From Coleofasciculus sp. B1-GNL1-01 (lineage in GTDB: Bacteria; Cyanobacteriota; Cyanobacteriia; Cyanobacteriales; Coleofasciculaceae): DNA of 64,000 nt. Positions 1-64,000 of this stretch are shown here, in pieces. The notes beneath the pieces are model-generated. The model did no database searches. It worked only from the letters and a program-made list of their open reading frames with translations, and was not told the DNA's origin. Position numbers and translations under genes: made by a program. The stretch lies in the NCBI GenBank assembly GCA_040220235.1, contig JAVJTO010000031.1. One strand, 5' to 3'. The number at the start of each line of letters is the position of its first letter. The first letter of the stretch is position 1.

Positions 1-581
1 GCAATTGATTTTAGTCGAACGACTCAAACCTAAATCATCCCAGTCACAGTCTAAGCCTCTATGGTTAGTATGGGTCGGTCAAGAAATGCCTGATTTGGGT
101 CAGATTTGGCGAAAATATTTGCGCCGCTTCGCCGTTGACCATTGGTATCGTTTTCTCAAAACTAGATTACACTGGAGTGTTCCTCAACTTAGTACCCCCA
201 AACAATGTGAAAGGTGGAGTGATTTGATGCCCATTATGACTTGGGAGTTATGGTTGGCGAGGAATTTGGTCGCACAACATCATCTTCCTTGGCAAAAACC
301 CGTTCAGAATTTGACTCCTGGACGGGTAGCCCAGTCGATTTCATTACTTTTGCCGGAGATTGGTACACCCGCTGTTGCTCCCAAACCCCGTGGAAAGTCC
401 CCAGGTTGGACTGAGGGGAACAAACGTACTAAAAGAACTCGTTACCCTGTGGTAAAAAAAGGTAAAATACGACACAAAAAACGGTCGAAAAAAGCATCTT
501 AAACTTTAATTTTTTAGGAATTTTCCTTCTTTCTCAGCATCGGGCTATAGCTGGGTTGATTTTTCGTAGTCTAAACTCCAG
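1..581 (+). mobile_element. Right part of an IS element (IS4/IS701-like), truncated by the window edge; probable right end ...GTAGTCTAAACTCCAG at ~581
   Basis: Transposase C-terminus, followed by an abrupt switch at 582 into the middle of an unrelated antitoxin reading frame. Confidence 0.75.
5..502 (+). CDS. Transposase, C-terminal part (cyanobacterial IS4/IS701-like DDE family)
   Basis: Motifs WRKYLRRFAVDHWYRFLK, LPWQKP, TPGRV and PKPRGKSPGW are typical of this cyanobacterial transposase family. Confidence 0.8.
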   Translation: MILVERLKPKSSQSQSKPLWLVWVGQEMPDLGQIWRKYLRRFAVDHWYRFLKTRLHWSVPQLSTPKQCERWSDLMPIMTWELWLARNLVAQHHLPWQKPVQNLTPGRVAQSISLLLPEIGTPAVAPKPRGKSPGWTEGNKRTKRTRYPVVKKGKIRHKKRSKKAS

Positions 582-785
582 AAATCACCGGAGGAGGTTA
601 TCCTGACTGCACTTAGGGCGTTTGCTGAACGGGAACGTATCTATAAGGGGCGCTTTGAGGAATTGAGGGGGGAAATTATGGTTGGAGTTGAAGCGTCGAA
701 ACGGGGAGAGGTGGTTGATGGTGAGACGGTTTTTAGCCAACTCGAACAGAAGCTGCTTTTACATCGTTCTCAAGAGGGTGAATGA
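582..785 (+). pseudogene. 3' remnant of a ParD-like type II antitoxin, interrupted by the IS
   Basis: Manual translation KSPEEVILTALRAFAERERIYKGRFEELRGEIMVGVEASKRGEVVDGETVFSQLEQKLLLHRSQEGE*, which resembles the ParD C-terminal half. Confidence 0.7.
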
Positions 786-835
786 GTAATATTTGCCAAT
801 TTACTGTAATATCATGTCCGGCAAATCACCCATAA
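782..835 (+). pseudogene. 5' stub of a ParE/RelE-like toxin
   Basis: ATGA overlap with the antitoxin stop; MSNICQFTV resembles cyanobacterial ParE N-termini, then runs into repeat-like sequence and stops. Confidence 0.5.
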
Positions 836-913
836 TAAAAACCTCTCCCTCTAACTCCCTCTAACTCCCTCACCCCCTCCTCTGCCTTCTGCTATATTAC
901 GCCAACCAACGGC

Positions 914-2020
914 TTAGGGTTTGCCATCAGCAACCAAAGCACTTAAAGAATCGCTAATTTCTCCGGTGTTGAGATTCCCAAAATAGGTGACTTGGGTGGG
1001 GTAAGCAAACTCAATCTGACGCGCTTCAAATTCCTGTTTAAGCTGTAAATTAAGCTGCTGCTGGATATCCATATAGAGGTTGTAATCACTGCTTAAAACG
1101 TAATAAACCACCTCAAAGTTCAAGCTAAAATCCCCATAATCGCTAAAATGCGCTCGGTCAAAAGTGGTATTCTCCATATTTTCCACAATACCTTGGACAA
1201 TTTCGGGGATGAGCTGGAGCTTTTCTTGAGACGTTTCATACAGCACGCCAAACTTAAATGCTACCCGTCGTTTGGGCATCCGCTTATAGTTGCGAATCCG
1301 CGAACTGGTTAAATCGGTGTTGGCAAAAATGAGTTGTTCTCCACTTAAACTCCGCAGACGAGTCGTTTTAATGCCAATATGTTCGACTGAACCGAGGAAA
1401 TCGCCAACAATGATAAAATCTCCCAATTCAAAGGGACGGTCAAAGAGGATAGAGAAGTAGCTGAATAAATCCTGGAGAAAGCCTTGAGACGCTAAAGCAA
1501 TCGCCACACCCCCAATGCCTAATCCAGCTACAACAGCGGATATATCAAAACCCAGATTATCTAACAAAAAGACAATTCCCAGCGCCCAAATTGCAATTCG
1601 AGCCGCCGGAATTAACGCATCAAGCGCCTGTTGCACCGTTTCACTTTGGCGGCGAGTTAGCCAATATAGCCGGAAACCGTATTCCACCAGGGAAACCAAG
1701 AGGCGAATCCCTAGAATCGTGGCAACAATTAACGTCAAAGCGTCAATCACCTGATCCAGAATCGGATGTAAGGTGAGATTCGCGATCGCCACATAAAACG
1801 TGCCAACGTAAAGGATAGGAATCACGGCTCGTTCAATCATCTGGATCAGGGAATCATCCAACTGAGTTGTCGTTTTCGCCGCCCAGCGTTTGAGCCGTCC
1901 TACAATCACTTGGCGGAGAATTTTGATCAGAAAAATTCCCACAACCAAGATGATCAAGGCGATGAGATAGTCTATGACTTGATTGTATAAAAACGTAACC
2001 TGTAAGAAATCTGGCGTCAT
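914..2020 (-). CDS. mscS: MscS-family mechanosensitive ion channel
   Basis: TM helices followed by AGLGIGGVAIALASQ...DRPFELGDFI...GSVEHIGIKTTRLR and IEFAYPTQ. Confidence 0.9.
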   Translation of the reverse strand: MTPDFLQVTFLYNQVIDYLIALIILVVGIFLIKILRQVIVGRLKRWAAKTTTQLDDSLIQMIERAVIPILYVGTFYVAIANLTLHPILDQVIDALTLIVATILGIRLLVSLVEYGFRLYWLTRRQSETVQQALDALIPAARIAIWALGIVFLLDNLGFDISAVVAGLGIGGVAIALASQGFLQDLFSYFSILFDRPFELGDFIIVGDFLGSVEHIGIKTTRLRSLSGEQLIFANTDLTSSRIRNYKRMPKRRVAFKFGVLYETSQEKLQLIPEIVQGIVENMENTTFDRAHFSDYGDFSLNFEVVYYVLSSDYNLYMDIQQQLNLQLKQEFEARQIEFAYPTQVTYFGNLNTGEISDSLSALVADGKP

Positions 2021-2290
2021 GAACTCCTTAAGCTTATACTGAATCCCTATCAGGATTGATGGTTTTTCTCAATCATACATCAACCCTAAGACATAAATTT
2101 GGTGAAGTTTGGAGTTTGTAGTAAGGGCTTTAGCCTGTTATTAGTGGTGGTGTAGTAGATAAGCAGTCATGCAATTCAATATTAGTAGCGAGCAAGATGC
2201 TTAAGTAGTCAGACAAAAGAAAACGGCACTGTACTAATTTTTGTAAACAAGCCTCAAACCCTTACAAAGGACAAATGACGATCTTAAAAC

Positions 2291-3688
2291 TTATCGAATT
2301 TCCCCGCGCCAATTCATTTCCTGTTGGGCTGAGTTTCCCGCAAAGGAACGAGTAGCGACTAACTCAATTTCGATGGCGACTCCGGGACGCAGGTATGCAG
2401 CGTCTATGGGGAGTTTGCCAATTTCTAGGGTGTAATGATTGTTATGGCGAGTGACAAGTTCTGCTGGAATGATCCCTTCATACCGGGTTCTGTAATTATA
2501 GAAGCGACGAAAGCGATCGCCTGAATTGGCAGTACGATATTTTAACCTGAATTGAGTATCGAGTAAGTCGGCTTTCCCGCCTAAGTCAACCACACTAAAG
2601 GTTAAGTTTGTACGATTTCCGCGAAAATCTGCCCGCGTCAGTTGGGTGGCTTCCTGTTTCAGTAATGCATTGGTGACGACAAATTGCATCATATTCCCCT
2701 GGGGCGTCATTTTGCCATCAAACCAGACATCCTCTGGTAATGATACATCAATGCGTTGATCAGATTTGAGACTGAGGGATATCGGTTGATTATAGAAATC
2801 GGTAATCGCCCGGTCTGCATTCCAGACTAACTCAAAAGACCGTTCTAAGCGTCCAACAAACTCTCGATACTGGTTGGCAATAATTGAATTGGGGGCGAGT
2901 AAAGCAGTTGCACCCGTAAGAGTTCGCCATTGATTTACAGAGAGTGCGATCGCGCCGTTTTGCAGTTGGGGTAGAGTAACGGTAGCGGTGGGTTTGTCTG
3001 GGGGTAATGCGTCACTCCGATTAATTAAGGTCAGCGTCCCCATGCTTCCGTCTTTTCCGTCTCGACCCTCTCGACCATCTCGACCATCGTCACCCTCTTC
3101 ACACTCGAATCGTTCAGTTTCACAGTCTTCGTCACCATCGTTTGACTTTTTGCAAGTTTCTATCTCCCAACTTCGGTCATCACAGTCACAGCCATCCCCC
3201 CCATACGCGCCGCGTCCAAAACGTCCCCCACGTCCGCCAAGGGAACGCACATAGATTTGTTTCAAATCCTCTCGATGCGTATAATAAACCGTCAATGACC
3301 CGCCATTTCCACCATCTCCGCCATTTCCACCATCTCCACCATCGCCCCCATCTGCGGCTTGCAGGTCATAATCAACCTTTCGCGGCTGTCGGGAACAATC
3401 TCCATCTTCACCCCGTTTTCCATCATTCCCATCCCCGCCATCTCCTCCCGACAACTCCAGATTAATCGGAGAACCATCCACAAAAATTGTCCGATTTTCC
3501 CCATCTCGTCCCCGTCTCCCCACACGTCCATCTGCACCATCTCGACCATCTTGTCCAAAGTCTCGTTCTGGGTGACGACTCCACGCCACTAAGGGACAGA
3601 AGAGGGAGTTTGAGGTGGGAGGAAAAACAAGGGAGAATGTCAGGGTTAGTAGAATTAGTGATAGCTTCCCAAAGACATGCATTAGCAT
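2291..3688 (-). CDS. Secreted collagen-like (Gly-X-Y rich) protein
   Basis: Hydrophobic N-terminal signal; several G-x-x runs (GQDGRDGADGRVGRRGRDG, GGDGGDGGNGGDGGNGG); Cys-containing acidic insert. Start likely ATG 3688 or 3682, not 3784. Confidence 0.75.
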   Translation of the reverse strand: MLMHVFGKLSLILLTLTFSLVFPPTSNSLFCPLVAWSRHPERDFGQDGRDGADGRVGRRGRDGENRTIFVDGSPINLELSGGDGGDGNDGKRGEDGDCSRQPRKVDYDLQAADGGDGGDGGNGGDGGNGGSLTVYYTHREDLKQIYVRSLGGRGGRFGRGAYGGDGCDCDDRSWEIETCKKSNDGDEDCETERFECEEGDDGRDGREGRDGKDGSMGTLTLINRSDALPPDKPTATVTLPQLQNGAIALSVNQWRTLTGATALLAPNSIIANQYREFVGRLERSFELVWNADRAITDFYNQPISLSLKSDQRIDVSLPEDVWFDGKMTPQGNMMQFVVTNALLKQEATQLTRADFRGNRTNLTFSVVDLGGKADLLDTQFRLKYRTANSGDRFRRFYNYRTRYEGIIPAELVTRHNNHYTLEIGKLPIDAAYLRPGVAIEIELVATRSFAGNSAQQEMNWRGEIR

Positions 3689-3986
3689 CGATAGAATTCT
3701 GCAACCTGGGGGAAAAATTCCCCAGTCAAGGGATGACTGAGGTGTAGGGGAATTGGTTCCGGATTGACGCTTCACGACCTTCAAGAAAACCGGGTTTGTA
3801 GGGGCGGGTTTAGGGACTACTGTTAATTGTTTTCCCTAACTTGGCTGCAAAACCCGCCCTTTTTTAATCGTGCTAATACTAACACCTGTTCCCTGTTCCC
3901 TGTTACACACCGAGCGAAGTCGAGGTGTTCCCTGTTGCCTATTCCCTGACAAATGACAAATGACGATCACCTTTAACCGTCTCTAC

Positions 3987-5768
3987 CTATGTAATAACAG
4001 GTAACTCAATTTCAAAGGTTGTTCCTTCACCTTCAACTGAATGACACCGGATTTTACCGCCGTGTTTCTCCACCACAATTTTATAGCTAACGGATAACCC
4101 TAATCCTACGGCTGTTCCCACGGATTTGGTCGTGAAAAATGGGTCAAAAATTTGTTGTTGTACATCCTGACTCATTCCACAACCATTATCAGTAATCCGA
4201 ATCACCACAACATCTTGCACTTTTTGAGATGTGTTGAGTATTGAGCCTTCACTTCGCTCAAGGACATGGTTTTGAGTTCTCTCCCTTATCTCCCCGTCTC
4301 CCCATCTTCCCATCTCCCCCTCTCTTTCTTCTCCAACTTGCCGGGAAACTGGGCGACTAATTAGGCTGGTTTCAATGGTAATGATACCCGGTAATCCCTT
4401 CATGTCTATCGCATCAATGGCATTGTTCAATAGATGAATAAATACCTGATGTAATTGACTCGCATAGCCAACTAAAAAAGGTAATTGGCTATAATTTTTA
4501 ATGACCCGAATCTCTGGCTTTTTCCCTTGGGGTTTGAGCCGATGCTGTACCAGTAATAAGGTTGAATCAATCATTTCATTAATATCAACCATCTTTTGAT
4601 CCAGTTCATCCAATGTTGAGAAATTCCGCAGCGCTTGCAATGATAATGTGACATCCATTAGCCGTTCCGCACCCATCTGAATCGAGTTAAACATTTTTTG
4701 CCAATCTTGGGCAATAAACTCTAAATCAATCTGGTCTAGTAACTGCTGAATTTCTGGCGTCTGTTCAGGACAAGCTTGCTGATAGAGGTGCAGTAAGTCT
4801 AACATATCGCAGAAATATGATCGTCCCAGGACAATATTGCCACAAATCCAGGTAATTGGATTATTGAATTCCTGAATTAATGCGGTTGCCATGCGCCCTA
4901 TGCTAGATAATTTCTCGGATTGAATCAGTTGAAATTGGGTTGTTTTCAACTCCGATAATGCCTGTTCTAATTTAAATTTAGCTGCTTCTAGCTGGATAGA
5001 ATGACTGATATCTTGAAACACCAAGACTGCCCCAATTACCTTATCTTGTTTGTCGTGAATGGGTGTTACACTCCCGCCAATTGGAATCCTTTTAGTTTGT
5101 CGGGAAATCAAGATACTATCTTTGGGAATTGAAAAAGCAAAATTGCTTTCAATCGCTGTTCTTAACGGTAGGTTTACCGATTGCATTGTGTTTTGAGTAA
5201 CCAGTTGAAACACCTCGGTTAACTCTCGATCAATTGCTTCAATAAACTGCCATTCCGTAAACGTTTGTGCGACTTCGTTGAGAAAGCGAATGCGGCATTG
5301 AGTATCCGTGACAATCACACCATCCCCCATTTCGCGGAGAATTGTGGTGAGTAATTGTTCGCGGGAATAGCGATGTAAGGCAATATCAATCGTGACGAAT
5401 AATTCCCGTTCTTTAATCGGTTTTAAAATGTAACCAAAGGGAGACGATACTTTGACTCGTTCCACTGTACTCAGATCCGAATGTCCGGTGACATAAATTA
5501 CGGGAATTGAAAGACGTTCCCAAATCATCTGTGCCGCTTCAATTCCATCCATATCTCCCTGGAGGCAAATATCCATTAACACTAAGTCAGGACGGAGGGT
5601 TGTCGCCGTTTCTACTGCTTTCTCTCCGGATGTGGCGATCGCGCAAACCCAATACCCAAAGGATTCTAACTGTTCTTTCAGGTTGATGGCGATAATTCGT
5701 TCATCTTCAACAACTAGAATACTTGTCAGTTTTTGAGAGATTATTTTTGCTAAGTTTTTCATGGTCAA
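3987..5768 (-). CDS. REC-PAS-histidine kinase hybrid (NtrB-like HisKA with His replaced by Gln)
   Basis: ILVVEDE and PDLVLMDI receiver, PAS, EKLSSIGRMATALIQEFNNP, HATPase N/G1/F/G2 boxes. Confidence 0.85.
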   Translation of the reverse strand: MTMKNLAKIISQKLTSILVVEDERIIAINLKEQLESFGYWVCAIATSGEKAVETATTLRPDLVLMDICLQGDMDGIEAAQMIWERLSIPVIYVTGHSDLSTVERVKVSSPFGYILKPIKERELFVTIDIALHRYSREQLLTTILREMGDGVIVTDTQCRIRFLNEVAQTFTEWQFIEAIDRELTEVFQLVTQNTMQSVNLPLRTAIESNFAFSIPKDSILISRQTKRIPIGGSVTPIHDKQDKVIGAVLVFQDISHSIQLEAAKFKLEQALSELKTTQFQLIQSEKLSSIGRMATALIQEFNNPITWICGNIVLGRSYFCDMLDLLHLYQQACPEQTPEIQQLLDQIDLEFIAQDWQKMFNSIQMGAERLMDVTLSLQALRNFSTLDELDQKMVDINEMIDSTLLLVQHRLKPQGKKPEIRVIKNYSQLPFLVGYASQLHQVFIHLLNNAIDAIDMKGLPGIITIETSLISRPVSRQVGEEREGEMGRWGDGEIRERTQNHVLERSEGSILNTSQKVQDVVVIRITDNGCGMSQDVQQQIFDPFFTTKSVGTAVGLGLSVSYKIVVEKHGGKIRCHSVEGEGTTFEIELPVIT

Positions 5769-6087
5769 AACAAGGTTTTAATGAATACTTAAGGACAATA
5801 AGCCGTTGAATAAAACGAAAATAGCTCAGACCTAACTCTCTCGTTTAACTCATAAGTGGGTTTGTGGAAATAACCTTAACTAGACTAAGTTTTCTAAAAG
5901 CACCTCAAACCCTGAAAAACAGGACTTATGCAGCCACATTATATATAGCGTTTTTACTTGAGTTGTGAACCCCACCCCTGCCCTCCCCTTAGCAAGGGGA
6001 GGGTTTGGGAGGGGTAAGATTTTCACATACAGCTTGGAAATGCTATATATTACAAAGGACTAATGACAAAGGACAAATGACAAATAA

Positions 6088-7602
6088 CTAGACTGATTCT
6101 TCGGGAAAAGGTAAGACCACTGTAAACGTTGTACCAACACCCAAGACACTCTCAAATGATAATGCTCCCCCATGTAAATCAACGGCTTTCTTGACAATAG
6201 CTAATCCCATCCCTGAACCTCGCACTGTCCCTGCATTACTGGCGCGGCGGAATGGCTCAAAGATATGGGGTTGATCCTCTGGTGGAATACCAATTCCGTT
6301 ATCTTTAACCTCTACTGTCAGCCTATCGTCTTCACAGGTTAGGGTTAGATACACAGAACTGTTTCCGGGAGAATATTTCAAAGCGTTGGTGACTAAATTT
6401 CTCACAATCAGTTGTAGGATTTTTTTATCCAGATAAGCGGTTTGACCTTTACCGCAACTGCTCCAGGTTATTTTAGCTTGATCACTGGCAATAAGTTGGT
6501 ATTCGTCGATGAGTTGTTGACAGAAGAGGTTTAAATCTAAAGGCATTGGATCAAGCCTCAGTTGACCCGCTTCGGCTTGACCAAAGGTTAATACATCTTC
6601 CAACAATCCCACCATATATTTAACCGCCTGTTTAATGCGCTGGCAATTGACTCGCTTGTTCTCCGATTGCAGTGATGAAGTATCGGCTTCAATCAGGAAG
6701 GTTGAGGCTTGAATAATTGAAAGTGGGGTGCGATATTCATGGGAAACGGTGTGAATAAATTGCCGTTGGAACTGGTTAAGTTGTTGTTCCCTGGCTAACT
6801 GCTGGCGTAGCGCGGCTTCGGCTTGTTTGCGATCGCGTATATCTTGGAATACCAATACCACCCCCGCGAGATCCCCCTGGTTATCCCGAATCGGTGCAGC
6901 ACTGTCCGCGATCGCGATTGGTTCACCTGTCTTGGTAATTAGGACATGATCACCGGTAAGATAAACTAACTTATCTTGTTGTAACGCCAGAGTCACTGAG
7001 TTATTGACAGGCTGCTGGGTTTGGGCATCAATAAGTTTAAATACCTCCGTCAACTCCCGATTCTTCGCATCAGCAAATTGCCATTCGGTTAGCAATTCCG
7101 CCACCCGATTCATAAACTGAATCCGACAATCTTGATCGACTAAAATCACGCCATCACCAATTCCCCGCAGCACTGCACTTAAAAACTGCTCCCGTTCATA
7201 GCGCTGCAAGGCAATTTCAATCGCCACGGATAATTGCCGTTCATTTACAGGTTTGAGAATATAGCCAAAGGGGGCAGTTATTTTTGCCCGTTCTAAGGTA
7301 ACTTTATCAGAATGTCCAGTTAGATAAATCACCGGAATTTGCCACGCATCCCAAATTTGTTGTGCCGCGCCAATTCCATCCAGGTTTCCCTGTAACCAGA
7401 TATCCATTAGCACTAAATCGGGATGGAGTTTCCCGGCTTTAGTGACAGCTTTTTCCCCAGAGGCGGCAATTCCCACAACACCATAACCCAAAGCTTCTAA
7501 GTTTTCCTTCAGGTTCAGTGCAATAATTCTCTCATCTTCCACAACCAGAATTCGAGTCATCGTTGCTGTATCAGTGTCTGATAAACATTGTTCACTGATC
7601 AT
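6088..7602 (-). CDS. REC-PAS-histidine kinase hybrid (intact H-box)
   Basis: Receiver, PAS, VSHEYRTP, NALKYS, DNGIGI, GSGMGLAIVK; GGAGG SD precedes ATG 7602. Confidence 0.9.
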   Translation of the reverse strand: MISEQCLSDTDTATMTRILVVEDERIIALNLKENLEALGYGVVGIAASGEKAVTKAGKLHPDLVLMDIWLQGNLDGIGAAQQIWDAWQIPVIYLTGHSDKVTLERAKITAPFGYILKPVNERQLSVAIEIALQRYEREQFLSAVLRGIGDGVILVDQDCRIQFMNRVAELLTEWQFADAKNRELTEVFKLIDAQTQQPVNNSVTLALQQDKLVYLTGDHVLITKTGEPIAIADSAAPIRDNQGDLAGVVLVFQDIRDRKQAEAALRQQLAREQQLNQFQRQFIHTVSHEYRTPLSIIQASTFLIEADTSSLQSENKRVNCQRIKQAVKYMVGLLEDVLTFGQAEAGQLRLDPMPLDLNLFCQQLIDEYQLIASDQAKITWSSCGKGQTAYLDKKILQLIVRNLVTNALKYSPGNSSVYLTLTCEDDRLTVEVKDNGIGIPPEDQPHIFEPFRRASNAGTVRGSGMGLAIVKKAVDLHGGALSFESVLGVGTTFTVVLPFPEESV

Positions 7603-9274
7603 AATCATCCTCCACCTCCATCCCTTGGAATTGTAAATTGGGTATAAAAATTGTGAACTTTGTCCCGTCGCGATCGCTCGTGACATCAATCTCGCCCTGG
7701 AGTCGATGCACTAGCGTTTTCACTACTGTCAATCCTAAACCTGTTCCTCCTTGTTTCCAGAAATAAGAACTCGGAATGCGATAAAACGGTTCAAAAATTT
7801 TCTTTTGTTCCTCTGGGGGAATTTCTACCCCAGAATTACTCACCTGAATCTCGACAGTAAACTGTTCAGTATTAGGTGTTCCCTCATCTCCCCCTGCTCC
7901 CCCTGCTCCCCCTGCTCCCCCTGCTTCCCAAACCCGCACCACTACCCCAATCTCCTCCCCGGCTGGCGTGTATTGAAATGCATTATTCAGTAATTCTTTC
8001 AAAATCCGAGTCAAACTCAACTGATCTGAAACTAAAGGGGGTAAATTCGGAGCAATATCAATATGCAACTGTTGCTGCTGAAATTGCGCCCAAGCTTCAA
8101 ATGGTTGAATCAACTCAGAAATCCAATCGGGGACTTGAATCAACGTTAGTTGTAAGGGATAAACCTCTGTCTCAATCGCACGGATATCCAGCAAATCATT
8201 CACGAGCTTGAGCTTTTGCTTGCCTTGCTCTTGGACAATTTGCCAATACCGAGCAATAACGGTGGCATCAGCACGAAATTGCGAACTGAGTAAACCCTGT
8301 TGATCTAAGATGGTTTCCAGAATCCGAACTGCCAATTTAATCTTTGCCGGAGATATTGGCAATTCATAAGACGCGGTACTTAAACGGTCATCGTGGAGTA
8401 CATCTAAACATTGCAGTTCTGCTATATCATACTCTAATTGGCGGGCGCGTTCCAGGGCGCGATTCTGTTCCTGGACTAAACGCTGTTGTGTGGCATCACG
8501 AAACACTAAAACGGCTCCCGCGATCGCACCGTTGTTATTTTTAATCGGAGCAATGCTATCAGCAACAGGGATCGGCTTTCCTTGCTTAGGGAGCAACAAA
8601 ATCTGCTCTTCTAAATAAATAATTGTCTCTTGTTCTAGGACATTTTTCAGGATATCCCCAACAGGCTGTCGAGTTTGTTCATGGACAATATTAAATACTT
8701 CGGTTACTTGCCGATCTCTGGCTTCAGCCAATTGCCAACCCGTTAAGGATTCCGCCACCTGATTCAGAAACTGCACCCGACAGTCTTTATCGGTAACAAT
8801 GACTCCATCTCCAATCCCTCTGAGAATGGCGCTGAGTAGTTGTTCGCGTTCATATCGCTGGAGTGCCGTTTCAATTGCCACATAAAGCGCCTGTTCTTTA
8901 ACGGGTTTCAGAATATAGCCAAAGGGTGCCGTAATTTTTGCCCGTTCTACCGTACTTTGATCCGAATGTCCGGTGACATAAATTGTCGGAATTTTCAGGC
9001 GCTCCCAGATTTGCTGCGCGGCTTCAATCCCATCAATATTGCCTTTGAGCCAGATATCCATTAACACTAAATCGGGACGGAACTCAGTGGCTTTTTCAAT
9101 CGCTTTTTCTCCCGACGCTGCGATTGCAGGTACGGTATAGCCGAGAGATTCTAAGCTTTCTTTCAGATTGATCGCGATAATTCTCTCATCTTCAACGACG
9201 AGAATTTTTAGGCTTTTGCTTAAGGTTGGGGGGGGTTTGGTAAACATAATTGGATACTCCTTTATTTCATGCAT
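7592..9274 (-). CDS. REC-PAS-histidine kinase hybrid with degenerate H-box
   Basis: Receiver, PAS, LSTASYELPISP in place of the consensus LSTVSHELRTP, HATPase GGTGLGL; alternative start at 9247. Confidence 0.85.
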   Translation of the reverse strand: MHEIKEYPIMFTKPPPTLSKSLKILVVEDERIIAINLKESLESLGYTVPAIAASGEKAIEKATEFRPDLVLMDIWLKGNIDGIEAAQQIWERLKIPTIYVTGHSDQSTVERAKITAPFGYILKPVKEQALYVAIETALQRYEREQLLSAILRGIGDGVIVTDKDCRVQFLNQVAESLTGWQLAEARDRQVTEVFNIVHEQTRQPVGDILKNVLEQETIIYLEEQILLLPKQGKPIPVADSIAPIKNNNGAIAGAVLVFRDATQQRLVQEQNRALERARQLEYDIAELQCLDVLHDDRLSTASYELPISPAKIKLAVRILETILDQQGLLSSQFRADATVIARYWQIVQEQGKQKLKLVNDLLDIRAIETEVYPLQLTLIQVPDWISELIQPFEAWAQFQQQQLHIDIAPNLPPLVSDQLSLTRILKELLNNAFQYTPAGEEIGVVVRVWEAGGAGGAGGAGGDEGTPNTEQFTVEIQVSNSGVEIPPEEQKKIFEPFYRIPSSYFWKQGGTGLGLTVVKTLVHRLQGEIDVTSDRDGTKFTIFIPNLQFQGMEVEDDYDQ

Positions 9275-11997
9275 TATCGAGTCCTGAGTTTATTGCTAAA
9301 GGTAATTGTAAATTCAGTTCCGGAGTCACAATTGAGGTCTAAGGTGCCATCGATCTGATCCACTAATCCTAAAACCAGGGTTAATCCTAATGAAGTGGTT
9401 GTTTCAATATCAAAGGATTTGGGAATTCCTACACCGTTATCCTGGACAAGCAGGGTCAGCGAGTTATTATCCAGATTTCGTTTAAATTTAATCTTGATTT
9501 CTCCCTTCTGATCCTCTGGAAACGCATATTTTAGGGTATTCGACACCAATTCATTTAAAATTAAGCCACAGGGAATCGCTGTATCAATGGCGAGAGGAAT
9601 ATCCTCAACTTGATAGGAAATTCTCACTCGACTGGAACTGATGTTATAAGAATCAAATAAATGAGTGATTAAATCGGGAACATATTGGGCAAAATCAATC
9701 TGAGCTAAATTTTCAGACCGATATAACTTTTCATGCACCAGGGCAATCGAGGCAATGCGATTTTGACTATCTTGCAAGACTAACGCCACGTCTTCATCTT
9801 TAGTCCGCCGCGACTGCATTTGCAGCAGACTACTGACAATTTGCAAATTATTTTTAACCCGGTGATGAATTTCCTTGAGCAAGACCTCTTTTTCTTTTAG
9901 GGAGGCTTTAAGTTGATCTTGAGTTTGCTTTTGCACGGTAATATCTTGTTGAACAGCAACCATGACGGTGCCATAGTCGGGATGCTCAAAACGAGACGTC
10001 GTCGCTTGACACCAGAAAGGAGTACCATCTTTTTTTACATTATGAATTTTGTAGGTATATTCGCCATATTCCATAATTTTTTGAGAAATCAACTGTCGAA
10101 CTTGATCGGCGTCAATTCCATTATCTTTATAGTTGACAATCTTCACAGGTTGGTTGTTGAGTTCACCGGATTCATAACCAAACATCTGCTCAAACTTGGG
10201 ATTCGCATAAACGATTATGCCATCAGCCGCCCTAACCAAACAAATGCCTTCTGCCATGTTCCGAGTAATCACAGCCTGTAGTTTTAGATCTTTTTCTGTT
10301 TGTTTGCGAACTGTGATATCAGTAACTCGGACTAAATTAATCGCTGTATCTGCAAGATGAATTCGCTTGACCGCTAAGTTGCCCCAAAAGTGTTTCCCTT
10401 TTTTGGTAATATATTCGACTTCTTTACTCCAAACGCCGTACTGATTAATCGCTTGATTAATACTGGCTAACTCTTCTGGCGTAAATCGGGACTTTTGCAG
10501 AGTATGTCCTTCAATATTAATTAGTTCATCTTCGCTAGCCGCTTCAAACAAATCAACAGCCGGTTGATTACAGTCGATCGTCAGTCCCGTCTCTGGAGCA
10601 ACTAAGAATAGGGCATCAGTGGACTCATTAAAAATAGCTTCTTTTAGTTCTCGACTGCGACTTAGGGCTAACTCCGCTTGTTTGCGATCGCTAATATCCA
10701 CGAAATAACCCACAACCTCAATCGGTTCACCCCTTTCATCTCGAATTAACCTTCCTTCATCTAGCAGCCAGTGATAGGTTCCATCGGCGTGCAGGAAACG
10801 GTATTCAAAGGAATAATTTCCCTGATTTAATTTCCGGGGTAATTCCTGGAGAATCCAGTCAATATCCTCAGGATGAATATGATTTAACCATAAATCTGAC
10901 CCGTTCAAAAATTGCTCTGGGGTATAACCCAGAATAGTCGCGACATTTTCACTAATGTAAGTCAGCTTATAATTCGACTCAGGCTGAGTGCTAAAAATCA
11001 CCGCAGGGCTGGAGGTGAGGAGATATTGCAGATGTTGCTGATGTTGATGTAATCTCTCTTCTGTGGATTTGCGATCGCTAATATCTTGCATCTGGGCGAT
11101 AAAGTAGAGCGGTTGATCCTGAGAATCGCGAACCAAAGAACCACTTAACAGAATCCAGACGATCTGCCCCTGTTTGTGGATATAGCGTTTTTCCAGTTGA
11201 TAGAAGCGAATTTGACCCGCGAGTAACCGCTTCACCAAGGCGATATCGGCGGCTAAATCGTCAGGATGGGTAATCGCCTGAAAGGTTTTACTGAGTAATT
11301 CCAACTCCGAATAACCAGTCATCTGACACAGGCTGTGATTAACTTTCATGAAGCGCCCGTCTAAATCAACCAATGCCATGCCAATTCCGGCATAGTCAAA
11401 AGCATTACGGAATCGTTCTTCGCTTTCTTGGAGGGCGGCTTGCGCTTGGATTGATTGCCAACTTTGCGCCTCAAGTTGGCTAAGATTCTTAACAATGTGC
11501 AAAGCGCCTAGGATCTGTCCCCAGTCATCCCGGATACTGTGAAATGTAAGCTGGTACTGATTGCGATCGCGCTGACTATCGCCAAATTCCTGAATGACGG
11601 TAAACTCTTCACCCCGTAGCGCCCGCCCCCAAATATCCTGTGCGTTTGCTTGTTCATTCGGTAAATGGTTTAGGGCTTCTATCAAACTCGTACCGATGTC
11701 AATATCTCGCCCAAAAATATTAATAAATTCGGTTTTATACGCTCGATTAAAGGCAATATACCGCCAGTTCAAATCCAGCGCCGCCATCAGATCCGTGGTG
11801 TTCTCCAGAATCGCTTGCAATAGGAATAGATTGTCTGATTTGATCTCCCTCATGGCTGGAGGGTCAAGTCCTACACCTGGCACGGCGTCTGGGTTGAGCG
11901 CCAACAACTCCACCTCAGCCCGGTGTAAGCGATCGCGCAGATCCTGGATTTCTTGTTGGAGTTTTGCTTGAACTTGATTATTCATATCTTTACTCAA
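9274..11997 (-). CDS. Multi-PAS sensor histidine kinase (HisKA_2 type)
   Basis: About 5 PAS/PAC repeats, EKEVLLKEIHHRVKNNLQ, GLILNELVSN, DNGVG, SLGL. Confidence 0.9.
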   Translation of the reverse strand: MSKDMNNQVQAKLQQEIQDLRDRLHRAEVELLALNPDAVPGVGLDPPAMREIKSDNLFLLQAILENTTDLMAALDLNWRYIAFNRAYKTEFINIFGRDIDIGTSLIEALNHLPNEQANAQDIWGRALRGEEFTVIQEFGDSQRDRNQYQLTFHSIRDDWGQILGALHIVKNLSQLEAQSWQSIQAQAALQESEERFRNAFDYAGIGMALVDLDGRFMKVNHSLCQMTGYSELELLSKTFQAITHPDDLAADIALVKRLLAGQIRFYQLEKRYIHKQGQIVWILLSGSLVRDSQDQPLYFIAQMQDISDRKSTEERLHQHQQHLQYLLTSSPAVIFSTQPESNYKLTYISENVATILGYTPEQFLNGSDLWLNHIHPEDIDWILQELPRKLNQGNYSFEYRFLHADGTYHWLLDEGRLIRDERGEPIEVVGYFVDISDRKQAELALSRSRELKEAIFNESTDALFLVAPETGLTIDCNQPAVDLFEAASEDELINIEGHTLQKSRFTPEELASINQAINQYGVWSKEVEYITKKGKHFWGNLAVKRIHLADTAINLVRVTDITVRKQTEKDLKLQAVITRNMAEGICLVRAADGIIVYANPKFEQMFGYESGELNNQPVKIVNYKDNGIDADQVRQLISQKIMEYGEYTYKIHNVKKDGTPFWCQATTSRFEHPDYGTVMVAVQQDITVQKQTQDQLKASLKEKEVLLKEIHHRVKNNLQIVSSLLQMQSRRTKDEDVALVLQDSQNRIASIALVHEKLYRSENLAQIDFAQYVPDLITHLFDSYNISSSRVRISYQVEDIPLAIDTAIPCGLILNELVSNTLKYAFPEDQKGEIKIKFKRNLDNNSLTLLVQDNGVGIPKSFDIETTTSLGLTLVLGLVDQIDGTLDLNCDSGTEFTITFSNKLRTR

Positions 11998-12372
11998 CTG
12001 ACATAGACTTTTCCTGTTAACTTTTGTCTTTTGTTTGTTACAATAAAGTTGTATTTTTAACAGTAAAACTAGATTGACACGCTTAATCTAGCAAATGGCT
12101 TAATCAGTACAACTAAAAAGTAATAAAATTTAACTTTGTGTACGGGCTAATAATAAATAACTCAAAAAAAAGTCAAAATTGCTTAACCTTAAAATGTAAA
12201 ATTTTCGTGAATATATCATGGGGAAATAAGGTACCATTTAGCTATCAATTGAGAAACTGCCCTAGCCAGGTGAGTCAGGTGAGTAGAGACTCCTCCGGTG
12301 GAACCTCTGAGAGGTTGTCATCCCTTCAGACTGTCTATATAGTCAAAGCAAAGGATGCAAGATGATTCAACC

Positions 12373-13071
12373 ATGACACAGCCAATCGATCTCTACTATG
12401 GACCCACACCCAACGGCTGGAAAGTCAGCATTATGCTGGAGGAAACGGAAACCCCCTACAATCTCATCCCGGTAGACATCACCGCCGGGGATCAGTTCAA
12501 GCCAGACTTTCTCGCCATCAGTCCCAACAATAAAATGCCTGCGATTGTTGACCCCCAAGGAATTGAGGGTCAACCCCTATCCCTATTCGAGTCCGGTGCA
12601 ATTCTGCTGTATCTCGCCGAAAAAACCGGACAATTCATTCCCAAACAGCCACGCGATCGCTATGCTGTCATTCAGTGGTTAATGTTCCAAATGGGAGGCG
12701 TCGGACCCATGCTGGGACAAACGCACCACTTCCGCCAATATGCACCGGAAAAAATCCCGTATGCGATTAATCGCTACACCAATGAAGCCACTCGTTTGTA
12801 TCGCGTTATTGATAAACAACTCTCCCAAGTTGAGTACATTGCTGGTGACTATTCCATTGCAGATATAGCAATCTTTCCCTGGATTATTTCCCACGAAAAA
12901 CAGGGACAAAACTTAGCCGATTATCCCCATCTTCAGCGATGGTTTGAGGCAATTAACCAGCGACCTGCGGTACAGCGTGGTTTAGCACTTTTAAGTGAAA
13001 AACGAGTCAGCAACATGGATGAAAAAGCACGAGAAGCCTTATTTGGTTCCCGCCAATTAGATCAGCGATGA
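12373..13071 (+). CDS. Glutathione S-transferase (YfcG/YghU-like)
   Basis: TPNGWKVSIMLEE, SPNNKMPAI, FESGAILLYLAEK, YSIADIAIFPW. Confidence 0.9.
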   Translation: MTQPIDLYYGPTPNGWKVSIMLEETETPYNLIPVDITAGDQFKPDFLAISPNNKMPAIVDPQGIEGQPLSLFESGAILLYLAEKTGQFIPKQPRDRYAVIQWLMFQMGGVGPMLGQTHHFRQYAPEKIPYAINRYTNEATRLYRVIDKQLSQVEYIAGDYSIADIAIFPWIISHEKQGQNLADYPHLQRWFEAINQRPAVQRGLALLSEKRVSNMDEKAREALFGSRQLDQR

Positions 13072-13131
13072 TTTTTCATTGGTCATTTGTCATTGGTCAT
13101 TTGTCCTTCGTTATTCCAGAATAATTAATTA

Positions 13132-13231
13132 TTGTAGTGCGTTAAGCGAAGCCATGCCGCAGGCTTTGCATCTTGCTCGCTACTAACACGAACACGAACA
13201 CGAATACGAATACGAATACGAATACGAATAC
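13132..13231. repeat. Dispersed 55-bp element (identical copy at 42883-42937) followed by hexamer array (AACACG)3(AATACG)4
   Basis: Direct sequence comparison; a partial inverted copy lies at ~2161-2200. Confidence 0.85.
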
Positions 13232-13308
13232 CAATTTTTAATACATAATAGTAGGTTGAGTTGACGAAGGAAACCCAACTAAATTAGTAAAGGAGAGCCG
13301 CTTTTATC

Positions 13309-13944
13309 ATGGCATATAGTAATTTTACCTTAGCTAAAGTCAAAGAAGATTTTGGCTTAACCGTTGATGAAACACAAAACCTGTTCGCGGATATTCCAGG
13401 CGTACAACCCTCAGAACTGTTAACGCTCACGTTAGCTGAGTATATCCCTCTAGCAACAGCAATTGATACCGAAAAAGCCCGTTCTGAATTTATTCTTGCT
13501 CCAGTTTTATCAGAAGTTAGGCGACAGGTGAACTATCAAGTCAGTTTATTCTCTGGCACAGATTTCAATGTCGATATCGAGAAAGGATTGCAAAGCTATT
13601 GTGACTTTATTCTGAGTTGTTCAGCCGAACAATTTTATATTAACGCTCCAGTGATTACGATTGCCGAAGCCAAAAATGAAAAAATACCATTAGGATTTGG
13701 TCAATGTATTGCCGAAATGGTCGCCGCCCAAATATTTAATCAAAGCGCCGGAAATAAAATTGATAAAATTTATGGTGCTGTAACAACAGGGACAGCTTGG
13801 CGGTTTTTGGTCTTAGAGGAACGTACCGTATTGATTGATCAGTTAGAATACTATATTAAGGAAGTTGATAAGATTTTGGCAATCCTCTTACAACCCCTTC
13901 AAGCTTATTTGCCCAAAAGCACCGGAGAGAATGAGATATGTTAA
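13309..13944 (+). CDS. Conserved cyanobacterial protein, PD-(D/E)xK nuclease-like
   Basis: TEKARSEFILAP, CDFIL...EAK, GQCIAEMVAA and YGAVTTGTAWRFL motifs. Confidence 0.65.
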   Translation: MAYSNFTLAKVKEDFGLTVDETQNLFADIPGVQPSELLTLTLAEYIPLATAIDTEKARSEFILAPVLSEVRRQVNYQVSLFSGTDFNVDIEKGLQSYCDFILSCSAEQFYINAPVITIAEAKNEKIPLGFGQCIAEMVAAQIFNQSAGNKIDKIYGAVTTGTAWRFLVLEERTVLIDQLEYYIKEVDKILAILLQPLQAYLPKSTGENEIC

Positions 13945-15077
13945 AAAATCTGACTATAAATAATTTTCGCTGTTTCAAACATTTTGAGCTTCAGCAGCTT
14001 GGCAGAGTTAACTTACTTGTTGGCAAAAACAACAGTGGTAAGACATCAATACTAGAAGCAATTCAACTTCTCTGCTCCAAGGGTAATCCTGAACCATTAC
14101 TTGACGCAATGACTAACAGAGGTGAATACTTTTGGAGTGATGAGAGTAGAAGAAGCGGAAGAGATCGGCAACTTGATATCTGTCATCTTTTTCACGGTCA
14201 TGAAATTGAATCAGGTAGTGAATTTTCCATAGTGGGTTTAAATGATGATTTTCAAAATAAACTTTCCGTATCTATAGGCAAACGACCGATTGCTTCCAGT
14301 GCAAATTCAGAGATTGAATCTGATAAATCTACCAGTTTCGTTGAAGATTTTCCAGATAATTTAATAGAACTTGTTTTTAACATTTCTTGGACTGATGGCA
14401 ATCATCGAGAGGGGTTGAAACGCACTTTGTCTGCTAATGGAGGACTATCTGAAGATTATATTCGTCGATGGCGAGTTATAGGTAAGCCATCAAAAAATGC
14501 AGCAAAAAATCAATATATTACATCATCATCTTTAACAACTACAAACATGACTGAGTTGTTTGAGCAGGTCGTCTTGACACCAGAGGAAACGCTTGTATAT
14601 CAAGCACTTCAGACGATTGAACCTAAAATTCAGCGCCTTGCTTCTATTACGTCTGGAAGCCGCAGAACTTCAGAGTCTCGTGGTGGATTTGTCGTGCGTC
14701 TTGCTGACAATGATCAGCGTGTTCCGATTGGCAGTATGGGGGATGGAATATGGCGGATGTTGGGTCTAGCATTATCAACGGTATCTGCTAAAGGTGGAGT
14801 ATTGCTAGTTGATGAAATTGATACCGGACTTCATTTCACCGCGATGGAAGATATGTGGAAACTTCTTTTGGAAACAGCCAAAAAACTCAATGTCCAAGTT
14901 TTCGCGACGACTCATAATAGTGATTGTTGGACTAGCTTGGCTAGCATTGCCAGTCAGGAACAAGACACTGAGGATGGAATTACAATTCAACGAATAGAAC
15001 CAGGGAAAGAAACAGGTGTCGTTTTCACGGAACGTGAGATGGTCATTGCGGCTCAACGAGGGATTGAGGTACGTTAG
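13938..15077 (+). CDS. ABC-type ATPase (AAA_15/AAA_21-like)
   Basis: NFRCF N-terminus, Walker A GKNNSGKTS, signature MGDG, Walker B LLVDEIDTGLH, H-loop ATTHN. Confidence 0.85.
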   Translation: MLKNLTINNFRCFKHFELQQLGRVNLLVGKNNSGKTSILEAIQLLCSKGNPEPLLDAMTNRGEYFWSDESRRSGRDRQLDICHLFHGHEIESGSEFSIVGLNDDFQNKLSVSIGKRPIASSANSEIESDKSTSFVEDFPDNLIELVFNISWTDGNHREGLKRTLSANGGLSEDYIRRWRVIGKPSKNAAKNQYITSSSLTTTNMTELFEQVVLTPEETLVYQALQTIEPKIQRLASITSGSRRTSESRGGFVVRLADNDQRVPIGSMGDGIWRMLGLALSTVSAKGGVLLVDEIDTGLHFTAMEDMWKLLLETAKKLNVQVFATTHNSDCWTSLASIASQEQDTEDGITIQRIEPGKETGVVFTEREMVIAAQRGIEVR

Positions 15078-15079
15078 AA

Positions 15080-15730
15080 ATGGCAAGCAAGTATTATTCT
15101 AAGAAGCTGATTGTAGAGGGAGATCAGGATAAACGAGTTATACCAGAACTCATTGAAGCGAATGGAATTCCTTGGCTAAAAAGAGAGATAGGGAAAAAAG
15201 TTCCTTACATCGAATCCTTTGGAAGTGACGAATTTATTGATGCAGATATAATCTCCACAGAACTGAAAGCGTCAGGATTGACAGCATTAGGATTAATCGT
15301 GGATGCAGATCATGATTTATCGGCACGCTGGACAAGTATCAGAAACGCCTGCTTAAAAAGTATTCCTGACTTTCCGGAACAATTACCAGAAACTGGATTA
15401 ATCTATAGTATCGGTGGAATCAAGTTTGGCGTCTGGATTATGCCCGATAACCAAAAGTGCGGAATATTGGAGACATTTTTAGCCTACATGATACCCGATG
15501 AGAATGAACCATTTTGGCAATACGCTCAAGAAGTCGTCACAGAAGCCAAACATAGAGGCGCACCCTTTATAGATGCTCATTTGGATAAAGCGAATATTTA
15601 CACCTGGTTAGCATGGCAAAATCCACCCGGACGACAATTGCATAACGCTATCATGGAGCGTATTTTGAATCCCCAACATCCCCAAGCTCAACCGTTTATG
15701 ACTTGGTTTAAGAACTTGTACGATCTATAA
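15080..15730 (+). CDS. DUF3226-like TOPRIM-fold protein
   Basis: LIVEGDQD, GLIVDAD, GVWIMPDN..GILETFL and DKANIYTWLAWQ motifs; coupled to the ATPase. Confidence 0.75.
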   Translation: MASKYYSKKLIVEGDQDKRVIPELIEANGIPWLKREIGKKVPYIESFGSDEFIDADIISTELKASGLTALGLIVDADHDLSARWTSIRNACLKSIPDFPEQLPETGLIYSIGGIKFGVWIMPDNQKCGILETFLAYMIPDENEPFWQYAQEVVTEAKHRGAPFIDAHLDKANIYTWLAWQNPPGRQLHNAIMERILNPQHPQAQPFMTWFKNLYDL

Positions 15731-15796
15731 TTTGACAAGTTTCCAGAATTAATCATTAAAAATTATAGACATCTGAGATGTTACTGTCTGAATTTT

Positions 15797-16009
15797 TCAC
15801 TCAACATACTTTTTCACAATAAACGATACATCCTCTTGATGGGAATGTCTCAACTCTTGAGCTTTATTGATAGCAGCTTTCATGTCATCATAAGGACCTG
15901 CCCAGAGGTAAGACCTCATTAATTGATCATCACCAGCCAGTGACCCATAAACCGTATAATAAACCCCATAAAGCGTATTTTGATCCAAGTCGATAACTTT
16001 CCTAAGCAT
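15797..16009 (-). CDS. Small hypothetical protein
   Basis: ATG ORF of 70 aa with GAGGA upstream and protein-like composition. Confidence 0.55.
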   Translation of the reverse strand: MLRKVIDLDQNTLYGVYYTVYGSLAGDDQLMRSYLWAGPYDDMKAAINKAQELRHSHQEDVSFIVKKYVE

Positions 16010-16237
16010 AAGAGTTCCTCGATTAGACTTTCAAACGAAATCGAATCGTAGTTTGCTGGATAAGACTGTATGATGCCTAACAGCGTAAAGTCAAATGTAG
16101 TGCTGCTGATTCCCCCGATAGACTTATCTGACTGTTTGTAGTCAGCGCTGTCTTCGCTTCTGGCACGCTTCGTGCCTACTACAAAACCAACTGCGCCAAT
16201 TCCTTTTAAACTAAGATGAGAATTCCCCCATCCCATC

Positions 16238-17545
16238 ATGTCCCCAACCATTGCCTTAATTGCCCACGATCGCAAAAAAGACGATATTGCTAACTTTGCT
16301 AAACAATACACCCCCATCCTCTCCCGTTACCGCTTAATCGCCACCGGAACCACCGGACAACGCATTCATGACCGAAGTAAGTTAGAGGTTGAGTGTCTCT
16401 TGTCGGGTCCTTTGGGCGGAGATGCCCAAATCGCGGCGGAAGTGGCGACAGGTCAGGTGATTGCGGTGATTTTCTTCATCGATCCCCTTTACGCTCAACC
16501 CCATGAACCGGACATTCAGGCATTGTTACGCATCTGTAATGTTCACAATGTCCCTCTGGCTACTAATCTTGCCACGGCGGAAGCCATTATCGCCAATTTT
16601 GCCAAAAATCGCTTCGCTTACCTGATTTTTAACCCCGTTTCGGGTCAAGGCAACGCTGAGAAGGATTTAACGCTGATTCAGCAGCTTTTAAAACCCCAAT
16701 TGCATCTCGATATTCACCTAACGACGCCCGATCGCTCTTCAGCAGAGTTGGCGCAAGAGGCGATCGCATCCGGTGCAGATCTGATTATCGCCTCCGGTGG
16801 AGATGGCACCGTTTCGGCTGTCGCGGGTGCTTTGATTGGTAGCCAGATTCCCTTGGGGATCATCGCCAGAGGCACAGCTAATGCGTTTGCGGTAGCGTTA
16901 GGGATTCCCACAACACTTCGCGCCGCCTGTGAACTGATTTTATCAGGCATTACACGGGTCGTTGATGCCGCACAGTGCAATCAGCATCCGATGATTTTGC
17001 TGACAGGGATTGGCTTTGAAGCCGAAACCGTAGAACGCGCTGATCGAGAGACGAAAAAACGCCTAGGCGTCTTAGCCTATATTTTGGCAGGGATGCAGCA
17101 ACTCAATGAACATAATGTATTTGAGGCAGAATTGGAGATTGCTGGGATTACCAGTCAATGCCAAGCCGCCGCCATCACCATCGCCAATGCAGCACCACCC
17201 ACCTCTCTAATGGCACAGGGAATGGGACAAGTCATTGCCAATGATGGGTTATTGGAAGTCACGATTAACACCCAAAACACCAAAATCGAAGCCATGGATG
17301 CGATCGTGGATTTACTCGGTGCAGCATTAATGCGGAGAGCCGCCCGTCGAGAGGATACAATTTGTTTACGGACGGGACAAATTAAGGTCAACACCAATCC
17401 TCCCCAAAAAGTGGTTGTTGATGGGGAAATTATCGGCACCACTCCAGTCACGATTGAATGTATTCCCCAGGGATTAACGGTAATTGCTCCCCTAGACGTG
17501 TCCAAGCCTGCCGATGAACAACCACCTGTTAGCGAACCAGAGTGA
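16238..17545 (+). CDS. mgsA: Methylglyoxal synthase fused to a DAG-kinase-like (YegS/BmrU) domain
   Basis: IALIAHD, ATGTTG, SGPLGGDAQI, QPHEPDI; then NPVSG, GGDGTV, GTANAFA. Confidence 0.9.
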   Translation: MSPTIALIAHDRKKDDIANFAKQYTPILSRYRLIATGTTGQRIHDRSKLEVECLLSGPLGGDAQIAAEVATGQVIAVIFFIDPLYAQPHEPDIQALLRICNVHNVPLATNLATAEAIIANFAKNRFAYLIFNPVSGQGNAEKDLTLIQQLLKPQLHLDIHLTTPDRSSAELAQEAIASGADLIIASGGDGTVSAVAGALIGSQIPLGIIARGTANAFAVALGIPTTLRAACELILSGITRVVDAAQCNQHPMILLTGIGFEAETVERADRETKKRLGVLAYILAGMQQLNEHNVFEAELEIAGITSQCQAAAITIANAAPPTSLMAQGMGQVIANDGLLEVTINTQNTKIEAMDAIVDLLGAALMRRAARREDTICLRTGQIKVNTNPPQKVVVDGEIIGTTPVTIECIPQGLTVIAPLDVSKPADEQPPVSEPE

Positions 17546-17561
17546 ATACTAGGAGTTACTG

Positions 17562-17906
17562 ATGAGTAATCAGCATGATCTCGATCAACGCAAACTTTTA
17601 TCAGCGCTATGCCATGGCTCGATATTGTTGAGTTCAGCAATTTTATCGGTTGCGATCCCGATTGTGATTTTGTTGGTGACGGATGATCCGATTGTTAAGG
17701 CAAATGCTAAAGAATCTCTAAATTTTTACATTAATCTCTATATCTATGCTTTTATTTTTGTCCTGCTAATCGCTGTCGTAATTGGCATCCCCTTACTGAT
17801 TCTGTTAGGTTTGGTCAGTCTAATCATGCCGATTATTGCTGTGATCAAGGTTCTGGATGATCCCAACCAACCCTACCGCTATCCGTTTATTTTCCGCTTG
17901 GTGTAG
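17562..17906 (+). CDS. DUF4870-like membrane protein
   Basis: LSALCH...NAKESLNF...YRYPFIFRL. Confidence 0.8.
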   Translation: MSNQHDLDQRKLLSALCHGSILLSSAILSVAIPIVILLVTDDPIVKANAKESLNFYINLYIYAFIFVLLIAVVIGIPLLILLGLVSLIMPIIAVIKVLDDPNQPYRYPFIFRLV

Positions 17907-18656
17907 GTGATGACGACTGGGAAACCGCTTTGGCATCCTCAACCCTCTAGTTTAGTCCTCTCCACCCAGGAGATCCATGTCTGGCGGGCTGATCTCAATC
18001 AACCGATCGCCCAAATTGAGAGATTCGCACAACTCCTTTCCCCGGATGAACAGCAACGGGCAAAGCGATTCTACTTTGAGCGCGATCGCAACCATTTTAT
18101 TGCAGGTCGGGGGATTTTACGAACAATTTTGAGTCGCTATTTAAATCAACCGCCCGATCAAATCCAGTTTGACTATAGTCCCCGTGGCAAACCCACCCTT
18201 AAAACTATCAACTCCGATAAAACACTAGGTTTTAATCTGTCTCATTCTCATGGATTAGCCTTATATGCTCTATCCTCAACCCTTCAACTGGGGATCGATC
18301 TCGAATATCGGCGTCCGATGCCTGATGCAGAGAAACTCGCACAACGTTTCTTTACGTCGAGAGAATATGCAGCAATTCGGACTTTGACTGGGGATCAGCA
18401 ACAACTCGCCTTTTTCAACGGTTGGACACGCAAAGAAGCCTATTTAAAAGCAACTGGTGATGGGTTAGCCAAATTGTCAGACATTGAAGTCTCTCTGATG
18501 CCAGGAGAAGCGGCTAAATTGCTGAGTATTGCGGGAGACTCTAATGCGGCGTCTCATTGGTCACTTTTTCCCCTGATCCCAGCATCCGATTATGTGGCGG
18601 CTGTTGCCGTATTCGGGCAGAATTGGCAAATCAAGTGTATTGAGTTTGAACATTAA
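17907..18656 (+). CDS. Sfp/HetI-type 4'-phosphopantetheinyl transferase
   Basis: GKP, FNLSHS, LGIDLE, WTRKEAYLKATGDGL. Confidence 0.92.
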   Translation: MMTTGKPLWHPQPSSLVLSTQEIHVWRADLNQPIAQIERFAQLLSPDEQQRAKRFYFERDRNHFIAGRGILRTILSRYLNQPPDQIQFDYSPRGKPTLKTINSDKTLGFNLSHSHGLALYALSSTLQLGIDLEYRRPMPDAEKLAQRFFTSREYAAIRTLTGDQQQLAFFNGWTRKEAYLKATGDGLAKLSDIEVSLMPGEAAKLLSIAGDSNAASHWSLFPLIPASDYVAAVAVFGQNWQIKCIEFEH

Positions 18657-18695
18657 GTTCCTGAACAAAGTATTAGACTAAACTTTCAGAATTTA

Positions 18696-18753
18696 ACCAA
18701 TGACCAATGACCAATGACCAATGACCAATGACCAATGACCAATGACCAATGAC
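18696..18753. repeat. STRR-type heptamer array (TGACCAA)7+
   Basis: Directly visible between convergent genes. Confidence 0.95.
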
Positions 18754-18996
18754 TTAAACTACTTCGACGCGATCGCCGATTGTTTGACCAAACAGCGAAT
18801 CTTGCTCAACTTGTGGCGGATGAGGTGGAGCTACGAGAATGACAGAATGATGTTGAGAGATGATAACCTCTGGATCAAAAATAAATTCACTATAGTCAGC
18901 CAAATCATCTAATCCCAACATATTTAAGACAATCTCAGATAAAACCCAAGTCGTCACTTTGAAACATGCCTTTTTCCACTGCTTATGCCTATTCAT
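18754..18996 (-). CDS. Small conserved-looking hypothetical protein
   Basis: WVLSEIVLNMLGLDDLADYSEFIF core; AGGAG upstream of ATG 18996. Confidence 0.6.
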   Translation of the reverse strand: MNRHKQWKKACFKVTTWVLSEIVLNMLGLDDLADYSEFIFDPEVIISQHHSVILVAPPHPPQVEQDSLFGQTIGDRVEVV

Positions 18997-19379
18997 CTGT
19001 TTTAGGCTCCTGCGATCGGTGGTTGAGGTTTTGCCTTCCTGTCTCGAATATTGCTGTTTCGAGCGGTACAATCCCGGTGAGCGGCTCAATCCCTACTGGA
19101 TACATTCAGAGCGATTACCTGGATTTCAGCAATCTTTACAAAAACTTGTCCAGAACTTACGCATTTCTTTATCTTGATTGTGTTGAAGGCTACACATCTT
19201 GACTACACCCCGTTTCCTGCGTTAGTTCCTTGTTGATGCCAAGCCCTAAATACTCACAACTTGGCTTTCATTCAATACCCTAACTAAAGTTATGTAAAGC
19301 ATCACACCGTCAACCGGGTGCTTTAAGTAAAGTTTTGATGAAAATTTAGCGTGGGGAGATAAAAATCAGCAATACCCTG

Positions 19380-20078
19380 CTAGTCGCCAGGGTTCTCAGG
19401 GAGATGGGGTGAGGGAGTGAGAGGGTGAGAGGGTGAGGGGGTGAGGGGTGGTTCATACCAAACCTGGCGATAAATAAGTTCTAATTCACTTCCCACCTCT
19501 GCAAAGTAATCCATTTGCTGGGAGTGTAACGTGACGATAGTTCGGAGAATTAAAAGCGCAATAATTGCCACAATCATACCCGCTGCTGTAGTAATTAGCG
19601 CTTCACCAATACCTCCAGCCACTTTTGTTGCCTCAACAGTTGTTCCTCCCCCACCAATTTTCAGGTTATTGAATGTACTAATTAAACCCGTAACCGTTCC
19701 CAGTAGACCCAATAGAGGTGCAACCGCTACAATAGTTTCCAGGAGTTTTTCACCTTTTCGCATTTTGATAAACTCTTTATCACCAGCAGCTTCCATGGCT
19801 AAACGAAAGGTTTCTGGTGTTGGCTGTTTCAGCTTGAGGGGTGCATAGAGAAAGCGACCAATGGGCAAGTTTTGAGCCGATTCAGCGATGTCTTTAGCCT
19901 GTTCTAAATTAGAATGTGCCGTCCCTAGCACATCGTTAACCAGGGTCGCTTCTTGGCTTAATAATTGAAACCAAAACCAAGCACGGTCTAGCCCACAGGA
20001 TATCGTTAATATGGATAATCCCAGCAGGGGCAGCATGACGAAACCGCCTTGGATTAATAAATCATAAACTCTTGTCAT
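19380..20078 (-). CDS. MotA/TolQ/ExbB proton channel family protein
   Basis: GGFVMLPL, APLLGLLGTVTGLI, GIGEALITTAAG; the C-terminal tail is encoded by a short tandem repeat. Confidence 0.9.
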   Translation of the reverse strand: MTRVYDLLIQGGFVMLPLLGLSILTISCGLDRAWFWFQLLSQEATLVNDVLGTAHSNLEQAKDIAESAQNLPIGRFLYAPLKLKQPTPETFRLAMEAAGDKEFIKMRKGEKLLETIVAVAPLLGLLGTVTGLISTFNNLKIGGGGTTVEATKVAGGIGEALITTAAGMIVAIIALLILRTIVTLHSQQMDYFAEVGSELELIYRQVWYEPPLTPSPSHPLTPSPHLPENPGD

Positions 20079-20221
20079 TTTAAATCTCAGACTAATTCCG
20101 CAAAATCAACCCTGGTTATTTTTAACCTATAACGGTACAGACTTATTGTCCAACACGTAATGAACTAGCTCCCCGACTTCTTGAATACGTTGGAGATTGG
20201 TTAGGAGAATGGGATGTATCT

Positions 20222-21970
20222 TCAGTTTAACTCTTTCGCGATCGCGACTCGATAATCTGTGTTAATCAACGTTATACTAAACACAGTTGAACGGTTGCGT
20301 AAGAATTTAATCAAAATTGACTTGGATTCAAAGTTTTTTACACAGGCATCAGCTGTCATTTGGTACTGATTCTGAAACGCTTGTTTTAGATCATTTACTG
20401 CTATATCGTTAGTTCCCAATACCTGAATCCTTGTCTCAATTATTTTTTTAATAATCTTCTCTAATTCTTTGAGGGAGTTTATGGGCATTTCAGTTGATTC
20501 AATCGCTTTTTTTGTTTCTTTTTTTGCTGCCTTGTTAATTGAAATTTTATAATTAATTCCGGTTTTTTTGAGGTTAAATAATGAAGATTGCTTTAAAAAA
20601 ACTATAAACTTAACACCGAGTTCCAATTCTTTAAACACCTGACTAATTCCTTGCTTATGCTGTTTGCAGAATTCAGTACTAACATTAGAGAGAGGAACAG
20701 AGGTTTGACCTGAATCAGCCATGAGCTTTTTCACAATTCTAGCTAATTCTTGTTCTAGCTCAACCTTAGATTTAATTGTTGTATTTTGGGAATTTTCTAA
20801 AACTTGAGATTCGGTCGAGGCACTCGTAGGAGCGATAACTGAAGGATTCGTTTCAAACAAGGTAACATATAACCCTGACTGTTCCGATAAGTTATGTAAT
20901 ACAAACTCATTCGGGTAATCAAGAAAAAAATCGGGAACCGTTTTGCCCGGGCAGTGCCATGACACAACGTAACTCATTGTTGTCTGGTGCTGGCGGCGAA
21001 ATAACTTAGAAACCTTAGACAATTTAACCCAAAGATTTCCGGTGCGAGTTTGTTCGAGTCTAATAATCGCCTTGATTTGATTAATAAAATCTTCAATAAC
21101 GAGAATTTCAGGTGGCGGACTCAGGGAATGGTTTTGAGTTTGGTTTGTGTCACTATTTAAAACGGTGATAGTATCTCCTTGTTTGCGAACTAAGTACACT
21201 GTAAAACCATGAGTCTGAAGTGTATTATAAAGATGAGTCATCACGCCATCCGAGGAGCAAACTAATATTTCCCTAGCATTGGGGTAATGGATAAAGATTG
21301 ATGATCCCACTGTTGCCATTTTCACATCGGCACTATCTTTACCCAGTGGAACGTGAATCAGTTCATATCCACGACTGTGGAATTCTGCGTCTTTTTTGCC
21401 AAGGCTGCGCCAATTGGCAAAGGCAACTTTAATTTGAATCGCATAGGTACAGACTTTTGTCAGGAATCTTTCAGTTTCGATATCAAGTTGTAGGTTTTCG
21501 GCGTCGAGTAAAAGAATGGCAATACCTGGGGAATCATTAGTCCCTGAAGCCGGAAAGGAGACAGATTCAGAACTATCTGAACTGACCACTTCCAGCGACG
21601 CTGATGGGGAATTTTTTGGAATTAAGGACTGTAGAGTTTGAGTCAATTCACCAAAACTGGGTTGTGTAAAATAGCTGGGAAGGAGTAAAATTTCTAGGAA
21701 ACGCCGTAGGTTTATCAGTTTGGCGTCCTCGTCCTCAGCTTGAGTCAGTCTAGCTTTTAGTTTCGTGATGAAGGCAGATTGAATCTGCGGGTTACGCCAG
21801 GGAGTCATCCTGTACTTTTGTTTGAGGAGTTCCGGATGCTGCTGTTGGATATTCAGGACGATTTGGTAAACGCGATCGCATATTTGATCAATAATTGCTG
21901 TATCAGTTGCCAATGGCGCACTGGACGGATCGGGCATATCACAAAGTAGTACAGAGGATGGCGTATGCAT
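20222..21970 (-). CDS. NYN-domain protein with C-terminal OST-HTH/LOTUS-like repeats
   Basis: LLLDAEN, GKDSADVKM and CSSDG NYN/PIN acidic motifs; repeated helical units downstream. Confidence 0.7.
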   Translation of the reverse strand: MHTPSSVLLCDMPDPSSAPLATDTAIIDQICDRVYQIVLNIQQQHPELLKQKYRMTPWRNPQIQSAFITKLKARLTQAEDEDAKLINLRRFLEILLLPSYFTQPSFGELTQTLQSLIPKNSPSASLEVVSSDSSESVSFPASGTNDSPGIAILLLDAENLQLDIETERFLTKVCTYAIQIKVAFANWRSLGKKDAEFHSRGYELIHVPLGKDSADVKMATVGSSIFIHYPNAREILVCSSDGVMTHLYNTLQTHGFTVYLVRKQGDTITVLNSDTNQTQNHSLSPPPEILVIEDFINQIKAIIRLEQTRTGNLWVKLSKVSKLFRRQHQTTMSYVVSWHCPGKTVPDFFLDYPNEFVLHNLSEQSGLYVTLFETNPSVIAPTSASTESQVLENSQNTTIKSKVELEQELARIVKKLMADSGQTSVPLSNVSTEFCKQHKQGISQVFKELELGVKFIVFLKQSSLFNLKKTGINYKISINKAAKKETKKAIESTEMPINSLKELEKIIKKIIETRIQVLGTNDIAVNDLKQAFQNQYQMTADACVKNFESKSILIKFLRNRSTVFSITLINTDYRVAIAKELN

Positions 21971-22013
21971 CCATAATAAAAGAAAGAAAAAGCTTTACAC
22001 ATCTTAATTAACT

Positions 22014-23522
22014 ATGGCGAGAGATCTGCGGGCATTCATCCAGCTTTTAGAGGAACGGGGACAGTTGCGTCGGATTACGGCGTTGGTTGACCCGGATTTA
22101 GAAATTGCCGAGATATCCAATCGGATGCTACAGGCAGGCGGACCCGGACTATTATTTGAGAATGTCAAGGGTTCATCATTTCCCGTCGCCATCAACCTGA
22201 TGGGAACCGAGGAACGGGTGTGTTGGGCGATGAATATGGAACATCCCCAAGAGTTGGAGACATTGGGGAAAAAGCTGGGAATGCTGCAACAGCCGAAACC
22301 GCCGAAGAAAATTTCTCAGGCGGTGGAGTTTGGCAAGATTTTATTTGATGTTGTCAAAGCCAAACCGGGACGCGATTTTTTCCCCGCCTGTCAGCAAGTG
22401 GTGGTGGAAGGAGACGCCCTCGATTTAAATAAACTGCCCCTAATTCGTCCCTATCCAGGGGATGCGGGCAAAATTATTACCTTGGGGTTGGTGATTACCA
22501 AAGACTGTGAAACGGGTACTCCGAATGTGGGTGTGTACCGTCTGCAACTCCAATCCCGGACTACCATGAGTGTTCATTGGTTATCAGTACGGGGTGGGGC
22601 GAGACACCTCCGCAAAGCAGCGCAAAATGGCAAGAAACTAGAAATTGCGATCGCACTCGGGGTTGATCCCTTAATTATTATGGCAGCCGCCACGCCGATT
22701 CCTGTAGACCTTTCTGAATGGCTATTTGCGGGACTCTACGGTGGTTCTGGGGTGCAACTGGCAAAGTGCAAGACGTTAGATTTACAAGTCCCGGCTGACT
22801 CCGAGTTTGTCTTAGAAGGGACAATCACACCAGGGGAAGTCTTACCCGATGGACCCTTTGGTGATCACATGGGGTACTATGGCGGCGTCGAAGATTCCCC
22901 AGTGATTCACTTCCACTGCATGACTCATCGCCAAAACCCCATCTATCTCACCACCTTCAGTGGGCGTCCCCCCAAGGAAGAAGCAATGATGGCGATCGCA
23001 CTCAATCGGATTTATACGCCAATTTTACGCCAACAGGTCTCCGAGATTGTGGACTTCTTCCTCCCCATGGAAGCCCTCAGTTACAAAGCCGCGATTATTT
23101 CCATTGATAAAGCCTATCCTGGACAAGCAAGACGGGCTGCTTTAGCGTTTTGGAGTGCCTTACCCCAATTTACCTACACCAAATTCGTAATTGTTGTGGA
23201 TAAAGATATTAATATCCGTGATCCGCGTCAAGTAGTGTGGGCAATTAGTTCCAAAGTAGACCCGACGCGAGATGTCTTTATTCTGCCGAATACGCCCTTT
23301 GATAGCTTAGATTTTGCCAGTGAAAAGATTGGTTTAGGCGGACGTATGGGGATTGATGCAACAACTAAAATTCCTCCCGAAACGGAACATGAATGGGGGG
23401 CGCCATTGGAATCCGATGCGGATGTCGCCGCTATGGTTGATCGGCGTTGGGTCGAGTATGGCTTAGAGGATTTGGAATTAGGAGACGTTAATCCGAATCT
23501 GTTTGGCTACGATATGCGGTGA
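22014..23522 (+). CDS. ubiD: UbiD-family decarboxylase
   Basis: NVGVYRLQ, EFVLEG, DGPFGDHMGYY, LDFAS...GGRMGIDAT. Confidence 0.92.
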   Translation: MARDLRAFIQLLEERGQLRRITALVDPDLEIAEISNRMLQAGGPGLLFENVKGSSFPVAINLMGTEERVCWAMNMEHPQELETLGKKLGMLQQPKPPKKISQAVEFGKILFDVVKAKPGRDFFPACQQVVVEGDALDLNKLPLIRPYPGDAGKIITLGLVITKDCETGTPNVGVYRLQLQSRTTMSVHWLSVRGGARHLRKAAQNGKKLEIAIALGVDPLIIMAAATPIPVDLSEWLFAGLYGGSGVQLAKCKTLDLQVPADSEFVLEGTITPGEVLPDGPFGDHMGYYGGVEDSPVIHFHCMTHRQNPIYLTTFSGRPPKEEAMMAIALNRIYTPILRQQVSEIVDFFLPMEALSYKAAIISIDKAYPGQARRAALAFWSALPQFTYTKFVIVVDKDINIRDPRQVVWAISSKVDPTRDVFILPNTPFDSLDFASEKIGLGGRMGIDATTKIPPETEHEWGAPLESDADVAAMVDRRWVEYGLEDLELGDVNPNLFGYDMR

Positions 23523-23552
23523 ACAAATTTATCAGTGATTAGGAGATAACCC

Positions 23553-23750
23553 TTGACCGAGAAAAAGAAAATAAACAAACCCTCTGCCCAAGACCTTGAG
23601 AACGAAGTCAAAGGAATGCAGGAACGCGGCATTACGAATGCTGAGGTTCTTCAAGCTATGGCAGTTATTGCTGATAAACAAGGTGACACGACCTTAGCCA
23701 GGAAACTCGCCAATACAGCCGAAGAGTTAGTCAAAGAAAGCCAAGTTTAA
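23553..23750 (+). CDS. Small hypothetical protein
   Basis: TTG start preceded by AGGAG; helical 65-aa product. Confidence 0.55.
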   Translation: MTEKKKINKPSAQDLENEVKGMQERGITNAEVLQAMAVIADKQGDTTLARKLANTAEELVKESQV

Positions 23751-23903
23751 GTCAAAACCATATCCTAAGTAGGTAGGGACAATAAACGTTAACGGCGGAG
23801 ATCGTCATTTGTCCTTTGTCATTTGTCCTTTGTAAGGCTTTGAGGATTGTTTACATAATTTAGAAAAGTAAGACGATACACAACCGATGCTACCGGACTT
23901 GAT

Positions 23904-24653
23904 ATGACCAGTAAACCGAATTTTCCTGGCATGAACCCCTACCTGGAACGACCAGACATTTGGCCCGAAATCCATTACGGGTTAATTAGTGGGCTAATGA
24001 GGACACTCAACCCAATACTTAACCCCAAGTATCGGGCGGCTGTCGATAAGCGGGTTTATCTGGATTCTGTTTTAGTCGGTATTCCTGATACAACGGTGAT
24101 TCAGCAAACGCCTAATCGCACGACAACCTCTACCTCAGCCGCCGTTTTGAGCCAGCCTGAGCGCGTGGCGATACCTATGCTTGAAGAAGTCACCGAACGC
24201 TTTTTGGAAATTCGCGAAGTGACCACTGGCAAGGTTATTACGGTTATTGAAGTGCTATCACCCAAGAATAAACGATCCGGGGAAGGGCGATCGCAGTACC
24301 TAAAAAAGCGTCAAACTATACTCAATAGCCAAACTCATTTGGTCGAAATTGATCTGCTCAGAAGCGGTGAATCCATGCCTGTGCAAGGTGGATGTAAAGC
24401 AGACTACCAAATCTTGGTCAGTCGAGCCAATGAAAGACCCGCTGCAGAACGCTATCCCTTTGATTGGCGGGAGCCAATTCCTGTGTTTTTATTACCCCTG
24501 AGCGCCGCAGACGTTGAACCTGCGATCGATTTGGCTACCTTACTTGAACAAGCCTATCAGGAAGCCGCCCTTGACTTGGTGATTGACTATTCGATGCCGC
24601 CAGAACCCGTCTTGAGTGAAGATGATATGGCTTGGCTAAATACCTTACGTTAA
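23904..24653 (+). CDS. DUF4058-family protein (restriction-endonuclease-like fold)
   Basis: FPGMNPYLE, IEVLSPKNK, HLVEIDLLRSG. Confidence 0.85.
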   Translation: MTSKPNFPGMNPYLERPDIWPEIHYGLISGLMRTLNPILNPKYRAAVDKRVYLDSVLVGIPDTTVIQQTPNRTTTSTSAAVLSQPERVAIPMLEEVTERFLEIREVTTGKVITVIEVLSPKNKRSGEGRSQYLKKRQTILNSQTHLVEIDLLRSGESMPVQGGCKADYQILVSRANERPAAERYPFDWREPIPVFLLPLSAADVEPAIDLATLLEQAYQEAALDLVIDYSMPPEPVLSEDDMAWLNTLR

Positions 24654-24911
24654 GTCGTCAGACACCATTAAAGTTGAGCATAAAGACAAGGTAACAGGAA
24701 ACGGAAAATAGTCAAAAATTGACATTTTTTAATGTTTCTTAGTACAACGAACATCATTGTTCCCCACTTCAATCCCAGAAATAGTAGATCGCATCAATTC
24801 AGTGCCGAGGCAATCCGCCTTGGCATTTTTCTGCAACATTATATAACATAAAATACCTATTTATTGGAATTTTATCGTTCATCTTTGGTTCATCAGATTT
24901 TGGAACTAAAG

Positions 24912-25286
24912 ATGAGCCAAAAAAACGATAATTATCTTGCCCGTCTGGAACAAATCCGGTGGGGTAAGTATCCCCAATGCCCCTATTGCCAATCAACTCA
25001 TTCTCGACGCTTAAAAAAAGAACACCGATATCAATGTAACGAATGCTTTACTTCATATAGCGTTACAGTTGGGACTCTATTTCACAAAACTCATGTTGAC
25101 TTAGACAAATGGGTTTTGGCAATTTATCTGGTTCTCAATCCTCTGGAACGCATCAGTGTGCGTCAGTTAGCGAAGAAGATTGGAGTCAATAAAAATACCG
25201 CCTCCTATATGATTACCCGGATTCGTCGGGCAATGACTCAAGAGATGGAGTTGCTACAGCGACTTGTTGACATAGAGTTTGAGTAA
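24912..25286 (+). CDS. IS1595-type zinc-ribbon/HTH protein lacking a DDE domain
   Basis: RWG..CPYC...YQCNEC...SVTVGTLFHKTH...ISVRQLAKKIGV...RIRRAM, then stop. Confidence 0.75.
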   Translation: MSQKNDNYLARLEQIRWGKYPQCPYCQSTHSRRLKKEHRYQCNECFTSYSVTVGTLFHKTHVDLDKWVLAIYLVLNPLERISVRQLAKKIGVNKNTASYMITRIRRAMTQEMELLQRLVDIEFE

Positions 25287-25406
25287 ATTACAAGTCCAGT
25301 GACATTAACCCCCTAAATTAAAGCCATTTGAGTTCCCTCCCCTTGAGAAGGGGAGGGTTAGGGTGGGGTCTGTTTAAAGGTATTGGAGATTTGTCAACTT
25401 AATCGG

Positions 25407-25571
25407 TTAACTCTTTTTGGGAATGTCTAAGGAAGAAAGGTATTTAGACAGCGATTCTCCCAATTGTTCTTCGAGTGTCTTTTTTTTCTCTGGTTTTTTA
25501 GCCGTAAATCCACCAAAGAACCAAACCCAAAACGAAGCATAGAGAAATACTAGCAAAAATGGTGACAGCAT
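25407..25571 (-). CDS. Small single-TM protein (54 aa, not in ORF track)
   Basis: Manual translation MLSPFLLVFLYASFWVWFFGGFTAKKPEKKKTLEEQLGESLSKYLSSLDIPKKS*. Confidence 0.6.
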   Translation of the reverse strand: MLSPFLLVFLYASFWVWFFGGFTAKKPEKKKTLEEQLGESLSKYLSSLDIPKKS

Positions 25572-25747
25572 AATCGTTAACGGTAGAGAACCCTAATCAA
25601 ACTAATCCCAAAGATAGGTAAGACGGAGAGTACCATCTTGAACTGCCTCTGCGACTACTGACGGTTAGGAAACTTTCCTTACATCCAAGTGTAGGACTGT
25701 GTGTCGAAAAAGTCTCGACCGCTAACTGGGACACTCTGAGGAATATC

Positions 25748-25775
25748 GTAGAGACGCGCCATGGCGCGTCTCTAC
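25748..25775. repeat. GTAG-type REP-like palindrome GTAGAGACGCGCCATGGCGCGTCTCTAC; relatives at 31941, 36007, 43063, 44383
   Basis: Perfect palindrome with four variant copies in the window. Confidence 0.85.
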
Positions 25776-25810
25776 AGGGTTTTGGGTGGATTTCAATCCA
25801 ATTCTATCCG

Positions 25811-26095
25811 TTATATGGCATGACTAGAGAGCAAGGTTCTCCCGATAATATTGTGTGCATTTTTTTGGATATGATGGCTAACAATTTGCTGGATTTTATG
25901 ATGCAAATGTTTTTCGGTATCTTTAAGGCTTGCCAAAAATGTCAGTAATCGTTGTTTATCTAATAGCGGTAAGTCCCTGAGCAATTCTTCAGCTTCCTCT
26001 ACTATTCGCTCTTGTGCCTCTGGCATCAAATTGATCCAGTTGGAATATAATAGGTTGCGTTCGACGATAGTCAGCTTCCATTGATATTCGGGCAT
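25811..26095 (-). CDS. Hypothetical protein
   Basis: 94-aa ATG ORF, MPEYQWKLTIVERNLL. Confidence 0.6.
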   Translation of the reverse strand: MPEYQWKLTIVERNLLYSNWINLMPEAQERIVEEAEELLRDLPLLDKQRLLTFLASLKDTEKHLHHKIQQIVSHHIQKNAHNIIGRTLLSSHAI

Positions 26096-26605
26096 GATGC
26101 TTGTCCCACTTAATCATTTGCTATCTGTCGATCATCCTAAATGAAAGACTATGAAGGAATGGTAAAGACGGCTCTTTCGGTTGTAAAAAGATTGTAAATC
26201 TAGCCATTTATTCTTGACCGATGCCCTAGCGCAGCGCCCTTGGAAATACTTGAGCAGCTTTGTAGATACGATGAAGCAGGGGGAGCAGAGGGAGCAGAGG
26301 GAGCTGGGGGAGATGTCAGCTGTTCAGTTATTTCTGCCAGGATGCACTAGGAACTAGCGCTAGTTCCTAATCAATGAACAACAAAACCCGCCCTATTCAG
26401 AAATAACCTTTCAACAAAATCCACCTTTGGTCAAAAGCGGGGATGCTGGGTAGGATAAGTTACCCTTTTTAAGGAGCGCATCAATTTCGATTACTGGATT
26501 GTTCGAGTGAGCCAGTAATGCCGTTTCTGACGTTATCCCCCGATGCTTCAGCTATGCTCAACTGCACGATTTTTAACGATAAATCATAACATTAGCTACG
26601 CAAAA

Positions 26606-29600
26606 TTATTTGTTTCCTTTTTCACGGGCAATGGGTTGGCAAAGCTCACGGTTACTCTGTTTAACATCGGGATTATGATTGAGATAATCTTGCAGCCAAT
26701 TGCAACTTTTTGCTAACAGTTCCTCCAAATCTAAATTCCAAACAATTGCCGTATTATCTTCAGTGCCGACAGCTAATGCCTGACCATCCTGACTCCAATT
26801 TACACTCGTGACGCGCCCCTCCTCAGCTTCCCAGGTTTTCACTAAAGTGTCATCTAGTCGCCAGATTTGTACCCGATTATCCCAGCTTGTTGTTGCCAGA
26901 ATATTTCCTCTAGGACTAAACTCAACCCGTGCCACACTATCGGTAGACCCTTTCAGGGTTGTTTGCAGTTCACCCTGGCGATTCCAGAGTTTTACAGTAT
27001 TGTCATAACTGGCTGACGCTAATAACTGAGAGTCGGCGGAAAAGCTGACATCTAAAACCCAATTACTATGACCCTTGAGAGTTTTCAATAATTGTCCATT
27101 TGCCGTCCATAGCTTTACCGTTTGGTCATCACTAGCAGACGCCAATACCTGACCATCGGGACTAAAAGTTACCCCATTGACGCGGGATTGATGTCCTTTT
27201 AAGGTTTTCATCAAAACTCCATCTCGTGTCCAAAGTTTAATCGTTTTATCTCGACTGGCGGAGACAAGGGTTTGCGAATCAGGACTAAAACTGACATCTA
27301 ATACCCAATCCTGATGACCGTTCAATACCTTAATCAACTCTCCCTCTCGATTCCACAGCCGAATCGTACCATCTCGACTGGCTGAGGCAAGGCGTTCCCC
27401 GTCAGGACTAAAGCTAACACTATAAATTCGCTCGGTATGTCCGGTTAAGGTGTGCAAGAGTTGACCCAAACGATCCCAAAGTTTGACAGTTTTATCGTTA
27501 CTCGCTGTGGCAATCCGTTCTCCATTGGGAGAAAAGGTAACATCTCGCACATCATCATCATGTCCGCGTAAAATGAGCTGAGACTGTTGGCGCAGTTCCC
27601 AAAGTTTGATGGTTTTATCATAACTGGCAGAGGCGAGGATGACGGGAGTTGCTAATGGGGCTGCGGTTTCTTTTGCCTGTTGAGTGGGACTAAAACTGAC
27701 AGCGGTTACTCTATCGCTGTGTCCTTTAAAGGTTTTCAGTAGTTTACCATCACGATTCCACAGTCTTACCGTATTATCGGCACTTGCTGCTGCAATTAAC
27801 TGACTGTCAGCACTGAAGGTTACATTCAATACCCAACGTTCTGGTTGGGAAAGGGTTTTAATGAGTTGACCCTGAGTATCCCACAGTTTCACGGTGCGAT
27901 CATCGCTGGCTGAGGCAATGAATTGACCATCGGGACTAAATGCCACACTGTTAACCTTACCCTGATGTCCGGTGAGCGTTTTCCATAATTGACCGTCTTT
28001 TGTCCACAATTTGATGGTTTGATCGCTTCCGGCTGACGCTAGCATCTCACCATTGGGACTAAAGCTAACCCACTGCGCTGCTTTTTTATGGGCTGAAAGG
28101 GTATGAATTAACTCGCCATCCACTCGCCACAGGCGCACCGTACCATCCGCACCTGTGGAGGCTAGGTGTTCACCGTCGGGACTAAAGCTAACGCTATAAA
28201 CATAACCGTCATGCCCTGTCAACATACGGACAAGGGTACCATCCCGACGCCACAGCTTAACGGTACCATCCCAACTACTGGATGCAATGAGCTGACTATC
28301 TGGACTAAAGGAAACACTGGTAATGCTATCTTGATGCCCTTGCAGAGTCGTGACCAATGTACCATCAGGACGCCACAATTTTACCGTGCGATCGCGGCTG
28401 GCTGAGGCAATCAGTTCTCCATCAGGGGAAAAGCTGACATCCCAGACGATATCACTATGTCCTTCTAACCGATTTCGCTCAGTTACTGAGTCTACGGCTT
28501 GGGAAAGGGCAGCAATCACTTGCAGGTGGGTATCGGGTTTAACCCCGACAGCAACCTGCTTAAGCTGTCTCGCGCCTCTGAGCGCTTCCAGCAGCGCATC
28601 AAATTCTTTTCCAGAAGCAAATAGGGCTTCTGAGGAGGCACTAATCGCCGCTAGTTGAGCATTAAACGTTAAAGTCGCGGCGCGTCGGCGTTGCACCTCA
28701 GCCCGCCATCCTAACCCCCCAGCCGTTACCGCCAGCACTGCCATTGCTGTACCGACTGCGATCGCCCGGAGTCGCTGTTTGCGAACTCGTAAGAGTTCCA
28801 TCTGACTGTGTTTGAGCCGCGTCACCAGTGTCTGCTTGCGGCGTTTTTTGTAATGGTGACGGATGGGGGCGACTAAGTAATCGTGAACCAGTTGATATCG
28901 ATCCTCGGGTTCGTCAGGTAGGCGAAATAACAACCCTGAGCCAACTAAAATCTCCAGAATTAGGGAAAGTGAGGATAGCGATTTGATAACGGATGGTGTA
29001 TGTCCCATATCTAAGTCTTTTGTCCCCGATTCCAACTCAGTTTGAGTTTTCAAGGGACGAGTCCCTCGGTCATCTGTCAGTGAAAATAAGACTTGCCAAA
29101 CTGTCTCTTGATTCTCAGAACCACAATCAGCAATAGCATTCAACAGCCAGCGTTCGACTAAAGTGGCTTTTGGATTTGTGCCTAAGGCTTGGTATTGCGC
29201 CAGAGTGGTAATTTTCTCCGTTTGCAGTTGCATCCCCACTACCTGTAATTCAATCAGTCGCACGCTTTCGGTGGGTGAGGCTAAATCCTGAACTAGGGCA
29301 TCAATTAGGGCGTCGTCTAACTTAAACTGAGACCCTGAAGCCAGAGTGGAGATGACATTTTTTGCTTCCCGTGGGGACAAATCCCCCAAGTGGTAGCGAA
29401 GTTGTCGATCCAGAATATTATTGTTAATCGCACTCAAATTCGTGTAGCGTTCGCATTCAAGCAGGTAATGCAGGTAATCTTCCCGCAGGGATAAAATCAC
29501 TTTGACAAAGGGAAGATTTAGGCAATGTTCCAAAAATTCATAGAACTGGCGTCGCTGTTCTAATTCCGTACAGACGAAAAAAAATTCTTCAAACTGATCG

Positions 29601-31471
29601 AAAATTAGCACGATCAGGATATTGCCATCAGCCGCCTGCTGTAATTGATTGACACAGGTTGCCAGTTGGCTCAGGGGTTGGGGATCTAACGCCGTATCCG
29701 ATGAAGGATTAGGGGTACAGCCTAAGGCATCGTTGAGTTGTCGAGAAAACTCTCCTCGCCAATCGCTGTAGACTTTCTGCACCACGGGGATTACCTCTCT
29801 GGCGCTAATCGTGCGACTCGCTAAGGCAGGGACTAATCCGGCGTGAATTAAAGAACTTTTACCCACCCCAGAGGAACCATGAATTACCGTTAATTTGTGA
29901 TCATTGCGGCTGAGACGTTCCAAAAGTCGATTTACATCTGGCAATCGCCCAGCCGCCGCTATTTCCAGGGGCGATAATTGGTGATCTTGTCGCCCAGAGA
30001 GTAAGGGTGCTGCACCCAGAAAGGTAAAAAAGCCATACTGTTGTTCGAGAGAGCGCTGTTTTTGCTTGAGTTCAAAGGCTCGTAGGTAGTCCTGGTGATC
30101 GAAGTAGAGCGATCGCAGTTCTTGGAGAATGTCTAGATAAAGCTGGGGAGACTGATGGGGAGCGTTTGGGAGTAACCCCTCTACCGTTAACGCCGCCTCT
30201 AAATCCGCGATCGCTGCTGCTGATTCCCCCAGTTGACGTTGGGCTTTGGCACGGATCAGTAAGTACCATCCCTGATGCTGAGGCTGACATAATTGGGACT
30301 GATCCAAAATATCTAACGCTGTTTGCGCGAAGACTTTGGCATCCTCCCAGTGGGATTCTTCTAATGCCACTGCCGCCAAAAAACCATAAGCTTGGGGTAA
30401 TTGAGCCGCATTGTCTTGGGTTTGAGACTGCGCCAACGACTGAAGTGCCAGCGCTTGTAAATCTGCCCAATTTTGCAGGTTTTGCAAGACTTCACCCAGT
30501 TGAATGGTTAAATGGGCAACCCAATCCAAACGTCCCGCCGTCGTAAAGGCGTCAATCCCTGCTTGCCAAAATTCTCTAGCTTTCTCCCAACTTCTATATT
30601 TATGACTTGGGTGTAATTGAGCTTGACGACAATAACACCAACCCAGATGACACTGCAAGATGCCAATCCGTTCTAATAATTGCTGATCAGTGCCATCGGA
30701 GACAGCACAGGAAATCTGTTGCCAAACATCTAGACTCCGTTGATACTGTTCCAGAGCCACCTCAATCAAGTCATGTTTAAAGGCATCTCTGGCTAAAATA
30801 AACTGCCATGTCGCATAGTGAGTAGGTTCTAGATTCACACCACGCCCCTGCAAATCCCGTAATGCGGATTCGAGTTCTTGACGACGCTGACATCCCGGCG
30901 ACAGCTTGAGCGCTTCATTGGACAAAAATTCACCGACACTTTTCTCTAAAAGCGTGGTAAACAGTTCATCAGTTGTGTGTTGCCATAAGTCCAATAACTC
31001 GGCGGTTGCCAGTTCAAATTTAATCGACGTTGCCGCCCAACTCTTAAAATCAGGAGCAAATCGGGCTAATTTGTGGAGTAATTCATCAGTGACCCATAAA
31101 ACGATAGGAAAGCTAAAACTTTTCGGAAATTCGTCGCGTACCTGATTGGTGGAGATTAAGACTGGATCAATTGCGGTCACAGATTCCAGACCAAATACGA
31201 GCAAGCCAGATAAGTCCTCTTTCGCGATCGCGTCTAGGATAACGGTATATAAGGTTTGACTGGATTCTTGAAGCACTAACTGTTTCAAGGGAATTCCTGT
31301 CAGCCCTTGGAGTTGCTGCCACATCGGTTGTTTGCAGCACTCATAGTTGCAGCGGACTAAAATCAGGGCAAATTGTCCTTCCGATAGGGTGATTGCCCGA
31401 GCGAGGGTAGATAGTGAACGCTCATTGGCTAAGACTATTTCTTCGGCTCTCTCTCTCTCTTTCTCCTTCAT
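26606..31471 (-). CDS. NLR-like protein: inactive P-loop-like N-domain, TPR-like helices, STAND NTPase, TM, ~14 WD40 repeats
   Basis: HGSSGVGKSSL, LIFDQFEEFF, LSLREDY, YQLVHDYL; repeated GH...SVSFSPDG..LASAS.D.TVKLW. Confidence 0.88.
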   Translation of the reverse strand: MKEKERERAEEIVLANERSLSTLARAITLSEGQFALILVRCNYECCKQPMWQQLQGLTGIPLKQLVLQESSQTLYTVILDAIAKEDLSGLLVFGLESVTAIDPVLISTNQVRDEFPKSFSFPIVLWVTDELLHKLARFAPDFKSWAATSIKFELATAELLDLWQHTTDELFTTLLEKSVGEFLSNEALKLSPGCQRRQELESALRDLQGRGVNLEPTHYATWQFILARDAFKHDLIEVALEQYQRSLDVWQQISCAVSDGTDQQLLERIGILQCHLGWCYCRQAQLHPSHKYRSWEKAREFWQAGIDAFTTAGRLDWVAHLTIQLGEVLQNLQNWADLQALALQSLAQSQTQDNAAQLPQAYGFLAAVALEESHWEDAKVFAQTALDILDQSQLCQPQHQGWYLLIRAKAQRQLGESAAAIADLEAALTVEGLLPNAPHQSPQLYLDILQELRSLYFDHQDYLRAFELKQKQRSLEQQYGFFTFLGAAPLLSGRQDHQLSPLEIAAAGRLPDVNRLLERLSRNDHKLTVIHGSSGVGKSSLIHAGLVPALASRTISAREVIPVVQKVYSDWRGEFSRQLNDALGCTPNPSSDTALDPQPLSQLATCVNQLQQAADGNILIVLIFDQFEEFFFVCTELEQRRQFYEFLEHCLNLPFVKVILSLREDYLHYLLECERYTNLSAINNNILDRQLRYHLGDLSPREAKNVISTLASGSQFKLDDALIDALVQDLASPTESVRLIELQVVGMQLQTEKITTLAQYQALGTNPKATLVERWLLNAIADCGSENQETVWQVLFSLTDDRGTRPLKTQTELESGTKDLDMGHTPSVIKSLSSLSLILEILVGSGLLFRLPDEPEDRYQLVHDYLVAPIRHHYKKRRKQTLVTRLKHSQMELLRVRKQRLRAIAVGTAMAVLAVTAGGLGWRAEVQRRRAATLTFNAQLAAISASSEALFASGKEFDALLEALRGARQLKQVAVGVKPDTHLQVIAALSQAVDSVTERNRLEGHSDIVWDVSFSPDGELIASASRDRTVKLWRPDGTLVTTLQGHQDSITSVSFSPDSQLIASSSWDGTVKLWRRDGTLVRMLTGHDGYVYSVSFSPDGEHLASTGADGTVRLWRVDGELIHTLSAHKKAAQWVSFSPNGEMLASAGSDQTIKLWTKDGQLWKTLTGHQGKVNSVAFSPDGQFIASASDDRTVKLWDTQGQLIKTLSQPERWVLNVTFSADSQLIAAASADNTVRLWNRDGKLLKTFKGHSDRVTAVSFSPTQQAKETAAPLATPVILASASYDKTIKLWELRQQSQLILRGHDDDVRDVTFSPNGERIATASNDKTVKLWDRLGQLLHTLTGHTERIYSVSFSPDGERLASASRDGTIRLWNREGELIKVLNGHQDWVLDVSFSPDSQTLVSASRDKTIKLWTRDGVLMKTLKGHQSRVNGVTFSPDGQVLASASDDQTVKLWTANGQLLKTLKGHSNWVLDVSFSADSQLLASASYDNTVKLWNRQGELQTTLKGSTDSVARVEFSPRGNILATTSWDNRVQIWRLDDTLVKTWEAEEGRVTSVNWSQDGQALAVGTEDNTAIVWNLDLEELLAKSCNWLQDYLNHNPDVKQSNRELCQPIAREKGNK

Positions 31472-32003
31472 TCCTATCAAAATGTGACTACTCCTAGGTG
31501 GCTATCGTCGAGTAAGCTGGTGTTAATAAGGGACTTTAAATACAAAGGCTAAAAAACAGAAAACCAACCAATAAGACCTCTATTGGCTTCGGCGGATGGA
31601 TCTGCTATTTTAATGACAGATCTTTTATTAAAGCGTATCTTTGATAAGATAAAAGCTATTTATTGAGAAATTTAACCCACTTCTAAAATCACAACTTAGA
31701 CGCAGACAATTTAACAAGTTTCAATAGAATTAAACAGTGAGATCAACTGATAAAAATCGTGACAAAATTTTATAGTAAATGTGACTTGGATCACTGATGT
31801 GTTATTCGTCATTTGTCAGGCAATAGGTAACACCTCGACTTACCTCGACTTCGCTCGGTAACACGCTCGGTGTGGAATATGCAGTAGGGTAATGGGCTAT
31901 AGAAATTTTGTCTCCCATCTTCCCCAGCTCCCCCCGCTCCCAGACGTGCCATGGCACGTCTCTACATTGCTCCCCCCGCTCCCCCAGCTTCCCCAGCTCC
32001 CCA

Positions 32004-33332
32004 TCAAGCACTCACATCAGCAACCGATTTAAACCGAGCAGTCTCGGCTAAAGCTGGGTTTACTCCAAACCAACGACCCAAGTCATCGCGGTATTCATAG
32101 ACAAACATACTGCGTAACAGAGTTTGATATTCTTTTTCCCCGCGAATGGACTGCTGCTGAACCACCTGAAAGAGTAACTGCCATTCTGCATCCTCAACCG
32201 CTAACGCCAGATCGTCCCGGTATCCCTTAATTACACTCTCTAAGCATTCGCGAGAAAAGGGTGGATCTTCTTGTTGCAGGCAGTTATACAGCAGTCCCAA
32301 CAAGTTACGAATGTGACCCCCACTAATCCGACAGATGCGATCTAGGGTTTCGGGACTGTCAAAAACCTCTGGGATTAAATTTAAGCGCTCTTGGGGAGGA
32401 ACCTGGGGAAACGCACGGGCTAAAACCAGTTGTCGGAGTAATGCCATTCCTTGCGGAAACTCCCGCCCATCTCGATACCAGATCGGCACCATGGGTAACA
32501 CTTTAGGAGCCACACCCCCGCCCAAGCGATTCTTTAGGGTTTCGTACTCGTTCGAGAACATCAGCGCTAAGGGGATGGTATAAACCAGATGACAGCGTAA
32601 GCGTCGCAATTGAGAGCCGCGATCGATAAACAAGTACTCAGGCTGCGATCGCCCCGCATGAACGGGTCGGGGATCAACGCGATCCAAGTTGTCTATAATC
32701 ACGACTAACCCTTGTTTACCTCGTTGTTTAAGCTTTTTAATCGCCGGTTCAATGATTTCAGTATTAATCGCCTGCAAAATCCCTTGAGTACGAGGCTCTA
32801 GGTGTTGTCTGAGCTGTTCGCGCAGTTGAGGACTATCTTTGGTTTTGGCAGTGACTTTGGCAATACCGACGGACAGTTCAGCCGCTACATCCACATCGAT
32901 AGGCGTCTGTAAAAAATCATTAATCTCGTTGAAGAGTTTGTTAAAGTACCGGGGTTGGAGACGAATCCCGATCGCTTCCAGATTTTCACTCACTGACCGA
33001 GCGATGCTGAGTAAAATATCGCTAATATCAACATCTGCCATATCCAAGTCTTGAGACGACTCAAAATAGACAACGTGAAATTGTTCCGCCTCTAACTGAG
33101 CCTTCAAGCGAAACAATTCTGTAGACTTACCACAGCCAATATGTCCCGTAAAAAGCTGACAGGTAGGTTCATCCGGCGAAAGTCGTGCGATCGTGCGTCC
33201 TAAGGCTTCGATAATTTTGCCGCCCCGCACAGACGAAAAATTAATATAGTACTGACGATCCTCTGGATTGCCCATCACTAGAGTTCTAGCTGGGTTACAA
33301 GCTTTGAAAAAAGTAGGTAGATGCAGTTTCAT
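32004..33332 (-). CDS. P-loop ATPase of the type found upstream of cyanobacterial STAND/TPR/WD40 genes
   Basis: LFTGHIGCGKSTEL, VIIDNLDR, SGGHIRNLL; start likely ATG 33332. Confidence 0.8.
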   Translation of the reverse strand: MKLHLPTFFKACNPARTLVMGNPEDRQYYINFSSVRGGKIIEALGRTIARLSPDEPTCQLFTGHIGCGKSTELFRLKAQLEAEQFHVVYFESSQDLDMADVDISDILLSIARSVSENLEAIGIRLQPRYFNKLFNEINDFLQTPIDVDVAAELSVGIAKVTAKTKDSPQLREQLRQHLEPRTQGILQAINTEIIEPAIKKLKQRGKQGLVVIIDNLDRVDPRPVHAGRSQPEYLFIDRGSQLRRLRCHLVYTIPLALMFSNEYETLKNRLGGGVAPKVLPMVPIWYRDGREFPQGMALLRQLVLARAFPQVPPQERLNLIPEVFDSPETLDRICRISGGHIRNLLGLLYNCLQQEDPPFSRECLESVIKGYRDDLALAVEDAEWQLLFQVVQQQSIRGEKEYQTLLRSMFVYEYRDDLGRWFGVNPALAETARFKSVADVSA

Positions 33333-33426
33333 AAAGCAAGACTCTTGAGTCACCTGATTCAAGTAGAGCGTAAATCATTGACCGAACCCTTATACGTAGG
33401 GGTAATACCCCCTTTAGTGTAGAGGA

Positions 33427-33545
33427 GGGGGTGATGGGGTGATGGGGTGATGGGGGAGATGGGGGAGATGGGGAAGATGGGGGAGCAAATGACGAATGAC
33501 GAATGACGAATGACGAATGACGAATGACGAATGACAAATGACGAA
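33427..33545. repeat. Composite tandem array: GGGGTGAT 8-mers, GGGGGAGAT 9-mers, about 8 TGACGAA heptamers
   Basis: Directly visible. Confidence 0.9.
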
Positions 33546-33694
33546 CCAATGGTTAAATGGGAAAAGTAGGTTAAGTTGACCAACAAACAAGCAAATTCAA
33601 TAGGCTGACGTTATTTCATCCGGATTCTTTACTCTCCCGGCAAGGAAAAATAGGATGGTGGCATTGATATATTTTGAACCTCTAGCGGTAGTAG

Positions 33695-34516
33695 ATGGCA
33701 AATATTGCATCAGTTTCCCAAGCCCAAATCAGTAATCGGCGACAACAGCTAAGACGCGCACGCCGAGTTAAATTTTTTCAGGCGCTGTGGCGATCGCTTA
33801 TGGTAGGCGGTATGGCTAGCGGTTTGATTTGGGCGATTACCTTACCCGATTGGGTAATTCGCCAACCGGAACAAATTGACATTGAGGGCAATCAATTTCT
33901 CTCAACTCAGGCGATTCGGTCGCTGCTCCCCTTATCCTATCCTCAATCACTCTGGCGAGTGGAACCCCAGGCGATCGCAGAGTCTCTCGAAGATGCTGCA
34001 CCCATTGCTGAAGCCACAGTAACTCGTCAACTTATGCCTCCGGGGTTGATCATTCAAGTGCAAGAACGCCAACCTGTGGCGATCGCTCAGGGGCAAACTC
34101 AGACAACCTCAGAACCAGGCTTTTTGGATGAACGAGGCGTCTGGATGCCCCAGAGTAGCTATCGTTCTCTCAAAGCCAATGTTGAGTTACCCACGCTGCA
34201 AGTGCGGGGTCAGAATGAACACTATCGTCCATACTGGTCGCAAGTGTATCCGGTTGTCCATCACTCTCCCGTCAAAATCCTGGAGATTGATTGGCGCAAC
34301 CCAGCCAATTTAATCTTGAAAACCGAATTAGGAAATGTGCATCTAGGATCGGATAGTTCCAAATTGGCGGAACAACTGGCAGTTTTGGATCGCATGAGAC
34401 AATTACCCACTCAGCTTCAACCTAGTCAAATCGCCTATATTGATCTCAAAAACCCAGACCGTCCGGTGATTCAGATGAATGCGGCAAGTGAAACCCCTAA
34501 ACCGGATCATGACTAA
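33695..34516 (+). CDS. ftsQ: Cell division protein FtsQ/DivIB
   Basis: TM plus POTRA, VQERQPVA, YIDL; directly upstream of ftsZ. Confidence 0.9.
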   Translation: MANIASVSQAQISNRRQQLRRARRVKFFQALWRSLMVGGMASGLIWAITLPDWVIRQPEQIDIEGNQFLSTQAIRSLLPLSYPQSLWRVEPQAIAESLEDAAPIAEATVTRQLMPPGLIIQVQERQPVAIAQGQTQTTSEPGFLDERGVWMPQSSYRSLKANVELPTLQVRGQNEHYRPYWSQVYPVVHHSPVKILEIDWRNPANLILKTELGNVHLGSDSSKLAEQLAVLDRMRQLPTQLQPSQIAYIDLKNPDRPVIQMNAASETPKPDHD

Positions 34517-34706
34517 CCATGGCGGTAATAGTGGTATAAAAGAAAATTCAGCTATGCCCATTGGGGCAACTCTTGAGGAGAGTACCCTTCAAGAGTATTT
34601 ACAACAAACCGGGGTGTTCGTTGGTTTTTCAATCGACTTACCCTATAGTTGACTCAGATTGTTACATATAACTGATAAAGTTGATTATCAACCCTGACCT
34701 ATTCCA

Positions 34707-35975
34707 ATGACGCTTAATAGTAAACTAGGGCTTGTCCATCAAAGCTCTCCGATAACGCTGAATACCGATCTTTCAGTTGGAGCGGAGAATACCCATCCCT
34801 TCAGCAACTCTGGGTTGCAGTTTAGTCAACCCCATGATTATGATTCCAAAGGGATTCCCAGGGAAGACGCGAGGAGCGACAACATTTTGCCAGGTAATGT
34901 TGCCAGAATTAAAGTGGTTGGTGTTGGTGGTGGCGGTGGTAATGCCGTCAACCGGATGATTGCCAGTGAAGTGGCTGGGATCGAGTTTTGGTCAATTAAT
35001 ACCGATTCTCAAGCCCTTTCTCAAAACTCCGCCGCCAAACGCTTGCAGGTGGGTCAGAAGTTGACACGAGGACTCGGTGCGGGGGGAAATCCCGCCATTG
35101 GTCAAAAAGCCGCAGAAGAATCTCGTGATGAAATTGCCCAAGCCCTAGCCGAGTCCGATTTGGTTTTCATTACAGCCGGGATGGGTGGCGGTACAGGAAC
35201 GGGTGCAGCACCAATTGTGGCAGAAATCGCCAAAGAAATGGGCGCGTTAACGGTGGGCGTAGTCACTCGCCCGTTTACCTTTGAAGGACGCCGCCGCACG
35301 TCTCAAGCGGAGGAAGGGATTGCGGCGCTGCAAAGTCGCGTCGATACTCTAATCGTGATTCCCAATAATAAGCTGTTGTCGGTGATTTCTGAACAAACAC
35401 CCGTTCAAGATGCGTTTAGAGTTGCCGATGATATCCTGCGTCAAGGTGTACAAGGGATTTCAGATATTATCACCGTTCCAGGGTTAGTGAATGTCGATTT
35501 TGCTGATGTTCGAGCTGTTATGGCAGATGCGGGTTCAGCGTTAATGGGAATTGGTGTAGGTTCCGGTAAATCCCGCGCTAGAGAAGCGGCGGTGGCAGCG
35601 ATTTCCTCGCCGCTGCTGGAGTCGTCGGTGGAAGGCGCTAGAGGGGTAGTTTTTAATATTACAGGTGGTAGTGATCTGACGCTACACGAAGTTAATGCGG
35701 CGGCGGAAACAATTTACGAGGTGGTTGATCCTAACGCTAATATTATTTTTGGTGCTGTGATTGATGACAGGCTGCAAGGTGAAATTAGAATTACGGTGAT
35801 TGCCACGGGATTTAGTGGTGAAGTGCCACCTCCCCCACCTGTCAATGAAGTTCCCCGTTATACGCGACCAGTCACACCGAGACCTAATCCGCCAAACCCT
35901 GCACCAGAACCGAAAAGCCGACCGGGACTAGATATTCCCGAATTTTTGCAACGGCGTCGTTTTCCCAGAAGCTAG
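34707..35975 (+). CDS. ftsZ: Cell division protein FtsZ
   Basis: [36 protein letters not shown]. Confidence 0.99.
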
Positions 35976-36094
35976 TACGAGAAGGTAGGGAAGCAGGGGA
36001 AGCAATGTAGAGACGTGCCATGGCGCGTCTGGAAGCTGGGGGAGTTAACTTAAAACGCTTACTGTTAACTGTTAATTGTTAACTGACAAAACTG

Positions 36095-36895
36095 ATGCAA
36101 GTACCAGTAGCGCTGACAATAGCCGGATCAGATAGCGGCGGTGGGGCGGGAATTCAGGCAGATTTGAAAACCTATGCCTTTCACCGGGTTCATGGTGCGA
36201 GTGTCCTGACTTGTGTCACCGCCCAGAATACTCAAGGGGTCAACCGCGTTGATGCTTTGCCAGTCGCCGCCGTTGTTGCTCAAATTGAGGCGGTGGTGTG
36301 CGATATGGGGACTCAGGCAACCAAAACGGGCATGTTACTCAACGCCGAGATTATTAATGCTGTAGTGTCTCAGGTTAAGAGTTTCCAGCTTGAACCTCTT
36401 GTTGTTGATCCGGTGATGGTATCGCGCACAGGAGACCAACTGATTGATGATCAGGCGGTAACGTCTTTGCGAGAAGGTTTGATTCCTCTGGCAACGATAG
36501 TGACACCCAATCGTTATGAAGCTCAATTACTCAGTGGTTTAGAGATTCATACCCTTGATGATATGCGATCGGCTGCCCAACGCATTTATCAACTGGGAGC
36601 AAACGCTGTCTTAGTTAAAGGCGGTGCGATGAGGGGTGATCTGTGTGGGGTCGATGTCTGGTTTGATGGGTCTCAGTTCTACACCCTGAAAACAACGTTG
36701 ATTGAAACCAAGAATAATCACGGCACAGGTTGTACACTCAGTAGTGCGATCGCGGCGAATTTGGCGATGGGCAAAAATCCACTCACCGCCGTGCAAAGGG
36801 CAAAGGAGTATGTGACAACAGCCCTGCAACACGCTCTCGACATTGGTCAAGGATATGGACCTGTCGGGCATTTTTTCCCATTATTGCCCGCTTGA
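36095..36895 (+). CDS. thiD: HMP/HMP-P kinase
   Basis: LTIAGSDSGGGAGIQADLK, DPVM, HGTGCTLS. Confidence 0.95.
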   Translation: MQVPVALTIAGSDSGGGAGIQADLKTYAFHRVHGASVLTCVTAQNTQGVNRVDALPVAAVVAQIEAVVCDMGTQATKTGMLLNAEIINAVVSQVKSFQLEPLVVDPVMVSRTGDQLIDDQAVTSLREGLIPLATIVTPNRYEAQLLSGLEIHTLDDMRSAAQRIYQLGANAVLVKGGAMRGDLCGVDVWFDGSQFYTLKTTLIETKNNHGTGCTLSSAIAANLAMGKNPLTAVQRAKEYVTTALQHALDIGQGYGPVGHFFPLLPA

Positions 36896-37100
36896 TGACC
36901 GGAAATGGCAAAAAGATGGGGTTAATGTTAAATAGCATTGAACTCTTCTCGAAAGAGGCGAATAGTGTAAGATAGGCGTCGTATAATTGCCACAGTAATG
37001 GAGCTAGGAGATCAGCGGCAGGATGGTTACAACTCTACCTAGATCGTTCACTACCCCACCTATGCTCATCCCATAAACAAGGTATCCAGCCGCGAATTAA

Positions 37101-37700
37101 ATGAATTCTAATCCCCCAATTAATCCTTCTATGCAAAATCCGCCAACCGACCGTTATAGCCCGTCAACCGCTGCCAATACTTATTGCCCGTCAGTGCCAA
37201 TCTCTGTATACCGGGAACTAGCGGCTGAGTTACAAGCAGCCCAAGCGATGTTGGATTCCCTCAATGGTCAAAATAAGCAGTTGGTCAAACAAAACCAAAA
37301 ACTGCGCCAAGAAGTGGAAAAAGTGCTGCAATCGAGCCAACATCTCCAGCAGGTAGTGGATTCATTGACACCCGTCACCGGGGTGGAAATGCCTCGACGC
37401 CAATCGATTCCCTCAGCATCCCATCCCACCCCGTCAATCCCTAAATCACCTAAATCCGCTCCCTCTAGGGTAGGGGTTGAGGTTCCCCCTCCTCATCCCC
37501 AGTTAGACCCCCTTTCCTCGCCTTACAGAGAAAGTTTCGTCATTGAACAGGGAGACTCTCGTTCCCGGCGTACATCCGCCTCTGAGGGTCACAGAGAGGT
37601 CAATGGTTGGTTTTTAGTCTTAGCCATCGTGTTGATTGTACTCAGTGCCTTTGGTGCAGGTTTTCTGATTGTACGACCCTTATTAAATAACAATCGTTAA
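37101..37700 (+). CDS. Coiled-coil protein with C-terminal membrane anchor
   Basis: SVPISVYRELAAEL coiled coil, Pro/Ser linker, C-terminal TM. Confidence 0.7.
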   Translation: MNSNPPINPSMQNPPTDRYSPSTAANTYCPSVPISVYRELAAELQAAQAMLDSLNGQNKQLVKQNQKLRQEVEKVLQSSQHLQQVVDSLTPVTGVEMPRRQSIPSASHPTPSIPKSPKSAPSRVGVEVPPPHPQLDPLSSPYRESFVIEQGDSRSRRTSASEGHREVNGWFLVLAIVLIVLSAFGAGFLIVRPLLNNNR

Positions 37701-37720
37701 TTGTCCAATGGCGAATGACG

Positions 37721-37796
37721 TAGCTTGCTTCTTGTCAAGAGCGAGTACGACAAAGGACAAATGACAAATGACAAATGACAAATGACAAATGACGAA
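37721..37796. repeat. Dispersed ~31-bp element (relative at 39472-39502) plus (TGACAAA)n array
   Basis: TAGCTTGCTTCTTGTC..GAGCGAGTA seen twice; heptamer array at 37749-37796. Confidence 0.8.
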
Positions 37797-38201
37797 TTAA
37801 AGATTCGTAGAAATTGCCTGAACTGGACAAGTGGGGATACACTGCTCACAGACAATACACCGCGATCGCGTAAAGTTGAGTCGAAAGTCATCGGGGTTCA
37901 GGGTTAAGGCTTCTGTGGGACACACACCCGTACACAATCCACAATCGACACAACTGGTTTCGTCAATCAAGATTTCTCGGTCAATCAGGGATACATTGAT
38001 ATCGTGCGATCGCATCCACTCAATGGCAGCATCAAGCTGATCGATATCTCCTGAGAGTTCCACCACGAGTTTGCCAATTTGATTGGGGGCAACTTGAGCG
38101 CGGATAATATTGGCGGCGACATTGAAATCCTTTGCCAGTCGGTAGGTTACTGGCATTTGGACTGTGCGTTTTGGAAAGGTGAGGGTTAGCCGTTTTTTCA
38201 T
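37797..38201 (-). CDS. NIL-domain 2x[4Fe-4S] ferredoxin
   Basis: Two CxxCxxCxxxCP motifs after a NIL domain. Confidence 0.9.
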   Translation of the reverse strand: MKKRLTLTFPKRTVQMPVTYRLAKDFNVAANIIRAQVAPNQIGKLVVELSGDIDQLDAAIEWMRSHDINVSLIDREILIDETSCVDCGLCTGVCPTEALTLNPDDFRLNFTRSRCIVCEQCIPTCPVQAISTNL

Positions 38202-38271
38202 GGTCTTGTTAGCCTATGGACAGCATCGTTTTGATGAAACTTGACAAGTTGTAACTTAAATTGCGTTAAAC

Positions 38272-38871
38272 ATGACCGCGAATTCCCCAGACTCCGGCTC
38301 TCCATCTCCCCAGACACCTAAAGCAAGTCTCAGCTCTCGGCTGAGAAATTTTATAATTGCCCTAGTCGCCATCATTCTTGGCGTTGCCCTATTCTTAGGA
38401 TTACAAACACAGACGGGTTCGGCTTCTCTCGATGCCCAAGCTGAGGAATCTACCCCCCTAGAAGTTGCCATGAGTAATGGCAAGCCAACCTTAATGGAGT
38501 TCTATGCTAACTGGTGTACTACTTGTCAAGCCATGGCGCAAGACTTGGGGGAATTGAAACAACAGTACACCGACTCGGTTAATTTTGTGATGCTGAATGT
38601 GGATAACAGCAAGTGGTTACCCGAAATTCTCAACTACCGAGTCGATGGTATCCCCCATTTTGTGTTTTTAGACGCCCAAGGCGAAGCCATTGCCCAAACG
38701 ATTGGGGAACAACCTCGCCCAGTTTTAGAGGCGAACTTAGAAGCCTTGGTCGCTGACCTACCTTTACCCTATACTCAAGGTGATGGACAAGTCTCTACAT
38801 TTAAAGCGCCTGTGTCATCGTCAAAGGCGTCTCCAGATGATCCTCGGAGTCATGGCAGTCAGGTTAATTAG
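38272..38871 (+). CDS. txlA: Membrane-anchored thioredoxin-like thiol:disulfide interchange protein (TxlA/HCF164-like)
   Basis: TM followed by EFYANWCTTC, VDGIPHF and C-terminal DPRSHG. Confidence 0.85.
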   Translation: MTANSPDSGSPSPQTPKASLSSRLRNFIIALVAIILGVALFLGLQTQTGSASLDAQAEESTPLEVAMSNGKPTLMEFYANWCTTCQAMAQDLGELKQQYTDSVNFVMLNVDNSKWLPEILNYRVDGIPHFVFLDAQGEAIAQTIGEQPRPVLEANLEALVADLPLPYTQGDGQVSTFKAPVSSSKASPDDPRSHGSQVN

Positions 38872-39065
38872 TCAGCACCGTTTAACGTGAACAGTTAGGA
38901 GCATCATTTGTCCTTTGCCTTATGTCTTATGTAGGAGTTTGAGGAAAACCCTTGCCAAAAAAAAATCTACCAATAGTAAAGTTTTCGTTACAGAGTTTTG
39001 GAGGCAGAGGCTTCACTCTATTATCTTGGAGATGGGAGAGCTATTAGGCTACTAGGAGGATAAAA

Positions 39066-39359
39066 ATGGCAGATCAACACTCCCCAGCCAATTACACCAG
39101 CGCAGACTTAGAGAAGGCGGCACTCAGCCGATTTCGTTCTCTTATATCGTTTCTACCTAAAAATTGTAAATTATTTCGAGAACTCTGGAACCGTTCTACA
39201 GTATTATGCTTAGACTTTGAAAATTGCCCTAACTTTCTTGATCAGGTTATGGGTCAATCTTTTTTACTACTACTCGTCGCCCATTACTTAGGATTAGCAG
39301 ACTCTGTACTTTTCCGAAGAGGTAAAAAGGTAATGGGATGGATGACTATGATGACCTAG
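39066..39359 (+). CDS. Hypothetical protein
   Basis: Strong SD AGGAGG; 97 aa. Confidence 0.7.
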   Translation: MADQHSPANYTSADLEKAALSRFRSLISFLPKNCKLFRELWNRSTVLCLDFENCPNFLDQVMGQSFLLLLVAHYLGLADSVLFRRGKKVMGWMTMMT

Positions 39360-39625
39360 CACATTCATTCAATAAGCCCAGTTAGGCGGTCACGCTGTTG
39401 ATTAGCAAATCAAGCGTTATGTCAAGATTGGGCAAATTATAACCCTTACACAGGATAAATGACAAAGGATCTAGCTTGCTTCTTGTCGGGAGCGAGTATG
39501 ACGATTCCAGCTTGAACTTTAATTGTGTCCACTGACTTGGGTAATTGCAGAATCTGTAACGATTGCTACTGTGCTGCCTATGAGTTTAATGAACCATAGA
39601 CTTGATTTATTCCTTCCGTAGTTTT

Positions 39626-39865
39626 ATGACGCTGATACTTTGGTCAATAACTTTACTGATTGCCTTAATAGCCTTCTACCTCAGCATTAAAGTTACTGAA
39701 GAAATAGAACGAGTGGCGGCTGTACTCACTGCCTTAATCTGCTTAATATTTTGCTTGTTTTTTGCTCCGTTGCCGATAAAAATAACAATTCTACTCCTTC
39801 TCCTCGTTAGTCTCAACTACACAGTTAATTTAATTAGTCGATATATTTCATCTGACTCTGATTAA
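39626..39865 (+). CDS. Small hydrophobic membrane protein
   Basis: Two to three TM segments, FFAPLPIK. Confidence 0.6.
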   Translation: MTLILWSITLLIALIAFYLSIKVTEEIERVAAVLTALICLIFCLFFAPLPIKITILLLLLVSLNYTVNLISRYISSDSD

Positions 39866-40065
39866 CACAACTCAATCCGGGTTAACTACTCCCTGCTGGA
39901 ATAGGGAGAAGCTCCAAGGCTACAAGGCAGGGGGGTAGAGGGTAGAGGTTAAAAGGGTAATGCTTTCTCCCTCTAAAAATCCAAAATTTTCCTGACATTA
40001 TTACCTGGTACTGTTAATGATAATATTGACATGACGTAAATTGGCTGAAACGTTGAGGAGAAATC

Positions 40066-40581
40066 ATGAATAAGAAGAATCTGCTTCGCAATATTCTCAT
40101 CGGTACGGGTGTGGCTGCGGTTGGTGGTATTGGAACGAAAATGGCGGTTGATTATTTACGCAACCGAGACCAAGAAGAAGTGGTTGATGAAAGTCAAGAA
40201 GAAGCAGAACCTGCATCTGAAGAAGAAGTTGCTTATGCGACAGTTGCCACAGATTCGGTACAAAGTTTCCTTGATGCTAGCTTTGGTGATGAAGGTCGTT
40301 ATACGCCCACTCGTCCGCCTAAGGTTTTCGAGTATCAGGGACAACAATATATGGTGATTTGGGCTTACGACAATCAGAAAGATAAAAATCAAATGTTGGC
40401 ATTTGCTTACACCGATGAAGGGCGGAAAATGATTGCTAGTGTGGGGTATACAGCCGACACAACAGATTATAATGTGAACCTGGAAGATACCCCCTTCTGT
40501 GTTGATGTAAATGGAGAACAAGTTACATCAGGACAAGGTGAAACCTCTGGCGCAGAAGAGGTGGACTTTGTTTTAGCTTAA
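40066..40581 (+). CDS. Acidic protein with N-terminal anchor, function unknown
   Basis: GAGGAG SD; hydrophobic N-terminus, acidic linker, beta-rich domain. Confidence 0.75.
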   Translation: MNKKNLLRNILIGTGVAAVGGIGTKMAVDYLRNRDQEEVVDESQEEAEPASEEEVAYATVATDSVQSFLDASFGDEGRYTPTRPPKVFEYQGQQYMVIWAYDNQKDKNQMLAFAYTDEGRKMIASVGYTADTTDYNVNLEDTPFCVDVNGEQVTSGQGETSGAEEVDFVLA

Positions 40582-40680
40582 GCTGAATTGAATTGGGTTT
40601 AATATTACCCGTTGTGGTAGGATGAGGTGGTTTAAACAACCACCTTATTTTAATTTATTTGTCGTTATCCTAAAAATCGA

Positions 40681-41340
40681 ATGACCAGTGATTTGCAACC
40701 CACCCTAAACGTACAAGCTGCTATTGAACAGCGCCGTGCGGCGCGTTCTTTTCGCCCGGATACGATTCCGGAGGCTATTTTAACAGAAATATTTCGCTTA
40801 GGCGTGCGATCGCCCTCCGGTTACAACCTGCAACCCTGGCGATTTGTAGTGGTGCGGGAAGCGGCGAATCGGGAAAAACTCAAAACCTGTGCCTTTAATC
40901 AGCGTCAGGTGGGAGAAGCTCCGGTAATATTAATTTGTTGTGGCGATCGGCGCATCAACCAAAAGGAGTATATTGAATCCGTGATTCAATTGGGACAAGA
41001 AGCTGGTGCAATGAATGACGCCTATGCTGATACACTGCGATCGGCGGTTCCTCAGTTATTTGAAAATAAACCCTGTTTTGACTCCATAGAAGCCTGGACA
41101 AATCGCCATACGATGTTAGCCGTGGCGCATTTAATGATTGTGGCAAAAAGTTTTGGCGTCGATACCTGTCCCATGGAAGGATTTACCACTGCACAAGTAA
41201 AGGAAGCGTTTAATATTCCAGCAGATGTGGATGTTTGCTGTTTGTTGGCGATGGGATATGCGGCTGAACCATTTAAAGAATACGGCGGACGCTTTGATGT
41301 TGAGCAGGTTTTTTATCAAGAAAGTTTTGGTGAATCATAA
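40681..41340 (+). CDS. Nitroreductase family protein
   Basis: RRAARSF, SPSGYNLQPWRF, DTCPMEGF. Confidence 0.92.
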   Translation: MTSDLQPTLNVQAAIEQRRAARSFRPDTIPEAILTEIFRLGVRSPSGYNLQPWRFVVVREAANREKLKTCAFNQRQVGEAPVILICCGDRRINQKEYIESVIQLGQEAGAMNDAYADTLRSAVPQLFENKPCFDSIEAWTNRHTMLAVAHLMIVAKSFGVDTCPMEGFTTAQVKEAFNIPADVDVCCLLAMGYAAEPFKEYGGRFDVEQVFYQESFGES

Positions 41341-41404
41341 GTAGTTATCTCTGTCCGGTTAACTAAGTTTCCAGAGGCAGAGGGGGAAAGATAAGATAGT
41401 AACA

Positions 41405-42004
41405 ATGGATATAACAATTCAGTCTCAATCCCTCCCGATTCAAGGAGCGACCATTCATTATCGAGAAGCGGGCAATCCGACAGCGCCTTCAGTGCTATTT
41501 TTGCATGGCGCAAGTTTTAGTTCCCAGACGTGGCAAGACATTGGCAGTTTAAAATTATTGGCGGAAAACGGATATCGGGCTGTAGCAATTGATTTGCCCG
41601 GTTATGGTCAATCTCAGGAAATATCTGGTTCTCCTGAAGCATTTTTACGGGAATTCATTGTGCAATTAAACTTGCCAAAGCCCATTCTTGTTTCTCCTTC
41701 CATGAGTGGCAACTATAGCTTGCCATTTCTTGGCAAGCATCCAGACATGTTAAAAGGATTTGTTGCTGTTGCGCCTGTGGGGATTTCTCGATTGAGTTCT
41801 CAATTACAAAGAATAGAACTCCCTATCCTAGCAATTTGGGGAAGTAATGATAATATTGTACCCGTGGCACAAGCCGATAAATTACTGCAAGCCATTCCCA
41901 CTGGTAAAAAAGTTATTTTAGCTGAGGCAGGTCATGCTTGTTATATGAATAAAACCGATGAATTCCATCATCATTTGCTTGAGTTTATTCAAGCTAATAA
42001 TTAA
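41405..42004 (+). CDS. Alpha/beta hydrolase (ABHD14-like)
   Basis: FLHGASF, DLPGYG, SPSMSG, AGHACY. Confidence 0.88.
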   Translation: MDITIQSQSLPIQGATIHYREAGNPTAPSVLFLHGASFSSQTWQDIGSLKLLAENGYRAVAIDLPGYGQSQEISGSPEAFLREFIVQLNLPKPILVSPSMSGNYSLPFLGKHPDMLKGFVAVAPVGISRLSSQLQRIELPILAIWGSNDNIVPVAQADKLLQAIPTGKKVILAEAGHACYMNKTDEFHHHLLEFIQANN

Positions 42005-42035
42005 TGATTCATCGTTAATTAATCTCTGGAAATCC

Positions 42036-42479
42036 ATGCCTATTTTGAATAAATTACTCGAAATCGAAACGGAGTCAGGAATTACTATCTGTAATGTGAC
42101 GCCTCACATTGAGAAGCTTTTAGCACAAACCTCTATTCACAATGGGCAAGTGCTTATCTTTTCCCGCCACACAACCACAGCCTTAGCGATTAATGAAAAT
42201 GAACAACGATTGTTAGAGGATATTAAGGTTTATCTGAGAAAATTAGCGCCAGACTCTGACCGCTATTTACATAATGATTTACACCTAAGAGATGTGCCAG
42301 ACAATGAGCCGATGAATGCTCATTCGCATCTTATGGCAATGACACTGAGTACCAGTGAGGTAATTCCGATTGTTGATGGCAAGTTAGCACTGGGAACCTG
42401 GCAATCGGTCTTATTTTTTGATTTAGATGGTCCGCGAAAACGGACGCTATTTGTGCAAATTACTGGGGAGAGGAGATGA
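42036..42479 (+). CDS. yjbQ: YjbQ/UPF0047 family protein
   Basis: HTTTAL..NENE, NAHSHL, LGTWQ...DGPRKR. Confidence 0.88.
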   Translation: MPILNKLLEIETESGITICNVTPHIEKLLAQTSIHNGQVLIFSRHTTTALAINENEQRLLEDIKVYLRKLAPDSDRYLHNDLHLRDVPDNEPMNAHSHLMAMTLSTSEVIPIVDGKLALGTWQSVLFFDLDGPRKRTLFVQITGERR

Positions 42480-42882
42480 GAGTGTCTTTCACCCTCATCG
42501 AGTTGTCTTAACCGATTCCTCGTACTTTATGGGTCACATTCGGGTATTATTGGTGTTTACGCCAATATCTGGTATCAGTAACCTAGCTAAATCCCCAAAA
42601 AATTTGTAGGACTACGATACAAATTTCTCAGGCAATACGTTTAGACTCACTGGGAGCAAATTGGCGGAGTTCCATCACTATTTTCTTTAACAACAAGGAG
42701 AACAACAATGACCCGTGCGTTGCAATTCATCTTCGGGTTAGCCTTTGCTATATGCTTGGGAATAGCACCCCGCGATCGCGGTAGAACGTCCCTTCGATTT
42801 GACGGGAACAGGCACATTATAGGTAATGACTGATGATAAGCTGTTCGGCATTTAAACCTTAATATCAATAATGGCTAAATCC

Positions 42883-42937
42883 TTGTAGTGCGTTAAGCGA
42901 AGCCATGCCGCAGGCTTTGCATCTTGCTCGCTACTAA
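42883..42937. repeat. Second copy of the 55-bp dispersed element
   Basis: Identical to 13132-13186. Confidence 0.85.
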
Positions 42938-43107
42938 TACCCAATTTAAATGCATGACAGCTTAACGGACAGTTGACCAGTGGTGAGCTTAATGCTTCGG
43001 GTACAGCGACCTACTTAGGAAAATGGACTCAAACTGGAAACTTGACGTAAGGAAATGATATTGTAGAGACGTTGCCTGCAATGTCTCTACTCTCAGAGGG
43101 AAAGCTT

Positions 43108-43653
43108 ATGCTGACTGAACTACAAACGCGCAAACTGACTAAATTTTTCAGTATGCACGATGCCAAGTTTGATGGCGCTTTAGCTTATCAAGATTTTGAA
43201 AATATTATAAAAAAGTTAGCCGCATTAAGACACTGGGGTTCACGCTCTCCTAGGTATCAAATTTTACTGAATAACTGTAATCGCAACTGGGAAGAATTGA
43301 AACGAGATGCAGATATAACCCACAATAAAAAAGTTAGCTTAGAAGAATGGTTATCCTATTATTCTATTATTTTAAATGATGAAGAGAAATACCTGCACAA
43401 CATCCATTTCTTTATGGAATTAGTTTTTGAGGTGTTTGACAAAGATGAAGATGGAAAAATTAGCCAAGTAGAGTGGGCAGGGATTTTAAGTGTTTACAAT
43501 GTATCGCCTGTTTATGCTCCACGAGTATTTCCTAAATTAGATACCAATCAGGATGGTTTTTTAAGCAAAGAGGAAGTCCTGCAACTCATTCGTGAGTTTT
43601 TCTACAGCGACAATCCAGACATTCCAGCTAACGAGATGTTTGGACCTTATTGA
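43108..43653 (+). CDS. EF-hand calcium-binding protein (calerythrin-like)
   Basis: DKDEDGKISQVE and DTNQDGFLSKEE loops plus two degenerate EF hands. Confidence 0.88.
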   Translation: MLTELQTRKLTKFFSMHDAKFDGALAYQDFENIIKKLAALRHWGSRSPRYQILLNNCNRNWEELKRDADITHNKKVSLEEWLSYYSIILNDEEKYLHNIHFFMELVFEVFDKDEDGKISQVEWAGILSVYNVSPVYAPRVFPKLDTNQDGFLSKEEVLQLIREFFYSDNPDIPANEMFGPY

Positions 43654-43768
43654 TGTAGAGGTGTGGGGGAACCGGGGAGCAAATGTTTATTACTGATAAG
43701 TAGTTGTTTCAGCCGTTAAATCTGCCCTAAACGTTATGACGACAAGCTATAATTTAAACCTAAAAACA

Positions 43769-43791
43769 CAGACGTAGCCTGCTACGTCTGT
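43769..43791. terminator. Inverted repeat between convergent genes
   Basis: CAGACGTAGC-CT-GCTACGTCTG hairpin. Confidence 0.5.
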
Positions 43792-43816
43792 ACTTATTGT
43801 TCTATTTTGCCTATAC

Positions 43817-44209
43817 TTAGACAGCGCCGGGTCCTCGACCACGCTCATCTTTTTCCATCGTCAACTCGCCTTGGCGTTCTTCATCGAGTTGTTGCAGTTC
43901 TTGGCGGCGTTTAGCCGTCTCTTGTTCTTCTTTTTGGCGCAAGTCACCCGGTTCGTTGACATACATTTCGGGTTCAACGGCAAAGTTATTCACTAAGCCT
44001 TCATTATCTACGGTATAACCCTCAGTAGTGTTGATACTATCAGGATTCGTTTGGTTCTCTTCCGTAACCTTCGTCTTATAGTTATCTCCTTCCCGTTCAT
44101 GACGGGCGGCTGTTTCCGCCGGAACAATCTTTCTGTCGTAGGTTTCGGATTTAATTTGCTCTTTTGTCTTGGCTTGGCGATCTGAAGGATTTGTCTGATT
44201 CATATTCAT
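43817..44209 (-). CDS. Hydrophilic conserved cyanobacterial hypothetical protein
   Basis: PAETAAR, GYTVDNEGLVNNFAVEPEMY. Confidence 0.75.
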   Translation of the reverse strand: MNMNQTNPSDRQAKTKEQIKSETYDRKIVPAETAARHEREGDNYKTKVTEENQTNPDSINTTEGYTVDNEGLVNNFAVEPEMYVNEPGDLRQKEEQETAKRRQELQQLDEERQGELTMEKDERGRGPGAV

Positions 44210-44619
44210 ATATAAGTCCTCGAAAATCATCAATATGTATGTATTTCACTTTCCAAGTTACATAAGGATGAACTGACGTGCATCCCTCTGGCGAATTAAA
44301 TTAAACTCACCTTAGAGGCGTTCAGCACAAATGCATCCCTCTATGGACTTAAACTTTAAAGAGAGATGAGAGAGATGGGGGTGTAGAAACGTGCCATGGC
44401 ACGTCTGGGGGATGGGAGTGGGTTGAGTAACATCAGGGTAAATGACCAATCAGCAGAAACGTGGGGCAATTGGTGATAAAAGTTACAATAGTCCAGAGAG
44501 TCGGTCAAAAATAAGGGTTGACGTATCGGACAAGATGTGTGTAAGTAAAAACAACACTTTATTTGCTCTGCCATCCCCGTTTTGACTTATTACTTATTAC
44601 TTATTACTTGATCGTAGTT

Positions 44620-45771
44620 ATGTCATCATCTCGAAAGCCGCCTTATATGAGAGACTTTGCTCAGTTTGAGCAACATGTGGCAACGATTTTTCAGAACGAG
44701 GGGTGGACTGTTACCACTCCCGACCCCAAGCCGCCAGAGTATGATTTAGTGGTTAGCAAAGAGGGTCAAACTGGTGCGGTTCATCTGAAATGGTTGATCA
44801 GTAATGTTCAAAAACCCCAAATACTCCGATTTCTAGGCTTTTTAGAATCGAAAGCGGGTCAAGACTTTAACTGTGGTTTTTTTATCACCACTAAAGGCTA
44901 TGGTGCGCCCGCCAATGCTTTAATTCGCTCTTGGGGGTCAGACGCTAAAATCCAATGTGGAATTGCAGCAGACACCCAAATTCTCTGGGTGAATGAGGAT
45001 GAATTACCGCCGCCAGAACCGCCGAAACCGGGTAAAATTTATGTTGGCGTTTTTACCTGCAAAGGTGGCGTCGGCAAAACCACCGTATCTGCTCATTTAG
45101 CGGGTGCATTTGCCCTAGAGGGATTTAATGTGGCGCTTGTCGATTTAGACCCGGAACAAAACCTACAAAAGCTATTAGGCGATGGGGTGGATGTTCCCCG
45201 ACCTAGAGGTGTTGGTGCGAGTACCTACATCGCCGTCTATGACTGGCGTGAGTGGCACGAAGATGCGGCACGGGATTGTAAAATGGTCGTTTGTGATTGT
45301 TCCCCTGCCTTAGAACGTAACCCGAAAGAGCTGGTGAGTCAATTTGACTATTGTATTATTCCCACCACCTTAAATCCCTTGGGACTGAACAAACATGGTC
45401 AAGTGATTAAAGATACGGTAAGAGGCATCCGAGAACTCAATCACAACGCTCACTTATTTGTACTGGTTAATAATTTTAAATATCCCGGCTCTAAACGGCG
45501 ATTGCGGTTGCTCAGAGATACGTTTTTGAATACGTATAATGAGGTCAAAGCCATCGATCATAAGTTCCACTGCATTGATCCCAAATACGCTTGTATTCGC
45601 TCTAGTGATCAACTGTATTATTGGGGAATTCATTTACTGGAAAATCCTGACGAAGCTCGCAGTGAGTTAGCGTTTAAACTGGTGGGCGGAATTTGTTATC
45701 CCCGCGATGATTTTATTAACCTCGCCGATTATATTGAACGGGAAGCAGGGTTAGGGATTCTCCGGAATTAA
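44620..45771 (+). CDS. Mrr-like endonuclease-fold domain fused to a ParA/Soj-like ATPase
   Basis: [12 protein letters not shown]....YDLVV..AVHLKW...[27 protein letters not shown]. Confidence 0.8.
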
Positions 45772-45970
45772 GAGCAGGGGTAGCAGGGGGAGCAGGGGTA
45801 GCAGGGGGAGCAGGGGGAGCAGGGGGAGCAGGGGGAGCAGGGGGAGCAGGGGGAGCAGGGGGAGCAGGGGGAGCAGGGGAAGATGAGGGAGATGGGGAAG
45901 ATGAGGGAGATGGGGAAGAGAATTTACAAAGGACATAAGACGAATGACGAATGACGAATGACGAATGACA
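45772..45970. repeat. Tandem 9-mer (GCAGGGGGA)~11, duplicated 18-mer, and TGACGAA heptamers
   Basis: Directly visible. Confidence 0.95.
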
Positions 45971-46087
45971 TAAGACATTTGCTGTCAACGCAAAGAAAGA
46001 CTACAGAGAGTAGCCGAGCGATCGCATAACCTGGTAAATCTGTACTCAACCCTATTTGGGGTTTAGCTGTAAATTTATAAGATTGCG

Positions 46088-47602
46088 ATGACGACTAACG
46101 CTAAATACGTCCTAGCCCTTGACCTCGGTACCACGGGGAACCGAGCCATTCTATTTGACAAGCAAGGTGCGATCGCGGGACAAGTTTATCAGGAATTCAC
46201 CCAACACTACCCCCAACCGGGTTGGTTGGAACATGATCCCCAAGAAATTTGGCGGGATACTCGCGACTGTATGCAGCAAGTCTTAAAGGATAAGGGGGTT
46301 TCGGCGTCGGAAATTGCGGCGGTTGGTTTAACCGTACAGCGCGAAACTTGTTTACTCTGGGATAAGACAACAGGGGAACCGTTGCATAATGCGATCGTTT
46401 GGCAGGATCGACGCACCGCCGCCCGATGTCGGGAGTTAAGCCAACAAGGGCATGATGCGGATATTCAAGAACGCACTGGATTAGTCCTGGATGCCTATTT
46501 CTCAGCCACGAAGTTAGAATGGCTGCTGAATTGGGTGCGCCAGGAAAAACCGGATACCAACTTCGATAATGTTTTAGCTGGCACTATTGATACCTGGATT
46601 CTCTGGAATCTCACCGGGGGCAAAGTCCACGTTACCGATCACAGTAATGCCAGCCGCACTATGCTGATGAATCTCGCCAATCAAGATTGGGATCACAGCC
46701 TCTTGGATTTATTTGGCATTCCGGCTCAGATTTTGCCCCAAATTCAACCCAGTATGGGACTGTTTGGTAAAACTGAATCCAGTTTGCTAGGGGAAGAAAT
46801 TCCGATTATGGCGATTTTCGGTGACCAACAAGCGGCGCTGTTTGCCCACGGTTGCGATCGCCCGGGTATGCTCAAATGTACTTATGGTACAGGTTGCTTC
46901 TTAATTTCCTATACGGGCAAAGAACTGACGCGATCGGGCAATCGACTCCTTTCCACCGTCGCCTGGACAAATGCCGCAAATGGTAGTGGCACTGATGTGG
47001 CTTTTGCCCTAGAAGGGGCGATGTTCACCACTGGGGCTTGTATTCAGTGGCTGCGAGATGGTTTACAACTGATTAATTCGGCTGCCGAAACTGAACCCCT
47101 AGCCAGTCAAGTCGAAGATACCAATGGCATCTATTTTGTTCCGGCTCTCAGTGGTTTAGGTGCCCCTCACTGGGATATGAGTGCCAGAGGTGCATTCCTG
47201 GGTATTACAGGCGGTGTCAAGCGGGAACATATGGTACGGGCGGTATTGGAATCGATCGCCTATCAAGTCAGAGAAGTCGTTGATGCCATGAACAAAGATG
47301 GCGACACCCCTATCGAACTGCTGAAAGTAGACGGTGGTGCGTCTCAGAATGACTTCTTAATGCAGTTTCAAGCCGATGTCCTCAACATTCCCGTGGAACG
47401 CCCCGCCGTTCTCGATGCAACAGCGCAAGGTGCGGCATTTGGTGCAGGGTTAACCGTTGGGTTCTGGGATGATTACCATAAGCTCGTTACCCAAACCGCC
47501 ATCGAACGTACATTCGAGCCAGGAGAGGGGGCAAAACCTGCCCAGGATAATTTTATCGGTTGGCAGAAAGCCGTTGAACGCGCCAAGAATTGGGTAGAGT
47601 GA
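46088..47602 (+). CDS. glpK: Glycerol kinase
   Basis: LDLGTTG, QRET, WQDRRT, GDQQAALF, KCTYGTGCF, VDGGA. Confidence 0.96.
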   Translation: MTTNAKYVLALDLGTTGNRAILFDKQGAIAGQVYQEFTQHYPQPGWLEHDPQEIWRDTRDCMQQVLKDKGVSASEIAAVGLTVQRETCLLWDKTTGEPLHNAIVWQDRRTAARCRELSQQGHDADIQERTGLVLDAYFSATKLEWLLNWVRQEKPDTNFDNVLAGTIDTWILWNLTGGKVHVTDHSNASRTMLMNLANQDWDHSLLDLFGIPAQILPQIQPSMGLFGKTESSLLGEEIPIMAIFGDQQAALFAHGCDRPGMLKCTYGTGCFLISYTGKELTRSGNRLLSTVAWTNAANGSGTDVAFALEGAMFTTGACIQWLRDGLQLINSAAETEPLASQVEDTNGIYFVPALSGLGAPHWDMSARGAFLGITGGVKREHMVRAVLESIAYQVREVVDAMNKDGDTPIELLKVDGGASQNDFLMQFQADVLNIPVERPAVLDATAQGAAFGAGLTVGFWDDYHKLVTQTAIERTFEPGEGAKPAQDNFIGWQKAVERAKNWVE

Positions 47603-47627
47603 TATCCTCAATTTGATTCACCCTCAG

Positions 47628-47660
47628 CTTCCCCGCCCTCGCCCCAGGCGGGGAAGTTTA
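47628..47660 (+). terminator. Putative intrinsic terminator after glpK
   Basis: CTTCCCCGCC/GGCGGGGAAG 10-bp stem followed by TTTA. Confidence 0.6.
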
Positions 47661-48002
47661 TCTGTAAGTACAAATCATCGAACTTAATTATAAATATAAC
47701 TAATGCTGATTAATCAGGGGTTTAATCCGTCAATAGCTCTAATCAAAAATCCGGTAAACCCTTGCCAATAGCGTCATTGACTGGCATAATTATGCCGCCT
47801 ATATCTGGACACTAACGGCTTGATGTACATATAAGAATAACTGATTTAATATTCAATTAACACTTTCATTCCTAATCCTGTTTAAACTTTTTAACTTTTT
47901 TTCGTAGTATCAGAAGTGAGGCAGAAAATGTTTGCCAATTAGCTGATGCTAGCTTGGTCAGTATACTAAGGCACAATTGATTCTGCTGCTTCAGAGTAAT
48001 AG

Positions 48003-48314
<312 letters not shown>

Positions 48315-48390
48315 TTCTGTCAATATTACTCAGGCGTTAACTCACTCGCCTAATCCATCAATAAGCCTGCTAACTATCTTAGTAGGGAAG

Positions 48391-48422
48391 GCAGGAACAC
48401 CATTTTTTTGTGTTCCTGCTTA
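48391..48422 (+). terminator. Hairpin downstream of petF
   Basis: GCAGGAACAC/GTGTTCCTGC stem. Confidence 0.55.
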
Positions 48423-48714
48423 AAACATATATGGCGTTTTCATTTGCGATGTGGAACTCACGAGAGTAGACAAAGGGAACAGGGAACAGGAAACAGTAGG
48501 AAAGAGGTACAGGTGTTTTTTTATGTGATGAGAAACTAGCATTGGATTCCATAAATGATTTGGAATTGCTCTAGAAGAAGACACCGCTTTTCCCTACATG
48601 ACGTGAGGATAAAAACCGTGTTATTTTCGCTGCCAGCCAGACTCAGGTCAAGCTGTAGAGAGACTAAAACATCTCCAAACAGCCACCCATGAACCATCAA
48701 CAATGAACAATTAT

Positions 48715-49050
48715 TTACCCTCCTAGTTGTAACTGTGTTTCTGTTCTGGGATGAGGTATTGCTTGAGGAATTGGTAACTCCAGGCTTCTCGGTGATTTCT
48801 TCTTGAGTTGCTGGAGTTGTTTTCGACTCGCTTTATCTTTGTTAATAAAACGGTTATTGAGAGTTTGAATTTCCTGGAATTCACTGTCGGCGGACTTAAA
48901 TAACCACTTATCATCCGAGTCAAACTCAAACATCGAGGTTAAGTGACATTGAGTAGGATGACTATATCGCATACATCCGCTATCAGAAGAGTTGGCATCG
49001 CAAAAAGGGCATTGAATTTGGGAACACGTATTCATAGTAGACTGTGACAT
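48715..49050 (-). CDS. Possible hypothetical protein with Cys/His-rich N-terminus
   Basis: ORF with CPFC...C..H...CH; no recognised family. Confidence 0.35.
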   Translation of the reverse strand: MSQSTMNTCSQIQCPFCDANSSDSGCMRYSHPTQCHLTSMFEFDSDDKWLFKSADSEFQEIQTLNNRFINKDKASRKQLQQLKKKSPRSLELPIPQAIPHPRTETQLQLGG

Positions 49051-49729
49051 AGGTGAATTTTTCTTCAACCTCAACAGGCACGGAAATTAAGACATTTCAT
49101 CCTTACCTTAACATTTCTAGACTCATTAAGTGAGGCTTAGGTTCCGATGTCCTCAAGGCTCCTACCCTAAACTTTCCCTAGGGGGGTAGCTATAAATTCC
49201 TTATTATATAAAGCTTTTATAAACATCCCCATGGTGGGGATGTAGTTATAAGGGCTTATGCCCCCTTGTCTTCATGGAAGATTCACAGAATTTTACCGTT
49301 ATTTTTACTCATACTTTAAATAAATTTTTACAACCAATTATTCTTCTGAGCAATTAAATTGGAACACCTCAATTATTCTCTCAAGCTATCAAATTACTTT
49401 TGGAAATTTGATTCCGAAGTAAAATTATTAATCATTTTCTTTTGTGACTATAAAAACTGTAAAATGTAACGAACGCTACGGAATATTTTCCATTATAACC
49501 ATTACTTTTCACAACAACTGCTGAGATGAAAGAGAGGAAAGCTATAGCCCTACGGGGATACGTTAGGACATTCCCCTGTTGCCTATTGCCTGTTGCCTGT
49601 TGCCTTTTCACCCAATTGTATTGTCCTAACCTTAATGCGTAGTGCTATATATTACGATGAAATCGGGCGCAAAGCTTTGCGCCCCTACAGTGTATGAGAC
49701 TAATCCATCAAATTAGGTGTGCCACGCCA

Positions 49730-50836
49730 CTAGGCTAAAAAACTGGATAAACTCGGTACATCTACCCAACTGTTCTGTTGATGTGATTGATGGGTTAAAT
49801 CCATTAATAATTGGGAATAGACTCCTTCCGCCAGCGAAGGACTCTGATGTTTATCCGCATCAATACTTTGTACCCACTGATCCACAACCCGAATAAAGGG
49901 TGCTAAACGTCCATCCGGGTAAACTTGGGGAAATGCTAGTCGTTTGGGAATGTCTACTTCTGACAGCGATTCTCCAGCCGGGGCTGCCCAAAGCTGAAAT
50001 CCATGAACATAATCGTTTTGGTTGGAACTGCCCAAAACCAACGTTCCGCGATCGCCATAGACTTCGACAAAATGCCCCCGCCCGTTATAAGTCACGGAAC
50101 TGATGCAAAGTTGGCAAGGTGTACCATCGGCTAATTCCAGCATGATTAAGCCCGTATCATCGGCGTCTACAGGTTTTAGTTTCCCCCCTTCACTCGGATC
50201 AGGGCGTTCGGGAATGGCTGTATTCAGTTGGGCGCACAACCGACGTACCGAACCAAACAGCCAATTAATGTAATCAAACGAATGAGACGCCACAGCACCC
50301 AATGCACCGCCGCCCTTCTCTTTTTGGGCGTACCAGTTCCAAGCCCGTTGCGCGTTAGCCCGACTGGAGACTAACCAGTCAATTTTAATCAGACGCTTTT
50401 GACCAACGTAGCCGGATTCTAAGTGTTCTGCCAAGAGTTGCCATGGGGGAACAAAGCGAAATTCAAAATCTGGCATAGCTACAACCCCTTGCTTATTGGC
50501 GAGGTGATAGAGATCTCGCGTCTCGGTGGCTGAGAGGGTCATTGGTTTTTCCAATAACAGATGCTTCCTGGCTTGCAACACTTGCTTTGCCATTTCGTAG
50601 TGAAGGAAGGGTGGGGTAGAAATGCTCACCGCTTGGACATCTGGCATCGCTAGTATATCCTCCAGGCGATCGCTCGCTTGGGGAATATTATGAGATTCAG
50701 CTACCGACTTGGCTTTCTCCAGGTGAGGATTATAAACCGCTACCACCTGCGTGCGGGGGTGAATCTGAAAACCTGGGATATGAATTTTCTGTCCAAATCC
50801 GGTACCGATTACAGCAACTCCAATTTGATTTGTCAT
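49730..50836 (-). CDS. Gfo/Idh/MocA oxidoreductase
   Basis: IGTGFG, STPPFLH, LLEKP, GGGALGAVASH. Confidence 0.9.
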   Translation of the reverse strand: MTNQIGVAVIGTGFGQKIHIPGFQIHPRTQVVAVYNPHLEKAKSVAESHNIPQASDRLEDILAMPDVQAVSISTPPFLHYEMAKQVLQARKHLLLEKPMTLSATETRDLYHLANKQGVVAMPDFEFRFVPPWQLLAEHLESGYVGQKRLIKIDWLVSSRANAQRAWNWYAQKEKGGGALGAVASHSFDYINWLFGSVRRLCAQLNTAIPERPDPSEGGKLKPVDADDTGLIMLELADGTPCQLCISSVTYNGRGHFVEVYGDRGTLVLGSSNQNDYVHGFQLWAAPAGESLSEVDIPKRLAFPQVYPDGRLAPFIRVVDQWVQSIDADKHQSPSLAEGVYSQLLMDLTHQSHQQNSWVDVPSLSSFLA

Positions 50837-50968
50837 TTGTTTTTCGTCATTGGTCATTCGTCATTGGTCATTCGTCATTCGTCATACTCGCGGAACGCCA
50901 AGCAAGCTAAGTCATTCGTTAGGGAACAGGTGAGAAGAAATTCAAATTTATCGCTCATAACTCATACT

Positions 50969-51937
50969 TCAGGCGTTAGTTTTTTGTTCAACCCAGGCAA
51001 TCACGTCTTTGCCTAAGCACGTACCATTAAGTTGGTCAATCTCGCGGATACCTGTGGGACTGGTAACGTTCACCTCAGTGAGATAGCCACCAATCACATC
51101 GATTCCCACAAAATACAAACCATCTTGTTGCAACTGTGGCTTGAGTAAAGCACAAATTTTTTGCTCTTGCGGTGTAATTTCTGTCGCCGCCACTCGACCC
51201 CCAACTGCCATGTTGCCGCGAAATTCGCTGCCTGTAGGAATGCGATTGACTGCCCCAATCGGGTCACCATTGAGCAGGATGATCCGCTTATCTCCCTCTT
51301 TAGCCGCCGGAAGATAGGTTTGCACCATGACAGGTTCAAGCCCCCATTTGGTGCTAACTTCAACTAGGGAATTAAAGTTGCGATCGCCTGCTTCTAGAAA
51401 CAGAATCCCTTCCCCAGCTTTACCGCCCAAGGGTTTAAGCACGGCTGCTCCTTGTTTCTCGACGAATTTCTGGATGGTCAACTTATCCTGGCTAACAATG
51501 GTTTCCGGAATTACTTCATTAAACTGTAGGGCATACATTTTCTCATTTGCCCGTCGCAAACCTGTCGGCGTATTGATAACCTGAGTCTTTTTGGGGTTGA
51601 TGTAGTCAAGAATGTACGTCGCATAGAGGTAGGGAATAGTCACGGGGGGGTCAGTCCGCATAAACACAGCATCCATATCCTCTAACGGTAGGGATACAGT
51701 ATCCGAGATAGCGTACCAGCGTTCACTTACCACCCAACGCCCCTCAACGAGTTCGGCTGGGGTTAGCTGGACTTTCTCCAGATTTGCCCACGCTTGATTC
51801 TTAACAACTGTTAGCTTTTGAGCTTGAGTAATCCAAACGTCATGACCTAAGGCTTGGGCAGCTTCCATGAGTGCCACACTCGTATCATGACTGGGATTAA
51901 GCTTTGAGAGCGGGTCAATGATAAACGCAAATTTCAC
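50969..51937 (-). CDS. gshB: Glutathione synthetase
   Basis: HDTS, FMRTDPP, ANEK, GDKRI, FRGNMAVGG, EVNVTSPTG. Confidence 0.97.
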   Translation of the reverse strand: MKFAFIIDPLSKLNPSHDTSVALMEAAQALGHDVWITQAQKLTVVKNQAWANLEKVQLTPAELVEGRWVVSERWYAISDTVSLPLEDMDAVFMRTDPPVTIPYLYATYILDYINPKKTQVINTPTGLRRANEKMYALQFNEVIPETIVSQDKLTIQKFVEKQGAAVLKPLGGKAGEGILFLEAGDRNFNSLVEVSTKWGLEPVMVQTYLPAAKEGDKRIILLNGDPIGAVNRIPTGSEFRGNMAVGGRVAATEITPQEQKICALLKPQLQQDGLYFVGIDVIGGYLTEVNVTSPTGIREIDQLNGTCLGKDVIAWVEQKTNA

Positions 51938-52110
51938 GCTGGAATCCTACCTCGGTGATTAATAATCAAGTTGCGGCTAATAGTACCATTTTGGGGTTTG
52001 TCGGGGCGGGTTTAGGGACGTTCGTTTCACTATTGACGATAACGTTGGTTCAAAACCCGCCCCCAGCTTCCCCAGCTTCTCCAGCTTCCCCAGCTCCCGG
52101 AACTCCCCTA

Positions 52111-52389
52111 TCAATGACTCGCCCCTGCTCCGTCTTGCAGTAAGGTATCTAGTTCACCTTGTAGTTCTAACCCATACAGGTCATCGCAACCCCCAATATG
52201 GTGGTCATTGATAAAAATTTGTGGCAGAGAACGGCGTCCATTTGCCCGTTGTGCCATTTGCTCTCGCGCCTGTTCATCGCCATCGATACAATATTCGGTA
52301 AAGTTAATGCCCTTTTCATTGAGCAACCCTTTAGCTCGCATACAATAGGGACAACGACTCCAGGTATAAATTTCGACCTTGGGTTCCAT
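52111..52389 (-). CDS. grxC: Glutaredoxin 3
   Basis: CPYC, SLPQIFI, GGCDDL; adjacent to gshB. Confidence 0.95.
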   Translation of the reverse strand: MEPKVEIYTWSRCPYCMRAKGLLNEKGINFTEYCIDGDEQAREQMAQRANGRRSLPQIFINDHHIGGCDDLYGLELQGELDTLLQDGAGASH

Positions 52390-53091
52390 TCTCTTTTCTC
52401 AACGTCAGCAACATGTCTTGAATTTTAGCTTTCTTCGCCGGAACGTCTGCACACAGTAATTAAAATTAAGTCATTCAAGCTCAACTTAAGCTAAAACGTG
52501 ATCAAAATCACATATTGGTGTTGCCTCAAATGCCAGACGGGGTTTAGCTAAACTTGTTAGGCTGTGGAAAACAGTAGGTATAAACTAGAGGTAAAGCGTC
52601 TCAGACCTGATGCTAATCCGTGAGGAAGTAGTATCAGATATAGTAGCTAGACCCCTTGACCCAAAAAGGAACTGGATCGCTCCCGTGCAACTACCTTCCT
52701 CAGACCACTACTGCTGAATAGCCTTGAATGATGAGCGGTGTGAGCAACTCAAGAGTGTCAGGAACGGATTGATCGCGATCACGGAAGTTATTCCCTGGTG
52801 ATAAATTCCGCAGGCGTTACATGTTACTTGACGTCCCTAAGCTCGTCCATCCACAATCAAAACAACTGGTTCAAATCAGCTTAAACAAAAAAACTCCTAA
52901 ACTACCATGACTATATCTACTTATATCTCTCCGGGAGTTTTATTGGGTTGCCTGCCGCTAATAAGGATATGTTGATGATTACTCCGGGTCGGTGGAGATG
53001 TTAAGACTGTGGGAATTGGATGAAAAAGACTCCTCATCAACCTGAAAACACTAACAAATGGACTGTCTGAAAAAGCCTGCAAGGAAAAATT

Positions 53092-53997
53092 ATGTCTAGT
53101 CAGCACAACGGATTCACAATTCACTTTTGGGGCGTTAGAGGAAGTATTGCCTGTCCGGGTCCAGAAACGGTTCGCTATGGCGGAAATACTCCTTGTGTGG
53201 AAATGCGAGTGGGTAAAGAACGATTAATTTTTGATGGAGGTACGGGCTTGCGGGTGTTGGGACAGTCCATGCTGTCACAAATGCCAGTGGAGGCTCACAT
53301 GTTTTTCACCCACTCCCACTGGGATCATATTCAAGGGTTTCCGTTTTTTGTTCCCGCGTTTATCAAAACCAATCGTTTCCGTATCTATGGAGCGATCGCG
53401 CCTAATGGTTCCACGATTAAGCAACGCCTCACCGACCAAATGCTCCATCCCAATTTTCCCGTCCCCTTGCAAGTCATGCAAGCTGATTTGCAGTTCTATG
53501 ACCTAGAGGTTGGTGAAAGCGTTGAGCTGGGCGAGATTACCGTCGAAAATACCTTGCTCAATCATCCCGGTGAAGCCGTGGGATATCGGGTGAATTGGCG
53601 GGGACATGCAGCCGCCTACATTACCGATACCGAACATAGACCTAGTGGTTTAGATGAAAATATCTTAAAACTGATTCAAGATGTGGATGTGCTGATCTAC
53701 GACGCCACCTACACGGATACTGAATATTATTCTCCGGCAACGAGCAAAGTGGGGTGGGGTCATTCAACTTGGCAAGAAGGCATTAAGTTAGCCAAAGCCG
53801 CTAACGTGAAAACTCTGGTTATCTTTCACCACGATCCGTTACACAACGATGATTTCTTGGATCGAATTGGGGAAGAAGCCATTCAACACTTTCGCAATAC
53901 CGTTATGGCTCGTGAAGGCTTGTCCATTTCTTTGGTGGAGTCGGCTGTCTCCGATCCAGTGCCCCTACAACAAGAGATAAAAGCTTCGATTCGATAA
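53092..53997 (+). CDS. MBL-fold metallo-hydrolase
   Basis: FWGVRGS, YGGNT, THSHWDHIQG, TDTEH, WGHS, FHHDP. Confidence 0.9.
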   Translation: MSSQHNGFTIHFWGVRGSIACPGPETVRYGGNTPCVEMRVGKERLIFDGGTGLRVLGQSMLSQMPVEAHMFFTHSHWDHIQGFPFFVPAFIKTNRFRIYGAIAPNGSTIKQRLTDQMLHPNFPVPLQVMQADLQFYDLEVGESVELGEITVENTLLNHPGEAVGYRVNWRGHAAAYITDTEHRPSGLDENILKLIQDVDVLIYDATYTDTEYYSPATSKVGWGHSTWQEGIKLAKAANVKTLVIFHHDPLHNDDFLDRIGEEAIQHFRNTVMAREGLSISLVESAVSDPVPLQQEIKASIR

Positions 53998-54125
53998 TAT
54001 CCCCGACTTTATCTCTCCTACCCGATCCCTGACGTCTTGAAGAAGTCGGGGATCTAATTTAACGCAAAGCCAACGAGTTGGTCAAGATCTAGCCACGACT
54101 CCTAGAATGTGTAAAAATGTAAAGC

Positions 54126-55103
54126 GTGTGGGTTACTTCTTCTCTTGCCACTGCTTTAACACCAACTGCTGTTGCCCTAGGAAACTTTGACGGCATTCAC
54201 CGAGGGCATCAACAGGTGATTCATCCTATTTTGCAGCACTCTAGCCTTTTACCCGGTCAGTCTGAGCCAATACATCCTCAAGAGAGGGTTAATCAGGAAG
54301 GAGAGCATATTTATCCGACTTTGGCAACCTTTTATCCCCATCCCCGTGAATTTTTTTCCGGTCAACCGTGGAAGTTATTGACGCCAAAACCCGAAAAAGT
54401 AGACCAGTTAAAGCGCTTGGGCATTGAACAACTGGTGCTGCTGCCCTTTGACCGAGAACTGGCGGCATTAAGTCCAGAACAATTCGTGGACAAGATTTTA
54501 ATTGAACAATTGCGAGCCACCCATGTCAGTATCGGAGAGGATTTTCGCTTCGGATATCGCCGGACTGGAACCGCGAAGGACTTGCAGGCGATCGCTGCTA
54601 CGTATGGGGTTAAGGTTAGCATCGTTACCCTCCAAACCTGTCAAGGGGAACGGATCAGCAGTTCCTTAATCCGCAAATCCCTAGAGGAAGGAGATATCCT
54701 CAAAGCTAATCGCTTACTGGGTCGTCCTTACAGCATCAGGGGTCAAGTGATTAAAGGACAGCAATTAGGCAGAACGATAGGATTTCCCACCGCCAATCTA
54801 GAATGGTTCCCCGACAAGTTTTTACCCCGCAATGGGGTTTACTGTGTGCGCGTCAGTAGTCCCTCAGTCCCGGAGCAATGGGGTGTAATGAATATTGGAG
54901 AACGTCCTACCGTCAAGGGAACTTGCTTGACAGTTGAGAGTCACCTGCTAAATTGGTCTGGTGATTTATACGGACAGACGATAACCGTGAGCCTAGAGCA
55001 GTTTTTGCGACCAGAACAAAAATTTGCCTCCCTCGATGATCTCAGGAAGCAAATCCAGGCTGACTGTGCGGCGACAATCACTTTTTTTGAATCTCAGCAA
55101 TAG
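54126..55103 (+). CDS. ribF: Bifunctional riboflavin kinase/FAD synthetase
   Basis: LGNFDGIHRGH, ISSSLIR, GRTIGFPTAN, NIGERPT. Confidence 0.96.
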   Translation: MWVTSSLATALTPTAVALGNFDGIHRGHQQVIHPILQHSSLLPGQSEPIHPQERVNQEGEHIYPTLATFYPHPREFFSGQPWKLLTPKPEKVDQLKRLGIEQLVLLPFDRELAALSPEQFVDKILIEQLRATHVSIGEDFRFGYRRTGTAKDLQAIAATYGVKVSIVTLQTCQGERISSSLIRKSLEEGDILKANRLLGRPYSIRGQVIKGQQLGRTIGFPTANLEWFPDKFLPRNGVYCVRVSSPSVPEQWGVMNIGERPTVKGTCLTVESHLLNWSGDLYGQTITVSLEQFLRPEQKFASLDDLRKQIQADCAATITFFESQQ

Positions 55104-55119
55104 GGAATGGGGAAGGGTA

Positions 55120-56028
55120 ATGAGAGAACGGATTGAGCAACTCAAAGAAAATCTGGCTCAGACGATTGTAGGTAAAGCCGATGCCATTCGGTTAGTCTTG
55201 GTTGCTTTACTCTCAGGCGGTCATGCTTTGCTAGAGGATGTGCCTGGGGTGGGTAAAACTCTGCTGGCAAAATCCTTGGCACGTTCCATTGATGGGCGAT
55301 TTCAGCGCATTCAATGTACCCCGGATCTCTTACCTGCGGATATCACCGGGACGAATATCTGGAATCCCAGTAGCCGTGAATTTGAATTTCTGGCTGGTCC
55401 AGTCTTTGCCAATATTCTACTGACGGATGAAATTAACCGGGCAACCCCGCGCACACAGTCAGCCTTACTGGAGGTGATGGAAGAACGGCAAGTTACGGTG
55501 GATGGGAAATCTCGTAATGTTCCCCAACCCTTTTTTGTGATTGCTACTCAAAATCCGATTGAGTATCATGGGACATTTCCCTTGCCAGAGGCGCAAATGG
55601 ATCGATTTACCCTATCTTTATCCCTGGGTTATCCGACGCCTGAGGAAGAACTGCAAATGCTGCAACTGCATCAGGGAGGGATGGTGCTTTCGGAGCTTAA
55701 ACCCTGTATTTCAACAGAGGACGTTTTGGAATTACAGCGTCTTTGTCAACAGGTGCAAGTGGAACGAGAGTTACAGCAGTATATTCTCAACTTAGTACGG
55801 GCATCTCGTGAGGCGGAAGATGTGGTCTTAGGAGTCAGTCCACGGGGTACTGTAGCCTTACAACGGGCGGCACAAGCTTTGGCATTTTTGGACGGGCGAA
55901 ATTATGCGATTCCCGATGATGTGAAGATGCTGGCACCTCATGTTCTGTCCCATCGTCTCATGGCAGCAGGAGGACGACAGGCGAAGCCAATTGTTGAACA
56001 GTTATTGCGTTCTGTGGCAATTCCGTAA
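55120..56028 (+). CDS. MoxR-family AAA+ ATPase
   Basis: EDVPGVGKT, RIQCTPDLLPAD, DEINRA, ATQNP, LPEAQMDRF. Confidence 0.93.
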   Translation: MRERIEQLKENLAQTIVGKADAIRLVLVALLSGGHALLEDVPGVGKTLLAKSLARSIDGRFQRIQCTPDLLPADITGTNIWNPSSREFEFLAGPVFANILLTDEINRATPRTQSALLEVMEERQVTVDGKSRNVPQPFFVIATQNPIEYHGTFPLPEAQMDRFTLSLSLGYPTPEEELQMLQLHQGGMVLSELKPCISTEDVLELQRLCQQVQVERELQQYILNLVRASREAEDVVLGVSPRGTVALQRAAQALAFLDGRNYAIPDDVKMLAPHVLSHRLMAAGGRQAKPIVEQLLRSVAIP

Positions 56029-56309
56029 GAGGATCTCGTAGAAAATTGTCATAAAAGCGACAAAATTATTTCGGTTAGGACGAAGGGTGGGTTTTGCTGT
56101 TCCATTATCGGTGGGGAGGAGAGGTTTTGTTTTTGATGTAGTTAATTTATCGGTGAGGAGGGCGGGTTTTGTTGAACATTTATTGGTGGATATCTGAATT
56201 AAGTCCCTAAACCCGCCCCTACGATTTGTCCCTAAAGGGAATTTCTCAAATTGACCCTGATACATTTTTGGAGGGTCAGAAATAAAAAATGACAAATGAC
56301 GGATGACGA

Positions 56310-56855
56310 ATGACAAACTATAACAATCTGCGATCGCACACTGTTTTATTTGTACTTGTACTGGTTTGGAGTATCCTTCTCGGCGGCGGTATGGCAGGGG
56401 TTTTAAGGGCAGCAGAGACACCTCAACCCCCGAATTTAGAAACACTGATGGCGATTGGCACTGTTGATCCAATTCCAGAGCGCTATCAAACTGGATTAAA
56501 ACTGTACCTGGAAAACTGTGGCAGTTGTCATGTTGCCTTACCCCCAGAAGTTATGCCAACTCAAACCTGGGAAACTTTGCTATTAGAACCTGAACAGCAT
56601 TATGGACAACGGTTAGAGCAGATTCCGCGTCCATTTATCTTCATTGTCTGGAATTATTTACGAACGTTTTCTCGTCCTGTAGGGGAAGATGAGCAAGCAC
56701 CCTTTCGGGTGACTGAATCACGGTATTTTAAAGCCCTTCATCCCCGTGTTGATTTACCTCCGACATTGACGGCGGCTGGATGCATCAGTTGTCATCCGGG
56801 AGCAAGAGATTATGACTATCGACGTTTAACGCCAGAGTGGGAAGATTCACCGTAG
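56310..56855 (+). CDS. Diheme cytochrome c-like protein
   Basis: Signal/TM, CGSCH and CISCH. Confidence 0.85.
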   Translation: MTNYNNLRSHTVLFVLVLVWSILLGGGMAGVLRAAETPQPPNLETLMAIGTVDPIPERYQTGLKLYLENCGSCHVALPPEVMPTQTWETLLLEPEQHYGQRLEQIPRPFIFIVWNYLRTFSRPVGEDEQAPFRVTESRYFKALHPRVDLPPTLTAAGCISCHPGARDYDYRRLTPEWEDSP

Positions 56856-57069
56856 GAATGTGGAAAGATGATGGATTTGATTGTTATTTTTGCTTGAATG
56901 GATTACTATAGAATGTATGTAATTTGAATAATAATTGAAAGTGACTTAGGACGTCAATTCGCTCTAGCGAAAAGTACCTAGGCACAAAAATAATTATCCC
57001 GTCTGATGTGTATTTTAGATACGCATATAAGACGGTTCGTTTTTTTTGTTGTCTAGATAGGAGCGAATT

Positions 57070-57276
57070 ATGCCAGCACGAGGAAACCTATCTGATTCAG
57101 GAATCCTAGCAGAGGCTTATCAGCTACTGAGGGAAGGTTCAGCTAAAACATTATGTCAAGCCCTCGATATACTCATGAGAGATGCCAAAACTACTCGTGA
57201 CACCGCTAGAATTCTTAGAATCAAAGGAACCCAGAAGGCTAAAGGATGCCGCCGTAGTCGCCGACGAAAAGGTTAA
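57070..57276 (+). CDS. Stand-alone Ntox34-like (polymorphic toxin tip) protein
   Basis: GNLSD (GNxxD), CQALDIL and RIKGTQKAKGCR; own AGGAG SD; in-frame stop just upstream. Confidence 0.6.
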   Translation: MPARGNLSDSGILAEAYQLLREGSAKTLCQALDILMRDAKTTRDTARILRIKGTQKAKGCRRSRRRKG

Positions 57277-57286
57277 ATACATTCAG

Positions 57287-58090
57287 ATGGTTCAGCAGAC
57301 GATTCAGACATGGATAGAAGATTGCGCTTCCGATGATCCGTCACGGCAAGCAAAAGCTGTGATTGAGCTAGTGGATGCTCAAGCTTATGTGGCTGCACCG
57401 CAAATCGTAACGTTGCTAACTGCGGCTGATCCGGCGATTCGCTCTACGGCGGCTTACGCCTTGGGTTATCTGGGAATACAGGAACCAGAAACAATTGGTT
57501 GTACCTTAATAAACTTACTTAACGATCCAGAAGTAATTGTTAGATCTGAAGTGGTTGAGGCACTGGGAGGGCTTCGTTATAAACCTGCGATCGCACCTAT
57601 TCAGCATGCTTTACGAAATGATGCTGAGCCACTGGTTCGGGCTTCAGCGGCTGAAGCATTGGGAGATATAGGGGATGAACAAGCTTTAACAGCCCTAGAA
57701 GATGCCCTAAAGGATGCTGATGAGGCTGTGCGAGCTTATGCGGCTAACTCCATTGGGCTTTTAGGTACAGCGCAACTTTTACCTAAACTTGAAGTATATC
57801 TGAAATCTGAATCTTCTGTGAAAGTACAAGCCGAATTGCTCGGAGCAATGTATCGGCTGGGCGCGGTAGATGCCTTAAGTCAGCTCTTAAATTTGTTGGA
57901 TAATGCTGATGAAGATTTGGCAACCTGTATTCTGAATCTTTTAACGGATTTAACAGAACGCCAAATTCCCTCAACGCTGATAGAGAGCGCCTCTGAGATT
58001 CGCCAGTCATTATCCGCGATCGCACAACATTTTCCGATACTGCGTTATCAAGCTGAAGATATTGGCGAACAGTTAATAACTGGAGTTTAG
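57287..58090 (+). CDS. HEAT-repeat protein (candidate immunity/antitoxin)
   Basis: Repeats of the form D.DP.(I/V)R..AA.ALG.LG; ATG 10 nt after the toxin-like stop. Confidence 0.8.
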   Translation: MVQQTIQTWIEDCASDDPSRQAKAVIELVDAQAYVAAPQIVTLLTAADPAIRSTAAYALGYLGIQEPETIGCTLINLLNDPEVIVRSEVVEALGGLRYKPAIAPIQHALRNDAEPLVRASAAEALGDIGDEQALTALEDALKDADEAVRAYAANSIGLLGTAQLLPKLEVYLKSESSVKVQAELLGAMYRLGAVDALSQLLNLLDNADEDLATCILNLLTDLTERQIPSTLIESASEIRQSLSAIAQHFPILRYQAEDIGEQLITGV

Positions 58091-58158
58091 ATGATGAAAT
58101 ATTGATTTAACCATCGTCACAAGCTGAGAAAGACTAACATATATCCCAAAAATTCGAT

Positions 58159-59079
58159 TTATTCATTTTCTATCGCGGGTAGAGCATAAAAGCCTAAGTG
58201 ATTGGCAACTGGACGTTCAACCATGGGAAGTTTGGTATGAATTGGCGCATTTAATACAGTAGTTCCTGATGATGTTGCCATTACTAATGTGCTGGAACCG
58301 CCTCCGTCTAAGTTTAAGGCTTGATCAGCACCTAAATTAATGACAATTTCAGCTAATTCAGCTAAGGTTACTCCTTCGCTGTAAAAGGGTTGCTTGCCAT
58401 CTACAGCAATTAGCCATAATTTTTGACCTTGCTGATCAACAGCGACAGCGATTCGTGAGTAGGGTTTGGTGTTACTGTGCTGAGAGAGACTAGCCGTGAC
58501 AGGCTTACCATGGTTGACAAAAATACGATTACCCGCAACCGCCTGCACTGTACCTTCTGGACAGTTTCCCTGTTCAACAATTTGGGCGCGATCGCTCTCT
58601 AAAAAGCATAACGCAGACCAATTCGTTTTCGGGGGTGAGTAACGATTGCTATTGGATATGGCTTGTCCGATTACAGTCGTGCGATCGCCACTATGAGGAT
58701 AATAATCCCAAGGCGTCTTTTCCCGAAAGGGATAGAAGAAGTTAGCATTGATTGCTAGTTGCAGTTTAAACTCGCGGACAAATTCTGAGGTGGTTCGCGC
58801 ATTGGTTACGGTATTATCTGACGTTGTTGTTCCTGGGGTAACAAATACCTTCACTCCGGGTGCTGTCAAGTCAATGGTGACACGATGAATAACCAGTGGG
58901 CGGGGTGATAATCGGACATCACGTTTATAAACAATACCCTGAAACAGGATTTTTTCCACATCAGTACGGGGTGGGCGTAAGCTAATCAGCCGACTATAAA
59001 GTAGTAGTGGGATAGCTAAGATACCCATACCCGCAATGATGAAAAATTGCTTCCAGTTAATCCAATTTCGGTGACTCAT
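58159..59079 (-). CDS. Phosphodiester glycosidase (NAGPA-like) family protein
   Basis: AINANFF, R.AVA, VDGKQ, ALNLDGGGSS, ERPVAN; N-terminal TM. Confidence 0.88.
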   Translation of the reverse strand: MSHRNWINWKQFFIIAGMGILAIPLLLYSRLISLRPPRTDVEKILFQGIVYKRDVRLSPRPLVIHRVTIDLTAPGVKVFVTPGTTTSDNTVTNARTTSEFVREFKLQLAINANFFYPFREKTPWDYYPHSGDRTTVIGQAISNSNRYSPPKTNWSALCFLESDRAQIVEQGNCPEGTVQAVAGNRIFVNHGKPVTASLSQHSNTKPYSRIAVAVDQQGQKLWLIAVDGKQPFYSEGVTLAELAEIVINLGADQALNLDGGGSSTLVMATSSGTTVLNAPIHTKLPMVERPVANHLGFYALPAIENE

Positions 59080-59091
59080 CGTTCTCAATTC

Positions 59092-59898
59092 ATGATTCAT
59101 TCGCACCCGCTTAACTTTACTAACCAAGACTTGCGAAACCGCTCTTTTAAAGGTCAAAACCTAAACGGTGCAGACTTTAGCGGTTCAGATATTCGAGGTT
59201 GTGATTTTAGTTATGCTTCCTTAAAAGGAGCCAATTTTGAGCGAGTCAAGGTGGGTCAAACACTCAGACAGATCATCTTGGTACTAGGGGTGGCGGTGAT
59301 AGTGGCATTATTAGCAGTTGATGCGATCGCGCATACAATTTTTGGGGCTTTGGGTCAGATTCCGGGAGGTTCAACTTGGGCTTATATTCTAGCCTTATAT
59401 ATTAGTTTGGGAATTGCTGGGGCGGGTTCGGGAGTTAGGAATCTCACGGGTATCAAGTCTAGCGTCGGACAGATTGCAACCGTGATATCGGGAACAGCAT
59501 CCGGTGCTTTGCTGAGTTTCTTCTACGCCGGAACCACCACTGACAACAACCCCCAAATCGCTACGGCGGCGGCGGTGTTGGGAGGGATAATCGCAGCAAT
59601 TATCAGTTTCAAAGTGAGAAGTCGATTCGTCGCCATTGCGATCACAGTGGCGGGAACTCTCGCGGGGTACGGGTTTGCCTTTCTGGTGGGAACGAGTGCG
59701 ATCGCGTTTTTAAGCGTGCAAAAGCTAACGTTGGGAGTTGTCTGGAGTTGTTTATCGGTGAGTTTTCTCTGGCTGACGATGCACTCCCTGATCCTCACGA
59801 TTCGAGAAATTAAAGAGTTTTCGGGGACATGCTTTAGGGGTGCTAACTTGACGAATGCTTTATTTGAGCCAAGTCTGAGAGAAAAAGCGAATAACTGA
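59092..59898 (+). CDS. Pentapeptide-repeat membrane protein
   Basis: QDLRNRSFKGQNLNGADFSGSDIRGCDF pentapeptides, multiple TM, short terminal pentapeptide. Confidence 0.8.
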   Translation: MIHSHPLNFTNQDLRNRSFKGQNLNGADFSGSDIRGCDFSYASLKGANFERVKVGQTLRQIILVLGVAVIVALLAVDAIAHTIFGALGQIPGGSTWAYILALYISLGIAGAGSGVRNLTGIKSSVGQIATVISGTASGALLSFFYAGTTTDNNPQIATAAAVLGGIIAAIISFKVRSRFVAIAITVAGTLAGYGFAFLVGTSAIAFLSVQKLTLGVVWSCLSVSFLWLTMHSLILTIREIKEFSGTCFRGANLTNALFEPSLREKANN

Positions 59899-60101
59899 AT
59901 TCTCGTCTGGATCAGCAATTTTAGGGGATATGCCAATCACAATAAATAGTTTACTGGAGTATCAGAGGATGGGTTTTTTACCCCGATTGCACCCCCTATC
60001 TCTCTTGATGGAGGTTGTCATCTGATTCCCCGACTATCCTAAGCAGTATCTCAGGGTAAATCCCTGTTCATTCAACATCTTTGAGGCTTTAGCTGTCATT
60101 C

Positions 60102-60251
60102 ATGCAATATCGAACAACAATCGGGTGGTCACTTCTTACTTCGGGAATCGTAACCCTCTTGCTCAAGAGTTTCCCAGGTAACTCCCTGTGGTGGGGAATT
60201 GGTTTTCTCGTTATCGGAACGGTTATACTCTTGGCGCGAAAAGCTGTTTAG
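60102..60251 (+). CDS. Small two-TM protein (49 aa, not in ORF track)
   Basis: Manual translation MQYRTTIGWSLLTSGIVTLLLKSFPGNSLWWGIGFLVIGTVILLARKAV*. Confidence 0.55.
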   Translation: MQYRTTIGWSLLTSGIVTLLLKSFPGNSLWWGIGFLVIGTVILLARKAV

Positions 60252-60407
60252 TATTCCCAAAACCTGGCATTATTAGGCAAGATGACTCATTTTGCTCGAC
60301 CACCAGCGACAAGGGAATCAACCTGACCAAACGACAACATCCCGGAACTGTTTCCAAGTCCGGGATGAGGCGATCGCATCAGCCGAAAACTTAATTAAAA
60401 TTAAACC

Positions 60408-61250
60408 TCAAGCTGACACAGCCGCTAAACTGGCTGGGATTTTTCGCCCGACGGCGGCGGCGACGGGGTGTAAGCTGTGAACCAACTGCACCATATCGTC
60501 TAACGATAACGCTTGACGGGCATCCGATACGGATTTTTCCGGTTCGGGATGACACTCGATGATTAATCCATCCGCACCTACTGCGACAGCCGCTTTCGCC
60601 AACGGGGAAATTAATTCCCGTTTGCCCGTGGCGTGGGAGGGATCTACAATCACAGGCAATGAAGTCATCTGCTTAAGTGCCACAACTGCTCCCAAATCTA
60701 AGACATTCCGGGTATAAGTATCGAAACTGCGAATCCCTCGTTCACACAGTACCACCTGAGAATTCCCATGACTGAGAATATATTCGGCTGCCATAACGAA
60801 TTCTTCTAGAGTCGCCGCTAATCCCCGCTTCAGCAGAATCGGTTTATCAACTTGACCCAAGGCTTTGAGTAAATCAAAGTTTTGCATATTACGACTGCCT
60901 ACCTGAAGCATATCAGCATGGGCAGCCACTAACTCGATTTGGGTAATGGACATGACTTCCGTCACCACGGGAATCTGATGACGCGATCGCACCTGGGATA
61001 ATATCTCTAGTCCCTCTACCCCTAAACCTTGGAACGAGTAAGGAGACGTGCGAGGTTTGAAAGCACCGCCGCGTAACGCCTGAACCGGGGCGCGTTGCAG
61101 TTGAGTGGCGACGGTTTCCATCTGCGATCGACTCTCCACCGTACAAGGACCAGCAATTATCACCAGTTCCTCACCCCCGAAAGTGATATGATTCGACAGA
61201 TGAACCAAAGTTGGGCGATCGGATTGGGTGGCAAGTGTAGCATTCACCAT
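60408..61250 (-). CDS. aroF: DAHP synthase (type I-beta), catalytic barrel only
   Basis: IAGPCTVES, RGGAFKPRTSPYSFQG, GSRNMQN, LLKRG, CERGIR, DPSH, SDARQ; AAAGG SD before ATG 61250. Confidence 0.95.
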   Translation of the reverse strand: MVNATLATQSDRPTLVHLSNHITFGGEELVIIAGPCTVESRSQMETVATQLQRAPVQALRGGAFKPRTSPYSFQGLGVEGLEILSQVRSRHQIPVVTEVMSITQIELVAAHADMLQVGSRNMQNFDLLKALGQVDKPILLKRGLAATLEEFVMAAEYILSHGNSQVVLCERGIRSFDTYTRNVLDLGAVVALKQMTSLPVIVDPSHATGKRELISPLAKAAVAVGADGLIIECHPEPEKSVSDARQALSLDDMVQLVHSLHPVAAAVGRKIPASLAAVSA

Positions 61251-61283
61251 CAGACTAATTCCTTTAAACAATGAGTGGACAAT

Positions 61284-61315
61284 AAAAAAACCCGGTTCCT
61301 TGTGGGTTCCGGGTT
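61284..61315 (-). terminator. Attenuator terminator 2 (proximal to aroF)
   Basis: Minus strand AACCCGG-AACCCACAAGGAA-CCGGGTT followed by a T run. Confidence 0.8.
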
Positions 61316-61340
61316 CTGAGAAAATTTAACGCAGCATCAC

Positions 61341-61409
61341 CTACCCGGAACTGCTTCCGAACCAAAAAAAGTAAAACAAGGTAAACCAGTGATTCAGGTA
61401 GGTTGTCAT
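61341..61409 (-). CDS. Aromatic-rich leader peptide 2: MTTYLNHWFTLFYFFWFGSSSG
   Basis: Manual translation; AAGGAG SD; 9 of 22 residues are F/Y/W. Confidence 0.85.
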   Translation of the reverse strand: MTTYLNHWFTLFYFFWFGSSSG

Positions 61410-61421
61410 CAGATACTCCTT

Positions 61422-61457
61422 AAAAAACAAAAAGACCGCAGCTTTCGCTCTGCGGTC
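61422..61457 (-). terminator. Attenuator terminator 1
   Basis: Minus strand GACCGCAG-AGCGAAAG-CTGCGGTC-TTTTTGTTTTTT. Confidence 0.85.
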
Positions 61458-61486
61458 CACCGGGGAGGTTCCATGAGGAACTCTGC

Positions 61487-61543
61487 TCACCTCCGGTGAA
61501 CCTCCGTAAACCAAAAATAAAAGTAGTTGTTGCAGTTGAGCAT
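61487..61543 (-). CDS. Aromatic-rich leader peptide 1: MLNCNNYFYFWFTEVHRR
   Basis: Manual translation; six consecutive aromatic codons YFYFWF. Confidence 0.8.
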   Translation of the reverse strand: MLNCNNYFYFWFTEVHRR

Positions 61544-61590
61544 AGCTGAGGGCTTTTTATGAAACGTTAATTAGATGCCTGTTACTGGAC

Positions 61591-61619
61591 ACGATAGCAA
61601 GCTGTTGTGGCTAAGTCAA
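61591..61619 (-). promoter_or_regulatory. Sigma70-type promoter for the aroF leader
   Basis: TTGACT-N17-TATCGT with extended -10 TGn, about 47 nt upstream of leader 1 ATG. Confidence 0.65.
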
Positions 61620-61867
61620 TACCTGATCTGGATCAAGTTTCTGTTTTCCACGGGTGTGATCATGCACCTGGGGGAGCTGGGGGAGCTGGGGAAGCTGGGG
61701 AAGCGGGGGGAGGATAAAGTTATAGCACTTCTCGATTGGGTGCAATACACCTTGGTAGAGACAGGGTGTGGGGTGTGGGGTGTGGGGTGTAGGGTGTAGT
61801 GCTTTCAAATGAGAACCGCTATATATCTTTGAATGCAACTTGGTATAAAGTACAGTCTATCCAAGCA

Positions 61868-61900
61868 AGATCCCCGACTTCTTTGAGGAGTCGGGGATCT
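61868..61900. repeat. Palindromic element AGATCCCCGACT...AGTCGGGGATCT; relatives near 20170 and 54025
   Basis: Inverted repeat with degenerate copies elsewhere in the window. Confidence 0.7.
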
Positions 61901-61949
61901 GTTTACATCACTTATTTGAAAAATAATATAAGACTCAAAAGCGCAAACA

Positions 61950-63059
61950 ATGAACCTAAATTTAACCGAACATACCGAAGGCAATGCCACATTTAAAATT
62001 GGTAATGCGTTTTATCGCCCAGGGACGCAAGTGGTGCGAGATTTAGGCATTTTAGCCGCAGCAATTTATAAGTTTCAAATCGGTCACTTACGAGTAATTG
62101 ATGCGATGAGTGGCTGTGGAGTGCGTTCTCTACGCTATAGTTTGGAAAGTCAAGCCGATTGGATCTGGGTGAATGAGGGAAATCCTGAGCTTAACCCGAT
62201 TCTACAGCAAAATTTAGCAGGCGCGATCGCCAGCCATAAAGCTACCCTTACCCATCTCGACGTTAATCAGGTCTTTTTTGAGTGCTATAACCGTCGAGAT
62301 TACTACGATTTCATCGATGTGGACTGTTTCGGTTCCCCTACTCCCTATCTGGATACCAGCCTCTGGGCGCTGAAACTAGGGGGACTTCTTTATCTCACCA
62401 GTACCGATGGGCGTAAACTAACAGGTCATGCTTCAGAAAGCAGTTTGGGGATTTATGGGGCGTATCCCCGCAACCATCCCGCCGCCCAGGAACAAGGATT
62501 GCGAGTGGTGATTGGTAAACTTCAGCAGCAAGCCATCGCCAAGGGTTTGGGGATTGAGCCGATTTTCTCCCTGTTTACGGGTCAAACTTACCGCCTAATG
62601 GTACGTTTGGTCAAAACCCAGCCGTTGACGCTGCAAAATTACGGATTTTTGGGTTATTGTCATCACTGTGGTAATTATCAAACTGTGTCTTGGCGTCAGT
62701 TAGGGCGTGTGGTTTGTGCTTATGACCAAAAATCCCTGACCCTGAGTGGTCCGTTGTGGCTGGGATTGTTGCATAATCAATCTTGGTTAAGACAGATGCA
62801 GGGATTAGCTCAAAAGTGGCACTGGTCAAAACGGGTACAACTCCTCAGCCTCATGGAAGCAGAAGCCGATTTCCCGCCCTACTTTTATACCTTGGCGGAA
62901 ATTGGACGCCGAGGGCGTTTGGATATCCCAAAACGAGAGTATCTGATTCAGGCGTTGCGCGATCGCGGATATTTCGCCTGTGCCACTCATATTACACCGG
63001 GAGCGATTAAAACCAACGCCGATATTCACACTTGTATCGCTGTTGCGATAGACCGATAA
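61950..63059 (+). CDS. Trm1-like tRNA (guanine-N2)-dimethyltransferase
   Basis: AFYRP...RDL, DAMSGCGVRSLRY, DVDCFGSP, TSTD, CHHC, GPLWLG, TH...IKTNA. Confidence 0.8.
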   Translation: MNLNLTEHTEGNATFKIGNAFYRPGTQVVRDLGILAAAIYKFQIGHLRVIDAMSGCGVRSLRYSLESQADWIWVNEGNPELNPILQQNLAGAIASHKATLTHLDVNQVFFECYNRRDYYDFIDVDCFGSPTPYLDTSLWALKLGGLLYLTSTDGRKLTGHASESSLGIYGAYPRNHPAAQEQGLRVVIGKLQQQAIAKGLGIEPIFSLFTGQTYRLMVRLVKTQPLTLQNYGFLGYCHHCGNYQTVSWRQLGRVVCAYDQKSLTLSGPLWLGLLHNQSWLRQMQGLAQKWHWSKRVQLLSLMEAEADFPPYFYTLAEIGRRGRLDIPKREYLIQALRDRGYFACATHITPGAIKTNADIHTCIAVAIDR

Positions 63060-63297
63060 GACCGATTCATCCACCCAAACAGCCTTGTACCCGGAAGAAA
63101 CCTTCTGCCTTTGGCTATATTCCCGTTGAACAAAAAAATTAACAAAATCCTCGCCCCAAGGAAAAATCTTAACTTTCATAAACTTTCAATTAATATTGGC
63201 GCTAGAGTATAACGCTGAGTTGAAGCAAGATGTTATCTTGGAAATCACCCAGTCTATAACCTATTGAAAACACTACCTTGAGAGGCTTCTCACCACG

Positions 63298-64000
63298 ATG
63301 ACTGCCATTTTAAAGGTTGGCGACCAAACCATCACGGCTGAAGAAGTAATTCCCCTGTTAGCCAAATATCAATTACTCCCTCAGTTATTGCGAGAAATCA
63401 TTATTGATCAAGCCATTGCCACCATAGATTGTACCGACGATGAAAAAAATGCTGCCTGCGAACAGTTCTATGCTAAGAATCAACTCACGACTGAGGAAGA
63501 ACGTCAAGCGTGGCGCGATCGCCAAGACTTAAGCTTAGAACAAGTTGAAGAGTTAGCGGTTCGGGGACTGAAGCTGGAAAAATTTAAACAGGCGACCTGG
63601 GGACATAAGATTGAATCCTATTTCCTCAAGCGCAAAGGGCGGTTAGATCGGGTCATTTATTCCCTGATTCGGACAAAGGAGGCGGCGATTGCCCAAGAAC
63701 TCTATTTTCGTATCCAAGAAGGAGAACAGTCATTTAATGAACTTGCCAGGGACTATTCCCAAGGACCAGAGGCGCAAACAGGCGGATTAGTCGGACCCGT
63801 GGAACTGAGTACACCCCACCCCACCTTGGCGCAAATGTTAACTGTCAGCCAACCCGGTCAACTTCTACCCCCTACCCGCTTGGGGGACTGGTTTATCGTC
63901 ATTCGTTTAGAAAAGTTTTTACCCGTGCAACTTGATGATGCCATGCGTCAGCGACTCCTAGATGAAATGTTTACCACCTGGTTAAAAGAACAACTGCGAC
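63298..64000 (+). CDS. Parvulin/PpiC-type peptidyl-prolyl isomerase (runs off the window end; not in ORF track)
   Basis: Manual translation MTAILKVGDQTITAEEVIPLL...AQELYFRIQEGEQSFNELARDYSQGPEAQTGGLVGP... Confidence 0.85.
   Translation, partial: MTAILKVGDQTITAEEVIPLLAKYQLLPQLLREIIIDQAIATIDCTDDEKNAACEQFYAKNQLTTEEERQAWRDRQDLSLEQVEELAVRGLKLEKFKQATWGHKIESYFLKRKGRLDRVIYSLIRTKEAAIAQELYFRIQEGEQSFNELARDYSQGPEAQTGGLVGPVELSTPHPTLAQMLTVSQPGQLLPPTRLGDWFIVIRLEKFLPVQLDDAMRQRLLDEMFTTWLKEQLR

Follow-up and report, generated by a model that had tools for sequence, protein, structure and literature searches.

Among the closest described counterparts of the element reported here is the aroR-aroF system of Corynebacterium glutamicum, in which an aromatic-codon leader peptide likewise precedes a DAHP synthase gene and stalling raises transcription (Neshat et al. 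2014, as summarised in PMC11802643). According to this summary, the actinobacterial leader is a single Phe-Tyr-Phe unit on which Phe acts and Tyr does not, whereas the locus described here, compared by description, has two serial units with codons for Phe, Tyr and Trp. The enterobacterial trpL, pheL and pheM leaders, which the same source names, also combine a leader ORF carrying cognate codons with an overlapping antiterminator and an intrinsic terminator, but they are single units devoted to one amino acid and one branch, and unit 1 of the present locus is without their 1:2 helix. A uORF and a terminator upstream of aroF have been predicted in Acholeplasma (motif uORFC-13-1); this is a single unit from the Tenericutes with Phe codons in a U-run, and the excerpted text of PMC8632094 describes no Trp/Tyr run. 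Two uORF-based attenuators within one leader are found in the mgtCBR operon of Salmonella, where, in the passages of PMC3641672 that deal with them, mgtM and mgtP act additively on separate signals (ATP and proline), whereas here the same three codon types recur and each unit has its own intrinsic terminator.

For cyanobacteria, a survey of 2016 stated, in the part available, that there were no reliable data on attenuation (PMC4833913). The small ORF sml0012 upstream of the shikimate-pathway gene aroQ of Synechocystis has been suggested to encode an attenuator peptide, but it is 45 aa long, belongs to another gene and was suggested to act on translation only, and neither a terminator nor an aromatic run is described in the accessible part of that preprint (bioRxiv 10.64898/2025.12.20.695498). 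No cyanobacterial report of the present element was found in the open full-text literature, as far as its accessible text goes (PMC1173090 included; subscription journals and preprint supplements lay largely outside this search), and a search of PMC4734099 for terms relating to aroF, leaders and attenuation gave no hit. What appears to be new here is thus a tandem arrangement, predicted to respond to three amino acids and built on intrinsic terminators, in front of an enzyme without a regulatory domain, in a phylum for which no reliable precedent was found. The sequence comparisons presented below make it highly probable that a two-stage, ribosome-mediated transcription attenuator governs an extra, presumably feedback-free DAHP synthase.

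Layout of the aroF leader region

The window, i.e. the whole stretch of 64,000 nt from contig JAVJTO010000031.1 of Coleofasciculus sp. B1-GNL1-01 (assembly GCA_040220235.1), carries the element at positions 61251..61619. An initial annotation had placed a promoter, two leader ORFs, an AAGGAG motif, two terminators and aroF on the minus strand of this region, and all are present there:

61619-61614 (TTGACT) and 61596-61591 (TATCGT), minus strand: candidate sigma70-type promoter with a 17-nt spacer; TG ahead of the second box gives an extended -10
61487..61543, minus strand: leader ORF 1, MLNCNNYFYFWFTEVHRR and stop, 18 aa, with the aromatic run YFYFWF at 61525-61508
61493..61502, minus strand: antiterminator 1, 5' arm, GGTTCACCGG, within the last leader codons E-V-H-R
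61454..61463, minus strand: antiterminator 1, 3' arm, CCGGTGGACC, of which the final 5 nt double as the base of terminator 1
61422..61458, minus strand: intrinsic terminator 1, 9-bp stem at 61458-61433 and U-run at 61432-61422, -15.3 kcal/mol
61416..61421, minus strand: AAGGAG ahead of leader 2, present in this genome, without conservation
61341..61409, minus strand: leader ORF 2, MTTYLNHWFTLFYFFWFGSSSG and stop, 22 aa
61393..61403, minus strand: unit 2, candidate segment 1, within codons 3-6; predicted at some of the loci, from folding and from complementarity to its own partner
61343..61351, minus strand: antiterminator 2, 5' arm, GTTCCGGGT, last codons S-S-G and stop
61306..61314, minus strand: antiterminator 2, 3' arm, ACCCGGAAC, forming 9 perfect pairs with the 5' arm and identical with the 5' arm of terminator 2
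61284..61316, minus strand: intrinsic terminator 2, stem at about 61316-61288 followed by a U-run, imperfect here
60408..61250, minus strand: aroF, short type I-beta DAHP synthase, 280 aa, ATG at 61250 and SD AAAGGA at 61265-61260

In this genome terminator 2 contains a 2x2 A/A internal loop and was missed by a stock terminator scan; its folding energy is -13.3 kcal/mol versus -14.8 kcal/mol for its antiterminator. A scan with Rfam covariance models returned no Trp, Phe or His leader, T-box or riboswitch, and its four weak, unrelated matches were far below gathering score. A possible coupling device, a 21-aa ORF (61474-61409) whose stop lies across the start of leader 2, was rejected, since its counterparts in relatives differ in frame and length.

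The surroundings of the element were also inspected. Upstream of the promoter, short tandem repeats on the minus strand (CTTCCCCAG/CTCCCCCAG and CACACCC types) occupy window positions 61665-61715 and 61765-61795; repeats of this kind are common in filamentous cyanobacteria, and related strains have other letters in their place. A perfect inverted repeat, AGATCCCCGAC...GTCGGGGATCT, lies at window positions 61867-61900 between divergent genes, and contig depth suggests that it occurs in high copy elsewhere. The divergent neighbour (61950-63059, plus strand) encodes a Trm1-like tRNA N2,N2-dimethylguanosine methyltransferase (TIGR00308, below cut-off).

Conservation of the units and their leaders

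Taken alone, the window has three promoter-like and two terminator-like sites in 1.3 kb, which is not above shuffled sequence (means 1.6 and 1.2), and it is conservation that lifts the observation above chance. The short enzyme was matched at E<=1e-90 in 148 of the 401 genomes of the class, and upstream DNA was taken for 130 of these 148; five loci were left out of the count, two with less than 600 nt of flank and three being long-form genes. A strict motif classifier was dropped because it missed variant leaders, and a motif-free rule was used in its place, by which a unit is a short ORF (8-50 codons) that carries an aromatic cluster close to its stop and is followed by a hairpin and a U-run. 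By this rule at least two units lie upstream of the short aroF at 116 of 125 class-wide loci and one unit at the other 9, whereas 375 base-shuffled copies gave two units in none and one unit in 2; as with all conservation counts given here, the genomes are kin and the loci not independent. The set of 80 titled loci, which overlaps the class-wide one, gives a similar picture, with two units at 72 of the 76 loci that have enough flank and one unit at 4 (two units in 0/228 shuffles). Upstream of leader 1, a TTGAC-N18/19-TA...T site is present at 100 of the 116 loci and in 0/116 control stretches.

The association with the short gene is specific. Upstream of long-form genes the same rule found no unit at 29 loci (the best 30 of 78 matches in 121 genomes, one being dropped for its short flank). 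A pattern made for unit 1 occurs once per genome in 43 of the 401 genomes, compared with three matches for its reversed control, and wherever the position of aroF is known it is directly upstream of the short gene (19/19); it had no match in the sampled genomes outside the class. An amino-acid-agnostic scan covering 6600 long ORFs of the 8.66-Mb genome, which asked for a rich leader, a terminator and an overlapping antiterminator under a strict rule that weak cases would escape, yielded two candidates, and these are the present units. A looser, aromatic-only scan gave 62 matches among 1242 aromatic short ORFs; single units therefore do arise by chance with some frequency, and the argument depends on where the units lie and on their conservation.

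The exceptions are of use as well, since loci with a single unit provide natural comparisons of what each unit does. Among the nine class-wide cases, unit 1 of L193 lies beyond the 600-nt search window, and L189 and L200 retain a degenerate unit 2. Unit 1 alone is found at L197, L203, L206, L207 and L211 (family f33), of which L197, L203, L206 and L211 belong to the nine, and unit 2 alone at L007/L053, L043 and L204, of which L007 and L204 do. In two Calothrix loci (L058:2800-2935 and L060) leader 2 has lost its stop codon and extends over 44 codons, reading through terminator 2; this natural variation can be expected to alter the logic of unit 2. At a close Coleofasciculus locus (L033:1-260) unit 1 seems to be displaced by an unrelated insert just before leader 2, unless the contig is chimeric. 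Both units were also seen in two records (L107 and L110) titled Proteobacteria MAG and Candidatus Obscuribacterales, with enzymes about 70% identical to that of the window; transfer, old inheritance or mis-binning may account for this.

The consensus of leader 1 is about M-x5-YFYFWF-x-x-VH-x-x and that of leader 2 about MT-x3/4-WFYGFYFW-x4-SG, each followed by a stop. An in-frame ATG stands 14-26 codons ahead of the stop at 114/116 loci for leader 1 and 104/116 for leader 2, and ATGs in frame outnumber those out of frame by 123 to 9 and by 126 to 26, respectively. A leader SD with at least four matching bases is found at only 11/116 leader-1 and 13/112 leader-2 starts. Phe, Tyr and Trp are all represented in 112/116 of leaders 1 and 108/116 of leaders 2. 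Codons -12 to -7 comprise TTY 321, TTR 2, TAY 184, TGG 121 and TGY 0 in leader 1 (696 codons) and TTY 326, TTR 1, TAY 140, TGG 93 and TGY 1 in leader 2, figures that are partly circular because the units were chosen as aromatic-rich ORFs.

Leader length is conserved, 64 of the 116 leader-1 loci having their ATG at codon -18, and the C-terminal V-H and S-G are near-invariant, which could also point to nascent-peptide arrest sensors, TnaC-like or of the antibiotic or general-stall type, which would respond to free ligand or translation stress instead of uncharged tRNA. We consider this very unlikely, since F, Y and W interchange freely inside the run, the N-terminal residues vary and the gene governed encodes the first shared step towards just these three. 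Moreover, V-H and S-G are written with nearly single codons (GTT 99, CAC 97 and GGG 99 of 116) and constitute the antiterminator arm, so that the constraint acts on the RNA.

The choice of Phe codons is also unusual. UUU makes up 335/364 (92%) of them in leader 1 and 380/452 (84%) in leader 2, compared with 128/345 (37%) in sampled coding parts of aroF and 73% over the whole genome. The only tRNA-Phe anticodon found is GAA, of which UUU is the wobble-read codon, as is expected of a starvation sensor. An RNA-binding protein or a small RNA acting on the resulting U-rich tracts, or NusG-type pausing there, could throw the switch instead, in which case the ORFs would be by-products, but the bias also fits wobble reading by the only Phe anticodon found, and the in-frame ATG enrichment, the restriction of third positions to TTY, TAY and TGG and the fixed codon spacing to the arm can be explained only by translation. 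The probability of such a factor is put slightly lower still than that of peptide arrest.

Helices, folding and the proposed switch

Covariation was examined in alignments of every second locus (58/116), with structures drawn from the sequence of the window and sequences that are kin, both of which favour the test. Under these conditions antiterminator 1 has 93.9% of cells paired and two-sided changes at 6 of 10 pairs (41 such changes, shuffled mean 16), terminator 1 has 99.4% paired and two-sided changes at 6 of 9 pairs (20, shuffled mean 2), antiterminator 2 has 89.8% paired (29, shuffled 9.9) and terminator 2 has 90.5% paired (41, shuffled mean 14). For all four helices the covariation score was reached by 0/500 shuffles, and slid registers were at most 61% paired versus 90-99%; for antiterminator 2, the two measures that count pairs did not exceed shuffles (136 and 201 of 500). 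An antiterminator helix of at least 7 bp can be formed in unit 1 at 114/116 loci and in unit 2 at 107/116. The mutually exclusive antiterminators that the initial annotation had claimed for each unit are thereby confirmed, their pairing arms being located and covarying. It had also held that a lack of aromatic-codon conservation in relatives would speak against its reading; conserved aromatic-codon uORFs and covarying stems are found upstream of aroF, with the aromatic runs, the arm spacing and all four helices retained.

Co-transcriptional folding was modelled with the transcript cut before the 3' arm of the terminator and a ribosome masking to +12 from the P site. For unit 1, placing the A site on codons -10 to -8 left the antiterminator formed in every one of the 58 loci, and placing it on -6 in 9%; for unit 2, positions -10 to -6 gave an antiterminator in 98-100% of the 57 loci and position -3 in 11%. 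The run ends at -7 in both units. Footprints of +10 or +14 moved the switch point by about one codon. The antiterminator thus survives, in folding models, only with the ribosome on, or just past, the aromatic run, and a ribosome on the run frees the arm that one at the stop covers. Full equilibrium agrees for unit 1, where the terminator is present in 30-47% across loci at codons -11 to -8 and in 92-97% afterwards, and weakly for unit 2 (63-75% of 116 loci on the run versus 98% past it), although the terminator measure rests on a stem picked automatically; the two units of this window did not switch in the full-equilibrium model. Since terminator 2 is often favoured at equilibrium, read-through must be kinetic, with the antiterminator forming first.

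That terminator 2 prevails at equilibrium in most loci, and that tandem terminators would lower basal expression regardless of the ribosome, might suggest that the units are constitutive dampers holding an unregulated enzyme low, or independent small-RNA or small-peptide genes whose peptides act in trans. A damper has no use for a covarying antiterminator inside the end of an ORF, and the leaders are found only in cis to the short aroF; we regard this as the least probable of the alternatives considered.

Leader-peptide attenuation mediated by the ribosome, as first proposed for this locus, is therefore preferred, being supported by uORFs with end-product codons, terminators, overlapping antiterminators and ribosome geometry. 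Judged at the sequence level, the element has every feature of a leader-peptide transcription attenuator and is real and widely conserved. When charged tRNA-Phe, tRNA-Tyr and tRNA-Trp are plentiful, the ribosome would reach the leader stop and mask the antiterminator arm, RNA polymerase would stop at about 61425, and polymerases escaping terminator 1 would be caught at about 61285. When any of the three is short, the ribosome would stall 3-4 codons short of the arm, within the aromatic run, the antiterminator would form first and the polymerase would read through. Each leader may in this way sense all three amino acids, although at C. glutamicum aroR, by the summary cited above, Tyr did not act in spite of its codons being present; termination at the leaders would presumably take place in vivo, and the two units may simply multiply. 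As aroF would be made only when both are passed, a lower basal level and a sharper response can be envisaged. Tandem T-boxes and tandem riboswitches follow the same serial logic without using a ribosome.

Several observations bear on expression. The use of intrinsic terminators fits the absence of Rho in cyanobacteria, as stated in the relevant part of PMC13613805. A pause letting the ribosome catch the polymerase was not identified here, which, like the weak or missing SD sequences of the leaders, counts against an attenuator, and transcription-translation coupling in cyanobacteria is not documented in the available portions of PMC7858274 and PMC10895346. The RNA runs examined (4 of the 20 listed) all consist of assembled contigs. 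Two of these, X6 and X3, have a flat depth (about 430 and 350) that continues upstream of the promoter, so that DNA carry-over is possible; in X9, a piece of 151 nt (61416-61566) ends just past terminator 1, at a depth of 3.9 and a length of about one read. These RNA data do not enter the case made here. A term search of 10 supplementary files of one Nostoc proteogenomic study (PMC8557916) did not find the leader peptide motif.

The two units do not behave identically in the models. In the absence of translation, the antiterminator of unit 1 forms in 57/57 loci and there is no 1:2 helix. That of unit 2 forms in 32/52 loci, compared with 42/52 when the 5' part is shuffled, and is absent in this window, where segment 1 (61393-61403) is predicted by folding to pair with 61350-61339 as an anti-antiterminator. 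The duplex between the leader-2 start and the antiterminator arm is more stable with the locus's own partner than with those of other loci (-14.3 versus -11.3 kcal/mol; 0/2000 permutations), a result that could be inflated by shared GC content within a genome. The arm is sequestered in unit 2 in 36/104 loci versus 32/208 shuffles, about a third at equilibrium, and in unit 1 in 8/114 loci versus 41/228 shuffles. Segment 1 was among everything upstream that was masked in the stalled-ribosome folding.

Because the start of leader 2 is predicted to pair with its own stop region, untranslated unit 2 would often be closed, and since this further helix is often predicted in unit 2 and not in unit 1, the units do not appear to be plain duplicates. 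With less certainty, unit 1 is predicted to have three segments and to be open when untranslated, and unit 2 often to have a fourth and to be closed, which may be likened to super-attenuation at trpL. Four-segment architecture is that of the enterobacterial trpL, pheL and pheM attenuators. Tentatively, and with more doubt than confidence, we suggest that unit 1 opens on an aromatic stall or without a ribosome, and unit 2 on an aromatic stall only, remaining shut if initiation fails. If true, the pair of units would tell aromatic starvation from a general shutdown of translation (night, nitrogen loss).

The short DAHP synthase and the meaning of its proposed control

With a match to TIGR01361 above cut-off, the aroF product belongs to the type I-beta DAHP synthases; its nearest titled records are from Coleofasciculus (95-97% protein identity). 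It covers only positions 77-336 of the 338-position model NF006421 and consists of the catalytic barrel with the KPRTS motif, without the N-terminal regulatory extension; the best-matching solved structures are chains of 262-276 aa. The missing part is presumably the regulatory ACT-like domain. Short DAHP synthases of this type are feedback-insensitive, and AroF, as a DAHP synthase without the N-terminal regulatory domain, is likewise predicted to be feedback-free.

Elsewhere in the genome a second DAHP synthase of the long form is encoded, with an N-terminus longer by about 80 residues and 49% identity to the short one, and a type II enzyme was found in 0/5 genomes. Where the usual long form is absent, the short enzyme could have been the sole DAHP synthase, but this was rejected, as the four complete or near-complete genomes of this kind that have the short form carry 2-3 PF00793 genes each. 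A search for a conserved downstream operon gave 52 same-strand downstream ORFs in clusters of at most three, for which reason aroF looks monocistronic. L208 and L209 (family f38) have yet another DAHP synthase, a divergent third type of long form that shares 46% identity with the one usual in cyanobacteria. It is preceded, at about -230 to -130 from its start, by a single, different leader (MKNSQFWYSFTFRSATGVRHRSG / MKISQYWYSFTFRSATEVRHRSG) and then a strong terminator, which may together be an aromatic attenuator independent of the present one.

In the proposed mechanism, control at the RNA level would substitute for the allosteric feedback that the short AroF cannot receive. An RNA-restrained, feedback-free enzyme beside a conventional regulated paralog suggests on-demand flux into the aromatic amino acids and the pigments derived from them. 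For engineering, removal of the leaders should free a native, feedback-free DAHP synthase from regulation, and the leader itself could act as a sensor of three amino acids. With a class-wide element of intact switch geometry, attenuation in cyanobacteria becomes testable with a 370-nt reporter, as does the question whether cyanobacterial ribosomes keep up with RNA polymerase. If the tentative division of labour between the units is true as well, the entry of the shikimate pathway would have a conserved two-stage ribosome gate, with different jobs for the two stages, placed on a feedback-free bypass enzyme, and this gate would offer a first means of studying directly how transcription and translation are functionally coupled in cyanobacteria.
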